64,000 bases of DNA from an uncultured Gammaproteobacteria bacterium. GTDB lineage: Bacteria; Patescibacteriota; Patescibacteriia; UBA11705; DATKZF01. The DNA lies in the NCBI GenBank assembly GCA_964411255.1, contig CAYPKD010000002.1, positions 162,141 through 226,140 on the forward strand, read 5' to 3'. The notes under the pieces are model-generated. The model searched no databases. It worked only from the letters and a program-made list of their open reading frames with translations, and was not told the DNA's origin. Numbering within the stretch: the stretch's first letter is position 1; the number at the start of each line of letters is the position of its first letter. The translations under genes were made by a program, and so were the position numbers. This document shows positions 1-64,000 of this stretch, piece after piece.

Positions 1-79
1 TAAGAGGTATTTGAGATTTTGAATTTTGATTATTGTTATTTATTTGCTATTTGGTGCTTGTTATTTGTTATTTTTTTAT

Positions 80-1357
80 ATGATGAATATCCTTCAAAAA
101 ATACTAGCATTCTTTGCAAGAAGAATACTTAATCGTTACAAGCCAAAGGTAATCGGTATCACTGGCAGTATTGGTAAAACTTCTACTAAAGAAGCAGCTT
201 TTATGGTTTTAAAAGACAAATTTCGAGTGAGAAGAAATGTAAAAAATTATAATAATGAAATTGGCGTTCCAATAACCATTATTGGCACTGAGACCGGAGG
301 TAAATCATTAATAAAATGGTTAAAGGTATTTGTTAAGGCATTAAAACTGTGGCTGATAAAAAATAAAAAATATCCAGAAGTTTTAATTTTAGAAATGGGC
401 GCTGACAAGCCTGGAGATATAAAATATTTGGTTGATATGGTGCCATTAGACATTGGTGTAGTAACCAAGGTCAGTCCGGTTCACATTGAATTTTTTGGCA
501 CCATTGAAGCAATTGCTAAAGAAAAAGGCCAGATAGTGAAAAATTTAAAATCAGATAAAACTGCAATATTAAATTTTGATGATGATAAAGTAAGATCAAT
601 GGAGAATATTACAAAAGCAAAAGTGTTAAGCTATGGCTATTCAGAAGATTGTGAAATGAAAGTGGTTGGAATTGATGTCAAGGTGGAAGAGGAAAAAGTC
701 AGGGGTATGAGCTTTAAGTTATCATATCAAGGCTCAACTATTCCTATGGTTTTGCCAGGAGTCATTGGACGTCATCAGCTATATGCTGCCTTAGGAGGTG
801 CTGCCATTGGTATTGCAATGGGAATGAATATGGTTGATATTGGTCAGGCGTTGAAAAAATATCGGTCACCAAAGGGTAGAATGCGTATTATTGAAGGCTT
901 AGATAATGCTACAGTTATTGATGATAGTTATAATTCATCTCCTGATGCAGCGCACGCAGCAATTCAAGCTGTGAGTAAAATTCCAAGGCGGGGAAGATTG
1001 ATTGCTGCATTTGGAGAAATGCTGGAATTGGGGGAGCTGGCTGTATCTGAACATCAGAAACTTGGTGAAGCAGCAGTTAAGGCAGGTTTTGAAAAAATAT
1101 ATGCAGTGGGTAAACTTGCAAAATATATTCGAAAAGGAGCATCAATGGCTGGTTTAAGTTTGGAAAATATAAAAGTATATGAAAAATCAGAACTGGCTGC
1201 TGAGCAAATAAAAAAAGACCTCAGAGATAGTGATCTTATTTTAGTAAAAGGCTCTCAGGGTCCGCGAATGGAAAAAGTGGCAAAAGCTTTGATGGCTCAT
1301 CCTGAACGGGCTTCGCAGCTTTTGGTCAGGCAGTCAAAGGCGTGGTTGAGGAGATAG
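80..1357 (+). CDS. murF: UDP-N-acetylmuramoyl-tripeptide--D-alanyl-D-alanine ligase (Mur ligase, MurF-like)
   Basis: ORF 26..1357. P-loop GITGSIGKTSTKE and MurF-like motif YNSSPDAAHAAIQAV. In-frame ATG ATG at 80-85 is a more plausible start than 26. The gene may begin in this window. Confidence 0.8.
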   Translation: MMNILQKILAFFARRILNRYKPKVIGITGSIGKTSTKEAAFMVLKDKFRVRRNVKNYNNEIGVPITIIGTETGGKSLIKWLKVFVKALKLWLIKNKKYPEVLILEMGADKPGDIKYLVDMVPLDIGVVTKVSPVHIEFFGTIEAIAKEKGQIVKNLKSDKTAILNFDDDKVRSMENITKAKVLSYGYSEDCEMKVVGIDVKVEEEKVRGMSFKLSYQGSTIPMVLPGVIGRHQLYAALGGAAIGIAMGMNMVDIGQALKKYRSPKGRMRIIEGLDNATVIDDSYNSSPDAAHAAIQAVSKIPRRGRLIAAFGEMLELGELAVSEHQKLGEAAVKAGFEKIYAVGKLAKYIRKGASMAGLSLENIKVYEKSELAAEQIKKDLRDSDLILVKGSQGPRMEKVAKALMAHPERASQLLVRQSKAWLRR

Positions 1358-1390
1358 AAAGGTGAAATCCGAAATCCCCGCTGCTCTGGA

Positions 1391-1417
1391 CGTCATTCCT
1401 GCGAAGGCAGGAATCCG
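1391..1417. repeat. Conserved hairpin repeat copy 1 (CGTCATTCCTGCGAAGGCAGGAATCCG)
   Basis: Perfect 8-bp stem ATTCCTGC/GCAGGAAT with GAAG loop. Lies 35 nt after the murF stop. A second copy at 42761-42787 carries compensatory stem changes. Confidence 0.6.
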
Positions 1418-1481
1418 TTATTAGTATAGTGTAACCCAAATCAGCGGACAAAAATAAAAACTTCTATTTAAAGAAGCTTTT

Positions 1482-2237
1482 TTATTTAATCCCTTTTTTC
1501 CAATACAAACCATCAGGTTTTTGAATGAATTTGTCTTGAAGTTCTTTAGGAATATCTTTCAGATTCTTTGGTATAGGAGAATATGATATTGTTGCCCCCC
1601 TTTCTATAAAAATATCACCATCTATATTAACAATTGACTGAGCAGGTTCTGCTAATAATCTAAAATATTTATCAAGGAAAAAATAAAGTGCACCTGATTT
1701 TCCAATTAAAAAATTGTGTTCTGTGCTAAATAAATTATGAAAACCCTTAGTATCATTTGTTTTATTTGATAGGCTAAATCCAATAATTCTCGGGTCTACT
1801 GTGTTTTTTGCTTTACTAATTCGTACTAAATCACCATTTTTATCAGCTAATGTAATGGATTTTAATGATTCTCTCTTTATGAATTTAGCTTCATCAACCA
1901 TTGAATCAAGTGGTACTTTTAGAGGTTTTCTTTCAAATGCTTTTTTTGCAGCTTTTAATTTTTCTTCTTTGTTCAGTAGCTCCTTACTTGTTTTTCTTCT
2001 ATCCTGGCTCTTTTTCCTTTCCTTTTTCTCTTTTACTTTTAATAGTTCATCTTTATATTGCTGATAATACTCTAAGGCCTTTGCCAATTCACCAGCCTTT
2101 TCCGCAGCCACAGCCTTATCCATAATTTCACCGAGAAATTCCTTTTCTTCTGGAGTTAAGGGAACACGCTTAACCTCACCCCGCCGCGGGCGGGCCATAT
2201 TTAGTTGGGATTCGAGTGATTTGGGTTGTTCTGACAT
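1482..2237 (-). CDS. hypothetical Lys/Glu-rich coiled-coil protein
   Basis: ORF 1482..2297. Start at the internal Met (MSEQPKS) is more plausible because the upstream part is a heptamer-repeat region. No recognisable domain. Confidence 0.5.
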   Translation of the reverse strand: MSEQPKSLESQLNMARPRRGEVKRVPLTPEEKEFLGEIMDKAVAAEKAGELAKALEYYQQYKDELLKVKEKKERKKSQDRRKTSKELLNKEEKLKAAKKAFERKPLKVPLDSMVDEAKFIKRESLKSITLADKNGDLVRISKAKNTVDPRIIGFSLSNKTNDTKGFHNLFSTEHNFLIGKSGALYFFLDKYFRLLAEPAQSIVNIDGDIFIERGATISYSPIPKNLKDIPKELQDKFIQKPDGLYWKKGIK

Positions 2238-2349
2238 ATAGTAGTGAGTAATGGGTAATAAGTAATGAGTAATTCGGATACAGGATTCAGGATACAAGAT
2301 CCAAGACTATGACTTAATTATAACTAAAACTGCAATTATATTCAATTTA

Positions 2350-2378
2350 TTGAAAAATTTATACAATTATGTTACAAT
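2350..2378 (+). promoter_or_regulatory. sigma70-like promoter TTGAAA-17-TACAAT upstream of tRNA-Glu unit
   Basis: -35 TTGAAA at 2350-2355, 17-nt spacer, -10 TACAAT at 2373-2378. Confidence 0.45.
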
Positions 2379-2483
2379 AAAGCAGATTTTTATGCCCTCA
2401 TCGTTCCGCCTTCGCCCTTCGATAAACTCAGGGCTTTGGCGGACAGGCTAGTGGTTAGTAATGATTTCTTCAAAATTTTTGTA

Positions 2484-2559
2484 GCCGCCATCGTCTAGGG
2501 GTTTAGGACGCTGCCCTCTCACGGCAGAAACCGGGGTTCAAATCCCCGTGGCGGTACCA
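2484..2559 (+). tRNA. tRNA-Glu (anticodon CUC), CCA encoded
   Basis: Cloverleaf read by eye. Acceptor GCCGCCA/TGGCGGT (G1-U72). Anticodon stem CTGCC/GGCAG with loop CTCTCAC, giving CUC. T-arm CGGGG-TTCAAAT-CCCCG. Discriminator A followed by CCA. 76 nt. Confidence 0.8.
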
Positions 2560-2754
2560 AAAATTTTGGGGAAATCTTAATACGTTGCCCTCGAACAGCA
2601 GGAAACATGGGTTCGCCTGCCCCGTACCGAACAAGCGAAGCGAGTTCTGGCTCAGGGAGTCCCATTGGGGTCACCAAAAATATTGCTATTTGGGCAATTT
2701 TTTTATTTTATCAAATTTTGCTACAATTAAGGTACATTAAATAAATACATAAAT

Positions 2755-3036
2755 ATGGAAGATCCAAACAAACCAGAACAAAGAAAAAAGAAAGCATATC
2801 TCAATTTTGGCCAGCCTAGCCATGAAGATGAGTATGTTTTGCATTTAGCAGATGATGATATCCCATTTGATTTAGCTGAAAAGATTGAGGAGATTTTAGG
2901 AAAAAATTGGGAAGTTCTGGACAGAGGAACACGAATTGAAATTTGCCATAAGCGAAAGTTTGGTTTGCGAGATGATAAAAAAGTATTTGGCGCAGTTGAA
3001 CAAGCGATTCCAGACAAATATAAATTACATAAATAA
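2755..3036 (+). CDS. hypothetical small acidic protein (93 aa)
   Basis: ORF with charged, non-repetitive composition. No recognisable domain. Confidence 0.45.
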   Translation: MEDPNKPEQRKKKAYLNFGQPSHEDEYVLHLADDDIPFDLAEKIEEILGKNWEVLDRGTRIEICHKRKFGLRDDKKVFGAVEQAIPDKYKLHK

Positions 3037-3042
3037 AAAAGT

Positions 3043-3588
3043 ATGAAAAAATTATTTTTATTAACATTTCTACTGGTTTTAGTTTTAGCTGGCTGCAGCT
3101 GTGAAAAAGCTGAACCTACTGATGGCATTGCTACTGATAAAATGCCAGAATTGTATGATGAATATAAAGATTTTGCCAATACCTGGTAAGGCCAATGGAA
3201 AAATACTACTTTTGGCTCAAGCGGAGCATCAAAAGCAACTGTTATAGTAAATGAAGATGGAACTGCGTCTTTTACTATTGATATTGACGGCATGGTTTTT
3301 GGCATGGTTAATCCAGAGCCAAAGACATTCAAAGGAAATTATAATGACAAAGGCATAGTTTTTGAACAAAACGATGAATTATTTGGTGATGTAACAATTA
3401 ATATTGAAAAAACAGGGGAGTCAGAAGCAACAGTTGATGTAAAGAGTGAAAACATAACAACACCTGGAATTAAATCAATGACTGCCAGTGGAACGCTTGA
3501 TATGGAAAAAGTTCATATGGATTATGAAGTCCAGTTTACTTCTGGCAGTCCGGCAAAAGGCGTATTTGATATGTCAAAGATCGACTAA
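3043..3588 (+). pseudogene. lipoprotein gene interrupted by in-frame TAA (or programmed readthrough/sequencing error)
   Basis: ATG at 3043 encodes MKKLFLLTFLLVLVLAGCS, a signal peptide with lipobox LAGC. The same frame hits TAA at 3187-3189 and then continues open through the listed ORF 3292..3588. Confidence 0.5.
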
Positions 3589-3612
3589 ACTGTTTATTAT
3601 TAAATTAAATAT

Positions 3613-4653
3613 ATGCCAAAAGGCGAACCAATATTTGAACAACAAAAATTACCTGTTGACGTTTCTTATGAACAATTGGAAGCTCGAATTCCAGAAGTAG
3701 CTAAAATGAAAGGATTTGATCAGCGAAGTGACTTTCATACGCTGACTTTGGATGAGCATACAAAGCAGCTGGGCAGGAATTTGGAAAATAATTTAGACAG
3801 CCTGGAAAAATGGCTGAAAGATCAAAAGAAAAAGGAGGATTTAGAAAAATTAGAACAATACAAAGATTTAATTTTATTAGCTGGCAAATTACATGATTTG
3901 GGTAAAGTATCAGAAGAAGGTATGCAGGTTCATCCAAAAGATCCTGAAAAGCGCCAATATGTAGGTCATGAAAAAGAAAGTGAAAAAATTGTGCGTGAAG
4001 TCGTACCAAAGCATTTTAATCTCAAAGAAGAAGAACTTGATTTAGTGGCAAAATTAGCTGGTTTGCATGCATCAGCATTAAATTTGGTTGGAAATTTTCA
4101 ATCAAATAACCAGCCAAAAGGAAAAGGCTTAAAATCTTATGACCAGTTTTTCAAAAAAGCAGAAGCTTTGCCAATGGATGTGAATATTGAAACAAAGATG
4201 AGAATTGTTTTTGCTTTGAATAAATCAGATAAAGGCGCAGGCTGGAATGAACAAAGTGATCCTGAGGATCCAAAAGTCAAAACTGTTCAGGATAAGGCTG
4301 AAAAACAGATTAAAACGTTAGAAGAAATGGAAAAAGCTTTACCAGCATTGGTAGCTGCTATTGAAGGAAGGAGAGCAGGTGATCAGAAAGCTGGAATAGT
4401 TTTAGAAAAAGGTGAGTATGTTTATAAAGCGCCTGAGAAAAAAGAAAAGAAAAAAGTTGAGATTCCTCCAGGGTTGAAGAAATTAAGTCCGATTTTACGA
4501 GACAAGGTGCCGGCAGTGGCTGAAGTATATCCTACTTTGCAGGCAAAAAAGGGGAATGAACGGGCTTTGCAGGGCATAATAAATGGTTTGTTGAAAAAGA
4601 AGATCGGTTTGACTGATGAACAAATCGAAGCAGTTTTAAAAACACTAGAATAA
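3613..4653 (+). CDS. HD-domain phosphohydrolase-like protein
   Basis: H...HD pattern (LDEHTKQL ... AGKLHDLGK). Lys-rich C-terminus. Confidence 0.5.
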   Translation: MPKGEPIFEQQKLPVDVSYEQLEARIPEVAKMKGFDQRSDFHTLTLDEHTKQLGRNLENNLDSLEKWLKDQKKKEDLEKLEQYKDLILLAGKLHDLGKVSEEGMQVHPKDPEKRQYVGHEKESEKIVREVVPKHFNLKEEELDLVAKLAGLHASALNLVGNFQSNNQPKGKGLKSYDQFFKKAEALPMDVNIETKMRIVFALNKSDKGAGWNEQSDPEDPKVKTVQDKAEKQIKTLEEMEKALPALVAAIEGRRAGDQKAGIVLEKGEYVYKAPEKKEKKKVEIPPGLKKLSPILRDKVPAVAEVYPTLQAKKGNERALQGIINGLLKKKIGLTDEQIEAVLKTLE

Positions 4654-4658
4654 AAAAA

Positions 4659-4753
4659 GGCCGGCCGCAAAATGCACGCACAGGCAGGCACGCAAAATTT
4701 TGCGTACTTACCAACGATACGAATAATTTATAATCATGCATTTTGCGGCCGGC
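4659..4753. terminator. bidirectional terminator: 16-bp outer stem with nested 16-bp perfect palindrome
   Basis: GGCCGGCCGCAAAATGC (4659-4675) pairs with GCATTTTGCGGCCGGC (4738-4753), flanked by an A-run and a T-run. Inner perfect palindrome ACGCAAAATTTTGCGT at 4690-4705. Lies between convergent genes. Confidence 0.6.
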
Positions 4754-4755
4754 TT

Positions 4756-5463
4756 TTATAATTTTCTCATTTTATAGCAAACAATATTTTCCTTTTGCAA
4801 GTATTGCCCAACAAGTAAGGGATAAAATTTTTCTCCATTAATTTGCGTTAATTTAAAGTCTTGAAGCTGATTAATATCTCCTGAAAATTCATCTTTCATT
4901 AATTTCCCGAACACATAATAAACATTTTTCAATTTTTCAGTTTTTTTGTCTTTATGTTTTTTTGTTTGTTTAATAAATTTTTCAATTATTTTTACGCCTT
5001 TTTCAATCGCTTCATTTCTGTCTCTATCTTTCATTCCAAATTCTAATTCAATGCAGGTTTCTAATACCTCACCCAAAGGGCCTTTGGGATCTGGCCAGAG
5101 CAAAATTGTATCTAAATCAACATATTGGAGCGGAAATTTTTTTGAAAGTTTTTCTCTTGGCACAATAATAAAATCATCTTTTCCAAGTGACGCTTCATGC
5201 AGGTCAATTACATATTCATACTTTTTAGCAATTTTTAGATTTTGTGCTGCTTTTTTTACTTCATAAATATCTGAATCAATTTTTCCTGGATAGATTCGGT
5301 TTAAATTAATATCAATGTATTCTTTTTTTTGTTCAAGCGCTTTTGGATTGGCAATTAATGTATCAAAAAATTTATCTAATCCTTTAGATTTTAATTTTTC
5401 TAAAATTTCAATTCCCAGCGGCTCATTTCCATGAGTAGCTGCAATGATTAATATTTTTTTCAT
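4756..5463 (-). CDS. succinylglutamate desuccinylase/aspartoacylase family (AstE/AspA-like zinc deacylase)
   Basis: N-terminal IIAATHGNEPLG motif (G-x-HGNE). Confidence 0.6.
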   Translation of the reverse strand: MKKILIIAATHGNEPLGIEILEKLKSKGLDKFFDTLIANPKALEQKKEYIDINLNRIYPGKIDSDIYEVKKAAQNLKIAKKYEYVIDLHEASLGKDDFIIVPREKLSKKFPLQYVDLDTILLWPDPKGPLGEVLETCIELEFGMKDRDRNEAIEKGVKIIEKFIKQTKKHKDKKTEKLKNVYYVFGKLMKDEFSGDINQLQDFKLTQINGEKFYPLLVGQYLQKENIVCYKMRKL

Positions 5464-5520
5464 ATATAAATGTGTAAATTTTTCAAAAAAGGGCAGACAT
5501 TGCTGCCCTTTATGGAAAGA

Positions 5521-6435
5521 TTAAATGCCCAGATGTACCTTGATCATATCCAAGGTTAGATGAAGACCGCTTTTTCGTCCAATATCCCTGATCTCCAGAA
5601 CCAATTTGCCGTTTCGTACTCGAAATCTGGTATACCACCAGACTGAACGCAAGAACATTTCTATGTCTTTAACATCAGTTTGAGCAAATGGTTTTGCAGG
5701 ACGACAGATTTGTAGCCCATTGCCATTTTTTTGCATTATAACCTTCATTTGCGACAATCTCGTAATATATTTCTCAAAGCTTACTGGAGCTGGAGCATAT
5801 CTGTCATGTTCATAATTTGCCAAAGAATTTTTGATATAATTTCTCCAAATTCGGAAATTAGCTTCGTGTGGCCAATTCATTTGAGTATATAGGTAATTCA
5901 AGTCTCTAATAAATCCCATCCCTTCTTCAATTGAACACAAATCAAAATTAAACTGTATGCTTGCAATATGTCCCAGTCCAAATAGAGCCGGCCCATCAAC
6001 TTCAACCCAGATCTCATCTCGTTTATCAGGAATCATCAGATTATCATCAAGATGCTCATCCCATGAGACAGGCAGAAGCCTTGCCTGGCACATATGAGCA
6101 GCTTCTTCTATCATTGCAATCAGTATTTGTATGGTTACAAAAAGTCTGGAATCTTCAATATGATATGTGGGCGTATTAAGCTCCAGATTATTGCAGCCGA
6201 GCTCATAGACGAGAATAAATCCGTTTTTGCTCAGCTGTGTTATGTATCCATTTTTTCTTTGATCAACAACCCAGTTAAAATTTCCTGCCAGAATAGTAAG
6301 CATTTTTTGAGAAGTGGATCTATCTATTGGCCTTTGATTTTTATCAACAAAAAGAGTTTCAATCTCAATACCGATTTGTCTGTCCTGGGGTGTACAACAT
6401 TTAGCATTTTCAAAGTGCTGCCGCAATCTTTCCAC
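5521..6435 (-). CDS. carboxylate-amine ligase, glutamate-cysteine ligase family 2 (YbdK-like)
   Basis: N-terminal IGIEIETLFVD resembles the GCS2 LGxExEfxxV motif. Size about 300 aa. Confidence 0.5.
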   Translation of the reverse strand: MERLRQHFENAKCCTPQDRQIGIEIETLFVDKNQRPIDRSTSQKMLTILAGNFNWVVDQRKNGYITQLSKNGFILVYELGCNNLELNTPTYHIEDSRLFVTIQILIAMIEEAAHMCQARLLPVSWDEHLDDNLMIPDKRDEIWVEVDGPALFGLGHIASIQFNFDLCSIEEGMGFIRDLNYLYTQMNWPHEANFRIWRNYIKNSLANYEHDRYAPAPVSFEKYITRLSQMKVIMQKNGNGLQICRPAKPFAQTDVKDIEMFLRSVWWYTRFRVRNGKLVLEIRDIGRKSGLHLTLDMIKVHLGI

Positions 6436-6454
6436 TTTCCCTCCTTTTTGATCT

Positions 6455-6486
6455 CAAAACAAAAACCCCTTCCCTTTGGGAAGGAG
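6455..6486 (-). terminator. rho-independent terminator (minus strand) for gene 6744..7052
   Basis: Minus strand reads CCTTCCC-AAA-GGGAAGG followed by GGTTTTTGTTTT. Confidence 0.5.
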
Positions 6487-6743
6487 CTAAGCTCTATAAA
6501 TAAAGAAAAACTCAATTCTTTCCCAAGGGGTAGAGGTTTTTGTGATGATGTAATTTTATAAATGCTATTTTCATAACAATTACCATTATAGCAAGATTAT
6601 AAAGGATTGTCAAATGCAGGTATACGAAACTACGAATCAATTATGAATTATACGAAAATAAGTTTTTATCGCTATGAATATAGAATTTTTATTTTTAAAA
6701 AACGCCCAAAAGCAATGTAGCTATGAGCGAAAAATTGTGATCT

Positions 6744-7052
6744 TTATTCATTATTTTTTTGCACTTCTTCTTGATGTTCGTATATAGCTTTTTTTGAAGC
6801 ATCTACATGATATCTCCATCCGCCGTAAATTCCTCCAATAATCAACACAATTAACAATATAATTAGTCCTAATAATTTGAAAGACCAGATAAATCCTGAA
6901 TCTGGAGGTTCATAACCCCAGCTTTCTTCTGGTGGAATTTCTCCTTCTCCAAACTCATCTCCTTCTTGATACATATAATTTGGATCTTTCCATTTATCAT
7001 TCCCCATTAATCGCTCCTTTCTGGACTTTCCAGCTTCATGATATTTTATCAT
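6744..7052 (-). CDS. hypothetical small membrane protein (1 TM)
   Basis: ORF with acidic N-terminus and hydrophobic segment LLGLIILLIVLIIGGIYGG. Confidence 0.45.
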   Translation of the reverse strand: MIKYHEAGKSRKERLMGNDKWKDPNYMYQEGDEFGEGEIPPEESWGYEPPDSGFIWSFKLLGLIILLIVLIIGGIYGGWRYHVDASKKAIYEHQEEVQKNNE

Positions 7053-7150
7053 TATTTTTATATTTTGTCAATAAAATTAATATTATTTTGATAAACATTG
7101 CCAAAATGGTAAAAATTGATTAAGATAAGGGCGAAATAGCCAAATTTTTT

Positions 7151-8029
7151 ATGAGTGAAGAAAAAGAGCAAAAAGAAGAAAAAACAGATTCAATCTTAGC
7201 GCAGGCTGAAGCTGATAAAAAGAAAAAGCAAAAAAAACAGGTAAAGTCATCCACTTTTGCCTCTACTTTGGTTATCATTATTATAGTAGCTGCCATAATA
7301 ATTGGTGGAGGATATTATCTGCAAAATAAGGCAGCGAATGAAAATAAAGACCAGGCTGTTGATCAGACAAAAGAAGAAATGCAGGCTCAAATTGACGAAT
7401 TAAATAAAAAAATATCCAATTTGGAAGACAAGGACATAACAAACCAGGAATTGATAGAGCGGGATTTGCCAGAAGCAGCCAAAGTGGTGGCAGACTGTTC
7501 TCAAAATTTTATAAATTCATATCCGGAGTTTGACCCAAAAATTCATTTTTATTTAGAATATAATAACCGGGCATATGCCAGTTATTACCGGCAAGGATAT
7601 AGGCTTCGGGATATATGCAAGTCAAATGAGAAATTTTTAATGTTTTTTGATTCAAAAAAAAGTTATGAAGATGCGGTTAGGCTTCAAAAAGCATCACCTG
7701 AAGTTAGGCTTGTTAGCTCAAGAGCGGTGATTGGATTGTCAGATAAAATGTTTTTTCAAATGAATTATTACCCTGTAAAGATTGAAAATTATAATTTTGA
7801 GCAGGGTAAAGAATCTGCATGTGTTTTTGACCAGTTTTTAAATGATAAAGTCTTATACATTTGCATAAATGTTTTAGAGCAGGGCAATGAATATATTTGG
7901 TATTCATATGATTCAGTAAAAAAATTAAATCAGAAAGTGCGGATTGAATCACCAAATCCTGAAATTGAAAATGAAACATTTGAGCCAGAGCTTTTAACTT
8001 TATTTTCAAAACAAGCTTTTTCTAATTAA
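7151..8029 (+). CDS. hypothetical membrane-anchored coiled-coil protein
   Basis: Lys-rich N-terminus, TM segment TLVIIIIVAAIIIGGG, then a coiled-coil stretch. Confidence 0.5.
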   Translation: MSEEKEQKEEKTDSILAQAEADKKKKQKKQVKSSTFASTLVIIIIVAAIIIGGGYYLQNKAANENKDQAVDQTKEEMQAQIDELNKKISNLEDKDITNQELIERDLPEAAKVVADCSQNFINSYPEFDPKIHFYLEYNNRAYASYYRQGYRLRDICKSNEKFLMFFDSKKSYEDAVRLQKASPEVRLVSSRAVIGLSDKMFFQMNYYPVKIENYNFEQGKESACVFDQFLNDKVLYICINVLEQGNEYIWYSYDSVKKLNQKVRIESPNPEIENETFEPELLTLFSKQAFSN

Positions 8030-8112
8030 ACATAATCATGTGTGGACAAGACGCTGTCAAAAGTGTTTTTTTTGTTTTAAAATATAAGATATGCAAAATA
8101 AGGAGGGGTATA

Positions 8113-8775
8113 ATGCCAATAATAGCTACTTATCATGTTGATGAGATGGAATTTGGGCAAAGAGTCAGATTAATAAAAACAAGTAATTCAATATTTGTTG
8201 AACCTGATGATAATGGCGATTATGAAATCGCTGGTGTATTTCCTGATGAGCGTCAGGTATTTGTTAATAAAATAATGGACGACGCGATTAATTTTGAAGA
8301 ATGGGATGAAAGAGAAACAACTATTCGTGACTTTGATTGGCAGGACGCTGGGCCGACCCGGCATGATATTACAGAAGATGGTTCAAATGAAGAACGCCTG
8401 CAGGCATTAGCTGATGAAGATCCTGGTTTTGAAGATGATCACGAAGTCAGTGGCCTTCATATGATTAAAGCATACTCATTAGATTTTTTACCAAATGAGA
8501 CAAGGGTGCGATTAAGGCTGCTAAAAGGATATAAATTAGCTGTAAAAGATCCTAATGGTGAGTATGTCGTAACAGCGTCTGTTAAAAAAAAGATTAGAGG
8601 CGCAGATGGATATGAAATTGTAGTCACTCCAGAAGCTGAGCATCAGCGGGCATTTGAGCGGAAGATAGGAGAGCGGTATGTCACTGGCAGAAGAAGCGGA
8701 ATATGCGGGCCGAGCAGAGTGGATTTTGTATCGCCAGAACAATTGGCAGAATTTAGGAAAAAAAGGGAAAAGTAA
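8113..8775 (+). CDS. tandem-paralog family protein 1 (unknown function; internal duplicated ~60-aa module with D-x-NGEY-VV)
   Basis: RBS AAGGAGGGG 8 nt upstream of ATG at 8113. Paralogous to 8893, 9861 and 10712. Motifs HDITEDGSNEER and DPNGEYVVTA. Confidence 0.65.
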   Translation: MPIIATYHVDEMEFGQRVRLIKTSNSIFVEPDDNGDYEIAGVFPDERQVFVNKIMDDAINFEEWDERETTIRDFDWQDAGPTRHDITEDGSNEERLQALADEDPGFEDDHEVSGLHMIKAYSLDFLPNETRVRLRLLKGYKLAVKDPNGEYVVTASVKKKIRGADGYEIVVTPEAEHQRAFERKIGERYVTGRRSGICGPSRVDFVSPEQLAEFRKKREK

Positions 8776-8790
8776 TTTTTTCAAACAAAA

Positions 8791-8814
8791 ACCTTCAGCA
8801 TCTGAAGGTTTTTT
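8791..8814 (+). terminator. conserved terminator cassette copy 1 (CAAACAAAAACCTTCAGCAtcTGAAGGTTTTTT)
   Basis: Hairpin CCTTCAG/CTGAAGG plus T-run. A near-identical cassette follows each of the four paralogs. Confidence 0.7.
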
Positions 8815-8835
8815 AAATTGTGTATAAAAAGGTTA

Positions 8836-8864
8836 TTACAATTAATTTAAATTTGTTGTATAAT
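8836..8864 (+). promoter_or_regulatory. promoter TTACAA-17-TATAAT (upstream TG) for paralog 2
   Basis: -35 TTACAA at 8836-8841, -10 TATAAT at 8859-8864. RBS AAGGAGGGAG before the GTG start. Confidence 0.55.
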
Positions 8865-8892
8865 AAAAGTTGGAAATACAAAGGAGGGAGAA

Positions 8893-9561
8893 GTGAAAAT
8901 ACAAGCATCATATTTAGATTCTAGGATCACTCATGGAATAAAAGTAAGATTAGACAAAGTTGACAATCAAGCGTTTGCTATTCCAGACGAGAATGGCCAG
9001 TATGTGGTCACTGCTGTGTATGAAGAAGATTTTGTCGTATTTGTTGATGAAATAGAAAGATTTAAAGATGTCTGGGGTGAAGACACTGAAGTCTCTATTA
9101 CCAATATAGATAATGATAGTACGGTTCCTGGTAATGATTGGGAAAAGAATCCTATTACTCAGCATGAAATTACAAATAATGGTCATGAAGAACGTGCTAG
9201 GATGCAAAATTTAGATGATGAACAAGATATTGATGAAAATTCAGAAAGAGTTAGTGGATTATTTTTAGCAGTGATGACTTTAGAATTTATACCAGAAAAA
9301 GCTAGAGTTAATATTCAGACATTTAACAATCAGCAGATTGCCTTGCCTGCAGATGATGGCGAGTATGTGGTTTATTCAAACCTAAAGAATGGTCGAGGAA
9401 TATTGGTTGCTCCATATAAAGATGAGAAAAGAATAAAAGAAAGGCAATTGGCTAATCGTTATCTTTTGGGAAGGCCTTGTGGAGCTGGCAGACAAAGTAA
9501 AGCTGATTTTATTTCATCTGAGCAATTAAATCGATTGAGAGATTTGAAAAAAGATAAATGA
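8893..9561 (+). CDS. tandem-paralog family protein 2
   Basis: GTG start after RBS AAGGAGGGAGAA. Motifs HEITNNGHEER and DDGEYVV. C-terminus parallels paralog 1 (RY..GR..G..R.DF.S.EQL). Confidence 0.65.
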   Translation: MKIQASYLDSRITHGIKVRLDKVDNQAFAIPDENGQYVVTAVYEEDFVVFVDEIERFKDVWGEDTEVSITNIDNDSTVPGNDWEKNPITQHEITNNGHEERARMQNLDDEQDIDENSERVSGLFLAVMTLEFIPEKARVNIQTFNNQQIALPADDGEYVVYSNLKNGRGILVAPYKDEKRIKERQLANRYLLGRPCGAGRQSKADFISSEQLNRLRDLKKDK

Positions 9562-9593
9562 TGCAAAACAGAAATAAAATTCAAACAAAAACA

Positions 9594-9620
9594 AAAACCT
9601 TCAGCACTTGGAGGTTTTTT
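9594..9620 (+). terminator. conserved terminator cassette copy 2
   Basis: ATTCAAACAAAAACAAAAACCTTCAGCACTTGGAGGTTTTTT. Confidence 0.65.
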
Positions 9621-9860
9621 AAAAAGCAAAAATCAAAAAGCTTGCCCTGAGCTATGTCGAAGGGTAAAAACTGTGGAGTCGCTTGGCGACCTTTTTTTAT
9701 TCAAACAGCTAAACCCCTAACCCAAACTCAAATTTGCTACAAGTTACATGATATAAGTCGTATGATAAACTGTTGACGAAATGTGGAATAAATTCGCTTA
9801 TTCAATTTATTATTTTATTGTATAATTAAAATTAGGAAATAAAAAAAGGAGAGGGCAGAG

Positions 9861-10502
9861 ATGAAAAAGACAAGAAAGCTTTTTTTGTGTTCATCGAAAA
9901 TTAAAATTCTACCAGGACAAATAGTAAAAGATGAGAATGGCTTTGCTATACCCATCGAAACTTCTAATTTTAAATCACTTAATGAAAACGATATGTATAG
10001 AGTGGTTGGTTATGACGGTGATTGTTCAGTAAAAGTTGTCTCAGTTGACGAAGAGGCCGATTGCTCGACACATAATCCGTGGTGTCATGAAGATACCAAT
10101 CCGCCAGTTCGCCAGCGTATAACTAAAGATCCGGATGAATTAAGGTTTATAAGAGATGAATTAAGAGAAAAACGTCAACCTCATGTTGAGACAAAAACAT
10201 ATTCCGCTCTTATTAAAGGCAATGTAAATGTAATCGAAGGCGATAGGGTCAACATAATTGACTTTGAAGGCATTAATGGAATTGTTATCGCTGTATTAGA
10301 TGCTCTGGGCGTTTATGAAGTGATAGAAGTTGTTCAACATATTAACAAGCCGCTAATTGCCAGGCTTGTAAAAATTCAAAAGTGGAATAAAGCGCAAAGA
10401 GGCGGTCAGTATCCTGATCAGCAAGATTTAAGGGTATCAGATACTTCTTGGGTTGATGATTTCTCAAATATCAAATTTGTCCTAGAAGAAAATGATGATT
10501 AA
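9861..10502 (+). CDS. tandem-paralog family protein 3 (diverged)
   Basis: Upstream TTGTATAAT -10 and RBS AAGGAGAGGG. Shares the ITKDPDE motif and the V-N-V-I-x-GD-x-V module with paralog 4. Confidence 0.6.
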   Translation: MKKTRKLFLCSSKIKILPGQIVKDENGFAIPIETSNFKSLNENDMYRVVGYDGDCSVKVVSVDEEADCSTHNPWCHEDTNPPVRQRITKDPDELRFIRDELREKRQPHVETKTYSALIKGNVNVIEGDRVNIIDFEGINGIVIAVLDALGVYEVIEVVQHINKPLIARLVKIQKWNKAQRGGQYPDQQDLRVSDTSWVDDFSNIKFVLEENDD

Positions 10503-10530
10503 AACAAAAACACAAATTCAAACAAAAACA

Positions 10531-10558
10531 AAAAATCTTCAGCAACTGGAGATTTTTT
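10531..10558 (+). terminator. conserved terminator cassette copy 3
   Basis: ATTCAAACAAAAACAAAAAATCTTCAGCAACTGGAGATTTTTTT. Confidence 0.65.
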
Positions 10559-10711
10559 TAATAGATTAAAGATCTCCGCCAAAGGCGGACGATTTTTTTT
10601 ATTATGTATTATATGGTACAAGCTATGAGCTCTCGTGTATCGTTTGGTTATCAAAATAATTTTTTTATTGTATAATATAAGAGTTGAAAACAAAAAAATA
10701 GGAGGGAGATC

Positions 10712-11260
10712 ATGCTAACAAAATTAAGATTTTGTAATGCAAAATTACAAATAGGCGTAGGAGATAAGGTAATAGACAGAGAGGGCTTAGCATTTCCTGT
10801 TTTGTCTGATTCGACTGAAGATAGCTTAGATGTATTAGAGGTTGTTGAAGTAAATCAAGAAAAACTGGAAGTTTTGACAAGGCCATTTACAAATTTAAAT
10901 GAAGATGCATGGGCTGAAATTTCTGGATCATATGAGATAAAAACAGATCCGGGAAATAATATTACAAAAGATCCAGCGATAGAGACAAAAGGTCATGAAG
11001 AATTTGAAGTATTGATGGCTGTAATTGATGGTGAAGTAAATGTAATCCAAGGTGATCCAGTAAGAATTGTCGGTTATCGAGCACAAGCCGGAATTGTTGA
11101 TGTGGTGCCACATCCTGAAGGAGAGTATGTTATTATTGAAATTATTGCTGAGATGTCTGTACCGCGAAAAGGCTTGTGGGTGCAAATTGAACCAGATTAT
11201 GATGATGACAATGATAATGATTTTGCAGAAAAAGTAAAAGTCAAAATTTATAATGCATGA
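10712..11260 (+). CDS. tandem-paralog family protein 4 (diverged)
   Basis: Upstream TTGTATAAT and RBS AGGAGGGAGA. Motifs NNITKDPAIETKGHEE and PEGEYVIIE. Confidence 0.6.
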   Translation: MLTKLRFCNAKLQIGVGDKVIDREGLAFPVLSDSTEDSLDVLEVVEVNQEKLEVLTRPFTNLNEDAWAEISGSYEIKTDPGNNITKDPAIETKGHEEFEVLMAVIDGEVNVIQGDPVRIVGYRAQAGIVDVVPHPEGEYVIIEIIAEMSVPRKGLWVQIEPDYDDDNDNDFAEKVKVKIYNA

Positions 11261-11280
11261 AAATTCAAACAAAAACAAAA

Positions 11281-11306
11281 ACCTTCAGCACTGGAGGTTT
11301 TTTTAA
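11281..11306 (+). terminator. conserved terminator cassette copy 4
   Basis: ATTCAAACAAAAACAAAAACCTTCAGCACTGGAGGTTTTTTT. Confidence 0.65.
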
Positions 11307-11417
11307 AATCAAAAAGCAAAAAGCAAAAAGTAAAAAAAATAAAAAATTTGGAGTTTTTATTTGATTTTTTTTATAAAAAGAGATAATATGTCAATAATTA
11401 AGAAATAAGGGAATTTT

Positions 11418-11573
11418 ATGGAAGAACAATTTGAAAGTCTGGAAATTAGAACGCCTTTAGACAGGGAAAATGACTTATTAAAGCATTTTGAAGGTGATCG
11501 AAAAACTGTTGCTGATACATTTAGATCAGCCAGTGATTTTTTATATAACAAATACAAAGAAAACAAACAATAA
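11418..11573 (+). CDS. hypothetical small protein (51 aa)
   Basis: ATG 8-10 nt after AAGGGAA. Encodes MEEQFESLEIRTPLDRENDLLKHFEGDRKTVADTFRSASDFLYNKYKENKQ. Its stop is 2 nt before the next ORF. Preferred over the low-complexity antisense ORF 11357..11566. Confidence 0.35.
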   Translation: MEEQFESLEIRTPLDRENDLLKHFEGDRKTVADTFRSASDFLYNKYKENKQ

Positions 11574-11575
11574 TT

Positions 11576-11854
11576 ATGGAATTGGCTCCAAAAGTTAAAA
11601 AATTAATTGATGAGTCAGATACTGATCAGCAAACAAAAGATTTAATGAATGAATTTTTCAAGTCAATCAGCGATGAGACTCATTATGTAAAAATAATTGA
11701 TCTGTTTGAAAGATTCCCAAGCCTTTTTGACAATTTTGTGGCTTGCTTTACTTTAAAGAAAGCATATTTTGAAAAAGGCGGAACTGAAAATGAATGGAAT
11801 GATATTTTAGCAAAGGAAGAAGATGCGCTGAATCAATTGAAAGTACAGGAATAA
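11576..11854 (+). CDS. hypothetical small acidic protein (92 aa)
   Basis: ORF apparently translationally coupled to the preceding small ORF. Confidence 0.45.
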   Translation: MELAPKVKKLIDESDTDQQTKDLMNEFFKSISDETHYVKIIDLFERFPSLFDNFVACFTLKKAYFEKGGTENEWNDILAKEEDALNQLKVQE

Positions 11855-11952
11855 TTTAGAATGTAGGCAGGAAGAAGTTTAATATAAGGGCATTATGCTC
11901 TTTTTTTGATATATATTTTATGTTTTATTATGGAGTTATCCACAGGGGATAT

Positions 11953-11980
11953 TGACTGTTCGTTTTTTGTTCGGTATAAT
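11953..11980 (+). promoter_or_regulatory. sigma70 promoter TTGACT-16-TATAAT of the lexA transcription unit
   Basis: TTGACT at 11953-11958 and TATAAT at 11975-11980. Confidence 0.6.
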
Positions 11981-12007
11981 GCCAATGAGAGTGTTCGGTA
12001 TTTGTTC
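11958..12007 (+). promoter_or_regulatory. two GTTC-N7-GTTC direct repeats (candidate LexA/SOS boxes)
   Basis: GTTCgttttttGTTC at 11958-11972 lies inside the promoter spacer. GTTCggtatttGTTC at 11993-12007 lies just downstream of the -10. The GTTC-N7-GTTC direct repeat is the described alphaproteobacterial-type SOS box. Confidence 0.4.
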
Positions 12008-12012
12008 GTAAT

Positions 12013-12478
12013 AAGCGAGATAAGCAAGACGAGCAAGAAAGCGAGACAAGTAATCCTTTAATATGGAAAATAAAAAAGAAATAAAAAGTTTTAAAGATAT
12101 TATTGTTTGGCAAAAAGCTCATCAATTGGTTCTGGAAATATATAAGATAACCAAGAATTTCCCAAGCGAAGAGCGATTTTGTTTGGTCAGTCAGATGAGA
12201 AGAGCGGTCATATCAGTAACTGCTAATATTGTTGAAGGTTTTGCCAGGAAAAAGATTTTAGAAAGTTTAAATTTTTATAATATTTCAAATGCTTCTTTAG
12301 AGGAATTAAAATATTTTATATTAATTTGTTATGATATTAATCTAATAACTAAAAATACTTATAGCAAACTATTTGAAATGAGCAAAGAGACAGGAAGGAC
12401 TTTACATGGTTGGATACAAAGTCAAAAAGTTAATGCCAACTTGTCTTGCTCGTTTCACTAGTCTTGCTTGTCTCGCTT
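12013..12478 (+). mobile_element. inverted-repeat-flanked cassette carrying a four-helix-bundle gene (MITE-like, putative)
   Basis: Left inverted repeat AAGCGAGATAAGCAAGACGAGCAAGAAAGCGAGACAAGT at 12013-12051. Right inverted repeat ACTTGTCTTGCTCGTTTCACTAGTCTTGCTTGTCTCGCTT at 12439-12478, which encodes the last 7 codons and the stop. The same repeat family recurs at 13307-13327 and as an apparently empty pair at 34994-35083. Confidence 0.35.
12063..12461 (+). CDS. four-helix-bundle protein (TIGR02436-like; 23S rRNA intervening-sequence protein family)
   Basis: WQKAHQLVLEIYKITKNFPSEERFCLVSQMRRAVISVTANIVEGFAR is typical of the family. Confidence 0.7.
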   Translation: MENKKEIKSFKDIIVWQKAHQLVLEIYKITKNFPSEERFCLVSQMRRAVISVTANIVEGFARKKILESLNFYNISNASLEELKYFILICYDINLITKNTYSKLFEMSKETGRTLHGWIQSQKVNANLSCSFH

Positions 12479-12485
12479 TAACCAT

Positions 12486-13091
12486 ATGGGAGAGCTTACA
12501 AAAAAACAATCAGAAATTTTACGCTTTATAAGTGATTATGTAAAAGAATATGATTATGCGCCAAGCTATCGGGAGATAGGGGATAATTTTAAGATTTCAT
12601 CTCCAGCTACCATTCATCAGCATATTCAAACATTAAAATCCAAAGGATTTTTAGATGTTGATGCGCAAAAAGCCAGATCTATTGAATTGACCAATAAAGT
12701 AATCAAGATGGGCAGAAGCATTGAATTGCCTTTAGTTGGTATGATTACTGCTGGACAGCCGATTGAAGCAATTGAACAAAATGAAACAATGGCCGTGCCT
12801 GCTGATTTAGTCAGAGATGAGAATTCATACATCTTAAAAGTAAAAGGAGAATCAATGATTGAAGAAGGTATTTTTAACGGTGATTTTGTGATTATTGAAA
12901 GAAACAATTATCCTCAGAATGGAGACGTAGTTGTCGCTTTATTAAATAATGCGTATGTCACTTTGAAAAAGTTTTATCGGGAAGCGACCCGCATTCGGCT
13001 GCAGCCTGCCAATTCATCTATGAAACCTATTTATTGCAAAGACGTGGCTATCAGAGGAATTGTAAAAGCTATTATTCGTAAATTTGTTTAA
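12486..13091 (+). CDS. lexA: LexA repressor (S24 peptidase)
   Basis: N-terminal wHTH, Ala-Gly cleavage site (ITAGQP), and catalytic Ser/Lys context VKGESM ... TLKKF. Alternative start at 12468 lies inside the repeat. Confidence 0.8.
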   Translation: MGELTKKQSEILRFISDYVKEYDYAPSYREIGDNFKISSPATIHQHIQTLKSKGFLDVDAQKARSIELTNKVIKMGRSIELPLVGMITAGQPIEAIEQNETMAVPADLVRDENSYILKVKGESMIEEGIFNGDFVIIERNNYPQNGDVVVALLNNAYVTLKKFYREATRIRLQPANSSMKPIYCKDVAIRGIVKAIIRKFV

Positions 13092-13338
13092 TACATAACA
13101 AGCATGGGCAGAAGAATGGGGAGGAGTAAATTAATTCATTTTAATTTCTCCCTCTCCTTGTTCTTCTGTTAACCCCAGCTTTTCTCAACCTTATGTCAAA
13201 AAGAAAAATAAAATCAATTTATCGGAAGGCTGTTGGATTTTGGAGAGATTTGACTATCAATGTTTAATTAGAGTAAGGCATGTAAAACAAGTGTGATATA
13301 TATATGGCGACTTGTCTTGCTTGTCGCATTATTTATTT

Positions 13339-13587
13339 ATGCATGAAGTAATAAATCAACCAATTGAAGTAATTGCTGCTTTTACGAGAAGTAAAATGAT
13401 TCCGTTATTTTTTAAATGGAAAAATCGTCGCTATAAAGTTAGGAAAATTAATCTTGTCCATTCAGTTCGAGAGGGCAGGAATAAAATATACTTTTTTTCA
13501 GTATCAGATGCAGTTAATTTTTTTAAGATTTGCTTTGATACTGAGAAAGGGACTTGGAAATTATTAGAACTATATTATGAAGGTTAA
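13339..13587 (+). CDS. hypothetical small protein upstream of Y-family polymerase (position analogous to YolD/UmuD-like accessory)
   Basis: ORF 13312..13587. ATG at 13339 (MHEVINQ) is the more plausible start because the upstream part is a repeat copy. The YolD analogy rests on position only. Confidence 0.35.
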   Translation: MHEVINQPIEVIAAFTRSKMIPLFFKWKNRRYKVRKINLVHSVREGRNKIYFFSVSDAVNFFKICFDTEKGTWKLLELYYEG

Positions 13588-13684
13588 AACAAAAATTTTT
13601 AAATCAAACGTTCACTTTTGGGCTGAGTTGCATGGTAAAGACTATATTTTTGATTTCGATACTGAAACATACATCCCCGCTTAG

Positions 13685-13708
13685 TTATATATAACCGGTT
13701 ATATATAA
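13685..13708. promoter_or_regulatory. 24-bp perfect palindrome TTATATATAACCGGTTATATATAA upstream of dinB
   Basis: Perfect dyad about 70 bp upstream of the dinB start. Candidate operator. Confidence 0.35.
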
Positions 13709-13776
13709 AATGTGAGACACGAAAGGCGAAAGGATTAATTTATATTTTTCCTTTCGCTTTTCTATTTTCTAATATT

Positions 13777-14985
13777 ATGAAAATAATTCTTCATATAGAC
13801 ATGAATTCGTATTTTGCTTCAGTTGAGCAGCAGGCCAATCCTTTTTTGCGTGGTAAGCCAATTGTGGTCAGCGGAAAAGAAGATTCCCGGACCGTTATTG
13901 TGGCTGCTTCGATCGAAGCTAAAAAATTTGGAATAAAAACAGCAATGAATGTTTTTGAAGCAAAAAAACTTTGCCCAAATTTATATTTTGTTCAGCCAGA
14001 TCCGCAAAAATACGCTCAGGTAACCAATTCTTTTTTTGAAATATTTAAAAGGTATAGCAGTGAGGTTGAGCTTTTTAGTATTGACGAGGCTTTTTTAGAT
14101 TTAACAAAATATGTAAAAAATTTTAATCAGGCACATATTGTTGCAAAAAAAATTAAGGAACAAATTAAAAATGAAATAGGAGAGAGGATTACTTGTTCTG
14201 TGGGCATTTCATTTAATCGTATTTTAGCAAAATTAGCTGCTAATATGAAAAAACCTGATGGTCTGGTGGTGATTGAAGAGAAAGATAAGTTAAAAGTGTT
14301 AGATTCAATAAAACCAAATGATTTATGCGGATTGGGCCCTCGTCTGGCAAAGAGGCTTAATAATTTAGGATTGGATACTTTAAGGAAAATCAGACAAGCA
14401 AATAAGCAAATAATGCTGGATGAATTTGGCCCGTATTGGGCTCCGAGATTGCAAAAAATGGCAGCTGGAGAATTAGATGAAACAATCACTCCGTATTATA
14501 AAGAAGAGCAGCTAAAGTCAGCAGGTGCTTCTTATACCTTGCCTCAAAATACTTATGATAAAAATTATCTTTATCAAATATTAATTCAGCTGGTTGAAAA
14601 AGTATGCCGTCGGCTGAGGAAAAATAATTTGAGCGCAAAAACAACCGCATATTTTTTGAGATTTGAGGATTTTACTCATTGGGGAGAAAGAAAAACCTGG
14701 ACTAATTATTTATATGATGAGGTAAATTTTTTTGAATGGGCAAAATCGCAAATTGAAAGATTAATTTTTCCCAAGGCTGTCAGATTAATTGGCTTTAGAG
14801 CAGGAAATGTGATTGAAAGTAATAATCAAATGCCTTTATTTATAAAAGAAAGGAAAAAATTTTTATTAATAAAATCCTTGGATAAAATCAATGATATTTA
14901 TGGTGAACGTACCATTTTTAGCGCAGCCATGCTGGATGTGCCCAAATTAAAAAGGCGCGCAGGAGGATTTAAATTTGAAATCTAA
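13777..14985 (+). CDS. dinB: DNA polymerase IV (Y-family, DinB/UmuC-like)
   Basis: N-terminus ILHIDMNSYFASVEQ and the palm motifs are typical of Y-family polymerases. Confidence 0.85.
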   Translation: MKIILHIDMNSYFASVEQQANPFLRGKPIVVSGKEDSRTVIVAASIEAKKFGIKTAMNVFEAKKLCPNLYFVQPDPQKYAQVTNSFFEIFKRYSSEVELFSIDEAFLDLTKYVKNFNQAHIVAKKIKEQIKNEIGERITCSVGISFNRILAKLAANMKKPDGLVVIEEKDKLKVLDSIKPNDLCGLGPRLAKRLNNLGLDTLRKIRQANKQIMLDEFGPYWAPRLQKMAAGELDETITPYYKEEQLKSAGASYTLPQNTYDKNYLYQILIQLVEKVCRRLRKNNLSAKTTAYFLRFEDFTHWGERKTWTNYLYDEVNFFEWAKSQIERLIFPKAVRLIGFRAGNVIESNNQMPLFIKERKKFLLIKSLDKINDIYGERTIFSAAMLDVPKLKRRAGGFKFEI

Positions 14986-14993
14986 AAAAGTAA

Positions 14994-15024
14994 AAGCCCG
15001 CATTGTGAAGCTACGGGCTTTGTC
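14994..15024 (+). terminator. terminator after dinB
   Basis: AAGCCCG-cattgtgaagcta-CGGGCTT followed by TGTCTTAT. Confidence 0.5.
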
Positions 15025-15587
15025 TTATGGGAGTAGGGTAAAGACCCTGAATTAGTGTCTCCGATAAGTGTTTGGACCAGGGTCGATTTGATTAGGTGTG
15101 ATAATGAGATGGGAAGGGATGTAGTTGAAATGACAGATGGATTGGTTGTGAAATTTGCTTTTCGAAGTTGAAGTATTAAAGTGAGCTGGACAGAAATTCC
15201 AAAAGCAAATGTAAGCGGGTGATTTATTGATTCGACCTGAGGTCTTTGACTTTATTTGAAAGAACAGATGTGCTGCTTGAAAGATTTATAAGGCCGGGTT
15301 TTGGTGGCTGTTTCTAGAGAGAAACGTTAAATTGCCACTTGGTCATTTGTTCTGTTTTTATTGAAGATCACAGAGCAAAGTATCCATTCGGTTTCTTGGT
15401 AGGCATTACTATTTAGCGTGCCCCCCTTAACCGTGTCAGGCCTTCATGTCTTTGTTTTAATTAGTTAGGCATTTTCAGCCAGCTAATTTGATTTAAGCTG
15501 CACACTACTTTATATCATATTTTTTTAAAAAAGTCAATACCTTTTAATGATTTTTCGCTATTTTTAGCTATTTTTTTCAAAACAAAA

Positions 15588-15612
15588 AGGATCCAAATTT
15601 GATAAGGATCCT
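15588..15612 (-). terminator. terminator (minus strand) for 15611..15868
   Basis: AGGATCC/GGATCCT hairpin overlapping the stop. The minus strand is followed by TTTTGTTTTG. Confidence 0.55.
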
Positions 15613-15868
15613 ATACAGCTATTTTGAGCTGTTCTCCTTCAGGAGTTAATTCATGAAAAGTGGTTTCCAGAATATCCTTAATTGTTCTGCGAATAGCAGT
15701 TGGATACTTTGGATCTTCAAGCATTTCCCGAATGACAGGAATTGCTAGTCCGCCCAGCTTTTTGATTTTAACCAGGCGTCTACTAATTTCACGATTTGGT
15801 CCAATTCCTGCCTGCCGCCAGGCAAGAATGGTTTCTAAAAGATCTTTTGCTTTTTGTGAATTAGTCAC
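15611..15868 (-). CDS. hypothetical small protein (85 aa)
   Basis: ORF downstream of the GGDEF gene on the same strand. Confidence 0.45.
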   Translation of the reverse strand: MTNSQKAKDLLETILAWRQAGIGPNREISRRLVKIKKLGGLAIPVIREMLEDPKYPTAIRRTIKDILETTFHELTPEGEQLKIAV

Positions 15869-15897
15869 TGTTTGCCTCCTTGTTTTGTTTGTTTATA

Positions 15898-16641
15898 TTA
15901 TTGGTTATTTGAAATTTCGCTGCACAGTACAACGCGGTTTTTTCCAGCATCTTTTGCGATATATACGCAGACATCAGATTTATCAATAATGTCATCAATT
16001 GAGCTTTCAGTATTAATTCCAATGTTCCAATTGCCTGAAATAGAGCCTCCAATAGAAGCTGTTATCGGGCCTTGGATGTGATGTCCCATTTGATGAACTC
16101 GTTCAACAACCTGCGCCTGAATGGTTTTTCTGAGACGATTACAAATACTTTTTAAATCAGCAGGATTTATTTTTTCAAAAAGAATAAGAAATTCTTCACC
16201 GCCCCAACGGCAGATAAGATCAAGTAGATGAGTGGCCTTTTTTAGCGTTTGTGCAAATGCCACAATAACTGCATCACCTACTAAATGTCCATATGTATCA
16301 TTAATTATTTTGAAATCATCAATATCAATCATTAATATGGCATTGACTGTTGGGATATTTATCCCTCTTTCAATTGCTGCTTCACGGTCTTTCTCTTTAT
16401 CAACTAATTCAGCCAGTTTTTTCCTGGTATATCGTCTGTTATATAAGCCGGTTAATGGGTCATGGGCTGATAGGAGAAGTAAATGTTTGAGAATATGATT
16501 TTCCATTTCATCTGATGGAACATCTTTTAAAGATATTTCTTCCTGAGTAACAATTCTTTCTTCACCTGTTTCTGCTGTTTCTTTTAGAATTAGGATTATA
16601 CTATCTTTTGTTATTATTCGTTCCAGCTTTTCTTTTATCAA
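15898..16641 (-). CDS. GGDEF-domain diguanylate cyclase (GGEEF active-site variant)
   Basis: LTGLYNRRY, DIDDFKIINDTYGHLVGD and RWGGEEF motifs. Confidence 0.8.
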   Translation of the reverse strand: MIKEKLERIITKDSIILILKETAETGEERIVTQEEISLKDVPSDEMENHILKHLLLLSAHDPLTGLYNRRYTRKKLAELVDKEKDREAAIERGINIPTVNAILMIDIDDFKIINDTYGHLVGDAVIVAFAQTLKKATHLLDLICRWGGEEFLILFEKINPADLKSICNRLRKTIQAQVVERVHQMGHHIQGPITASIGGSISGNWNIGINTESSIDDIIDKSDVCVYIAKDAGKNRVVLCSEISNNQ

Positions 16642-16776
16642 TTTTATCTCCTGTTTTAAGGTTCAATATTTACCTCCTTACATTATAACCATAGCTTTAA
16701 ATGAGCTTTTTGTCAAGCTGAACTTTTATAAAAAATATGGTAAAATATAATTAATAATTAATAAATTACACAATCT

Positions 16777-17259
16777 ATGAAAAATTTTTGGAAAGCTCTT
16801 TTAGCAGTTGTTATCATGATCGTAATTGCCATGATTATTAACACTGTAATAGCTCAATTTACAATGAGTTATTATCAGGATCCAGCATATTTTAGTGTTT
16901 GGTCAAAACTAATGATGCCAGCTGAAGGTCCACCGCCAGCCAGTTTTTTCTGGTATTCAGCGCTTTTTCAATTAATTGCAGCTGCGTTCTTTGTTTTAGT
17001 GTATTATTTTGTGGGTAGTGCAGTTCCTGGAAGAAAAGCTGGTAGAGGAGTAATGTATGGAATTTTTGTTTTCTTAATTGGCAGTTTACCAGGATTTCTA
17101 TCATTGTTTTTATTAATCAATCTACCATTTGGCATTGTTTTATGGTGGCTGTTATCAGGCTTGATTATAAGCGTATTAGCAGGTTTATTTACAGCATTAC
17201 TGGTTAAGCCAAAGCATGAAGTAAAGATTATAAAAACAACTGAAGTAGAGGTTAAATAA
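16777..17259 (+). CDS. hypothetical integral membrane protein
   Basis: About 4 predicted TM segments. No recognisable domain. Confidence 0.5.
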   Translation: MKNFWKALLAVVIMIVIAMIINTVIAQFTMSYYQDPAYFSVWSKLMMPAEGPPPASFFWYSALFQLIAAAFFVLVYYFVGSAVPGRKAGRGVMYGIFVFLIGSLPGFLSLFLLINLPFGIVLWWLLSGLIISVLAGLFTALLVKPKHEVKIIKTTEVEVK

Positions 17260-17357
17260 TTTATTATACAATATTTACGAAGTAAAATCAATGTAATAAT
17301 TGACACATCTTTGCGTTTAATATATAATAAAATACTAATTAATAAGGCGCTAAATTT

Positions 17358-18035
17358 ATGCAAGAAAACAATCAAAACATGCCAGAAGATAAACAAGAAG
17401 AGTTAAAAGAAGAAAATATGGAAAAAAGCGATTCAAGCTCAAAAGCATTGGTTATTTCTTTAGTTGTAATAATCATAATTATGCTAGCTGGTGGCGGATA
17501 TTTATACTATCATTTAAGCTCAAAGATTACTGATTTAGAAACAGATTTAGATAATAAAGAGCAGAAAGTTGAAAAACAGGTTGATGATCAAAAAGACGAA
17601 GATAAGATTGAAGTAAAAGATGAAGAAGTAAAAGAACCAGAAAAAGACGAGGAAGATGAGCCAAAGGAAGAGACTGTCGAAACTAAGGAGATTAAATATT
17701 ACAATGCAGATTATGGATTTGGATTTACTTTGCCTGCAACATGGAAAGGTTATAGAGTAAAAGAGGAAGATACAAGCTGGGGAGACTTTAAAGCTAAATC
17801 ATTATATTTTGGTTTTGAAGAGCAGGAAAGTTTATTTGCAGTTTCAATATTTACCAAAGAACAATGGGATAAACTTCAAGATTCACCTGATGCTCGGCAA
17901 GTAAGTAAGCTAGGTGAAAATTCAAAGTATGTTTTTTCCTGGTCTCATTCTCAGTATTTAGAAAATGATGAAATGGAAAAAAGAGCAAGCGAAATTCAGG
18001 ACATAATTAAAACTTTTTATACAGATGCTAAATAA
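17358..18035 (+). CDS. hypothetical membrane-anchored acidic protein
   Basis: TM segment LVISLVVIIIIMLAGGG followed by a Glu/Lys/Asp-rich linker and a C-terminal domain. Confidence 0.5.
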   Translation: MQENNQNMPEDKQEELKEENMEKSDSSSKALVISLVVIIIIMLAGGGYLYYHLSSKITDLETDLDNKEQKVEKQVDDQKDEDKIEVKDEEVKEPEKDEEDEPKEETVETKEIKYYNADYGFGFTLPATWKGYRVKEEDTSWGDFKAKSLYFGFEEQESLFAVSIFTKEQWDKLQDSPDARQVSKLGENSKYVFSWSHSQYLENDEMEKRASEIQDIIKTFYTDAK

Positions 18036-18042
18036 GATTTTA

Positions 18043-18075
18043 TAAAGAAATCCTCGCATAAAGCGGGGATTTTTT
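18043..18075 (+). terminator. rho-independent terminator
   Basis: AATCCTCGC-ATAAA-GCGGGGATT plus TTTTTTGTT. Confidence 0.55.
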
Positions 18076-18146
18076 GTTACGCAAAAAAGCAAAAGATAAA
18101 TAAAAATATTTTCAAACGCAAAAATCAAACTGCTTCATGTTATATG

Positions 18147-18174
18147 TTACAAGCTATATGATTTATGATATAAT
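18147..18174 (+). promoter_or_regulatory. promoter TTACAA-16-TATAAT for hydrogenase operon
   Basis: TTACAA at 18147-18152 and TATAAT at 18169-18174, about 10 nt before the ATG at 18184. Confidence 0.5.
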
Positions 18175-18183
18175 AAGATAGAT

Positions 18184-19155
18184 ATGAACAAACAAAAACT
18201 AATGAAACTTTTGGGAAAATTAATGGAAGAAAATGTTTTATTTGGACCGACCAAAGAGGAAGAGATCGTAATCAGACAAATCAGAGATTTAAAACAAATT
18301 GACTGGAGTTTTCAGATCCCAAAGCAAAGCTTTAAGCATTTATTGCTTCCGGCAAGGGAAAGATTGCTTGAACAAAAAGGTGCTCAACTAAAGGAGGTTT
18401 TTGATATTAAATCTCAGGTTATTTTTGGCGTAAATATTTTAGATTTGCAGGCATTAACGTATTTAGAAACAATTTTTAGCGAAGATCCATATTTTCAAAA
18501 ACGAAAAGCAAAAACTATTGTAATTGGCTATAGTTCTGGGATTCCTGAAGATTATAGAAAATATAAAATATTTCATGAAAAGTATCGTGAAGATAAGCTT
18601 GAACACATGATGTTTGATATTTTTATAGAAGAGCAAAAGAATAAAAATTTAAAAGTATTTTCTGGTTCAGAAAAAGGGCAAAAGGTTTTAGATAAAAATG
18701 GCATTAAAGACTATGTAAATATTGAATATGCTGGTCCGATTAGAGAGGAAGGTCCAGATCCGGATTTCGTTTTAAAAAATAAACAAGCAATTGAAAAAGT
18801 AACAGCCAAATCAAAAGTTTTTAAAGACATTGGCAATATATGTATAGCCTGTGGCAAGTGCTCATTAGCATGTCCTTTATGCTTTTGTTTTGAGCATGAA
18901 GATGTAAAAGACGGGGATAAAATAACTAGAGAGAGAAGATGGTCAACCTGCTTTTTCCCTGAATTTACAAAGATTACCGGCGGAGAAAATGATATGAAAG
19001 ATGCAGCACAAAAACTTTATTATTGGTATTATCATAAATTTGTGCGAATGACAGATGAATATAAGTTCCCAGGTTGCGTCAGCTGTATGAGATGTTATAA
19101 AGTGTGTCCGGCTGGAATTAATATTGCTAAGAACTTAAAAAACTTAAAAACATGA
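18184..19155 (+). CDS. hydB: [NiFe] hydrogenase group 3b-like beta subunit (4Fe-4S ferredoxin-type)
   Basis: CIACGKCSLACPLCFC and CVSCMRCYKVCPAG Fe-S motifs. Overlaps the next gene by 4 nt (ATGA). Confidence 0.6.
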   Translation: MNKQKLMKLLGKLMEENVLFGPTKEEEIVIRQIRDLKQIDWSFQIPKQSFKHLLLPARERLLEQKGAQLKEVFDIKSQVIFGVNILDLQALTYLETIFSEDPYFQKRKAKTIVIGYSSGIPEDYRKYKIFHEKYREDKLEHMMFDIFIEEQKNKNLKVFSGSEKGQKVLDKNGIKDYVNIEYAGPIREEGPDPDFVLKNKQAIEKVTAKSKVFKDIGNICIACGKCSLACPLCFCFEHEDVKDGDKITRERRWSTCFFPEFTKITGGENDMKDAAQKLYYWYYHKFVRMTDEYKFPGCVSCMRCYKVCPAGINIAKNLKNLKT

Positions 19156-19958
19156 GGAATCCATATAAAGTAGACAAAGCAAAGATTATAAAAAAAGAAA
19201 AGCAAAATGATATTACATATTTGTTTCGTTTGAAATTATCATCTGTTTTGCAGAAAAATTTTGAATTTCTTCCAGGTCAATTTATGCAGGTGGGATTAAT
19301 GGGATTTCGTGAAGCACCAATTAGTATCAGCTCAGATCCAAAAGATTCAAAAAAATATATTGAGCTAACAATTCGCGGAGTTGGCAGGATAACCAATAAA
19401 CTTATTAGTTTAAAAACTGGAGATGAAATGCTTATCCGCGGTCCATTTGGCAATGGATTTCCAGAAGTAAAAGACAAGAATTTAATTTTAATTGGCGGTG
19501 GATGCGGCTTTGTACCTTTGCGATCTGTGATTGAAGCTTATGGAAATGATAAAAAGATTAAAATGCAAATACTGATTGGCTGCAAAGATAAAAATACATT
19601 ATTTTTCAAAAAAAGTTTTAACCAATGGAAAAAAAAGCATGATTTTAATTTAATTTTAGAAAAAGGTAAGTTGCCTGGTTTTGCAAAAAAATCTGGTTTT
19701 GTCACTGATTTGCTGGATCAGCCTTTGCTTGAAAATTCATTGATTTTTATAGTAGGACCTCCAGTTATGTATAAACATGTGGTCCAAATACTTTTACAGA
19801 AAAAAATAAAACCAGAGGATATTTATTTAAGTTTAGAAAAAAGAATGTATTGCGGCCAAGGAGTATGTCAGCATTGCGCTATTGGTACAAAATATATTTG
19901 CAAAGATGGCCCGGTATTTTCTTATAGAGAGCTAAACAATATGTTATATAGTTTATAG
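19152..19958 (+). CDS. hydG: [NiFe] hydrogenase group 3b-like gamma subunit (FAD/NAD-binding oxidoreductase with 2Fe-2S)
   Basis: RGPFGNGF and LIGGGCGFVP motifs. C-terminal CGQGVCQHCA cluster. Confidence 0.65.
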   Translation: MRNPYKVDKAKIIKKEKQNDITYLFRLKLSSVLQKNFEFLPGQFMQVGLMGFREAPISISSDPKDSKKYIELTIRGVGRITNKLISLKTGDEMLIRGPFGNGFPEVKDKNLILIGGGCGFVPLRSVIEAYGNDKKIKMQILIGCKDKNTLFFKKSFNQWKKKHDFNLILEKGKLPGFAKKSGFVTDLLDQPLLENSLIFIVGPPVMYKHVVQILLQKKIKPEDIYLSLEKRMYCGQGVCQHCAIGTKYICKDGPVFSYRELNNMLYSL

Positions 19959-20000
19959 ACGCTACATGATTTTACAGATTTGCTACAAGATATTACAGAT

Positions 20001-20438
20001 ATGACAAAATACATTTATGAGAATTTAACGTATGATTTGATTGGTATATTTTATGAAGTTTATAATTGCTTGGGTCATGGTTATAAAGAAAGAACATATT
20101 GTAATGCAATCATGAAACTTTTACGGAAAAATAATTTGGATTTTGCATATCAATTTAAAGTGCCGGTAAAGATAAGAGATGAAATAGTATGTAAAAGGTA
20201 TTTAGACTTTTTAATAGATGATAAAGTGATAGTTGAGATTAAAGTAGGTAATAAAAGCTCAGGAAGAGATTTTAAGCAAATAAAAGAATATTTAAATTTA
20301 TCTGGATATAAACTTGGACTTTTAGTATTATTTCGAGATAAAGATGTTAAAATATATCGTATTGCCAATTTATACAAAACTGAGATCCGTATCATCTGTA
20401 GCAGATCTGTGGATCTCGTAGTAACATTATGCAAGTAG
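20001..20438 (+). CDS. GxxExxY protein (PD-(D/E)xK-like, TIGR04256-type small cassette protein)
   Basis: GYKERTY (G-x-x-E-x-x-Y) and DFLIDDKVIVEIK. Hairpin-rich flanks. Inserted between hydrogenase genes. Confidence 0.55.
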   Translation: MTKYIYENLTYDLIGIFYEVYNCLGHGYKERTYCNAIMKLLRKNNLDFAYQFKVPVKIRDEIVCKRYLDFLIDDKVIVEIKVGNKSSGRDFKQIKEYLNLSGYKLGLLVLFRDKDVKIYRIANLYKTEIRIICSRSVDLVVTLCK

Positions 20439-20956
20439 TTCACGAAGAAACACAAAAATTTAGTTTAATGATGGGCTTATTAGTTTTAGGTTCAATGGTT
20501 ATTATTGGCGCATATTTAGTCATTCAATGGCAAAAAGGAGTATTATCAGAACTTTCCACCTGGCCGTATATATTTTTAGGATTGATTTTGATTTTAGATA
20601 TATTTTTTATTGCAAATTTTTATCAATTGAAAATTATTTTAACAAATGATCGTTTAATATTTGGATTTGGAATTCTGCGAAGAAAAATAAAACTTTCAGA
20701 TATCAAAGAGATAACCTTAGAAAAATTTGATTTTCAGCGCTATATGGGTTATGGAGTGAGAACAGGAAGAGATAAATCAATTGGCTATGTGGCAAGAAAT
20801 TCCGATGGTATTCGGTTAAAAGTGGCAAATCAAAAAGACTTTTTTATTACCTCTGATGATGCGTCCAGATTAAAATCCATGATTGAATCACAATTAGGCG
20901 GATCAAAATCATATGAAAAAGAACCAAATATTGGAATCAGCTTTGAAGCTGAATGA
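20429..20956 (+). CDS. membrane protein with bacterial PH-like (DUF304-like) domain
   Basis: Two TM segments followed by LTNDRLIFGFGILRRKIKLSDIKEI. The start may instead be the internal Met at 20468. Confidence 0.45.
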   Translation: MQVVHEETQKFSLMMGLLVLGSMVIIGAYLVIQWQKGVLSELSTWPYIFLGLILILDIFFIANFYQLKIILTNDRLIFGFGILRRKIKLSDIKEITLEKFDFQRYMGYGVRTGRDKSIGYVARNSDGIRLKVANQKDFFITSDDASRLKSMIESQLGGSKSYEKEPNIGISFEAE

Positions 20957-20959
20957 TTT

Positions 20960-21703
20960 ATGAGTAAAAAGAAATTACAAGTAGGAATTTTATCAATGAC
21001 ATCTTGCGAGGGATGCTGCTTTGCTTTACTAGATGCAACGGAAAAGTATTTAGAATTGTTTAAAGAAGTTGATTTTTCTTTTTTTCGATTATGGAAGCCA
21101 GAAGAAAATATAGCATTGAAAAAATTTGATATTTGTTTTGTAGAGGGTAGTCCAATTACTAAGCATAATATTGAGCAGCTAAAAACAGCCAGGCAAAACA
21201 GCAAAATTTTAGCCAGCTTTGGAACATGTGCGCATTTGGGCGGTATTTATCATTTGAAAAATTATTATAATAAGGACGAAATTATAAAAGAAGTATATAC
21301 AGAAACAAAAGGCATTGATAATCCATATGTATATCCAGCAAGTCATTATGTGAAAATAGATTTTGATGTACCAGCATGTCCAATTGATGCTAAAGAATTT
21401 TTTAGGATGATTAATGAAATAATTATTGGACGCTTGCCAAAAATTCCACAGCATACTGTATGTTATGATTGCCAGAAAAATGGATATCAGTGCGTTTTGC
21501 AAAAAGGCGAAATTTGTTTAGGTCCAATTACCCAAACTGGCTGCAATGCGATTTGCTTGAAAAGTAAACAGGGCTGCTGGGGTTGCAGGGGATTGATAAA
21601 AGATGCAGAAGTTGAGAACCTTACAAAATTATTGAAAAAGAAACATACGACAAAGGAAATTAAAGACGCTCTGGAAATTTTTGGGATTAGGGATTTTATT
21701 TAA
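20960..21703 (+). CDS. hydD: [NiFe] hydrogenase small (delta) subunit
   Basis: N-terminal Cys motif SMTSCEGCC, later GTCAHLGG and ACPIDAKEFF. Confidence 0.7.
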   Translation: MSKKKLQVGILSMTSCEGCCFALLDATEKYLELFKEVDFSFFRLWKPEENIALKKFDICFVEGSPITKHNIEQLKTARQNSKILASFGTCAHLGGIYHLKNYYNKDEIIKEVYTETKGIDNPYVYPASHYVKIDFDVPACPIDAKEFFRMINEIIIGRLPKIPQHTVCYDCQKNGYQCVLQKGEICLGPITQTGCNAICLKSKQGCWGCRGLIKDAEVENLTKLLKKKHTTKEIKDALEIFGIRDFI

Positions 21704-23139
21704 AATAAAACGACTGGAAACCTGTTAGAATCCAGCCGTGATATTTAAGGCGTGCCCCAAGTACAAGGATTTGGAGGCCCAGCCTTACTTTCCGGCCAAG
21801 GAAAGAGGCCAAAAAAGTACTTGGAGCACATAGATGCCCAAGGCGCAGAAAGTTTTATAACCAGGAATTCTATCAGAATTCTGATGGTTGTTGACCTGGT
21901 ATAATCAAACCGCACCTTGGGACAATGCTGCTGTATGCAGCAAATTAAGTTTATTAAAAATTTGTATTTCAGTCAAGTATTTAAAAATTAAAGACTGAGC
22001 ACTCGTTGAGACTCAGTCTTTATAGTTGTTTAGGAGGTAATCTGAAGAATATTGTTGAACCCATTTCCTCAGACTGCGATGCATAATTAAAATTAATAAG
22101 TGAGCCTACATATTAGCTTTATTTGCCACATTACCTATGCATTAACAAAATTGGCAAAGCTAGCTTAGGCCTCGTAGCTTCAGAGTGGTTCTGAAGCCGA
22201 ACCTGACCCTCCTCGATCAGTTCAGATTCTACATTTTTACTTTCCATGTTGAAAGTGCTGGGTTCAGAGCATGTAGATTATCATAATAATATAGCATAGT
22301 TTTTAAATAAAGTCAATAGATTAAATTTATACAAAATTAAAAGCTGAAAGTATGACTTTCAGCAAGTAAATAAGAAGGGGGAAGAGGTTGCACAGAAAAG
22401 AGATTTTGCCCACTTTTCTGTACTATGTTTCATAGATTCCGGGTAAAAATTTGTGAAGACCAGCAAAGATCAGCAAAACATTACAGACATTTTATTGCGG
22501 CCACTACTTAAACCCTGGGCGGCATTAAAAGGTTTTGTAGCTATACTGAAATGCTGAGCTAACCCTCTAAAATTAGCTCCTTCCTGTGTTCATCTGGGCA
22601 TGAGTAATAGAAAACAGGATCATATATATTTTATCATAATGTGATAAAAATGTCAAGTATTAGTTTTTTAAAAAAGAAAGACTGAGAACTCATGGAGTCT
22701 CAGTCTGTCAACGTTTTTGGAGGTGTTCAGAAAAATTGTGAGCCCTGGTCTTCTGAACGAGGTTTTTAATTAATTTAAAATTAATTATAGTTGAGCTATT
22801 ACTGCACCTTCCTGACCCTTCATATAAAAAATTTTTTTTACGCATGATTCATTTATAGATCACACGCACGAGAAAGGGGTGGGGCAGGCAGATGCAAAGC
22901 TCGTAGCTGTTTCTGCAGAACTGCTGCAGATTCAGCCTGCTGGTCCTCCAAACCAGCTGATCCATTCTCCTTTGGATGTCCAAATTTAGAGGCACCCAGG
23001 GCTCAAGGAGATTATCATGGATCATGTTACATATATAGTATAGCATATATTTCAATAAAAGTCAATATGTATTATAAAAAATTAGCTAATTTTAGCTAAA
23101 ATTTACAAAAAATATTATTGCTTAGATATTAAATAAAAT
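21704..23139. repeat. 1.4-kb ORF-free, hairpin-dense region of diverged tandem repeats inside the hydrogenase operon
   Basis: Two homologous units of about 680 bp begin GTCAAGTATT (21972 and 22653). Each carries a conserved stem AGACTGAG(A)/(T)CTCAGTCT (21990-22022 and 22678-22709) whose loops differ. Further hairpins at 21757/21817, 22183-22203 and 22342-22365. GC-rich islands. Confidence 0.6.
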
Positions 23140-24402
23140 ATGAAAACAATAAAAATAAACCATATTGCTAAAACTGAAGGTCACATGAGTTTTATAGGCT
23201 CATTGCTTGAGGGTGATATTGCAAAAGCCAAACTGGAAACTGAAGAAGGTGCTAGACTGTTTGAAGGCATGGTCATTGGCCGGCCATATTATCAAATGCC
23301 AGTAATTGTAGCCAGAATCTGCGGTGTTTGCCCGATTGTTCACAATTTAGCTTCGGTTAAAGCAATAGAAAATGCTTTTAATGTCAAAGTGAGTAAAGAA
23401 GTTATTTTACTTCGAAAAATATTGGAATTTGTTCAGATAATTCATAGCCATACTTTGCACATGTTCTTTTTGTCTTTTCCTGATTTGGTTGGAGTTTCAA
23501 ATAATACAGATATTGTAAAAAAATATCCAAAGCAGTCGAAGATTGCATTGGAAGTCAGGGATTGGGCTGTGCAAATGGCAAAGCTTATTGGCGGCAGAAC
23601 TGTGCATCCGATCAATAGTGTAGTCGGTGGATTTAATGTTTTGCCAGATGAAGAAAAGCTAGCTTTATATTTAAAACAAATTCCAAAACAGGTAAAGCTA
23701 TCGGTTAAACTTTTTGACTTTTTAAAAAATCATAAAATTCCAAAGTTTTCAAACCCTTCAAATTATTTGGCTTTAAAAACGAAAAATGAATATGCTATTT
23801 ATGATGGCAAAGTATATTTTTTGGATAATAAAAAAACACAGGATTCAAAAATGTTTTATTCAGACGTCGCTGAAGAAAGCTTGCCATATCAGACAGTGAA
23901 ACGTGCTTATCATTTTGATCAGCCAATGATGTGCGGCGCTTTGGCCAGAATAAATTGTAATTGTAATCAATTAAATAAAGTGGCAAAGAAAAACTGGAAA
24001 GAACTTAGAGTGAAAATGCCAGATTATAATCCATTTCATAATATTTTAGCTCAAGCAGTAGAAGTTATACATTGCTATGAAGAATGTGATAAATTAATTT
24101 CTCAATATATGAGAATCAAAGATAAAAATATACAAGCTAAATATAAAGTAAAAGAGGGAAGAGGGATTGGAGTGATTGAAGCGCCGCGGGGTCTTTTGTT
24201 TCATGAATATAAATTTGATAAGCAAGGATTAATGAAGGAATGCAATATTTTAACGCCAACATCCTTGTTTATTGCTAATTTAGAAAAAGATTTAGAACAA
24301 TATTTACCAACATTAAACAATTTAACAGATGAGAAAAGAGATTTAATGATAAAAACATTGATCAGGGCGTATGACCCTTGTGTTTCCTGCGCCACTCATT
24401 AG
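23140..24402 (+). CDS. hydA: [NiFe] hydrogenase large (alpha) subunit
   Basis: N-terminal RICGVCPIVH (RxCGxCxxxH). C-terminal DPCVSCATH is the very end of the protein, so there is no C-terminal extension. Confidence 0.85.
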   Translation: MKTIKINHIAKTEGHMSFIGSLLEGDIAKAKLETEEGARLFEGMVIGRPYYQMPVIVARICGVCPIVHNLASVKAIENAFNVKVSKEVILLRKILEFVQIIHSHTLHMFFLSFPDLVGVSNNTDIVKKYPKQSKIALEVRDWAVQMAKLIGGRTVHPINSVVGGFNVLPDEEKLALYLKQIPKQVKLSVKLFDFLKNHKIPKFSNPSNYLALKTKNEYAIYDGKVYFLDNKKTQDSKMFYSDVAEESLPYQTVKRAYHFDQPMMCGALARINCNCNQLNKVAKKNWKELRVKMPDYNPFHNILAQAVEVIHCYEECDKLISQYMRIKDKNIQAKYKVKEGRGIGVIEAPRGLLFHEYKFDKQGLMKECNILTPTSLFIANLEKDLEQYLPTLNNLTDEKRDLMIKTLIRAYDPCVSCATH

Positions 24403-24408
24403 TAAAAT

Positions 24409-24669
24409 ATGCACGATCTTCATTTAGCAGATAAAATTCATAAGCTAGTTCTTGAAAAGGCAAAAGAAAACAATTGCCAAAAGGTAAGTGAGATTGTGGT
24501 TGAACTGGGTTTTATTAAAGAGCACGGCGAGGATATTTTGCCTGAAAATTTAAAATATAATTTAGAATTATTAAATAAAAAAACAATTGCTGAGAATGCT
24601 AAAATTCAAATTAAAAAAGTTGACGGAAAAGAAAATTATTGGAGTCTTCGGGAGATTAGAGCAGAGTAA
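24409..24669 (+). CDS. HypA-like hydrogenase maturation factor, N-terminal domain only (no zinc finger)
   Basis: Begins MHDLHLADKIHKLVLEKAKENNCQKVSEIVVELG, like the HypA N-terminus (MHE.S/L...). The C-terminal CxxC pairs are absent. Confidence 0.35.
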   Translation: MHDLHLADKIHKLVLEKAKENNCQKVSEIVVELGFIKEHGEDILPENLKYNLELLNKKTIAENAKIQIKKVDGKENYWSLREIRAE

Positions 24670-24692
24670 AGAAATTTGTTATAATTATATAT

Positions 24693-25904
24693 ATGAATAC
24701 AAAAATACCATCCGTAGATAAAATTTCTGATTTTAACGGACGAATAGTTTTAGTTCGGGTTGATTTTAATGTGCCAATTGAAAAGGGCAGAGTGACTGAA
24801 AATTTTCGGTTAAAGGCAGCTTTGCCAACTATAAAACATATTGCAAAAAATAATGGCCGAGTAATTTTAATCAGTCACCTGGGCAGGCCTGGCGGCAGGT
24901 ATAATAGAAAATTTTCTTTGCAGCCTGTGTATTTGGAATTAAGAAAATTACTGACAAATTATAAATTAGAGTTTTGGCATGAGAAAATTAAAAACATTAC
25001 GAAAAAGCAGCTGAGTTCAATTGAAGTTGGTGATATTATTTTATTGGAAAATTTAAGATTTTATGAGGGAGAAGATAAAAACCATGTCAGCTTTGGAAAA
25101 AAACTCGGGTCATTAGCCGATTTTTATATAAACGAAGCTTTTTCTTTCTCACATCGAAAGGCTGCGTCAATTGATAGTGTACCAAATTTTTTACCATCAT
25201 ATGTTGGATTTAAATTTATTGAAGAGATTGAATATTTAAGTAAGCTAATAAAACCGAAAAAGCCGGCAGTTGGAATTTTAGGAGGCATAAAAGTAGAGAC
25301 CAAACTGCCATTAATGGAAAAGTTGTTGCCAATTTATGATAAAATTCTAGTTGGTGGTGTGGCGGCCAATGTGTTTTTTGCTTCTCAGGGTTATGAGGTC
25401 GGCAGTTCATTGCTTGATCATGGACATCTTGAAGAATCAAAGGAGTTGCTCAAAAAATTTGAAAAGAAAATTGTTCTGCCAAAAGATGTGATAATAAGCG
25501 GGGATATTGATTCAATAAACATTACCAGAAGCATTAATAAGGATAAAGATATTGTTTATAGAAAAAATCAAATGATTTTAGATATTGGCCCAAAAACCAT
25601 AAAGCTTTTTTCAAAATATATAAATAAAGCAAATACGATTGTCTGGAATGGCCCAATGGGAAAGATGGAAGATATCAGATTTAGAAAAGGAACATCTGAG
25701 TTGGCAAAGCTCATTGCCAAAAGATCCAAAGGAAAAGCATTTGGCGCAGTCGGCGGAGGAGAAACTATTGACGCTCTCAGTCGTATAAATATGTTGAAGG
25801 ATATGGATTTTGTTTCCACTGGCGGCGGAGCAATGCTGGATTATTTAACTGATCCGAAAAAGTTTGCCGGATTAGCTGCTATTTTGAGAAAGAAAAAAAG
25901 ATAA
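24693..25904 (+). CDS. pgk: phosphoglycerate kinase
   Basis: RVDFNVPIE, ISHLGRPGG and the C-terminal glycine-rich motifs. Confidence 0.9.
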   Translation: MNTKIPSVDKISDFNGRIVLVRVDFNVPIEKGRVTENFRLKAALPTIKHIAKNNGRVILISHLGRPGGRYNRKFSLQPVYLELRKLLTNYKLEFWHEKIKNITKKQLSSIEVGDIILLENLRFYEGEDKNHVSFGKKLGSLADFYINEAFSFSHRKAASIDSVPNFLPSYVGFKFIEEIEYLSKLIKPKKPAVGILGGIKVETKLPLMEKLLPIYDKILVGGVAANVFFASQGYEVGSSLLDHGHLEESKELLKKFEKKIVLPKDVIISGDIDSINITRSINKDKDIVYRKNQMILDIGPKTIKLFSKYINKANTIVWNGPMGKMEDIRFRKGTSELAKLIAKRSKGKAFGAVGGGETIDALSRINMLKDMDFVSTGGGAMLDYLTDPKKFAGLAAILRKKKR

Positions 25905-25925
25905 ATACTAATAAAAATTAAATTT

Positions 25926-26708
25926 ATGAAAGATTCATTATGGCCATCATGGTCTGAAAACAAATTATTTACAATCTTAGTTTCACTTTTATTAATCGTA
26001 CTGATAGGTTTTGTAGGATTTGGCGTAGCATTTAAAGTTAAATCATTTGACTACATTGGAGTTTCTCCGGAAAAACCAAACACAATTCAGGTTACAGGGA
26101 TTGGTAAGGTTGTAGCTGTACCTGATATTGCAAAAGTAACCTTAGGCACTGAAGCAACTGAAAAAGACGTAGCAACAGCGCAGAACAAAGTAACAAAAGA
26201 CATTAATAAATTGATTGAAGAACTTAAAGATGAGTTTGATATTGATGAAAAAGATATCAAGACGGTGAATTATAATATTCATCAGGATTATGACTGGGAT
26301 AACGGTAAGAAAGTTTTAAGAGGATATCGGGTGTCACAAAATGTTGAAGTGAAAATAAGAGAAACTGATAAAGCTGGCCAGGTAGTAGCGCTGGCTGGTG
26401 AAATTGGATTGAAAACCGTCAGTGGCCTGCAATTTACAATTGATGATCCTGAAGAATATAAACAAGATGCTAGAGAGCAGGCAATGGAAAATGCAAAGGA
26501 AAAAGCTGAGGAGTTGGCAGATATTGCCGGAGTAAAATTAGGCAAGATTGTTTCATTTTCCGAAGGTCAGGCAGCGCCTGAAGTAATGTATTCCAGGGCA
26601 TTTGCAGATGAGGCAATTGGTTTTGGAGGAGAAATGGAAGTGCCGGAAATTGAAGTTGGGTCTCAGGAAATCCAGGTGATTGCTACTGTAGAATACGAAA
26701 TATTGTGA
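25926..26708 (+). CDS. SIMPL-domain (DUF541/YggE-like) periplasmic protein
   Basis: N-terminal TM anchor. Repeat-like segments typical of SIMPL. Confidence 0.5.
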   Translation: MKDSLWPSWSENKLFTILVSLLLIVLIGFVGFGVAFKVKSFDYIGVSPEKPNTIQVTGIGKVVAVPDIAKVTLGTEATEKDVATAQNKVTKDINKLIEELKDEFDIDEKDIKTVNYNIHQDYDWDNGKKVLRGYRVSQNVEVKIRETDKAGQVVALAGEIGLKTVSGLQFTIDDPEEYKQDAREQAMENAKEKAEELADIAGVKLGKIVSFSEGQAAPEVMYSRAFADEAIGFGGEMEVPEIEVGSQEIQVIATVEYEIL

Positions 26709-26758
26709 TTAAAAATAAAATGATTTTGATTTGATTACAAATAATTACAAATATTTTT

Positions 26759-27994
26759 ATGAAAATAAAGCAAATCAAAGCTCGGGAGATTTTAGATTCT
26801 CGGGGAAACCCGACTGTTGAAGCAATAGTAATGTTGTCGAATGGCATTAAAGCCACTGCCTCAGTGCCTTCGGGCGCATCAACTGGCAAGCATGAAGCTT
26901 TAGAATTAAGGGATGGCGGAAAAAGATATGGGGGAAAAGGCGTTATGCGTGCTGTTCGAAACATTGAAAAAGTTATTGCACCAAAATTAAAAGGAATGAA
27001 TGTGATTGAGCAAGAAAAGCTTGACTGGACAATGATTGATCTGGACAATACTGCAAATAAAAAAAAGCTTGGTGCCAATGCAATTTTGGGCGTTTCTTTA
27101 GCTTGCGCCAGGGTAGCTGCGCTAGCTCAGAAAAAACCATTGTATCGCTATCTAAACCAGGCATTTAAGTTTGAAAAAATTTCAAAAATGCCATATGCAA
27201 CCATGAATATTCTAAATGGCGGCAGGCATGCAGATAATGGTTTATCTATCCAAGAGTTCATGATTATTCCAAAAACAAAAAGATTTTCAGAAAGAGTACG
27301 GGCCGGCGCTGAAATTTTTCATGCTTTAAAAAAGATATTAAAAATAAAAAAATTAATTGCCTTAGTAGGGGATGAAGGTGGATATGCTCCAAGAGTTCGT
27401 AATAATGAAGAGGCAATAAAATTAATTATTCATGCAGTAAGAAAAGCTGGCTATAAGCCCGGATTGAATGTTAATTTGGGAATGGATTTGGCAGCTTCAG
27501 AATTTTACAGAGGAAAAAAATATCATCTAGAAAGTAAAGGGATTGGTGCAGATTCAATGATTAAAATTTTAGATTCCTGGATTAAAAAGTATCCCTTTGA
27601 ATTAATGGAAGATCCGCTAAATGAAGATGACTGGGAAAATTGGGCAAAGATTACTGGGTTTTTAGGAAAAAAAGTATCTTTGGTTGGCGATGATTTATTT
27701 GTTACAAATTTTGACCGACTGGATCATGGTATTAACGTTGGTGTTGCAAATTCAATATTAATTAAGCTAAATCAAATCGGTTCAGTAACTGAAACAATGA
27801 ATACAATCAAGCTGGCAAAAGCATATAAATATAAAGTAATCGTTTCTCACCGGTCAGGCGAAACTACTGATGATTTTATTTCTGATTTATCCGTAGCTGT
27901 TCAGGCAAATTATATAAAGACCGGATCTTTGTCTCGCGGTGAACGGGTTTGTAAATATAATCGATTGATGGAAATTGAACAGGAAATTTTATAA
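26759..27994 (+). CDS. eno: enolase
   Basis: MKIKQIKAREILDSRGNPTVEA N-terminus and the SHRSGETEDTFIADL-like motif. Confidence 0.9.
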   Translation: MKIKQIKAREILDSRGNPTVEAIVMLSNGIKATASVPSGASTGKHEALELRDGGKRYGGKGVMRAVRNIEKVIAPKLKGMNVIEQEKLDWTMIDLDNTANKKKLGANAILGVSLACARVAALAQKKPLYRYLNQAFKFEKISKMPYATMNILNGGRHADNGLSIQEFMIIPKTKRFSERVRAGAEIFHALKKILKIKKLIALVGDEGGYAPRVRNNEEAIKLIIHAVRKAGYKPGLNVNLGMDLAASEFYRGKKYHLESKGIGADSMIKILDSWIKKYPFELMEDPLNEDDWENWAKITGFLGKKVSLVGDDLFVTNFDRLDHGINVGVANSILIKLNQIGSVTETMNTIKLAKAYKYKVIVSHRSGETTDDFISDLSVAVQANYIKTGSLSRGERVCKYNRLMEIEQEIL

Positions 27995-27996
27995 AT

Positions 27997-29541
27997 ATGT
28001 CCACTAAGAAAAATTTACCATTAATACTTTTAATCCTTGACGGCTGGGGCATTGCTCCCAAAAATAAAGGCAATGCAATAGAATTGGCTAAAAAGCCAAA
28101 TTTTGATTTTTTATTAAAAAAATATTCACATACCAGCTTATTTGCTCATGGCAGGCATGTGGGATTACCAGAAAATCAGGTAGGAAATTCAGAAGCAGGG
28201 CATTTAAATATTGGCGCTGGGCGTGTAGTAAAGCAGGATTCTGTTATTATATCAAAAGCGATTAAGGATGGGACATTTTATAAAAATACTGCTATCTTAG
28301 AACTGATAAAGCATGTAAATAAAAATAAATCAGATTTGCATCTGATGGGCTTAATATCACTTCATAATAGCCCTCACATGAGTTTGGAGCATTTATATGC
28401 TTTAACAAAAATGGCATGTAAACAATGTAAAAATATATATTTGCATCTTTTTACTGACGGACGTGACTCACCGCAATTTGCTGCTGCAGATATTTTAAGA
28501 CAGGTTCAGAAAAAATTACCTGAAAAAGTAAAAATTGTTTCTTTGGTTGGAAGATTTTATGCTATGGATAGAAATAAAAGATGGCAGAGAACCCAAACAG
28601 CTTATGAGCTTTTAATCAGCGGCAAAGGAGAAGTGTTCGAAGATTTTGATAAAGCAGTTTTGCATTCATATAACAAAGAATTAACCGATGAATTTTTGGA
28701 GCCGAGCTTAATTGTACCAAAAGGGAAAAAGCCTGTTTTAATAAAGGACAATGACGGTATTGTGTTTTTTAATTTACGATCTGACCGGGCCAGGCAATTA
28801 ACAAAATGTTTTGTCCAAAAAGATTTTAATAAAATAAATCCAAAGTCATTTAAGAGAAAAAAGAAATTAAAAAATTTAGCTTTTGTCGCATTGACTGATT
28901 TTGGCCCTGATTTAAATAATATTTTAACCGCCTATCCGAGCGTAACAGAAAAAAATACGATGCCAATTCTTTTACAGAATTTAAGGCAGGTGTATATTTC
29001 AGAAACCGAGAAGTATGCCCATGTGACATACTTTATCAATGGCGGTTCTGACAAGCCGGTTAATGGAGAAGATAGAATAAATATAGCTTCTCCTAATGTA
29101 AGAAGCTATGATTTAAAGCCTGAAATGAGTGCTTATAAGATCACTGATAAAATACTGGATTTATTATCAAAGAAAAGCTATGATTATTATGTGGTAAATT
29201 TAGCTAACCCAGATATGGTCGGTCATACAGGCAATCTTGAAGCTGGGATAAAGGCGATTGAGGCTACTGATAAATGTATTGGAGCAATTTATAAAAAGTT
29301 TTTAGCAGCTAAAGGCACTTGTATTATCACAGCTGATCATGGTAATGCAGAAAAAATGCTTGATTTAAAGACTGGTGAAAAATTTACTGAACACACAGTA
29401 AATAAAGTACCGTTTATTTTTGTTAATAGTAAAAATGTTAAATTGCGGTCTAATGGGCGTTTATCTCATATAATGTCAACAGTGCTTGATGTGATAAATC
29501 AAAAAAATCATAAAATTAGATCAAAGTCATTAATAAACTAG
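27997..29541 (+). CDS. gpmI: 2,3-bisphosphoglycerate-independent phosphoglycerate mutase (copy 1)
   Basis: LILDGWGIA and GNSEAGHLNIGAGR. 514 aa. Confidence 0.8.
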   Translation: MSTKKNLPLILLILDGWGIAPKNKGNAIELAKKPNFDFLLKKYSHTSLFAHGRHVGLPENQVGNSEAGHLNIGAGRVVKQDSVIISKAIKDGTFYKNTAILELIKHVNKNKSDLHLMGLISLHNSPHMSLEHLYALTKMACKQCKNIYLHLFTDGRDSPQFAAADILRQVQKKLPEKVKIVSLVGRFYAMDRNKRWQRTQTAYELLISGKGEVFEDFDKAVLHSYNKELTDEFLEPSLIVPKGKKPVLIKDNDGIVFFNLRSDRARQLTKCFVQKDFNKINPKSFKRKKKLKNLAFVALTDFGPDLNNILTAYPSVTEKNTMPILLQNLRQVYISETEKYAHVTYFINGGSDKPVNGEDRINIASPNVRSYDLKPEMSAYKITDKILDLLSKKSYDYYVVNLANPDMVGHTGNLEAGIKAIEATDKCIGAIYKKFLAAKGTCIITADHGNAEKMLDLKTGEKFTEHTVNKVPFIFVNSKNVKLRSNGRLSHIMSTVLDVINQKNHKIRSKSLIN

Positions 29542-29543
29542 TT

Positions 29544-31130
29544 ATGGCTCAACAAGTACCAAAACCTTTAACCCTTATTGTTTTAGACGGCTGGGGAGTG
29601 GCTCCTCCATCTGATGGCAATGCCATTTCATTGGCTAACACTCCAAATATTGACCGGTTTATCGCTAATTATCCGGCAATGACAATTTTAACTTCAGGTG
29701 AATCTGTTGGATTATCTGAAAATGAACCGGGTAATTCAGAGGTTGGACATCTAACAATGGGTATAGGCAGGGTTTTCTATCAAAATTTGCCCAGAGTGAA
29801 CCGTGCAATAAAGAACGGAGATTTTTTTAATAATCAGGCTTTTTTTAAAGCGGTAAATCATGTAAAAGTGAACAAATCTAAACTGCATTTGATAGGGATT
29901 TTAAGCGATGGAAATATTCAAGGGTCAATAGATCATTTATACGCCTTGCTTGAATTGGCCAGACAACAAAAGGTAAGCGAGGTATACATTCATGTTATTT
30001 TGGACGGACTTGACTCTTTAGAAAGTGGTGGAAAAGATTTTATAAATGATTTGGAAAAAAAGATTCATGAAACAGGAGTTGGTGAAATCGCATCAATATC
30101 AGGCAGATTTTTTGCATTAGATAGAGACGGTCATTGGGACAGAACCCAAAAAGCTTTTTATGCAATTGTACACGGACAGGCAGATGAATTTTATGATAAT
30201 CCGGCTGAAGCGATTGAATCTTCTTATAAAAAACAGATTTTTGATCAGGGGTTTCGGCCAGTTGTTATTACCAAAGGCGGTAAGCCAAAAACTACAGTTA
30301 CTGAAAAAGACGCTATAATTTTTTATAATATAAAAGGCGACCGTGCCAGTCAGCTTACAAAATCCTTTGTGCTGGATGAATTTTTAAAATTTGAAAGAGG
30401 ACCTAAAATTGCAAATTTGGTTTTTGTCACTATGACTCAATATGAAAAAGATTTACCAGTGGATGTTGCTTTCCCAAAGCAAATTGTTAAGACTTCATTA
30501 ACAAAAGCAATTAGCGATAACGGCCTTAAGCAGCTTTACATCGCTGAAACTGAAAAATATGCCCATGTTACTTTTTTCTTAAGTGGTAATACTGAGGAGC
30601 CGTTTATTGGCGAGGATAGAGTGGTAATACCGTCTCCTCAGATTGATTCTTATGTGCAAAAGCCAGAAATGAGCGCATTGGAAATTAGTAAACGGCTTGA
30701 AAAGGAAATTCTAAGGGAAGTATATGATTTTATTGTGTGCAATTTAGCCAATGCTGACATGCTTGGCCATACAGGGGATATTGAAGCGACGAAAAAGGCT
30801 ATTGAAACAGTGGATAAAGTAATTGGCACTATTGTGAATTTGGTTTTATCAAAGGATGGTGCGGTAGTATTGGTCGGTGACCATGGTAATGCTGAGGAAA
30901 TGAGAGATTTACAAACAGGAGAAATAAATAAAGAGCATACAAAAAATCCAGTTCCCTTTATAATTATTGGCAAAGAGTGGGAAGGAAAAAACATAGGAGT
31001 ATCTGAAAGCATTGGAAATGACTTAAGCTTGATAAAACCGGTTGGAATTTTAGCAGATGTAGCGCCAACAATATTGAAAATTTTAAATTTACCCGTTCCA
31101 GAGGAAATGACAGGTAAATCATTGATTTAA
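29544..31130 (+). CDS. 2,3-bisphosphoglycerate-independent phosphoglycerate mutase paralog (copy 2)
   Basis: LIVLDGWGVAP and GNSEVGHLTMGIGR. 528 aa. A tandem paralog of the preceding gene. Confidence 0.75.
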   Translation: MAQQVPKPLTLIVLDGWGVAPPSDGNAISLANTPNIDRFIANYPAMTILTSGESVGLSENEPGNSEVGHLTMGIGRVFYQNLPRVNRAIKNGDFFNNQAFFKAVNHVKVNKSKLHLIGILSDGNIQGSIDHLYALLELARQQKVSEVYIHVILDGLDSLESGGKDFINDLEKKIHETGVGEIASISGRFFALDRDGHWDRTQKAFYAIVHGQADEFYDNPAEAIESSYKKQIFDQGFRPVVITKGGKPKTTVTEKDAIIFYNIKGDRASQLTKSFVLDEFLKFERGPKIANLVFVTMTQYEKDLPVDVAFPKQIVKTSLTKAISDNGLKQLYIAETEKYAHVTFFLSGNTEEPFIGEDRVVIPSPQIDSYVQKPEMSALEISKRLEKEILREVYDFIVCNLANADMLGHTGDIEATKKAIETVDKVIGTIVNLVLSKDGAVVLVGDHGNAEEMRDLQTGEINKEHTKNPVPFIIIGKEWEGKNIGVSESIGNDLSLIKPVGILADVAPTILKILNLPVPEEMTGKSLI

Positions 31131-31137
31131 ATATTTT

Positions 31138-31992
31138 ATGCCAGAATTACCAGAAGTTGAAATTTTAAAACGCGACCTTCAAAAAGTTCTGCCTGGTAAA
31201 ATGATTGAAAAGGTAAAAATTATAGATTTTGCAAAAAAGATAGAACCTAAAAATTTAAGCAGTAAATTAAAAGGCAAAAAAATAAAAAAAGTCTGGCGTA
31301 GGCAAAAAATGATAATTTTTGATTTAGATGATAATAATTATTTAGTCACGCATTTGAAAATGACTGGCCAGTATGTGTTTGCGCCCAAAACAGGCAAGCT
31401 AATATTTGGCGGGCATGGGGTGCCTGGAGTTGAAAAAGTTCCAAATAAATTCACTCATGCTATTTTTTATTTAAAAAATGATGGCATACTTTATTTTAGC
31501 GATTTGAGAAAATTCGGCTGGATTAAACTGATAGATAGAAAAGATTTGGAACAAGTTTTTGAAAAATTTGGAATAGAACCATTAACAGGCGAATTTACTT
31601 TGAAGTATTTCAGATCGCTTCTTGCAAAATATCCGAAAAAGCACATTAAATTAATTCTATTAGATCAGTCCAAAATTGCCGGACTTGGAAATATTTATGC
31701 AGCTGAGATTTTATTTGCCTCAAAAGTGAGACCAGACCGTGCAGCTGGAATGTTAAGTGATAAAGAAGCAAAATCTATTTTTAATAATATAAAAAGAATC
31801 CTTGCGGATTCAATAAAAAATAGAAGTACTGCAGAAAACACTTATCCAAATTCAAAAAAAGTTGGAGGATATACAAAAAAGCTGAAAGTTTACAGAAGAG
31901 AAGGGGAAAAGTGTATGCGATGCAATGCAGAGCTTAAAAGAATGAAAAACGGGGGCAGGAGTACAGTTTATTGTCCAATTTGCCAAAAGTAA
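31138..31992 (+). CDS. mutM: formamidopyrimidine-DNA glycosylase
   Basis: MPELPEVE N-terminus. C-terminal zinc finger CMRCNAELKRMKNGGRSTVYCPICQ. Confidence 0.9.
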   Translation: MPELPEVEILKRDLQKVLPGKMIEKVKIIDFAKKIEPKNLSSKLKGKKIKKVWRRQKMIIFDLDDNNYLVTHLKMTGQYVFAPKTGKLIFGGHGVPGVEKVPNKFTHAIFYLKNDGILYFSDLRKFGWIKLIDRKDLEQVFEKFGIEPLTGEFTLKYFRSLLAKYPKKHIKLILLDQSKIAGLGNIYAAEILFASKVRPDRAAGMLSDKEAKSIFNNIKRILADSIKNRSTAENTYPNSKKVGGYTKKLKVYRREGEKCMRCNAELKRMKNGGRSTVYCPICQK

Positions 31993-32424
31993 TTATAAGG
32001 TTTTTATAAAAAAATAAATTAATGGAATGACAATTCCAATTAATGCGCCAATAAAAGCTTCAAGCGGAGTATGACCAAGTCTGGTAGATAAGCTTTTAAA
32101 CTCGGCCTTTTTAGAATCTGGCATCTGATGGACCATTTCATTTAAAACTTTTGCATGTTTGCCTAACGTTCTTCTAAATCCAATAGCATCGCGGATTGTT
32201 AGGATAGCAAATATTAGAGCAATAGAAAAAGCAACAGAAGTCCAGCCTTCGTAATATCCGGCAACAATTGCTAAAGATGTAACAAATGCTGTATGAGATG
32301 ACGGCATACCACCATAACTGTTGATTTCACCCCAAGAAAATTTACCTTTTGCAGCACTTACGATTAATTTAATAATTTGGCATAAAATGCCAGCAATGAT
32401 AGGTAATAAAATAATTTGAATCAT
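31993..32424 (-). CDS. divergent PAP2 / acid phosphatase-vanadium haloperoxidase-related membrane protein (YuiD-like)
   Basis: GGMPSSHTA motif. 143-aa polytopic protein. Confidence 0.55.
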   Translation of the reverse strand: MIQIILLPIIAGILCQIIKLIVSAAKGKFSWGEINSYGGMPSSHTAFVTSLAIVAGYYEGWTSVAFSIALIFAILTIRDAIGFRRTLGKHAKVLNEMVHQMPDSKKAEFKSLSTRLGHTPLEAFIGALIGIVIPLIYFFIKTL

Positions 32425-32560
32425 ATAACAGGGTCATTAGTCATTGGGCCTAGCTGCCAGTATTGTCATTTGGTCTAAAGTCATAAGTTTAAGTTTACCA
32501 ATTACCAAAGACTAAAAACCAAACTGGCTGCTGATCCTAACGACCTAAGACCATTTAATT

Positions 32561-33370
32561 ATGTATTTGATTTCATTAATACTAGGTATTATACAAGGTA
32601 TAACTGAGTTTTTACCAATTTCAAGCTCTGGGCACTTAATCGTGTTCAGAGAAATTTTGAATTTTGAAATTTCCGATAGTTTAAGTTTTGATATTGCAGT
32701 TCATTTTGGAACATTGCTGGCGGTTATTGTTTTCTTTTATAAGGACGTAGTTCGACTTATTAAAGCCTGGTTTACTAGTTTTACAAATTTGAAAAAGATG
32801 AATTCTGACCAAAAAGTTGCTTGGCAGGTAATTTTAGGAACAATCCCGGCAGCAATTATCGGTGCCTTGTTCAGTGAATGGATTGATAATTATATTAGAA
32901 ATACGCTTGTAGTTATTATAACATTAATTGCTGGTGGAATTCTATTTTTGATTATAGAAAGATTTTATAAAGCAAAACTGGACATGAAAGATTTGAATTG
33001 GAAAACCGCATTTACCATTGGTATTGCTCAGGCAATTGCTTTGATCCCAGGAGTATCAAGATCAGGTATTACCATTATAACAGGAATGGGATTTAAATTA
33101 CATAGGACAGAAGCGGCACGGTTTAGTTTTCTTTTAGGCATACCAGCTATTCTGGGCGCTACAGTTTGGGGAGTTATAAAATTGGATTATTCTGTGATGG
33201 AAAATAGCGACTGGATTATATTCGCAATTGGAATAATAAGTTCAGCTATAGTAGGATTTTTTGCAATTAAATTTTTATTTGCTATACTGAAAAAATATAG
33301 TATGAGGCCATTTGCCTATTATAGGTTTGTATTGGCAATTGTTTTAATAATTTATTTATTTTTGAAATAA
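32561..33370 (+). CDS. uppP: undecaprenyl-diphosphatase
   Basis: GITEFLPISSSGHL N-terminal motif. 269-aa polytopic protein. Confidence 0.85.
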   Translation: MYLISLILGIIQGITEFLPISSSGHLIVFREILNFEISDSLSFDIAVHFGTLLAVIVFFYKDVVRLIKAWFTSFTNLKKMNSDQKVAWQVILGTIPAAIIGALFSEWIDNYIRNTLVVIITLIAGGILFLIIERFYKAKLDMKDLNWKTAFTIGIAQAIALIPGVSRSGITIITGMGFKLHRTEAARFSFLLGIPAILGATVWGVIKLDYSVMENSDWIIFAIGIISSAIVGFFAIKFLFAILKKYSMRPFAYYRFVLAIVLIIYLFLK

Positions 33371-33396
33371 AAAATCCCAGAATATTATCCTGAGAA

Positions 33397-33834
33397 TTAT
33401 GTGGATTTTACTGAAAACTGTGGAAGACTAGAGAGCTTTTGAATAATCCATTTACCAATACGGTATAGCACGATGCCAACTATGAACGGGGAGTGAATCA
33501 CAAATTTCCATGTATTTGCTAGAATCTTGATTGGCCAAAAGAGGATCAATAGTACTGAGTAAGTACCTCTATTTAATGATTCAACGGGGGGTGAGGGAAC
33601 ATCCTCATCATATTCGTGGCAAATATATTTTCCTTCTTTATGATTCATGTAATGGCCCGGGAAGAGAAAATATCCATACCAAACAGGTTTTAGTAATATT
33701 TCATAGCAGTCTTTTTCTACTTTTGAGCCATGCCATACTTTGATACTATATTTGAGAAGAAATCGGCCAATTTGATAATATACTGTTGCAGCACCAATAA
33801 TTACAAGTATGATTTCAATGAAAGATCTTTCCAC
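33397..33834 (-). CDS. tandem-paralog membrane protein C (diverged)
   Basis: Related to 33938..34360 and 34465..34923 (IGYL/IGRFL ... WH ... WP(I/M)K(I/V)L). Confidence 0.5.
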   Translation of the reverse strand: MERSFIEIILVIIGAATVYYQIGRFLLKYSIKVWHGSKVEKDCYEILLKPVWYGYFLFPGHYMNHKEGKYICHEYDEDVPSPPVESLNRGTYSVLLILFWPIKILANTWKFVIHSPFIVGIVLYRIGKWIIQKLSSLPQFSVKST

Positions 33835-33919
33835 TTTTGCCTCCTTGCTGGGGGTGGGGGAAGAAACATTTCAATATATTACTTAAAAAAATAATTTTTG
33901 TCAAGAAATAAAAAATCCC

Positions 33920-33945
33920 TGGTTTTGAACCAAGGGATTATGCAG
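33920..33945 (-). terminator. terminator module AATCCCTGGTTTTGAACCAAGGGATT (copy 1)
   Basis: Palindromic hairpin. The minus strand is followed by TTTTTATTTCTTGACAAAAATT. An identical module lies at 34441-34466. Confidence 0.6.
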
Positions 33946-34360
33946 AGTTTATTCTGAAGATTTTTCTTATCGGCAGAGTAAAAAGCTTTCCAATTTGAAT
34001 TATCAATAAAGCAACACCGTAAATGATAGCTATGGGAAGGCCAATACCTATCAGACCAGATGTATTAAACAATACCTTTATTGGCCACGAAAGCATCATC
34101 GCTCGTTTGTATTGTCTTTCATTCATTAGATCTATTGGCACACCAGGAGCAATAGCAATTGAGAATGATATTGGAAATATTAGATAAACATACCAATATT
34201 TTGTAATTTTGCGTTTATAATCAGAGTTGTTAATATTCTTATTGCTGATGACATTATGCCAGGTTTTCCAGCTGATATGCGCAAACAGGTAGCCTATATT
34301 GCAATAAATGAAAAGACTTATAAATATTACCAATACCCAAGTCATAGTTGATAGTTCCAT
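33938..34360 (-). CDS. tandem-paralog membrane protein B
   Basis: About 60% identical to 34465..34923 (CNIGYLFAHISWKTWHN). Confidence 0.55.
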   Translation of the reverse strand: MELSTMTWVLVIFISLFIYCNIGYLFAHISWKTWHNVISNKNINNSDYKRKITKYWYVYLIFPISFSIAIAPGVPIDLMNERQYKRAMMLSWPIKVLFNTSGLIGIGLPIAIIYGVALLIIQIGKLFTLPIRKIFRINSA

Positions 34361-34440
34361 TTATAACCCCCTAATTGTTGTTGTGAAAGGACTAATTATT
34401 ATACTTTACAGGTAATACGAATTTTTGTCAAGAAATAAAA

Positions 34441-34466
34441 AATCCCTGGTTTTGAACCAAGGGATT
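34441..34466 (-). terminator. terminator module AATCCCTGGTTTTGAACCAAGGGATT (copy 2)
   Basis: Identical to copy 1. Overlaps the stop of 34465..34923. Confidence 0.6.
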
Positions 34467-34923
34467 ATACTGAATTAATTTTGAATAATTTCTTTACAGG
34501 TAGAGTGAAAAGTTTTCCGATTTGGATTGCGAGTAACCCAATGACATAGCCAATAGCTATAGGAATTCCTAATAACCATATTATAGTCCCAATATTTTGA
34601 CAAATGATTATTGTTAATGAAAGAATATTATATATTATTTTCATTGGCCACAAGAACATCATCATTCGCTTGTATTGTTTTTCTTTCATTCCATCTATTG
34701 GCACTTCTTCACCACCGCATTCATAGAATGACATAGGGAATATCAGATAAGCATACCAATATTTCGTGATTTTGCGCTTATTATTAAAGTAGTTAATCTT
34801 CTTGTTGAGGATGATATTGTGCCAGGTTTTCCAGCTAATATGAGCGAGTAGATAGCCAATGTTGCAATAAACAAATACGATGCATATAATTATTAATGTC
34901 CAAGCACTTGCAGATATTTCCAT
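34465..34923 (-). CDS. tandem-paralog membrane protein A
   Basis: CNIGYLLAHISWKTWHN. 3-4 TM segments. Confidence 0.55.
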   Translation of the reverse strand: MEISASAWTLIIICIVFVYCNIGYLLAHISWKTWHNIILNKKINYFNNKRKITKYWYAYLIFPMSFYECGGEEVPIDGMKEKQYKRMMMFLWPMKIIYNILSLTIIICQNIGTIIWLLGIPIAIGYVIGLLAIQIGKLFTLPVKKLFKINSV

Positions 34924-34993
34924 GTTTACCTCCTGCGCTACGGATATGACGAGTGAATTAGATCTTACAAATAATAATAATTTTTGTCAATGT

Positions 34994-35083
34994 GATAAGC
35001 AAGACAAACGAGACAAGTGAAATATGTAAAAGAATTGGAGACTTGTCTTGCTCGTCTTGCTCGTTTAACTTGTCTTGCTTATA
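34994..35083. repeat. apparently empty inverted-repeat pair of the AGCAAGACAAGT / ACTTGTCTTGCT cassette family (MITE-like)
   Basis: Left GATAAGCAAGACAAACGAGACAAGTGA and right GACTTGTCTTGCTCGTCTTGCTCGTTTAACTTGTCTTGCTTAT are separated by only 20 bp. Lies immediately upstream of the manC-like start. Confidence 0.5.
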
Positions 35084-35089
35084 AATAAT

Positions 35090-36172
35090 ATGAAAATAAT
35101 CATCATGGCTGGCGGAGGAGGAACCAGACTTTGGCCGCAAAGCAGAGAATCAAAACCAAAGCAATTTTCCAAAATTATTGGAGATAAAACATTATTTGAA
35201 CAAACATTGGACAGGTTCAAGGATTTTGATATTAAAGACGTTTATATTGCCTTGGGCAGAAAGCATTTGGAAGCGGCAAAAACTTTAGCTCCTCAAATCC
35301 CTGATGAAAATTATATTATTGAACCATGCAAAAGAGATACTGGTCCTGCAATGGCTTATGTCTGCTTGAATTTATTAGAAAAATACGGAGATGAGACCAT
35401 TGCATTTATTCCATCTGATCATTTTATTGGTGATAATGATAAGTTCATGCAAACAATTAGCGTGGCTGATAAATTAATTCAAAATACTGGAAAGCTTTTA
35501 GACATTTCTGTTGCCCCAAACTTTCCAAGCACGGTTTTGGGTTATACAAAAATTGGCGAAAAGTATTTACAGGAAAATGGAACTGAAATATATAAATTTT
35601 TAAGCCATACTGAAAAGCCAGATTTTGAAACTGCAAAAAAATATTTGGAAGATGGCAGCTATCTGTGGCATGCCAGCTATTACATGTGGACACCACGCAA
35701 ATTCATTGAAGCCTTTGAAAAATACGCGCCGCAGATTTTAGATCATGTGAAAAGAATTATCGATGCTAATAAAAATAATGATGACAAAACAATAGAAGAT
35801 ACGTGTGATGTTATGGAAAGTATTTCAATCGACTATGCTGTAACAGAAAAAATAAATTCTGAAGATGTATTAATAATAAAAGCGAACTTCACCTGGAGTG
35901 ATATTGGGGCTTTTGATGTTTTGTATGATGCACAAAAAAGCAAAACAGATGAAGAGAAGAATTTAATACAGGCAAATTGGGTGGGAATAGATTGTTCTGG
36001 ATGTTTGATTAAAGGCGCAGCTGATAAAATGATCGCTACCATTGGAATTGATGATATTGTAATAGTTGATACGGAAAATGCATTGTTGGTTTGCAAAAAA
36101 GGGAGTGCTCAGGAGATAAAAAAGATCATAAATAAATTAAAAGAAGACGAAACCAAAAAGAAATTTCTATGA
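35090..36172 (+). CDS. mannose-1-phosphate guanylyltransferase-like nucleotidyltransferase
   Basis: IIIMAGGGGTRLWPQSRESKPKQF (G-x-G-T-R-L). ORF 35075..36172; the ATG at 35090 is more plausible. Confidence 0.7.
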   Translation: MKIIIMAGGGGTRLWPQSRESKPKQFSKIIGDKTLFEQTLDRFKDFDIKDVYIALGRKHLEAAKTLAPQIPDENYIIEPCKRDTGPAMAYVCLNLLEKYGDETIAFIPSDHFIGDNDKFMQTISVADKLIQNTGKLLDISVAPNFPSTVLGYTKIGEKYLQENGTEIYKFLSHTEKPDFETAKKYLEDGSYLWHASYYMWTPRKFIEAFEKYAPQILDHVKRIIDANKNNDDKTIEDTCDVMESISIDYAVTEKINSEDVLIIKANFTWSDIGAFDVLYDAQKSKTDEEKNLIQANWVGIDCSGCLIKGAADKMIATIGIDDIVIVDTENALLVCKKGSAQEIKKIINKLKEDETKKKFL

Positions 36173-37173
36173 AAAAACTATTTTACATTTTGATAATAGT
36201 ATTAATCATTATCGCAGTCTTTGTATATTTGAAGTGGAACAATCTCAATTCACAATTACTGATTGATGAAAAGACATCGTTTAAGATAGAAAGTGGAACA
36301 AATGCTGAAACGATTGTAAATAATTTAGCAGCACAAAATATTATAAAGGATAAAACCGCATTGATTTGGTATATTAAATTCAAGAAGGTAGGCGATGATT
36401 TTATTGCCGGAACCTATTGGCTTGAGCCAGCGCACACCTCTATAGATCTAATCGATGTGCTTAGTGGCCAAGGAGAGGTTGTCGGAAAGATAACAATAAT
36501 TGAAGGCTGGGATCAAATGCAAATTGCTGCAGAATTAACTGAACAAAATATTGTATCAGGCATGTTATTTCTTGATGAAGTTGAAAAAGGAGATTGGAGA
36601 GCTGAAAGTAAATGGACTATTTGGGATGGAAAACCCGTTGAATCAGATTTAGAAGGATATTTATATCCAGATACATATTTTTTTGATCCAGAAGATGGGG
36701 CAAAGGGAGTTATTGAAAAAATGTTAACTAATTTTAATAAAAAATTAACAAAGGATTTAAGAAATGAGATTAAAAGCCAGGGTAAAACAGTTTATGAAGT
36801 ATTAACTCTGGCATCAATTGTTGAAAAGGAAATGTATGGAGAAGAAGATAGAAGAATGGTTGCTGATGTTTTTCTGAAAAGATTAGAAGATGGCATTGCT
36901 TTACAATCTGATGCAACAATTAATTATATTACAAAAAAGGGGACAACCAGGCCAAGCTATGCTGATTTGGAAATCCAGGATCCATATAATACATACAGAA
37001 GTAAAGGTCTGCCGCCTGGCCCGATTTGCAATCCAAGTATTGAATCGATTAAAGCTGTAATTTATCCCAAATCAAATGATTACTATTATTTTCTAAATAC
37101 AGAGGATGGAACAATTATCTACAGCAAAACATTTGAAGAGCACGTGGTAAACAAACATAAGTACCTAAAATAA
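36169..37173 (+). CDS. mltG: endolytic murein transglycosylase MltG (YceG family)
   Basis: N-terminal TM, YceG-like core and GLPPGPICNPS motif. Overlaps the previous gene by 4 nt. Confidence 0.75.
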   Translation: MKKLFYILIIVLIIIAVFVYLKWNNLNSQLLIDEKTSFKIESGTNAETIVNNLAAQNIIKDKTALIWYIKFKKVGDDFIAGTYWLEPAHTSIDLIDVLSGQGEVVGKITIIEGWDQMQIAAELTEQNIVSGMLFLDEVEKGDWRAESKWTIWDGKPVESDLEGYLYPDTYFFDPEDGAKGVIEKMLTNFNKKLTKDLRNEIKSQGKTVYEVLTLASIVEKEMYGEEDRRMVADVFLKRLEDGIALQSDATINYITKKGTTRPSYADLEIQDPYNTYRSKGLPPGPICNPSIESIKAVIYPKSNDYYYFLNTEDGTIIYSKTFEEHVVNKHKYLK

Positions 37174-37216
37174 GATTTTTATAAAAAGAAAAAAGGCCAT
37201 AATGAATGGTCTTTTT

Positions 37217-37522
37217 TTAATGAATTTTATCTGGCCAAAGATGATGGCCATTGACTACAATTTGACCTTCTTCCAGATTTAATTGCAGATAACCCCATTT
37301 TGGATGATTCCAGACTAATTTTCTTATCTTAATATTTTTACCGGTTTTTACTTCTTCATAATGTGAGCAAAAGAAAAATCCTGAGTCGCGTGATGCTAAA
37401 CTAAATAAGAATGTTAAAAAGTTTATTTTCATCCCGCAGTTTTCTTCCTTCTTGCATCCTTTACAAAGTATTTGTGCAAATTCTTCCTGCTCTTTTGTTC
37501 TTTTTCCCATTTTTTCCTCCAT
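37217..37522 (-). CDS. hypothetical Cys-rich small protein
   Basis: CKGCKKEENCG cluster. Driven by a consensus divergent promoter. Confidence 0.4.
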   Translation of the reverse strand: MEEKMGKRTKEQEEFAQILCKGCKKEENCGMKINFLTFLFSLASRDSGFFFCSHYEEVKTGKNIKIRKLVWNHPKWGYLQLNLEEGQIVVNGHHLWPDKIH

Positions 37523-37529
37523 TGATTCA

Positions 37530-37615
37530 ATTTATTATAATCTTTAATAAAAATTTTGTCAATTAATATAAATATGACAAGTTGACAAATTAATATATAA
37601 CTGATAAAATATAAT
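37530..37615. promoter_or_regulatory. divergent consensus promoters (both TTGACA-17-TATAAT-like) with TTGTCA/TGACAA inverted repeats
   Basis: Plus strand: TTGACA-aattaatatataactga-TAAAAT before the ATG at 37622. Minus strand: TTGACA-aaatttttattaaagat-TATAAT before the start at 37522. Confidence 0.5.
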
Positions 37616-37621
37616 GTTCAA

Positions 37622-39808
37622 ATGTACCTTGACACCAAGGAGGGTCAGATGACAAAAGACACCCAAAAAGTAGAAGAAATTATGCCTGGCTGCAAAGTTA
37701 TTCATACTTCAGCAGGCGAAATTATGGTGGGCTGTCCATCTGAAATTTTAAAGGTTTTTGCCAGACAAAACAGGCAAGTGCCTCAAGCAATTGTATTGCC
37801 AACTCATTTTTTTAGTTATGGAATTGTTCAGGCAGCACTTGAATTTGTGCTGTATAATTTTCTGTTTATTCAGGGAAGATTTTTCAAAGGTGAGAAGCTG
37901 ACTGTTTTTGGAACTGAAAAGCAAATTAATAGAATGACTGGACTTTTGCATCTGACTTTGAATGGGCCAAGTCGGTCAACGATGGAGAACTGGGGAATCC
38001 CTAAAGATCAAATTGATTTAGTAGAAAAGTTTTCAGATCATTTTCGTCTTAAGGATAAAAGCGGAAAGCCCTTGGCAATTTGCGAATTGATTAATTTTAG
38101 GAAGTTTAAATATGGTCATCCAGAGCTTCGGTTTGAACGGATTAATATTTCTATCAAAGATCAAAATGTTTTTAAGTTTGAGGATCAGTATACGGAAACT
38201 TTTGTTGATATAAATATTAAGGAAGCTCAAAGGCCGCAGATTCCTATCCCTGTACCACGCGAATTGCCTCCGCGAGCAGTGCTTGGAGCAACAGCTTTGA
38301 GTAAATGCACAACAGGTTTTGACCATACAGGATATACTTCTGGAGTTATTCTTTGGATCAATGGTATGGGTGTTTCTGTGGATGGCGTAGCCTGGATGAA
38401 AGAGCATTTGAGAAGCTTTGGCATAAATACAACTGAAATAAAAGCGCATATTGTCACTCATATACATGATGACCATAGCAATATTTTTGATTTAATTGTT
38501 AACGGAAAAGTTTTTAACCTGATTTCAGATAAATTGGGTTATCATTGTTTGGTTTCAAAAGCAGCTCTTCTCCTGGATATGCCCGAAGAGGAAATTAAGA
38601 AAATGATCCAGTTAATTGAGGTTATACCTGGCCAGCCGCTTCATTGGCATGGCGCAACTTTTGAATTTTGGCCAGTTGCTCATCCGATTCCAACAATGGG
38701 ATTTAGGGTAACGGTAGCTGGAAAATCAATCGTTTATTCAGCTGATACGATTTGGGGATCAAAGCTGAATAAATTATTCGATTCAGGCGTGATACCAAAG
38801 GATGTTTGTGAAAGAATTCAGGATGTGCCAATGCTGGGTTCAGAGCTGACATTCCATGACGCTGGCGGCGGAATGATTCACCCTGATTTGAAAGAATTGG
38901 CAGACCTGCCAGAACAGATTAGGCGCCACATCGTTCCAACACATATGGAACAAGTGCCTGACGAGCTGAGAGATAAGTTTGATCCGATCGAACCTGGTCA
39001 AAGCTGGGAATTGATCGGTCAAAGGACTTGGGATGTTAGTGATTTCATGAGAGTTTCACATGCGCCAATTCTTTCCAGTATTAGCGAAGAATGGATGCAT
39101 GTTGTGATTTCTCAGGGAAGAACCAAAGAGTATCCTGCCAACTATACTTTGCTTCAGGAAGGCAAGTTCGGTAAAAGCTTTTACCTTTTAATCGGCGGAA
39201 CTGTCAAAGTGTTATATAATAACGAGCGTGTGGCAACTCTCTCCACTGGAGATTTCTTTGGCGAAATTTCTTTAATGTACGATATTCCATGTACAGCTTC
39301 GATTGTGACAAAAAGTCCGATCAAAGTGCTTGAGCTGCCACAGGATATTTTTATGGAAATGGTTTCCTGTACGGGCTTGATGAAAAAGCTGGAGAAAATT
39401 CATCAGATTCGTCCTGTCCTGATTCAGTTGGCAACAATCAAGGATCTGCCTGCTCCGGTTCAGAATAGGCTTGTTGAAGCGACAAATCTTACACAGGTTA
39501 AAGCTGGTGAGGTGATTATCAAGCAGGGAGATGCTGGAGATCGGTTTTACGGAATCGTTTCTGGCAAAGCAGATGTTTTTTCCCAGGCTGATCCAAAATC
39601 ACCAAAGCGGCACATTGCTACATTGTATAGAAATCAGTGCTTTGGAGAAATGGCGCTGATAGGTAATGGAGTAAGAACAGCAGATGTTGTCGCTCAAACC
39701 GACATGGAACTGTTTTCCTTAACCAAAGAAGATTTTGTCAGAATTATTGGGCAGACTCCAATGTTCTTTTACGCAATAGGTATTTTGGCTCAAAGTAGAG
39801 CCAGATAA
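37622..39808 (+). CDS. metallo-beta-lactamase-fold protein fused to two cyclic-nucleotide-binding (CAP_ED) domains
   Basis: MBL motif HIVTHIHDDH (HxHxDH). Two cNMP-binding signatures FGEISLMYDIPCTASIVT and FGEMALIGNGVRTADVVA. N-terminal ~250 aa of unknown function. Confidence 0.65.
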   Translation: MYLDTKEGQMTKDTQKVEEIMPGCKVIHTSAGEIMVGCPSEILKVFARQNRQVPQAIVLPTHFFSYGIVQAALEFVLYNFLFIQGRFFKGEKLTVFGTEKQINRMTGLLHLTLNGPSRSTMENWGIPKDQIDLVEKFSDHFRLKDKSGKPLAICELINFRKFKYGHPELRFERINISIKDQNVFKFEDQYTETFVDINIKEAQRPQIPIPVPRELPPRAVLGATALSKCTTGFDHTGYTSGVILWINGMGVSVDGVAWMKEHLRSFGINTTEIKAHIVTHIHDDHSNIFDLIVNGKVFNLISDKLGYHCLVSKAALLLDMPEEEIKKMIQLIEVIPGQPLHWHGATFEFWPVAHPIPTMGFRVTVAGKSIVYSADTIWGSKLNKLFDSGVIPKDVCERIQDVPMLGSELTFHDAGGGMIHPDLKELADLPEQIRRHIVPTHMEQVPDELRDKFDPIEPGQSWELIGQRTWDVSDFMRVSHAPILSSISEEWMHVVISQGRTKEYPANYTLLQEGKFGKSFYLLIGGTVKVLYNNERVATLSTGDFFGEISLMYDIPCTASIVTKSPIKVLELPQDIFMEMVSCTGLMKKLEKIHQIRPVLIQLATIKDLPAPVQNRLVEATNLTQVKAGEVIIKQGDAGDRFYGIVSGKADVFSQADPKSPKRHIATLYRNQCFGEMALIGNGVRTADVVAQTDMELFSLTKEDFVRIIGQTPMFFYAIGILAQSRAR

Positions 39809-39811
39809 TAA

Positions 39812-39840
39812 AACTCAACAAAATGTGTTGAGTTTTTTTA
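39812..39840 (+). terminator. rho-independent terminator
   Basis: AACTCAACA-aaatg-TGTTGAGTT plus TTTTTT. Confidence 0.65.
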
Positions 39841-39842
39841 AT

Positions 39843-40934
39843 CTATGGCTTAACAATCATAGTACAAAGATAGCCGTCATGGACTTTATCAGTGCCAGGT
39901 GTAACTTTTAATTGAATATCTAGAATTTGATGAACCAGATCCATTACTGCAATATCACTGGCAGCATATGGACAATAGTCATCAGGCTGTCTGAGGTCTC
40001 CCAGATGAAGAAAAGCTCTTGAAGCGCAGCCTCCTCGGCATTGTTCTCCAAATCTGCAATCTTTACATAGATCTGGATATCTGTCTCGAATTTGGCTAAA
40101 GAGGACAGAAGTGTAAATTTCATCAAGTGTTTTTTCTGCAATTGATCCGGCAGCCCATTTTTCACCTTTTAAATAAACACATGGAGTAACACTGAGGTCA
40201 GTTTGAATCCGGCATGAAAGTCTGCCGCAAGAACAGCCAGCAACCGGATTTTTTTCAGCGTTGCCAAGGATATTGGCAATTAAGGGATCAGAAATTGATT
40301 CAAAAGTAATACCTTGTTCTGCTAGTAGCTTGATAATTTGCCAAAAGCGATAAGGAGTAAGCTGAAGTTTTGATTTACCACGGCCAGTTTTTCTAAACCA
40401 GTTTGTTCGCCAGGAAGCCTGATGCTTGTCAGCTAATTCTAAAAATTCCTTAATATCATCATCTGAAGTCTGACTGGTCACACAAGTAACGATTGATGCT
40501 TCAATCCCAAGCTCCTTGCAAATCTTTAAGCTTCTTTCCACCCAGTCCCAAGCGCGAGGATGCTGACGAAAGTCATTGTGCCGTTCAGGGTCTGGAAAAT
40601 CAATTGAAATATCAATATCATGGAAAATTCTCTTAACCTCAGCTGGATCCATCATTATTGCTGTTGCCCCATTGGTCGTAACTGCCTGCTTGACGTTGGG
40701 ATAATTTCGAGCAATATATCTGGCCAGCTCTACTGCATTTGGATTAAAAATAAATTCACCCGTTCCATAATTAATATCAGTGATTGTCGGGCAGATTTTG
40801 TCGGCAATAGCGGCCAGCTCGGTAAATGTGTGCTCTTCAGCGCGTGATGAACTGGCGCCATAACAATGTTTGCAGTGCATATTGCAAACGCCAAATCCCC
40901 AGCCTATGCTTTTTAGCGGGACAGGATTGCTCAT
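39843..40934 (-). CDS. radical SAM protein with C-terminal SPASM-type Cys-rich domain
   Basis: CNMHCKHC (CxxxCxxC) near the N-terminus. C-terminal CSCGRLSC...C...CKDCRFGEQCRGGC. Confidence 0.75.
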   Translation of the reverse strand: MSNPVPLKSIGWGFGVCNMHCKHCYGASSSRAEEHTFTELAAIADKICPTITDINYGTGEFIFNPNAVELARYIARNYPNVKQAVTTNGATAIMMDPAEVKRIFHDIDISIDFPDPERHNDFRQHPRAWDWVERSLKICKELGIEASIVTCVTSQTSDDDIKEFLELADKHQASWRTNWFRKTGRGKSKLQLTPYRFWQIIKLLAEQGITFESISDPLIANILGNAEKNPVAGCSCGRLSCRIQTDLSVTPCVYLKGEKWAAGSIAEKTLDEIYTSVLFSQIRDRYPDLCKDCRFGEQCRGGCASRAFLHLGDLRQPDDYCPYAASDIAVMDLVHQILDIQLKVTPGTDKVHDGYLCTMIVKP

Positions 40935-41016
40935 TGTTTTCCTCCTCTGTGAATGAACAAGTCAATAGTGAAGATATTTTATAAAATGGCCTCTGCTATT
41001 GCTTTGTTCTGGATTA

Positions 41017-42012
41017 TTATTTATATTTTTTAATTTGAAATTTTCTGCATGGGCAGACAAATTTGTAAGCTTTACTTTTTATCAAGTCATTGAAATTATA
41101 ATTAACACAGCCGGAGTATTTATAAAAAAGTTCCTGAATATGATTTTTAAAATATCTGTTTGAAATCTTTCTGCGGTTTGGCCAAAATGTTTTTAATGGC
41201 AAATATTTTAAATTTCCCAAAGGCTTATTATAGGTGGCCATGATAGAGCATGGGAATGCATCGCCATTTGGAAAAATTTGAAGAAAACTGATATTTTTTG
41301 CCAAGCAATCAACATTACACTCAATATGACTTTCTATGATTGGAGCTTCAAGCGTTATTTTGATTTTATCGTTATATTTCCCCAAATTATTTCTACAGAT
41401 CTGCAACCACTTTTTTGGATCAGCAACATGTTCTGTTTTATTTGCGCCCCGGCCGACAGGACTGAAAAAGCAAAATCGTATTTCATGAACCCCGAGGTCA
41501 ATTGCCTGCTTTACTACGTATTCAATGTCATAAAGATTATAGTCAAAAATAACTGTATTGATTTTTGTAAACAATCCTATCTTAACGCTGTTTTTTATTG
41601 TTTTGATTATTCGATGATAAACAGCGATTGTTTCTGGCCTGGTTTGCTTGAATGATTTATAATTTGGCCCGTCTAAACTGACTGATATTCCTTTTAAACC
41701 AGCCTGTTTTAATTTCCACAATTTTTCTTCAGTTAGCAAGCTGCCATTGGTTACGAGTTTGGTTCGCAGGTTTAACTTGTTTGCATAACTGATGATTTTA
41801 TCAATATCTTTATGAAGCATAGGCTCACCGCCAGTTAAATCTACTTTTATGCCTCCTAGGCTTTTAAAATCCTTTAGTATTTTTTTTGCCAAAGAAAGAT
41901 CCATGTCCTCGAGATTTGACTTTCCTGAATCAAAACCACAATGAATGCAATTAAAATTGCATCTGTTTGTAACATTTAAGTCGATTTGGATTTGATTTTC
42001 CATATAGGTCAT
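41017..42012 (-). CDS. radical SAM protein with C-terminal auxiliary Cys cluster
   Basis: RCNFNCIHCG (CxxxCxxC). C-terminal HIECNVDC...C...CVNY...CPC. Confidence 0.75.
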   Translation of the reverse strand: MTYMENQIQIDLNVTNRCNFNCIHCGFDSGKSNLEDMDLSLAKKILKDFKSLGGIKVDLTGGEPMLHKDIDKIISYANKLNLRTKLVTNGSLLTEEKLWKLKQAGLKGISVSLDGPNYKSFKQTRPETIAVYHRIIKTIKNSVKIGLFTKINTVIFDYNLYDIEYVVKQAIDLGVHEIRFCFFSPVGRGANKTEHVADPKKWLQICRNNLGKYNDKIKITLEAPIIESHIECNVDCLAKNISFLQIFPNGDAFPCSIMATYNKPLGNLKYLPLKTFWPNRRKISNRYFKNHIQELFYKYSGCVNYNFNDLIKSKAYKFVCPCRKFQIKKYK

Positions 42013-42111
42013 ACTATTTTAAGCTTAAAATGTAGATTTTGTCAAGCTTTGTTTTTTGATAAAAATTAGGAAATCTATTATAATTAAATCATGTTAATTA
42101 AATAAGAATTT

Positions 42112-42690
42112 ATGTTAAACAAAACTTTTTGGAATAAAATTAAAAAGGAACACGCAGAGTATGCCAGTGGCCGCTCAAATATAATCCATCATTCAAACAT
42201 TGCTTTAAGTAGTGCAAAAAAAGCAATATTTGCTTTGCATCGGGATAATGTAAAAGAGGCGGCGGCAAAGCTCAATGAGAGTAAAAAAGAATTAACAGAT
42301 TTAGAAAAGAAATTTGGGAAAAATTCAAGGTTTAGGTGTGAAGGCTCATGGAAGGCTGCAGCTGAAGAATTTGTTGAGGCAGCGCTTTATTTTGAATATA
42401 GAAAAACCGGCAAAGTAGGGGAGATTAAAGGAGTAAGCCTGCAGTTTGATGGGTACATCGGCGGTCTGTCTGATTTTTCTGGAGAACTGGTTCGCTGGGC
42501 TGTGCTTTTAGTAAACAAAGGTGATTATTCGAAAATGTTTGAAATTCAAAAAACAATAAATGAAGTTATCCAGATTTTGCTAGACACAAATTTAACTGGA
42601 CCTTTGCGACAAAAATTTGATCATGCAAAAAGAAATCAGCAGCGGATTGAACAGATGATATATGATCTTAAAATCAGGAAACTTATTTAG
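42112..42690 (+). CDS. translin-family protein (bacterial homolog)
   Basis: C-terminal half GELVRWAVLLVNKGDYSKMFEIQKTINEVIQILLDTNLTG...IYDLKIRK aligns by eye with eukaryotic translin GELSRLAVNSVTAGDYSRPLHISTFINELDSGFRLLNL...VYDLSIRG. Confidence 0.5.
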   Translation: MLNKTFWNKIKKEHAEYASGRSNIIHHSNIALSSAKKAIFALHRDNVKEAAAKLNESKKELTDLEKKFGKNSRFRCEGSWKAAAEEFVEAALYFEYRKTGKVGEIKGVSLQFDGYIGGLSDFSGELVRWAVLLVNKGDYSKMFEIQKTINEVIQILLDTNLTGPLRQKFDHAKRNQQRIEQMIYDLKIRKLI

Positions 42691-42760
42691 AGGGCATAAT
42701 AAGAGGCATCAGATGTGATGGAAGGGCTGGAAACTGGTATAACTCTACCACTGTCCTGTC

Positions 42761-42787
42761 CGTCATTCCCGCGGAGGCGGGAATCCA
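42761..42787. repeat. Conserved hairpin repeat copy 2 (CGTCATTCCCGCGGAGGCGGGAATCCA)
   Basis: Stem ATTCCCGC/GCGGGAAT. Relative to copy 1 both arms have changed (T to C and A to G) in a compensatory way. The flanks CTGYYCTG..CGTCATTCC and GGAATCCRYTTA are also conserved. Confidence 0.6.
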
Positions 42788-42801
42788 CTTAGTAGTCCTG
42801 A

Positions 42802-43176
42802 ATGAATAAAAGCAGTGATTATGACTTTATGAAACACTCCAACCGAGATGATTTTGAAAAAATACACGCAGAGCAGGCTCAGCCTGTTCAGGTAAAACAA
42901 AAAACCAGCATAGTATCAAGGCTAAAAGCTGGCTGTTGTTTGGTTTTAATTGCCGGACTAATCGCTGGCGGATTTTATTTATATAAATTTTATCAGGATG
43001 TAAAAGCCCAGATTGATATTGAAATAAATGAGAATAAGGAGCTTTATGATGAGACAAAGGATACGATTGACAAGGCAAATGAAAATTATAATGATATAAA
43101 TTCAGCAATTGATCATGGTAAGGATTTGATTGATGATGCAAAAGAAATTAAAGATAATATTGATGATTTAAAATAA
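42802..43176 (+). CDS. hypothetical membrane-anchored coiled-coil protein
   Basis: TM segment CCLVLIAGLIAGGFYL followed by a coiled-coil stretch. Confidence 0.45.
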   Translation: MNKSSDYDFMKHSNRDDFEKIHAEQAQPVQVKQKTSIVSRLKAGCCLVLIAGLIAGGFYLYKFYQDVKAQIDIEINENKELYDETKDTIDKANENYNDINSAIDHGKDLIDDAKEIKDNIDDLK

Positions 43177-43241
43177 ATTTTAATCTAGTTACCGTGGAAC
43201 TCCAGTTTCGCGGTTTGTTTTGGATTTAAAAAGAACGTTTG

Positions 43242-43604
43242 TTAAACGTTCTTATCATAGAAGGAAGAATCATTATTTTTGTTATTTGGAGTAATCATAC
43301 TTCGTCTAATTATATTTTGTCTTGTATGCCATTGGGCGCATATTATCCATAAGACAAAAGTAAGGCCGCCAAAACATGATCCTAGATATGAAAAAATTTC
43401 ATTTTTATCATCAAGATAATACAGTGTGACAAAAAGAATAGTCACAGCGCTTGCAATAACAGCAAGCAAGAGAATTACTCTTTTAAAGGATCGTATTTTT
43501 TGATAAAAAGCTCGAAGATCATAATATGTTTGTATATTATTAATTGGGTATGGGAGCTTCTTCATTATAATTCCCCTTGTTTGCGGTAAATTGTATTTTA
43601 TCAC
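43242..43604 (-). CDS. hypothetical membrane protein
   Basis: Two predicted TM segments. The start may be the internal Met (MKKLPYP). Confidence 0.4.
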   Translation of the reverse strand: MIKYNLPQTRGIIMKKLPYPINNIQTYYDLRAFYQKIRSFKRVILLLAVIASAVTILFVTLYYLDDKNEIFSYLGSCFGGLTFVLWIICAQWHTRQNIIRRSMITPNNKNNDSSFYDKNV

Positions 43605-43720
43605 TTTATTAAAGGTTTGTCAAGAACGAAAGTATGTTTATTAAGCACTCATTTATATTATTATATAACAAACTAAAGTTTGTCATTTCTGGCATGGTAT
43701 TTGTATTGACAATCTTTAGA

Positions 43721-44569
43721 TTATTTCATTAAGCGCTTACTGCCCAGAATATAATATTTTTTATTTATTTCAAAACCTAAATATTTCCGTTTTAATCGTT
43801 TGGCTACAACACAAGTGGTGCCAGAACCTAAGAATGGATCAAAAACTAAATCGTTTTCATTTGATGAAGCTAAAATAATTCGTTCAATTAATTTTTCAGG
43901 TTTTTGAGTCGGATGCTCAGTGTTTTCCGGCATTGACCAAAAAGGCACAGTTAAATCTGTCCAAATGTTTGACGGATGAGTCATGCGGAATTTCTGTCCA
44001 TCTTTTTCCACCCAATCTTTTGGCCTGCCAGAGGAATCTTTATAAGGAGCTATAACCTCCTTTTTTATTTTGACTTGATCTAAATTGAAAGTATAATCCT
44101 TGGATTTGGTGGCAAACCAGATGTCTTCCATATTATTTTTCCAATTTTTCTTTGAACCTCTGCCTTTTTCACGCTTCCAGGTAATTCTGTTTTGTGCTAC
44201 AAAATATTGTTCTAATAAATTTTGAATCATACCAGAATTTGGCCAATCAATGCAAATATAAATAGAGCCAGTCGGTTTTAATATTCTAAAACATTCCTTA
44301 ATCCAGGAATCATTCCAATTTTCAAATTCCCTTTTTGACAAATTTACAGTGCCATCGCCAAAGTTTTTTCGGTTATTATAAGGAGGATCAGTTAAAATTA
44401 GGTCAATTGAATCATCTGGAATGAGTTTTATTGATTTCAGACAGTCAGTTAGATAAATATTATTTTCAATCTCTGTGATATTTTTAATTTGTTTTGGGAA
44501 TTCTAAAAAAGTGAAATTTTTAATTTCCTCATCAGTAACGGTAATAGTTTTATTTCGATTTGATTTCAT
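43721..44569 (-). CDS. DNA methyltransferase, beta-class (DPPY; N6-adenine or N4-cytosine)
   Basis: Motif IV LILTDPPYN precedes motif I FDPFLGSGTT. No adjacent restriction endonuclease candidate. Confidence 0.75.
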   Translation of the reverse strand: MKSNRNKTITVTDEEIKNFTFLEFPKQIKNITEIENNIYLTDCLKSIKLIPDDSIDLILTDPPYNNRKNFGDGTVNLSKREFENWNDSWIKECFRILKPTGSIYICIDWPNSGMIQNLLEQYFVAQNRITWKREKGRGSKKNWKNNMEDIWFATKSKDYTFNLDQVKIKKEVIAPYKDSSGRPKDWVEKDGQKFRMTHPSNIWTDLTVPFWSMPENTEHPTQKPEKLIERIILASSNENDLVFDPFLGSGTTCVVAKRLKRKYLGFEINKKYYILGSKRLMK

Positions 44570-44704
44570 TAAAATTACAAATATGCGTGTATATAGAAAT
44601 ATTACAGATAATTACAAATAATTACAAATTTTTACTGTTGACTAAATTATAATTATTTGATAAATTACAAAGTTCATTGACAATGCTTTGAAAGGAGGCT
44701 GAAA

Positions 44705-47182
44705 GTGCAATCCTCATCCAGAGTAATGGGAATTTTACTGATTATATTTAAAATTGCAAAACCAATAATAACTAAGTTGTGGAAAGTAATGCTAACTCTC
44801 GGGAAAACAGCCAAAGGAGTCGGCGCAACAAAAGCAGGACTTGGAGTGACTTCATTTGGAGTTTATTCGTTAATTTTCACCTGGGAATTTGCTGTTTGCA
44901 TTTTAGTTTTAATTGGCATTCATGAAATGGGCCATGTTTGGGCAATGAAGCGGTTTGGCATGCCAACCAAGGGATTTTACTTTATTCCATTTTTCGGTGG
45001 TGCTGCAGTGCCTGAAACTTCTTTTCCAACAGCCTACTCAGAAGGTTACATTGCTTTGATGGGTCCGATCTGGGGATTGTTTACCAGTTTTGGAACCTAT
45101 TTGATTTACATTGCAACTTCAAATCCTGTGTTTGAAGTGGCAGCCTGCTGGATGGCTTTTGTTAACTTGATCAATCTATTGCCGATTTATCCGTTTGACG
45201 GCGGCAGAGTATTGCATTCTTTTACCTATTCATATCCAATGACTCGTTCAGAAAAAATCATGATGGCCATATTTAGTTCAGCAGCAATTGCATTTTGTGT
45301 AGTAAATGGATATTGGTTGTTCGCTTTTTTTGGAGTGGTAGGATTTTTTGAGCTTGCTTCTGATTATAATAAATTTCATAGAATGAAAAAAAATCAGATT
45401 GAAATAGAAACTGGCGAAATTGAAGACATAATAAGGTATTTAAAAAGACTTTTAGGATTAAATGATTTTGCTGATATCAGCGAGATTCCTCAGGCAATTG
45501 ATAATATGAAAGAGTCTAAAGATTGGCAGGAATTTGAACAACTGAAAGGCCTAAGAGAGCAGTTTTCAACCTGGTATCAGGACTGGCAAGAAGTTTGGCA
45601 GGAAATGTTAAATGATATCGGGTGTCATGATAAGCTATATCAGAAGTTAACTGTGTGTTTGATTGATAAAGATCCAGTTAGCCTGATGAGAAAAATTATA
45701 GAGAAAGGTCAAAAGAGAATAAAAATCTTAGGAGATAGTTATGTGGTTAGTGCGACAGATATTTATGATATTGAACATAGTCATCAAGAAAAACTGTGTG
45801 ATATAGACGGTGATTTTTGGCAGAGCATAGCAGAGCTATGCGATCAGTTTAAGCGAATTTACAATCAGGCAGAACAAAATTTGAAAAGTCTTTATCCAAA
45901 GATGTCACAGTTTTTTAAAGCTGCTGAAGTAAACTCAAAGCAAAGGTTCGCTGGTTTTCCATATAAAGATAGTTGGTCTAATTTTGAAGTTATTATCGCT
46001 TATCTAAATTCTGATTCTGAGCGTATATTAATTCCTAAAGATACAAAAATACACGAACAAGACTTAGCCTGGTATCGACCAATAAGACAATACCATCTTG
46101 ATCAGATAAAGGAAATAAATGAAGTATATTTTACTTTTTTGATATTTGAGCCAGAAGAACTTGATAAAATTATCACTAGGTATAATGCTATTATAGCTAA
46201 TAATGAACAAGACAAGCCTGTTTTAAATATAATAGGTACAAAAATTAAGAAAATGATAGGAGATTCTGTTAAATTGCTTGGACTGAAAAAAAATGCAAAG
46301 ATAGGCGATATTTTCATCACAATTGACAATATGAAAAAGCAAGAAAAATGGAGAGAATTTGAAGAGATCAGGAAAATACGAAAGGATTTTTCATCCTGGT
46401 ATAAAAAGTGGAAAAAGTTTTGGAAACAAATGAAAAAGAATTTTGATTGCGGGATAAACAACGAATTTATTATTTGTATGCTGGAGGATGAGCCGGTTAA
46501 GCTGATTAAGCAAGTTTTGGATGATGGGAAAAGGGTAGTAAAAATATTAGATGCAGAATTTGGGATTGAAATTCATGGATATGGATTAGAAAGAGCAAAA
46601 GAAATGGAATGGGATAAGTATCATATCCCTGATAATTATTGGCAAAGGCTGGAAATTTTATGCAGCAAATTTAAAGAGATGTATGATCAGATGGAGTCTC
46701 AATTGAGCACTCTTTATCCAAAGATGAAAGATTTGTTCACCAAGCATGGAATAGAAAATAATATGAAGTTTAATGACTTCCCATCAAAAGATCCTTGGTA
46801 TAATTTTGAAGCGGTAATTTTGTACTTGGCTTCATCAAAATATCATCGTTTAATACCTCCGACGACAAGGATACATTTAGATGGTTGTGAAAGAAAGATA
46901 GAGCAACATAATATGCAACATGATGAATATAGTTTTGCACATCTAGATACAATAAACGAGACATTTTTCGCTTCATTATTTATAGCGCCCAGAGTACTTG
47001 ATAAATTAAAAGATAAATACGCTGTTATTGCAGATAATAGTGAAATCAGATTATCATTTAAGCAAAAAGCGATCGTGTTTGGAGGATATGTAATTTTATT
47101 AATTGTATTGTTCACTTTAATGTATGTGACCGGGGGTAGTGATGCTGCCCGAGGAGCTGTTTCGTTCTTTAAAGAATTTTAA
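44705..47182 (+). CDS. M50-family (site-2-protease-like) zinc metalloprotease fused to a tandemly duplicated ~270-aa domain and C-terminal TM
   Basis: HEMGHV (HExxH) and NLLPIYPFDGGRV (LDG motif). Two internal repeats (AIDNMKESKDWQEF.../TIDNMKKQEKWREF... through ...LYPKM...). The start may be the internal Met at 44726. Confidence 0.6.
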   Translation: MQSSSRVMGILLIIFKIAKPIITKLWKVMLTLGKTAKGVGATKAGLGVTSFGVYSLIFTWEFAVCILVLIGIHEMGHVWAMKRFGMPTKGFYFIPFFGGAAVPETSFPTAYSEGYIALMGPIWGLFTSFGTYLIYIATSNPVFEVAACWMAFVNLINLLPIYPFDGGRVLHSFTYSYPMTRSEKIMMAIFSSAAIAFCVVNGYWLFAFFGVVGFFELASDYNKFHRMKKNQIEIETGEIEDIIRYLKRLLGLNDFADISEIPQAIDNMKESKDWQEFEQLKGLREQFSTWYQDWQEVWQEMLNDIGCHDKLYQKLTVCLIDKDPVSLMRKIIEKGQKRIKILGDSYVVSATDIYDIEHSHQEKLCDIDGDFWQSIAELCDQFKRIYNQAEQNLKSLYPKMSQFFKAAEVNSKQRFAGFPYKDSWSNFEVIIAYLNSDSERILIPKDTKIHEQDLAWYRPIRQYHLDQIKEINEVYFTFLIFEPEELDKIITRYNAIIANNEQDKPVLNIIGTKIKKMIGDSVKLLGLKKNAKIGDIFITIDNMKKQEKWREFEEIRKIRKDFSSWYKKWKKFWKQMKKNFDCGINNEFIICMLEDEPVKLIKQVLDDGKRVVKILDAEFGIEIHGYGLERAKEMEWDKYHIPDNYWQRLEILCSKFKEMYDQMESQLSTLYPKMKDLFTKHGIENNMKFNDFPSKDPWYNFEAVILYLASSKYHRLIPPTTRIHLDGCERKIEQHNMQHDEYSFAHLDTINETFFASLFIAPRVLDKLKDKYAVIADNSEIRLSFKQKAIVFGGYVILLIVLFTLMYVTGGSDAARGAVSFFKEF

Positions 47183-47246
47183 GCAGATACCAATGTATCT
47201 GTTTTTTTAATTGAAAAAAGCTTAAATTTTGTTATAATACACTCAT

Positions 47247-47921
47247 ATGAAATCAGGAAATTTATATATTGTGGCTACGCCAATTGGTAATTTGAAAGAT
47301 ATTACTTTTCGGGCTATTGAAACTTTCAAACAAGTTGATTTAATTGTCTGCGAAGATACTCGGCAGACCAGAAAGCTTTTGGATCATTATAAAATTAAAA
47401 AGCAGGTTTTAAGTTTTCATCAGCATTCAAATGAGAAAAAACTTCAAAGCCTGATTGATAAACTGAAAAAAGGGCAGGGCATAGCTTATGTGAGTGATGC
47501 TGGCACTCCAAATGTTTCTGATCCAGGTGGTAAATTGGTTGAATTGGCATTTAATGAAGGAATAAAAACTATTCCCATTCCAGGACCTTCAGCTTTGACA
47601 ACACTAATCAGCGTCAGCGGTATTCCAATGGATGAGTTTTGCTTTTTAGGATTTATTCCCCATAAAAAAGGCAGGCAGAAATTTTTAAAAAAAATACAGG
47701 AATCAAAAGTCCCAGTTGTGTTTTTTGAATCAAAGCACCGTATAAAAAAGACATTAGTAGCATTAAGTGATTTAATTCCTGAGAGAAATATTATTATTGG
47801 CAGGGAATTGACAAAGATGTTTGAAACAATTTATAAAGGAAATGTAAAAACAATAAATACTGAATTTGAAAGTACTGGAAATTTAAAAGGTGAATTTGTA
47901 ATTATTATAAACAACAAGTAA
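47247..47921 (+). CDS. rsmI: 16S rRNA (cytidine1402-2'-O)-methyltransferase
   Basis: LYIVATPIGNLKDITFRAIETFKQVDLIVCEDTRQTRKLL. Confidence 0.85.
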   Translation: MKSGNLYIVATPIGNLKDITFRAIETFKQVDLIVCEDTRQTRKLLDHYKIKKQVLSFHQHSNEKKLQSLIDKLKKGQGIAYVSDAGTPNVSDPGGKLVELAFNEGIKTIPIPGPSALTTLISVSGIPMDEFCFLGFIPHKKGRQKFLKKIQESKVPVVFFESKHRIKKTLVALSDLIPERNIIIGRELTKMFETIYKGNVKTINTEFESTGNLKGEFVIIINNK

Positions 47922-47936
47922 TTTTTTAAAAGAGAG

Positions 47937-48153
47937 AAGCCCTAGACGAGGTCTAGGGCTTCAGAAAGTGAATGCGCCGCTTCTTGCAAGAGAAGGAGGG
48001 GGAAACCCCTGGCTGACAAGACTCTCAAAACGTGAGCATAATATCAATTTTTGGCTCAGCTTGGGGGTCTTGCAATTGGGGCTTCATCCACTTCCATTTT
48101 TATCATAAGCTAATTATTCATAATTGTCAAGTATTAAGGTAAATTAGGAAAAT
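47937..48153 (+). ncRNA. structured GC-rich leader upstream of metG (candidate cis-regulatory RNA; T-box not confirmed)
   Basis: 12-bp perfect hairpin GAAGCCCTAGAC-GAG-GTCTAGGGCTTC at 47937-47963, then CTTCT/AGAAG, GGGG-AAA-CCCC, GCTGA/TCAGC and TGAGC/GCTCA helices. AGAGAG lies upstream and an ATG triplet sits in a possible loop. Confidence 0.25.
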
Positions 48154-49695
48154 ATGAAGAAATTTTATATAACAACACCAATTTATTATGTAAATGACCA
48201 GCCTCATATTGGTCATGCGTACACTACAGCAATTTCTGACAGCTTAGCCAGATATTATCGCCTCAAGCTGGGTGCGGATAATGTTTGGTTTTTAACCGGA
48301 ACAGATGAGCATGGAGCAAAGGTAGAACAGGCAGCAAATAAAAATCAACAAAAACCCCAGGAATTTTGTAATCAGGTTTCTGCGAAATTTCAAATATCTT
48401 GGGATAGTTTGAACGTTTCCAATAATGATTTTCTGCGAACGACAGAAAAAAGGCATGAGGATTCTGTGAAAAATATTTTACTAAAGCTAAAAGATTTGAA
48501 AACACCAAAAGGAAATGACATTTTTTTTGAAAAGGATTATGAAGGCTTATATTGTGTTGGCTGTGAAGCATATGTAAAAGAAGATGATCTGGTTGACGGA
48601 CTATGTCCAGATCATATGAAAAAGCCAGAATTGGTCAAGGAGAAAAACTGGTTTTTCAGACTTTCAGATTATGAAGATATTTTGAAAGAACAGATAGAGA
48701 AAAATATATTAATGGTCGAGCCAAAAAAAAGACAAAATGAAGTTCTTGGTTTGCTTGATCAAGGTCTGGAAGATATTGCTATTAGTCGAACAAAAGTAGA
48801 ATGGGGAATCAGAGTGCCATGGGATGAAAAACAAACCGTTTATGTTTGGGTTGAAGCTTTAATGAATTATATAACCTCACTTGGGTATTTATCAGATGAT
48901 GAGAAAAAATTAGATAAATTTTGGCCAGCTGATTTACAGGTAATTGGAAAAGATATATTAAAATTTCATGCAGTAATATGGCCAGCATTGCTTATAACCC
49001 TGGGCTTAAAAATACCAGATAAAATATTTGCTCACGGTTATTTCACTATTGATGGAAAAAAAATGAGTAAAACCTTGGGTAATGCTATTGATCCTAATGA
49101 TTTGATTGATAAATTTGGATCAGAAGGCGCCAGATATCTGATTATGTCACAGTTTCCATTTGGGGAAGATGGAGATATCAAAGCAGATTTATTTGAGGAA
49201 AAATTTAATGCAGATCTGGCAAATGGAATTGGAAATCTAGTCAGCAGGATTTTAAGCATGAATGAAAAGTATTTTGATAATGTTATTCCAGAAGCATCAC
49301 AAAATGAGGATATATTTAAAATCAAAAAGGTTTGGAAAAGTTTTACGTCAAAATTTGAGCAATTGAAGATCTTTGAGGCAATTAAAGATATTAATGCCTT
49401 AACTCAAAAAATTGATAAATATATTGCAGATAATAAGCCTTGGGATCTGGCGAAAGATAAAGGTAATGAAAAGAAATTATCTCAAATCGTTTATAATCTT
49501 TGTGAAGGGACTAGACATTTGGCTTGGATGATTTATCCAATACTTCCTGAAACTTCTATGAAAATATTTAAAAAATTAAATCTTCAAAAAGAATTGCAGG
49601 AAATAAAGTTTGAAAAAGCTCAAAAGTGGGGCTTGCTTAAGTCTGGGACAAAAATTGAAAAAGGCGAAGCTTTGTTTCCTCGTATTGAAAAATAA
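48154..49695 (+). CDS. metG: methionyl-tRNA synthetase
   Basis: HIGH motif (PHIGHAYTT) and KMSKT motif. Confidence 0.9.
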   Translation: MKKFYITTPIYYVNDQPHIGHAYTTAISDSLARYYRLKLGADNVWFLTGTDEHGAKVEQAANKNQQKPQEFCNQVSAKFQISWDSLNVSNNDFLRTTEKRHEDSVKNILLKLKDLKTPKGNDIFFEKDYEGLYCVGCEAYVKEDDLVDGLCPDHMKKPELVKEKNWFFRLSDYEDILKEQIEKNILMVEPKKRQNEVLGLLDQGLEDIAISRTKVEWGIRVPWDEKQTVYVWVEALMNYITSLGYLSDDEKKLDKFWPADLQVIGKDILKFHAVIWPALLITLGLKIPDKIFAHGYFTIDGKKMSKTLGNAIDPNDLIDKFGSEGARYLIMSQFPFGEDGDIKADLFEEKFNADLANGIGNLVSRILSMNEKYFDNVIPEASQNEDIFKIKKVWKSFTSKFEQLKIFEAIKDINALTQKIDKYIADNKPWDLAKDKGNEKKLSQIVYNLCEGTRHLAWMIYPILPETSMKIFKKLNLQKELQEIKFEKAQKWGLLKSGTKIEKGEALFPRIEK

Positions 49696-49740
49696 CTTCA
49701 TAACTTCATAACTTTTTAACATCATAACAAAAATAAACAT

Positions 49741-50235
49741 ATGATTTTAGACTTAATTTTAATTGCCCTATTAGTATGTTTTGTCATTGGCGGCTATAAA
49801 AAAGGCCTAATCAAAAGTTTAGGTTCTTTATTAGGTTTTATTTTAACTATTTTATTAGTGAGCTGGTTTTATCCCTGGCTGATGACTAAAGCAGATACTT
49901 TTTGGGGGAAGGTTATTGTATTTGTTATTGCCCTGATTATTATTTCTGCATTAATTAGTTTAGCTATCTGGATAGTTGAAAAAATATTTAAAATTTTTTC
50001 ATTTATCCCTGGCTCAAAGATTTTGAATAAATTTTTAGGAGCTGGCATTGGTTTGATCAGTGGGCTTTTAATGACCTCATTTTTGGTTTGGATGATCATA
50101 AAGCTGTCGGTTATCAGTCCTTGGCTTATAAATCAGATTGACAGCTCATACTTGGTGGGGCCAATGTTGGCCATTGCTTACATTTGGATTCCAATAGTGC
50201 CAAAGGTTTATCGGGAAGTAAAAAATAATTTATGA
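49741..50235 (+). CDS. cvpA: CvpA-family membrane protein
   Basis: Four TM segments. N-terminus MILDLILIALLVCFVIGGYKKGL. Confidence 0.55.
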   Translation: MILDLILIALLVCFVIGGYKKGLIKSLGSLLGFILTILLVSWFYPWLMTKADTFWGKVIVFVIALIIISALISLAIWIVEKIFKIFSFIPGSKILNKFLGAGIGLISGLLMTSFLVWMIIKLSVISPWLINQIDSSYLVGPMLAIAYIWIPIVPKVYREVKNNL

Positions 50236-51080
50236 TAGTTGATACACATTGTCATTTGAATTTTCAGGCATTTGATAAGGATAGAGATGAGGTATTGGAA
50301 AGAGCTGATAAAAGTGGTGTTGCTATGATTGTTGTTGGGGCAAATTTTAAATCAAGCATGAAAGCTGTGGAAATTGCCAATCAAAATAAAAACGTATTTT
50401 CTTCAATCGGTTTGCACCCGACCCATTTAATAGAACAGATGTTTGAAGAAGAGGGAAGTAAAATCAGGAGCAAGGCTGAAAAATTTGATTTTAGCGCTTA
50501 TGAAGAGTTGGCGTTAAATACTGACGTAAAGGCGATCGGAGAGTGCGGTATTGATTATTATCATATAAATCCTGATGTGCCAATAGAAGAACAAAAAGAT
50601 TTGCAAAAAAAAGTAATGCTTGAGCATATTGATTTGGCCAGTAAGCAAAATCTTCCATTAATATTGCATTGCCGGGATGGAAAAGGATTTTCAAAAGAAG
50701 CATACAATGATTTATTGGAAATAATTATAGAGAGTAAAAAAAAGGTACATGGCGTGCTTCATTGTTTTTCTTCAGACTGGGAAACAGCGGAAAAATTTTT
50801 GGATTTGGGCTTTTATTTGGGTTTTACCGGAATAATAACCTATACCCAATCGTTGGATATGCTTGATGTAGTGAGGAGAACACCTAAAGATAAAATTTTA
50901 TCAGAAACTGATTGCCCATATCTAACTCCAATCCCATACCAAGGCAAGAGAAATGAGCCAATTTATGTTGAATATGTGATTAAAAAAATCGCTGATATTA
51001 GGGAGATTGATTATAAAACTGCTGCCAAACTTACTTTAAGAAATGCCAAGAGGTTGTTTAATCTGGAGATTGGGAATTGA
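50232..51080 (+). CDS. tatD: TatD-family metal-dependent hydrolase
   Basis: MIVDTHCHLNF N-terminus and GECGIDY. Confidence 0.85.
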   Translation: MIVDTHCHLNFQAFDKDRDEVLERADKSGVAMIVVGANFKSSMKAVEIANQNKNVFSSIGLHPTHLIEQMFEEEGSKIRSKAEKFDFSAYEELALNTDVKAIGECGIDYYHINPDVPIEEQKDLQKKVMLEHIDLASKQNLPLILHCRDGKGFSKEAYNDLLEIIIESKKKVHGVLHCFSSDWETAEKFLDLGFYLGFTGIITYTQSLDMLDVVRRTPKDKILSETDCPYLTPIPYQGKRNEPIYVEYVIKKIADIREIDYKTAAKLTLRNAKRLFNLEIGN

Positions 51081-51147
51081 ATGAGTTGATTTATTCACTT
51101 GACCAAAGTTTATTATTTCGCTAAAATATAGATGCTTTTATCACTAA

Positions 51148-51456
51148 TTGTGGATAAAATTTATTTTTTTAAAAAACAATCGAATGGAAAAAACAAAAAA
51201 ACAAAAACCATGGGTTAGCTCTCTGAGCCTAGCGTTTCAATTGGGCTATACTATTGCAATTCCATTAGTAGTATTAGCTTTATTGGGCAGATTTTTAGAT
51301 AAAAAGTTTGATACGTCTCCATGGCTACTTTTAGCTGGAATATTGCTTTCTTTAATGATCACCAGCTGGATGATTTATATAAAAATTTCAAAAATAATAG
51401 CAGATTTAGGTAAGTGTGAAAAAAAAGTAGACAAGTTGAAAGAGGGGGAAAAATAG
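51148..51456 (+). CDS. ATP synthase protein I / AtpZ-like small membrane protein
   Basis: Two TM helices directly upstream of atpB. The start may be the internal Met at 51184. Confidence 0.45.
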   Translation: MWIKFIFLKNNRMEKTKKQKPWVSSLSLAFQLGYTIAIPLVVLALLGRFLDKKFDTSPWLLLAGILLSLMITSWMIYIKISKIIADLGKCEKKVDKLKEGEK

Positions 51457-51537
51457 GTCTACGAATCTACAAATTGTCTACTAAAACTATAAATAATAGA
51501 TTTTGTAGGATTTGTATGAGATTCATAATTTAGTAGT

Positions 51538-52284
51538 ATGGAAATTTCTCTAGCCGCTGAACCAATTTTTCATATAGGAGGATTTGAAGTGACTAATTCA
51601 TTATTAACCGCCTGGATTGTGGTGGCTTTTTTAGTTATTGTGTCAATTGCTTTGAAAAAGAAAATAAAGAAAGTGCCTAAAGGACTCCAAAATTTTGTCG
51701 AAGCAATGTTTGAAAGTTTTTTGAAAATTATGGATAGCGTATCTGGCAGTCGAAAACAGAGTATTAAATTTTTTCCAATAGTAGTAACCATATTTTTATT
51801 TGTAATTTTTAACAATTGGATTGGTCTGATCCCGGGTGTCGGCACTATTGGCTTTAATGAAGTCCATAATGGCCATGAGGTTTTTGTGCCTCTTTTCCGA
51901 GCAGGCAGCGCCGATTTGAATTTCACCCTGGCAGTGGCGATAATTGCAGTAGCCTCGACTCATTTCTTTGGTATTGTGGCTCTTGGTTTTGCAAAGCACA
52001 TGAAAAAATTTATAGATTTGAAAAAATTATACAAGGATCCAGTAATGTTTTTTGTTGGCATTTTAGAAATTATCGGAGAAATCGCAAAAACCGTGTCATT
52101 TTCTTTTCGTTTATTTGGAAACATATTTGCCGGAGAAGTTTTGTTAACTGTAGTTGCAATACTAGTACCGTATGTAGCGCCATTGCCATTTTTGTTTTTA
52201 GAAGTTTTTGTTGGTTTGATTCAGGCAGCTGTTTTTGCCATGCTAACTTTGGTGTTTTTAAGTTTGCAGACGTCAGAACATTAA
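51538..52284 (+). CDS. atpB: ATP synthase F0 subunit a
   Basis: LFGNIFAGEVLL motif containing the essential Arg region. Polytopic. Confidence 0.85.
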   Translation: MEISLAAEPIFHIGGFEVTNSLLTAWIVVAFLVIVSIALKKKIKKVPKGLQNFVEAMFESFLKIMDSVSGSRKQSIKFFPIVVTIFLFVIFNNWIGLIPGVGTIGFNEVHNGHEVFVPLFRAGSADLNFTLAVAIIAVASTHFFGIVALGFAKHMKKFIDLKKLYKDPVMFFVGILEIIGEIAKTVSFSFRLFGNIFAGEVLLTVVAILVPYVAPLPFLFLEVFVGLIQAAVFAMLTLVFLSLQTSEH

Positions 52285-52503
52285 ATCTTACAATCGGTAA
52301 TTAATAATTGGTAATTTGGAAATAGCAATCCTGCATACAAATTACAAGTTATTAATTACTAATCAAGGATAACATCCGACTCTAAACAATAAAAAAAATA
52401 AGTCGAGAAAAAGTTATCCTTAGTTGCGAATTTACAAATTTTATACAACATTTATATTATTTTGTATGTAATCTTGTAATTTCGTAACCTAAATTCGTAA
52501 TAT

Positions 52504-52731
52504 ATGGAATTAGAAGCTGTAAAATCAATTGCTGCTGGATTGGCAATCGCTGTTGGCGGTTTTGGCCCAGCTTTAGCAATTGGCAAAATCGGAGAAAAGG
52601 CATTGGATTCAATCGGTAGAAATCCAGAATCAGCATCAAAGATCCAAGCTCCAATGATTATTGGGATAGCTTTTGCTGAAGCGGTAGCTATTTATGCATT
52701 GGTAATCGCATTGATTGTAAAATTCGTCTAG
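52504..52731 (+). CDS. atpE: ATP synthase F0 subunit c
   Basis: GLAIAVGGFGPALAIGKIG ... IGIAFAEAVAIYALVIALI. 75 aa. Confidence 0.9.
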   Translation: MELEAVKSIAAGLAIAVGGFGPALAIGKIGEKALDSIGRNPESASKIQAPMIIGIAFAEAVAIYALVIALIVKFV

Positions 52732-53320
52732 ATGGCGCTAGAAGGCGAAATATGGCGTAAGAAGTGAGAAAAGAGATAGAAGGCGAAGCCAAATATTGAA
52801 AACTTCTTACGCCCCTTACGTATTTTAGTCGTTTAACCTAAATAAGAACGAATATGTCAAAGGAGGCAAAAAGTGGTGTTAGACATAAGAATATGATTGT
52901 CTGGCAAATGGCAGACAAGTTGGATAAATATATTCAAAAAGTAATTTTAAAGAAAATACCACGATATGAATATAAGATAAGGACACAAATTGATAGTGCT
53001 TCAGATTCAATAAGTGCAAATTTTGTTGAAGGATATTATAGTGGATCACTCAATGAATATATACGATTTTGTAAGTATAGTAGAAGGTCTATTGGAGAAC
53101 TGCATGATAGAGTGGAAAGAACACTAAGAAAAGAATATATAGCTCAAGATGAATTTAATAAATTTGAGGATATCTCAATAAAAACCGGATTTCTTTTTGA
53201 TAGATTACTTAATTCACTTAATAACAAAAAGGAAAGAGAGGAAAAATAGTTGGTAGCGTTTTCTTTGCCTTATATCACCTCTAGCGCCCTCTTACGTCCT
53301 CTTTCGCCTTATAAAAAAAT
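52732..53320 (+). mobile_element. second four-helix-bundle cassette with flanking inverted repeats, inserted between atpE and atpF
   Basis: Left flank contains GGCGCTAGA, AAGGCGAAA and the 12-bp stem GGCGTAAGAAGT/ACTTCTTACGCC. Right flank contains the complementary TCTAGCGCC, CTTACGTCC and CTTTCGCC. Confidence 0.35.
52854..53249 (+). CDS. four-helix-bundle protein (TIGR02436-like), second copy
   Basis: MIVWQMADKL...SISANFVEGYYSGSLNEYIRFCKYSRRSIGELHDRVE matches the family pattern (W-Q-x-A, A-N-I-V-E-G, G-E-L). Confidence 0.65.
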   Translation: MSKEAKSGVRHKNMIVWQMADKLDKYIQKVILKKIPRYEYKIRTQIDSASDSISANFVEGYYSGSLNEYIRFCKYSRRSIGELHDRVERTLRKEYIAQDEFNKFEDISIKTGFLFDRLLNSLNNKKEREEK

Positions 53321-53830
53321 ATGGAAGAATTATTTCATAAGCTTGGCATTAATTGGAAGCTTTTAATTGCTCAGGCAATAAATTTCACCATTGTTTTAAT
53401 TGTACTTCACCGATTTGTCTATAAACCTTTGCTTAAGATGCTGAAGGACAGACAAAAAAAGATTGACCAGAGTTTAAAAGATGCGGAAAAGGTTGAAGAA
53501 AATTTGAAAAAATCAAAAATTGAAAGGGAAAACCAGGTTGCCCTAGGAAGAAAAGAAGCTGAAAAGATAATCGAAAGTACAAATAAAACAGCAGACGAAA
53601 TTAAAAAACAAAAGGTAAGTGAAGCAAAGGATGAATCAGCGGCTGTTATAAAAGAGGCAAAAGAAAAGATTCAAATGGAAAGGGGCCAAATGATAGAAGA
53701 TGTTAAGGCTGAGTTGGGAGAATTAGTTCTTTTAGCATCGAAAAAAGTGACCAAGGATTCGGTTGATAAAGCTACTCACCAAAAGTTGATTGATGAAGCT
53801 ATTATTGATTTGCGAAAAGCAAAGATTTAA
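53321..53830 (+). CDS. atpF: ATP synthase F0 subunit b
   Basis: N-terminal TM helix followed by a long charged coiled coil. Confidence 0.8.
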   Translation: MEELFHKLGINWKLLIAQAINFTIVLIVLHRFVYKPLLKMLKDRQKKIDQSLKDAEKVEENLKKSKIERENQVALGRKEAEKIIESTNKTADEIKKQKVSEAKDESAAVIKEAKEKIQMERGQMIEDVKAELGELVLLASKKVTKDSVDKATHQKLIDEAIIDLRKAKI

Positions 53831-53849
53831 AGCCATAAGTAAATTTAGT

Positions 53850-54389
53850 ATGCCAATCAGAAATATAAAACATTATTCAAAGGCATTATTGGATCTTGGC
53901 AGGCAATATGATATTTTAGATGAAATATTAGCAGACATAGAAGATGTTGCGGAAAAGCTAAATGCCAATCTTGATTTAAAAAAATATTTGCTCGACCCAC
54001 AGATCAAAATGTCAAAGAAAAAGCAAGCACTAAAGGCTGTGTTTCAGGATTTTATTTCTGAGAAAACGTATAATTTTTTATTTATTTTAATTAAAGACAA
54101 AACAATAGCATATCTGGACCAAATAATCGGAGACGTTCATAAGAAAAGAAAAGATGAAGAAGATGTGCTAGAGGCCATTGTAGAGTCTGTTGTACCTGTA
54201 GAAAGTAAGGAAGAGGATATTATAAAAAAGACATTGGCTGAAAAAACGAATAAAAGAATTTTAATAAAGAATCTAATTGAACCAAAATTGATTGGCGGTC
54301 TGAAAATTACTATTGGAGATATGGTGATAGACAGTTCCGTTCAGGGAAAATTAGACAGATTGAGAAATATAATAAGAAAATTAAATTAA
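53850..54389 (+). CDS. atpH: ATP synthase F1 delta subunit (OSCP)
   Basis: ORF 53790..54389. The ATG at 53850 (MPIRNIKHYSKALLDLG) lies just after the atpF stop. C-terminal LIGGLKITIGDMVIDSSVQGKL. Confidence 0.75.
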   Translation: MPIRNIKHYSKALLDLGRQYDILDEILADIEDVAEKLNANLDLKKYLLDPQIKMSKKKQALKAVFQDFISEKTYNFLFILIKDKTIAYLDQIIGDVHKKRKDEEDVLEAIVESVVPVESKEEDIIKKTLAEKTNKRILIKNLIEPKLIGGLKITIGDMVIDSSVQGKLDRLRNIIRKLN

Positions 54390-54398
54390 TAGAAATAT

Positions 54399-55946
54399 AT
54401 GCCTAAAGAAAAAACAAAAGACCACATTGTAGAACTCCTAAAAAAGCAAATCGAAGGATTCGAGGAGGAATTAGCTGTCGAAAAAGTCGGTAAAGTAATT
54501 GAAGTCGGAGATGGTATTGCTAAAATCACGGGGCTGTCTGATGTTATGGCCTCAGAAATGCTTGACTTTGGAAATAATATTTTTGGCGTTGCCCTGAATT
54601 TAGAAGAGGACACTGTGGGTGCTATGATTTTAGGTGAATATTTTGGCATAAAAGAAGGAGATACTGTGCGAAGTACTGGAAAAATTTTATCTATTCCTGT
54701 CTCAGAAAAAATAGTCGGCCGGGTTATAAATCCGTTAGGCCAAACTATCGATGGAAAAACTCCAATACAGACGGATGAGTATTATCCGATAGAAAAAATA
54801 GCTCCAGGTGTTATTGCCAGAGAATCAGTCCGTCAGCCAGTCCAAACAGGAATAAAAGCTATAGACTCAATGATTCCAATCGGACGGGGCCAGCGTGAAT
54901 TGATTATTGGCGACCGCCAGACTGGCAAAAGTGCAATTGCCATAGATACTATAATAAATCAAAAAGGACTGGACATGATTTGCATTTATGTGGCGATTGG
55001 CCAGAAAGAGTCAAAGATTGCAAGACTTAAGGCAAAATTAGAAGAAGTGGGTGCTATGGAATATACCACTATAGTGCTTGCCGGTGCATCAGATCCATCA
55101 TCATTATCATTCTTGTCTCCCTATGCAGGTTGCGCTATTGGCGAATATTTTATGGATCAGGGAAAAGATGTTTTAATTATTTACGATGATTTGTCAAAAC
55201 ATGCTGTCTCATATCGTGAAATTTCTTTATTGTTGCGCAGACCCCCAGGCAGAGAAGCTTATCCTGGAGATATCTTTTATCTTCATTCAAGGCTGCTTGA
55301 AAGGTCAGCAAAATTGAATAAAGATCATGGCGGAGGTTCTTTGACTGCATTGCCGGTTATTGAAACTCAGGCAGGTGATGTTTCCGCTTATATTCCAACG
55401 AATGTGATTTCCATTACAGACGGTCAAATATATTTAGAATCAGATTTGTTTTATCAAGGTGTTCGTCCAGCGCTTAATGTCGGTTTATCAGTGTCCCGTG
55501 TCGGTTCAGCCGCACAGATTAAGGCAATGAAAAAAGTGGCTGGAAAGTTACGATTGGATTTAGCTCAGTACAGAGAATTAGCCGCTTTCGCCCAGTTTGC
55601 TTCTGAATTAGATGAAGAAACGAGAAAACAACTTGAAAGAGGTGAGCGAATTACTGAAATTTTAAAACAAGGACAATATGAACCTATGCTGGTGGAACAT
55701 CAGGTTGCTATTTTATACTCAGCAGTTAACGGATATTTGGATGATGTTGAAACGAAAAAGATAAAAGATTTTGAAATGGGTTATCATAAATATCTGGAAA
55801 ATGCTGGTAAAGCAGTTTTGGATAATATTAAAAAACAGAAGGATTTAACAGAAGATATTGAAAAAGAATTAGAAAGATTAATTAATGAATATAAGGGTAC
55901 AGTGCCGGAAATGCTAGTAAAGAAAGAAGATCAAGTAGAAGAATAA
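54399..55946 (+). CDS. atpA: ATP synthase F1 alpha subunit
   Basis: Walker A GDRQTGKS. Typical alpha-subunit motifs. Confidence 0.9.
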
Positions 55947-55972
55947 GTTCATAACGTTATAATGTAAATATT

Positions 55973-56926
55973 ATGCAAGCCGGAGCAAGAGAAATACGCA
56001 GGCGAATAAAGTCTGTTAAAAATACAAAAAAAATTACCAAAGCAATGGAAATGGTCGCAGCTGCTAAAATGAGAAAAGCTGTTGATGGTGTTTTGGCTAC
56101 ACGTGATTATTCTAATTTAGCATGGGAAATGCTTTTAAGTATTTCAGAAAGAACTGATACGTCAAAACACGCTTTATTATACCAAAGAGAAGATGTGAAA
56201 AAAGTGGCAATCATTTTAATCAGTTCAAATCGTGGGCTTTGCGGTGGATTCAATAATCAGATTTTTCAGAAGGTAGTAGAGTCAATAAAGAAGCATGAAA
56301 ATATTGATCATGAGCTTATCACTCTAGGTGACCGGGGAAGAGACGCGCTTATTCGTAATAAATATGAGATCACAGCTGATTTTCCAAAAGAAGATGTGAT
56401 CTTGTCTTCTGCGGAAATTGCCCCAATAGCTCATATGATAATTAACAATTATGTTAATAATGAATATGATAAAATTTTGATTGGCTATACAGATTATGCT
56501 TCATCAATGAGTCAAATCCCTAGAGTAAAACAAATATTACCTATAACTACTCAAGATGAATATTTAGGTGCAGTGGGTAAAAGTAAGGGAATTCATATGA
56601 CACCTGAGTTTGCGAAAGCAAAGCAGGAAAAGCACTTAACCAAAGGAGAATTCAAATTCGAATATTTATTTGAGCCGAATATTAAAAAAGCATTGGATGA
56701 ATTATTACCACGATTGATTGAAATACAGATCTATCAGGCTGTGTTGGAATCAAATGCGTCAGAGCATAGCGCGCGTATGATGGCTATGCGTCAGGCATCA
56801 GATGCGGCAGGTGAAATGATTAACGATCTGACCTTGGCTTACAACCAGGCCAGGCAAGCTGCCATTACAAAAGAAATTATTGAAATTTCATCTGGAAAAG
56901 CAGCATTAGAACAAAATAAAGTATAA
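55973..56926 (+). CDS. atpG: ATP synthase F1 gamma subunit
   Basis: N-terminus IRRRIKSVKNTKKITKAMEMVAAAKMRKA. C-terminal helix. Confidence 0.85.
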   Translation: MQAGAREIRRRIKSVKNTKKITKAMEMVAAAKMRKAVDGVLATRDYSNLAWEMLLSISERTDTSKHALLYQREDVKKVAIILISSNRGLCGGFNNQIFQKVVESIKKHENIDHELITLGDRGRDALIRNKYEITADFPKEDVILSSAEIAPIAHMIINNYVNNEYDKILIGYTDYASSMSQIPRVKQILPITTQDEYLGAVGKSKGIHMTPEFAKAKQEKHLTKGEFKFEYLFEPNIKKALDELLPRLIEIQIYQAVLESNASEHSARMMAMRQASDAAGEMINDLTLAYNQARQAAITKEIIEISSGKAALEQNKV

Positions 56927-56933
56927 ATTCACA

Positions 56934-58381
<1,448 letters not shown>

Positions 58382-58423
58382 CAATAAATTTTTACAGTAT
58401 CAATTAATATAATTTATAAACAT

Positions 58424-59173
58424 ATGAAAAAATTATTAATTGCATTTGTATTAATAAGTGTATTGGCTGCTTGCTCAGCCGCTGATGTTACTGATTATAA
58501 TAATAAATCAAGCATAGATATTGATGAGCAGGACAGTCAGCCGCAAGGCATTGACCTTAATCTAAATAATTATGTTCAGGAAACTGAACAGCCAAGTCAA
58601 AATGTACCAGTTCAGGGTGAGAAGAAAACTCAGGTTGGACCGGAAAATATTTATGACCCGGATACGTTTGATGATTTGATAAGCCAATATGACCAGGCAA
58701 GGATAAAGACAAACGCCGGTTATATCCAGATTTCTTTTTATAATGAAGATGCTCCAAAAACAATTAACAATTTCATGAATTTGGCTAAGCGGGGGTTTTA
58801 TAACGGTACTACTTTCCATAGAGTAATAAAAGATTTTATGATTCAGGGCGGTGACCCAAATAGCAAAGATGAGAACTGGACAGATGACGGACAGGGTGGC
58901 CCTGGCTACAAGTTTGACGATGAAATTAATGACAGAAAATTAGTAAAAGGAAGCGTGGCTATGGCTAATTCAGGCCCAAACACCAATGGATCTCAATTCT
59001 TTATATTAACAGCTGATGAAACACCCTGGCTTGATGGTAAACATACAAATTTTGGAGAAGTAGTAGGTGGTATGAATACAGTTTTATTGATTGCAGCTGT
59101 TGAAACAAATGCAAGCGACCATCCAATGCAGGATGTTATTGTTCAGAGTATTGAATTGATTAAATCAGAATAA
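58424..59173 (+). CDS. cyclophilin-type peptidyl-prolyl cis-trans isomerase, lipoprotein
   Basis: Lipobox VLAACS. FHRVIKDFMIQGGDP and ANSGPNTNGSQFFI. Confidence 0.85.
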   Translation: MKKLLIAFVLISVLAACSAADVTDYNNKSSIDIDEQDSQPQGIDLNLNNYVQETEQPSQNVPVQGEKKTQVGPENIYDPDTFDDLISQYDQARIKTNAGYIQISFYNEDAPKTINNFMNLAKRGFYNGTTFHRVIKDFMIQGGDPNSKDENWTDDGQGGPGYKFDDEINDRKLVKGSVAMANSGPNTNGSQFFILTADETPWLDGKHTNFGEVVGGMNTVLLIAAVETNASDHPMQDVIVQSIELIKSE

Positions 59174-59195
59174 ATAAAAATACGAAATTCAAAAT

Positions 59196-59666
59196 TTGGC
59201 TTTTATGGCAGAAAAAAAAGATAATTTAATAAATTTTAAAATAGCCACACCTGAGCGTGTGGTTTTTAAGGATGAGGTAGAACAAATCACTTTACCGACA
59301 AAAATGGGTGAAATAACAGTATTGCCAAATCATATACCTTTGATATCAGTATTGGTTCCAGGGGAGATAATTGTGAAAAAGCAAAATGTAGTAAAAACAA
59401 TGTCAGTTTCTGGTGGATTTATCGAAGTGCAGGCAGAAAAGGTGGTGGTTTTGGCAGACACAGCTGAGAAAGCAGAAGAAATTGACATTAAGCGAGCAGA
59501 AGAAGCAAAAGAAAGAGCTGCAAAAGCAATGACTGAAAAGAAAATGGATGCGGTGGAATTTGCTTCATTAGCAGCGCAGATTGAAAAGGAAATGGCTAGG
59601 ATTAGAGTAGGAAGGAAATATAAAAGAATAGACCAGGTTGGCAGAACGCCTAAATATAAAGAATAA
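59196..59666 (+). CDS. atpC: ATP synthase F1 epsilon subunit
   Basis: Beta-sandwich N-terminus FKIATPERVVF..., ...GGFIEVQ. C-terminal helical hairpin. Confidence 0.8.
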   Translation: MAFMAEKKDNLINFKIATPERVVFKDEVEQITLPTKMGEITVLPNHIPLISVLVPGEIIVKKQNVVKTMSVSGGFIEVQAEKVVVLADTAEKAEEIDIKRAEEAKERAAKAMTEKKMDAVEFASLAAQIEKEMARIRVGRKYKRIDQVGRTPKYKE

Positions 59667-59790
59667 CAAAATATAATTATCGATTGTCAAATTTACAAAA
59701 AATTTTCAATGATCAATTTCCGAATATTGATAATTGTACATTGTAAGTTTTTAAAAATTGAAAATTTGCAAATTGATAAATTTTATTAGT

Positions 59791-60204
59791 ATGTCACACA
59801 CATGTAAAGCCCTTCTGGTCACCTGTATGGATTTCCGTTTTCATAAAGATATTGCTAACTTTGCAAAAGAACAGGATCTTGAAGGCCAATATGATTTATA
59901 TTCAATTGCTGGAACACAGAAAACTTTTTTAGATGAAGCGACGCATGCCACAGCAATTAAACAAGTTGAATTGTCTCAAAAACTTCATCAAATGACAGAT
60001 GTTTATTTAATTGCCCACTGGGATTGTGGCGCTTATGGCGGAAGTAAAGCATTTGAATCAGATCAATCGCAGCGAAATAAATATCTTGAAGATTTACAGC
60101 AAGCAAAGAAAATAATTGAAGAACATTTTAATGGCATTAAAGTCCATAAGTATTTAGCTATTTTAGATGAAGAGGAAAATATACGTTTTGAAAAAATTGA
60201 TTAA
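59791..60204 (+). CDS. beta-class carbonic anhydrase-like small protein
   Basis: CMDFRF (like CxDSR) and HWDCGAYGG (like HxxCG). ORF 59758..60204; start at MSHTCK. Confidence 0.4.
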   Translation: MSHTCKALLVTCMDFRFHKDIANFAKEQDLEGQYDLYSIAGTQKTFLDEATHATAIKQVELSQKLHQMTDVYLIAHWDCGAYGGSKAFESDQSQRNKYLEDLQQAKKIIEEHFNGIKVHKYLAILDEEENIRFEKID

Positions 60205-60247
60205 ACACTCGGAAACACTGGAAATCACAGTGTTTTTTGATAGGTTA

Positions 60248-60276
60248 TTGACAATGAAAAGAGGCAATGCTATATT
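60248..60276 (+). promoter_or_regulatory. sigma70 promoter TTGACA-17-TATATT
   Basis: TTGACA at 60248-60253 and TATATT at 60271-60276. Preceded by the terminator hairpin AAACACTG-gaaatca-CAGTGTTT plus TTTT. RBS AGGGAGGGAGA before the ATG at 60321. Confidence 0.55.
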
Positions 60277-60320
60277 ATTATTTGGGATAAATCCCGCTGC
60301 TTGCACAGGGAGGGAGACAA

Positions 60321-62231
60321 ATGCTAGAAGATCGCGTTGTTGGTGTAGTTGAATATATTGATAAGCTTATTAAAACCTTGAGAAGGTATATTTATGTGTA
60401 TTCAGAAATTGAACAAGCATATAGAAAAGAGTTTAAAAGAGATATGTATTCTGGCAAGCAAAGTTCTTTGAAAGACAAAATATTCCAAGCTAGGGAAAAA
60501 TTAGATAAACTGGGAAAAGAGTTGGATAGTAATAAATTTAATATGGTCAATGGTATTATTTCTCTTAAAGACGCAGTAGAAAATTTTATTTCTCATATTG
60601 AAGGAATTATTGAATATAATCCGATAAAACTTTTGGTAAAGGCTTTTCCGGAAATTAAAGAAAATGAAAATGTATGGAATATAGTGGCTACGATTACTGA
60701 AAAGCATGATTCTGAACATTGGGAAAAGTATGCCAGATTTTATAAGGCGCGTCTATATAAAGGTTTCTATACCAGCTATATGGATGAACAGCAAAATACA
60801 ATTAAGTTTAATCAAAAGCAATTGGCATTTGTAATGGCAATATTAAATAAAATTGATGGCATTATAGATATTTTTATTCATATTTACTGTAGCCCAGAAA
60901 ATGAAGGAAAAATTTCCCATAATCAAAACTGGATAAAAAAACAATTGTGTCAGAGCAGAGAAGAAATTAAACTCATTAAAGATGAAATGCTGCATAGTAA
61001 TTTTCTGACTGCAGATGATACAATTATTAGAATAATAAGTTTGCTTCATTTTTTTTCCGATACTTTCACTCCTCTTCAAGTATATAAAAATAGTGAAGAT
61101 ATTCCAGCGCAGCTGATTTCAATGAACAATGATTTGGAACGTATTGGGCAAGTAATGATTAAATTTCAAAAAAAAGTAAAGGAACAGCAGGAACTGGATG
61201 AATTATTTGGTTCAGGGATCGCTGTATCAATTGCTGCTCAGGATGATTCATCTGTTACAGAATTGCCAGCTGGAGAAAGTAAAACTGAATTAGCAATGAT
61301 TGTTGCACCTGTACATCTTGATAAAACTTATGATTCTGGGCAAAAGGCTATAGCCGTTTGCAATAAGCCTGGTCTTGAAGATATACCTCAAGAAGAAGCT
61401 TTGGAAATTCTTGGAGAAAAATATCAAAGCGAAGAAAAAGGCTGGAACCCGCTTGTCTGGCTGACGCGGCCCCAGGTTCTGAAACGATTGTTTGGCTGGC
61501 CATTTATTTTGGCATTTCTGGTTGCTATTTTCTGGTGCATTTACTATCTATATGAGTCAGTCATGCCGAAAACCGGCAGTGTAATTTTGCTGGGAACTAA
61601 ATATAAATCATCTGTTGACGCATTTTGTTTTGCTGGGAATGAAAGTGCGCTTTGTTCAGGAGTTATCCTGCCATTCAGTGTTTCCAGGTTTTGGGACGTG
61701 ATTTTTGTATTTGTTTTGCTAAGCGCATATTTTCTGACGCAAATTCTGGTAGTAATAAATGCAATTAAGAAAAAGGCAGGAGATATCTCAGCCCACTATT
61801 TCTTTATGAGAGGAGGATTTTGGTTTATTGTAACATTATCCGTATTAATGATCTTCATCATGCACATTTATTTTGGTAGAGGTATAATAATTGGTTGGAG
61901 TAATAACGTTTGCCTTTACTGTTTGCTATTATCATTGTTTTATAGCTTGATACAATATCAGGATAATGAATGGCCAAGCAGCTTTTATCTTGGAGTGGTT
62001 TTTGCAGGGTCCTTAGTTGTGGGTATATTTGATGGCGCAATATCTGGAATATTCACCATAATTCTGGCAAGCATTGCTGTTGCGTTTGGATTCTTGCTTG
62101 GCTCGATGATGATGGCAATTTGGAATTCAATAATTCATGTTTTTAGAAAAAAGAAGAATAAACCACAACAAGTTAGAGCGTTAGTTGTGATTGATAAAAA
62201 AAAGGATTTGATCGTAAAATCAATCGTCTAG
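60321..62231 (+). CDS. hypothetical large protein with C-terminal polytopic membrane domain
   Basis: About 370-aa soluble N-terminal region, then 6 or more TM helices. Confidence 0.55.
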   Translation: MLEDRVVGVVEYIDKLIKTLRRYIYVYSEIEQAYRKEFKRDMYSGKQSSLKDKIFQAREKLDKLGKELDSNKFNMVNGIISLKDAVENFISHIEGIIEYNPIKLLVKAFPEIKENENVWNIVATITEKHDSEHWEKYARFYKARLYKGFYTSYMDEQQNTIKFNQKQLAFVMAILNKIDGIIDIFIHIYCSPENEGKISHNQNWIKKQLCQSREEIKLIKDEMLHSNFLTADDTIIRIISLLHFFSDTFTPLQVYKNSEDIPAQLISMNNDLERIGQVMIKFQKKVKEQQELDELFGSGIAVSIAAQDDSSVTELPAGESKTELAMIVAPVHLDKTYDSGQKAIAVCNKPGLEDIPQEEALEILGEKYQSEEKGWNPLVWLTRPQVLKRLFGWPFILAFLVAIFWCIYYLYESVMPKTGSVILLGTKYKSSVDAFCFAGNESALCSGVILPFSVSRFWDVIFVFVLLSAYFLTQILVVINAIKKKAGDISAHYFFMRGGFWFIVTLSVLMIFIMHIYFGRGIIIGWSNNVCLYCLLLSLFYSLIQYQDNEWPSSFYLGVVFAGSLVVGIFDGAISGIFTIILASIAVAFGFLLGSMMMAIWNSIIHVFRKKKNKPQQVRALVVIDKKKDLIVKSIV

Positions 62232-62310
62232 GTAAACACACCAGGCGGTTTTTTTTATGACAACTAAAAAACAGCATCAATATGATGCAGCTTTTGTGTG
62301 TTGAAAAGAT

Positions 62311-63504
62311 TTATTTTTTCTCACGTGCTTCTATTAATGCTTCTAAAATATTCCTTGTTGCCTTGTGTGATATTAAATGAAGATTTTCCTTTGCAAATTT
62401 AATACCTTCCTGCCCGTAATTTTTTACTGCATGATTAAGTATTCTGTACAGATTTTCATATTTCTTTAGATATTGAATTTTTTTCATAGCAAGCTGGAAG
62501 TATTTCTCATTTTCAAATATTGCATCTATAACAAGGCTTCTTGGCATTCCTGGCACTAATGCTTCCCATTTTTCGAGAAGTTTTTCAAATGCCTTTGGAT
62601 CTTCTTTTGCTTTTGTGATTATTTCGTATTGCAGATAATCTCGAGGAAGTAAATCAATATTTTCTGCTGCAAAATTTAGGGTATCGGTTTGTTTTGCAGC
62701 GTGTAAAATAATTCCACGAATGTATTCTTCTTTTTTAAAGTCTCTAATTCTTTCATTGGCAAAGTCTCGGCCTTCCTTCCCACCTCTTGTCAGCGCTGCT
62801 TCAAGAACCATGAAACGTAGACTTCCATCTCTGATATCATCATAGCGCTCCATTGCTTTTTTAAGTCCAGCATCATTTTTGAGCGCATCATAACAACAAT
62901 AATATTGATTCGGAAAATTATCTTTTGCCTCTGATATTTGCCCGACATTATCCATAACAAATTCTGCGCCAACATCTAGACCCTTGCTTGATAATGCGCG
63001 GATAATTGCCTCTCTATCATTTTGATTCTGAATATCATCAAAGTGTTTTACAGCAAAGTCTATATTTTTTTTAGATCCGCTCTGTGCTGCAGCTGCCAGA
63101 AGTTTTCCTTTGGCATAATCATCATCAATCTCATAAAAATCATCTATTGCTTGTTTTAATTTTTCACCAGACAAATTTGAAACGATTTGGACAAGTATTT
63201 CTGTTTTTATAAATTCATTTTCTTCTGTTTCATAAATCTGCCGCAGCATTTTTATTGATTTTACGCTTTCATGAGCAGCCAAGGGGTTAATAATATCTGC
63301 CTTGGCATAAGTAGTTAATTCATTAAAGTGATCAATTATAAATTCATAAGCGGTTTTTTCTTCTTTTTGCGCCAAAGCCATTAGGATTTCTTGTCTAGCA
63401 TATTCATCTTGTTCTTGATCAAAAAGACTAATAAGTTCGTTTGCAGTTTTTGGGGAAAGAGGTTGTTCCTTTGGCTGGGTAGGTTCTTCTTTTAGTTCTG
63501 GCAT
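62311..63504 (-). CDS. hypothetical alpha-helical repeat (HEAT/ARM-like) protein
   Basis: Repetitive helical composition. No catalytic motif recognised. Confidence 0.45.
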   Translation of the reverse strand: MPELKEEPTQPKEQPLSPKTANELISLFDQEQDEYARQEILMALAQKEEKTAYEFIIDHFNELTTYAKADIINPLAAHESVKSIKMLRQIYETEENEFIKTEILVQIVSNLSGEKLKQAIDDFYEIDDDYAKGKLLAAAAQSGSKKNIDFAVKHFDDIQNQNDREAIIRALSSKGLDVGAEFVMDNVGQISEAKDNFPNQYYCCYDALKNDAGLKKAMERYDDIRDGSLRFMVLEAALTRGGKEGRDFANERIRDFKKEEYIRGIILHAAKQTDTLNFAAENIDLLPRDYLQYEIITKAKEDPKAFEKLLEKWEALVPGMPRSLVIDAIFENEKYFQLAMKKIQYLKKYENLYRILNHAVKNYGQEGIKFAKENLHLISHKATRNILEALIEAREKK

Positions 63505-63577
63505 AAATTTAATTTTTGTTATTAATATTAATTATATTGTGGCAAAATATTTTTATTTCGTCAATTGCTATTAAAAA

Positions 63578-63610
63578 AACCGCTGAATTTGATCAGCGGT
63601 ATTTTTTTTA
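63578..63610 (-). terminator. terminator (minus strand) for XRE gene
   Basis: Minus strand reads ACCGCTGA-tcaaat-TCAGCGGT followed by TTTTTTT. Confidence 0.6.
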
Positions 63611-63976
63611 TCCAAATGAAATCCAGGAAATTTTTTTAGGATTGATTTTTAGCACTATGCATATTTTGCACAGGGTAAGCATATCTGTTCTAGTATTTGG
63701 ATCTTCTGCATCTTGAATTTGCTTAAGAGTCAGTCCTGTTTTTTCTGCCACTTCATCCTGCGTTATGCCTTTTTTTTCTCTGCGGCGTATAAGAGATACT
63801 GTTGGTTCATTAGGCTCTTTAACAATAATTGCGCTTCCTTTATCAAAAATTTCTTGCATCACGTCCAGTCCAAAGATCGAATAGACATCAAAGGCAGTCA
63901 TTATCAAGCCTTTTGATGCTGGTTTATATAAGGCCAAATGATCCTGGCTTCTGACAAATAGCATAGTAGAAGTCAT
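63608..63976 (-). CDS. XRE-family HTH transcriptional regulator (may extend beyond window)
   Basis: C-terminal HTH_3: KKGITQDEVAEKTGLTLKQIQDAE. Window ends 24 nt past the first Met. Confidence 0.55.
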   Translation of the reverse strand: MTSTMLFVRSQDHLALYKPASKGLIMTAFDVYSIFGLDVMQEIFDKGSAIIVKEPNEPTVSLIRRREKKGITQDEVAEKTGLTLKQIQDAEDPNTRTDMLTLCKICIVLKINPKKISWISFG

Positions 63977-64000
63977 TGCCTTTTCAAGAGCGGTTTTACC

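Follow-up and report, generated by a model that had tools for sequence, protein, structure and literature searches.

Intervening sequences (IVSs) came to notice around 1990 as curiosities by which 23S rRNA is fragmented; where they come from, how mobile they are and what their open reading frame (ORF) does are described as open questions (PMC4990558). The IVS of the Coxiella burnetii 23S rRNA gene contains an S23p (PF05635) ORF, with tandem GACAGAT heptamers upstream whose number varies among strains, and has a 28-bp terminal inverted stem inside which RNase III cuts have been mapped; according to that paper, neither where this element came from nor what its ORF does is known (PMC4990558). PF05635 ORFs are also found in 16S and 23S insertions of bacteria of the candidate phyla radiation (CPR), where they were called functionally uncharacterised (bioRxiv 10.1101/2024.02.27.582315), and a cyanobacterial member of the family, encoded between cmr3 and cmr2, was taken to be associated with cas genes (PMC3936711). 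The family is recognised as homologous to Avd, and members have been reported among strain-specific genes. The protein family and the rRNA IVSs are already known. Searches of the literature accessible without subscription revealed no description of repeat-bracketed PF05635 cassettes outside rRNA; new, as far as we found, are the inverted tandem-array architecture shared by the non-rRNA copies and an occupied/empty polymorphism inside an essential operon.

The 64-kb stretch analysed here (the window) belongs to a member of the Patescibacteria (CPR) with a low G+C content (34%) and an AtpB at most 55% identical to its counterparts in Moranbacteria and Magasanikbacteria genomes among the GTDB species representatives. 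Its forward strand carries, according to the ORF list, an atpI-like gene (51148-51456), atpB (51538-52284), atpE for the c subunit (52504-52731; PF00137), atpF for the b subunit (53321-53830; homologues carry PF00430) and atpH (ending at 54389), with atpA, atpG and atpD following in that order and a cyclophilin gene (58424-59173) between atpD and atpC. The gene order is atpI-like/B/E/ORF/F/H/A/G/D/cyclophilin/C, so that the operon, described in an earlier note as otherwise canonical, departs from the canonical form by its cyclophilin gene. The additional ORF (52854-53249, forward strand) encodes a 131 amino acid protein of the PF05635/TIGR02436/S23p/Avd-like type. It matches PF05635 with an E-value of 3.1e-18 (66.4 bits, cut-off 33.8) and TIGR02436, the family to which the earlier note had likened it, with an E-value of 2e-14 (53.7 bits, cut-off 24). 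The atpE stop codon TAG (52729-52731) abuts the cassette to which this ORF belongs.

The protein is basic (pI 9.45). An AF2 monomer model built from 40 homologues has a pLDDT of 94.7, with helices at residues 15-34, 40-61, 66-92 and 98-130. The best Foldseek matches of the model are Xcc0516 (2GSC), BT_0352 (2RLD), Avd (4DWL) and the DGR RNP (8UBE), and it superposes on 2GSC with a TM-score of 0.78-0.83 (query-normalised) or 0.91-0.94 (target-normalised) and an rmsd of 0.9-1.3 Å. The protein is therefore predicted to have an up-down four-helix-bundle fold like those of Xcc0516 and BT_0352, and Foldseek revealed no recognisable nuclease or recombinase fold in this bundle. An identity as a HEPN-like RNase was considered and rejected, the matches after the 2GSC/2RLD/Avd group being only generic helical bundles. 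Five chains were deposited in each of 2GSC, 2RLD and 4DWL; Xcc0516, which is also the nearest solved structure by sequence, has been reported as a pentamer (PMC4990558). By analogy, the cassette protein is probably pentameric.

The ORF list and the annotation of the neighbouring genes include no transposase or recombinase in or adjoining the cassette. The window has no rRNA match, its single Rfam match at the gathering threshold is one tRNA, and Rfam searches over 52650-53400 gave sub-threshold noise only. A six-frame translation of the window contains no RNase III signature motif, an absence that carries little weight in a stretch of only 64 kb.

The words listed in the earlier note for the flanks of the ORF, together with a 12-bp internal stem, are all present. 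The flanks had been described as structured and partly inverted; inverted and structured they are, but the words are not loose or independent: they are units of two opposed tandem arrays in a 10-nt register, a layout common to the family. The 5' arm (52732-52791, forward strand; repeats D5, D6, I1 and I9) begins at the first base after the atpE stop codon and is a purine-type array of about six units in a register of about 10 nt, ATGGCGCTAG / AAGGCGAAAT / ATGGCGTAAG / AAGTGAGAAA / AGAGATAGAA / GGCGAAGCC, the start of which can also be written GGCGCTAGAA / GGCGAAATAT / GGCGTAAGAA. Three GGCG units are spaced 10 nt apart (52734, 52744 and 52754) and are accompanied by degenerate units. The 3' arm (53260-53309, forward strand; D1 spacing 10,10; I1/I9/I18) is a pyrimidine-type array complementary to the 5' arm, with five units in exact 10-nt register (TTTCTTTGCC / TTATATCACC / TCTAGCGCCC / TCTTACGTCC / TCTTTCGCCT), and ends 11 nt before the atpF ATG. 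The word GGCGCTAGA at 52734 has its complement at 53280, GGCGTAAGA at 52754 has complements at 52805 and, imperfectly, at 53290, and the complement of GGCGAAAGA is at 53300. Two short pyrimidine-type units (ACTTCTTACGCC and CCTTACGT; direct-repeat families D1 and D8) are located before the ORF at 52802-52821 (forward strand). The first forms a local hairpin in the 5' flank with a perfect 12-bp stem, GGCGTAAGAAGT/ACTTCTTACGCC, and a 36-nt loop (52754-65 with 52802-13, forward strand; inverted repeat I10, 100% complementary); this stem uses the third 5' unit and competes with the long-range pairing of that unit. The motif GGCGNNAGA has 11 copies in the window, where 2.8 ± 1.7 were expected, and no shuffle reached this count; five of the 11 fall in the 590-bp atpE-atpF spacer.

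In the predicted RNA fold of 52725-53325 the two arms pair around the ORF (z-score -4.25), and the 3' arm pairs with 52734-52790 in both the MFE and the centroid folds. The arm-arm duplex has an energy of -54.5 kcal/mol, compared with -37.5 ± 5.1 kcal/mol for shuffles. No sigma-70-like or terminator-like site was found on the forward strand within 52732-53320, and candidate promoters are located upstream of the cassette at 51099 and 52431. Lacking such sites of its own, the cassette is most likely transcribed within the atp polycistron, by read-through.

The atpE-atpF spacer was compared among relatives. More distant atp operons were retrieved with an AtpB query (55 operons, 53 of which cover the spacer) and three closer relatives, L147, L148 and L149, with an AtpF query. 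No PF05635 homologue was found within 4 kb of any of the 55 more distant operons, and the atpE-atpF gap in the 53 is about 10-290 nt. L148, whose AtpB and AtpE are 82% and 91% identical to those of the window, has an orthologous cassette at the same site that can be aligned over its whole length; the ORF there is split by a 2-nt deletion, 11 of the 12 positions of the local stem are kept, and its arms also pair (-51 kcal/mol). In L149 (AtpB 75%, AtpE 87% identical), where the TatD-atpI-B-E-F synteny is kept, the spacer is 76 nt long and contains no cassette, only a small hairpin (ctaaatcttag/ctaggatttag). The contig of the closest relative, L147 (AtpA 94% identical), ends 131 nt before atpF and carries the L149 hairpin in a longer form in place of a GCC array. 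Other atp operons with a long atpE-to-atpA distance were also inspected; those of L022 and L030 have an extra ORF of 127-130 amino acids between atpH and atpA, without a Pfam match, which is a different element.

The site is thus occupied in the window species and L148 and empty in L149 and in all 53 more distant operons, so that presence is sporadic, not universal in the lineage, and the description in the earlier note of an inserted cassette holds. Based on these comparisons, the gene and its structured inverted flanks constitute a discrete, lineage-specific cassette inserted in the atp operon, which a common ancestor of the window species and the L148 organism would have gained in its atpE-atpF spacer. 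The empty site of L149 shares no alignable spacer sequence with the window, so the boundaries of the cassette cannot be fixed against it, and no direct duplication is visible at the edges (TAG/ATGGCG at the 5' end and CGCCTTATAAAAAAAT/ATG at the 3' end).

Between the window and L148 the 5' arm is 83%, the 3' arm 86% and the ORF 78% identical, while the non-array spacers have diverged to 40-47%, and the codon differences in the ORF are 34 synonymous and 24 non-synonymous. Gene and arrays are thus both under constraint, and the comparison identifies purifying selection as acting on the ORF and on both arrays. The word selfish, which the earlier note had applied to such cassettes, is plausible and unproven, and is to be set beside this selection. 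Chimeric pairs of window and L148 arms are as stable as the cognate pairs, and so give no sign of co-evolved pairing between the arms.

The cassette could instead be a domesticated regulatory module of the atp operon. The hairpin after atpE would act in processing or stabilising the transcript and so let the very abundant c subunit be made independently of the subunits encoded further downstream; the ORF would be a passenger or co-factor. The arrays are indeed more conserved than the ORF between the two species and the neutral spacers have diverged, the cassette lies precisely between the c and b genes and leaves only 11 nt before the atpF start codon, and the ORF-less relatives L149 and L147 keep a repeat-type hairpin in the spacer. 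The splitting of the L148 ORF and the absence of the cassette from the other examined atp operons that cover the spacer argue against such a module, as do the unrelated contexts in which this type of cassette occurs, cas operons among them, and we regard it as quite improbable.

Apart from the cas operons, these contexts come from homologues of the atp copy that are 50-77% identical to it and are found in Chloroflexi, Margulisiibacteriota, WOR-3 and Uhrbacteria, an identity that exceeds the conservation of AtpB outside the close clade. They are located before the AdoHcyase gene, between genes for an M23 peptidase and an adenosine-kinase-family (PF04008) protein, and between a MamF-like gene and the gene for PPDK. 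A metagenome scan provided 80 further loci. In 74 non-redundant homologues of the atp-copy subfamily, from several phyla, arrays of the A[A/G]GGC type are present upstream and their complement downstream, with GGC every 9-10 nt on the upstream side and GCC every 9-10 nt on the downstream side. The unit logo is nAnA[A/G]GGCnnn, where A at -2 is found in 90-94% of units and GGC is invariant. At least three periodic units on one side are present at 50 of the 74 loci compared with 9 of 192 control windows. Inverted 9-mers shared by the two arms number 4.15 within a locus and 0.89 across loci, and arm complementarity is, as judged from these counts, locus-specific.

More distant members from IMG/VR, which are 32-43% identical to a second copy in the window, upstream of lexA, have inverted heptamer or octamer arrays with locus-specific units. 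Among the non-redundant distant or b-type loci, 24 of 27 share at least three 8-mers between their arms, with periods of 7-9 nt. Across the family the unit period is 7-10 nt, and members of one protein subfamily share a conserved unit core that is different in other subfamilies; the array signature recurs at about 100 other loci. A plasmid or phage origin was also considered and found no support: tblastn searches of PLSDB and of the GenBank phages gave no match to the cassette protein, and IMG/VR contains no member of the atp-copy subfamily.

Short two-copy repeats are often due to chance, and the window is AT-rich, so the gene could in principle be an ordinary small accessory gene with flank words that match by chance in a purine-rich spacer. 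This explanation is hardly credible: it is already contradicted by the enrichment and clustering of the motif, the exact 10-nt register of the units, the complementarity of the arms, the conservation of the arrays in the L148 orthologue and the presence of the layout at about 100 independent loci.

The second copy belongs to another subfamily and forms a cassette at 12013-12478 (forward strand), identified by profile match, sequence, TRF (period 9), motif matches and fold. Its 5' array of 9-nt AAGCRAGAY units (12013-12050) is followed by the ORF (12063-12461; PF05635 E-value 1.2e-34, bAvd E-value 4.6e-13) and by a complementary array (12440-12478) that overlaps the end of the ORF, and lexA lies directly downstream (12468-13091). 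The protein is 32% identical to the atp copy, and the cassette also forms a long-range stem in the predicted RNA fold. It sits behind a conserved promoter region. Homologues with 65-69% identity are located directly before lexA in three other lineages of the Patescibacteria and one with 62% identity is located before recQ in a fourth; these four also have the 9-nt unit layout, the units of the lexA-upstream copy and its relatives being AAGCRAGAC. On this evidence the pairing of the four-helix-bundle gene with lexA is old and conserved, with no evidence of recent invasion. The 20 other window ORFs that were scanned contain no PF05635 domain. An ORF-less hairpin made of AAGCAAGAC/GAGCAAGAC units, as in the lexA-upstream cassette, is present on the reverse strand at 34997-35080 and consists of a purine arm, a 24-nt loop and a pyrimidine arm (sequence, motif matches, TRF period 9).

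These results bear on the suggestion in the earlier note that core operons had been invaded repeatedly by small cassettes. The suggestion has only partial support, since the copy before lexA is part of a long-standing, conserved association. No relation of the element in the hydrogenase operon to the cassettes emerged; the hydrogenase gap (21704-23139) contains no ORF of at least 90 amino acids and no Rfam match.

The match of the lexA-upstream paralogue to the bAvd Pfam model, and that of the fold to bAvd and to the DGR ribonucleoprotein, would be expected if the atp ORF were an orphaned accessory gene (Avd) of a DGR, flanked by decayed template and variable repeats. The atp copy itself falls below the threshold of the bAvd model, however; its only neighbours are atp genes, with no reverse transcriptase in the operon or in the inspected flanks of the homologous loci, and the repeats are tandem units of 7-10 nt in inverted arrays instead of a template/variable pair of about 100 nt. 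A DGR remnant is therefore very unlikely.

The reading that we favour, with moderate confidence, is that of an IVS-type cassette located in an mRNA instead of an rRNA, which is most likely transcribed by read-through, is probably processed by RNase III at its stem and probably has its repeats bound by its own protein. The element comprises one gene for a basic four-helix-bundle protein, bracketed by opposed arrays of short tandem repeats. The two arms, purine-type on the 5' side and pyrimidine-type on the 3' side, are predicted to pair within the polycistronic transcript in an interrupted duplex of about 50 bp from which the ORF is looped out. RNase III would probably cut within this stem, by analogy with the rRNA IVSs of Coxiella, Leptospira and Salmonella. 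The cut would split atpI-B-E from atpF-H-A-G-D-C, leave a remnant of the stem on each half and set free an RNA with the ORF. The repeat arrays, in RNA or in DNA, are probably bound by the Avd-like protein, which is basic and probably pentameric and for which (AAGGCGNNNN)n is the candidate target in either form; binding is suggested by the unit core, which is conserved per subfamily and differs between subfamilies, and by its recurrence every 7-10 nt.

Several family-wide observations bear on the level at which the arrays act. The duplex energy favours the forward strand in 42 of 62 loci (p = 0.009), a weak asymmetry. The mismatches in the best gapless arm-arm segments of 65 loci comprise 49 sense-wobble and 49 antisense-wobble changes and 111 transversions, and since there is no preference for G:U on the sense strand, pairing of the sense RNA is not demonstrably the property under selection. 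A conserved unit core is superfluous for an RNase III substrate and so points to recognition by a protein, possibly on DNA. The conserved core and the helical periodicity would fit protein recognition, which could act on DNA, at least as well as they fit RNA pairing. The co-variation of unit and subfamily can also be simple co-inheritance within one evolutionary unit. Neighbouring genes across the homologous loci are co-directional in 42 of 52 cases upstream and 45 of 54 downstream, in line with read-through, and lie on the opposite strand in 10 of 52 and 9 of 54, respectively; together with the distant locus L159, where the upstream gene was judged by eye to be divergent, the opposite-strand cases indicate that read-through transcription is not obligatory.

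The same observations can be read as evidence that the arrays act on DNA, as sites resembling transposon ends or iterons, spaced by about a turn of the helix, to which the pentamer or a host recombinase supplied in trans would bind. The arrays would then define the cassette and move or maintain it, and the pairing of RNA would simply follow from their inverted arrangement. The unit core kept at a 9-10-nt period while other positions vary, the different cores of different subfamilies, the lack of a G:U bias among arm mismatches rich in transversions, the ORF-less hairpin of lexA-type units in the window and the opposite-strand neighbours, L159 included, are all in keeping with this. Against it speak the absence of a transposase or recombinase in or beside the cassette and of a visible target-site duplication, and the location of family members inside rRNA genes, where a solution at the RNA level is obligatory and cutting of the stem by RNase III has been shown (PMC4990558). 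Moreover, the nearest characterised structural relative, Avd, acts in an RNA-protein complex (8UBE and related). We consider action on DNA unlikely and retain the IVS-type cassette as the reading of the atp locus.

A wider interpretation is offered tentatively, and we hold it to be possible but doubtful. PF05635 genes might be the cargo of one widespread, apparently undescribed class of cassettes, in which opposed arrays of 7-10-nt units are recognised by the encoded pentamer; such cassettes would colonise any transcribed DNA, be it rRNA helices or the spacers of essential operons, and be tolerated through removal by the RNase III of the host. If so, this would be an intron-like strategy without religation, of which the classical rRNA IVSs are only the visible subset, and the role of the IVS ORF and the origin of IVSs would become testable with catalogued pairs of repeat and protein. 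The unit of gene and inverted arrays is seen in the atp operon, before lexA, beside other housekeeping genes and in distant members. Were all these one class of element, IVSs would be one face of a general cassette, the association with cas operons and the reports of strain-specific genes would be explained more simply by insertion, and dozens of natural protein/repeat pairs with different units would allow a direct test of repeat reading by an Avd-like pentamer.

For annotation, cassettes of this type can be mistaken for members of the operon, as may have happened for the cas genes, and can distort the calling of start codons. The atpF of L148 is annotated 19 codons too long and reaches into the array.

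Compared with insertion sequences and MITEs, the atp cassette has inverted arrays, but no transposase and no visible edge duplication. In REP/REPIN elements with RAYTs, a single gene is located between inverted short repeats that are thought to be recognised by its protein, and the repeats are also dispersed without the gene; RAYTs are homologues of HUH/Y1 transposases with catalytic motifs. The atp cassette likewise has one gene flanked by inverted copies of a short repeat; unlike a RAYT, its four-helix bundle has no recognisable nuclease or recombinase fold. The Correia elements of Neisseria, which are cut by RNase III, and the ERIC and BIME/REP elements are hairpin repeats of intergenic regions, which are transcribed together with operons and undergo processing; they are non-coding and have defined terminal inverted repeats. 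Inverted repeats in operon spacers that fold in the mRNA and alter its processing or stability (proposed for the atp cassette) are common to both, and the ORF-less version in the window adds to the likeness, whereas the atp cassette differs in its conserved protein gene and its arrays of 7-10-nt units.

Avd of the DGR of Bordetella phage BPP-1 (4DWL, 8UBE) shares with the cassette protein the four-helix-bundle fold (TM-score 0.73 query-normalised, 0.88 target-normalised) and a basic character, and works bound to structured RNA; the sequence identity is only 11-12%, and the cassette, unlike a DGR, has neither an adjacent reverse transcriptase nor a template/variable repeat pair. With the rRNA IVSs of Leptospira, Coxiella burnetii and Brucella and of CPR rRNA genes the atp cassette has in common the S23p/PF05635 protein family, complementary ends that enclose the ORF in a long stem, a 5' part with short tandem repeats (the GACAGAT heptamers in Coxiella), sporadic presence among relatives and the lack of a mobility gene. 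The units are of 10 nt with an A[A/T]GGCG core in the atp cassette and are heptamers in the Coxiella IVS. RNase III processing has been shown for the rRNA IVSs and is proposed here for the atp cassette. An rRNA IVS sits in the loop of an rRNA helix (e.g. helix 9, 25 or 45 of 23S), whereas the atp cassette is located in the mRNA spacer between two essential protein genes, so that excision, which fragments the ribosome in the case of an rRNA IVS, would here cut a polycistron.

The spacer between atpE and atpF was compared with the atp loci of close relatives. In two of these, L147 (1-131) and L149 (2425-2500), the latter with an empty spacer, there is no GGC-type array 5' of atpF, yet a hairpin of ~8-nt TTTAGAAT-like units lies just upstream of this gene. 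The two hairpins have the 27-nt sequence AGGATTTAGAAATTAGAATTTAGAATT in common, and the end of the L147 contig falls within the TTTAGAAT-like repeat. The atpE-atpF spacer may be a place where hairpins of the array type recur. In L148, which carries the orthologous cassette, the public gene call places the atpF start 19 codons too early (1919-1975), within the pyrimidine array of the cassette, an example of how array cassettes distort start-codon annotation.

A cyclophilin-type peptidyl-prolyl isomerase gene (PF00160; 58424-59173) is found between atpD and atpC and is therefore a second non-atp insert in the atp operon of the window; by eye, the N-terminus of its product looks like a lipoprotein signal. 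Among more distant operons, the Magasanikbacteria-like L022 (6230-6613) and L030 (6311-6703) have an extra ORF of 127-130 aa, unmatched in Pfam, separating atpH from atpA; at this position L012 has ~750 additional non-coding bases.

A gap of 1.4 kb (21704-23139) separates the gene at 20960-21703, presumably that for the small subunit of the hydrogenase, from the NiFe-hydrogenase large-subunit gene (23140-24402). The gap contains no ORF of at least 90 aa, no PF05635 gene was seen in it and it has no Rfam match at E ≤ 1. Its repeated modules include hairpins of the form aaagactgagNactc...gagtctcagtct, at about 21990 and 22680, and 'tatagcata...aaagtcaata', at about 22290 and 23040.

On the reverse strand, three paralogous genes arranged in tandem at 33397-34923 encode small membrane proteins of 145, 140 and 152 aa, none of which matches a Pfam family; by eye, each gene apparently has its own promoter-like sequence and an identical terminator hairpin (cccttggttcaaaaccaggga followed by a T-run). 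Also on this strand, a hairpin without an ORF (34997-35080), flanked by divergent genes (35075, forward; 34923, reverse), is built from the AAGCAAGAC/GAGCAAGAC 9-nt units common to the lexA-upstream cassette, and may represent a solitary or degenerate version of that type of cassette. Directly 3' of lexA, a purine-arm/pyrimidine-arm hairpin (cagaagaatggggaggag ... ctccctctccttgttcttctg; 13105-13170) could be either a terminator or a further ORF-less array-type hairpin.

The window's other four-helix-bundle gene (12063-12461) forms a conserved pair with lexA. In three further lineages of Patescibacteria (L177, L178, L180 and L181), lexA is directly preceded by a homologue with 65-69% identity; in a fourth (L179), a homologue with 62% identity is located 5' of recQ. 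When the region 11900-13091 was compared by eye with these loci, the lexA-linked copies were found to be preceded by a common region with a DnaA-box-like word, TTATCCACA, a pair of elements resembling -35 and -10 boxes, and direct repeats of the GTTCG type. In the relatives, CGAAC-N5/6-CGAAC, possibly the LexA operator, comes after these direct repeats. From this layout the cassette appears to be placed between the SOS-type promoter and lexA.
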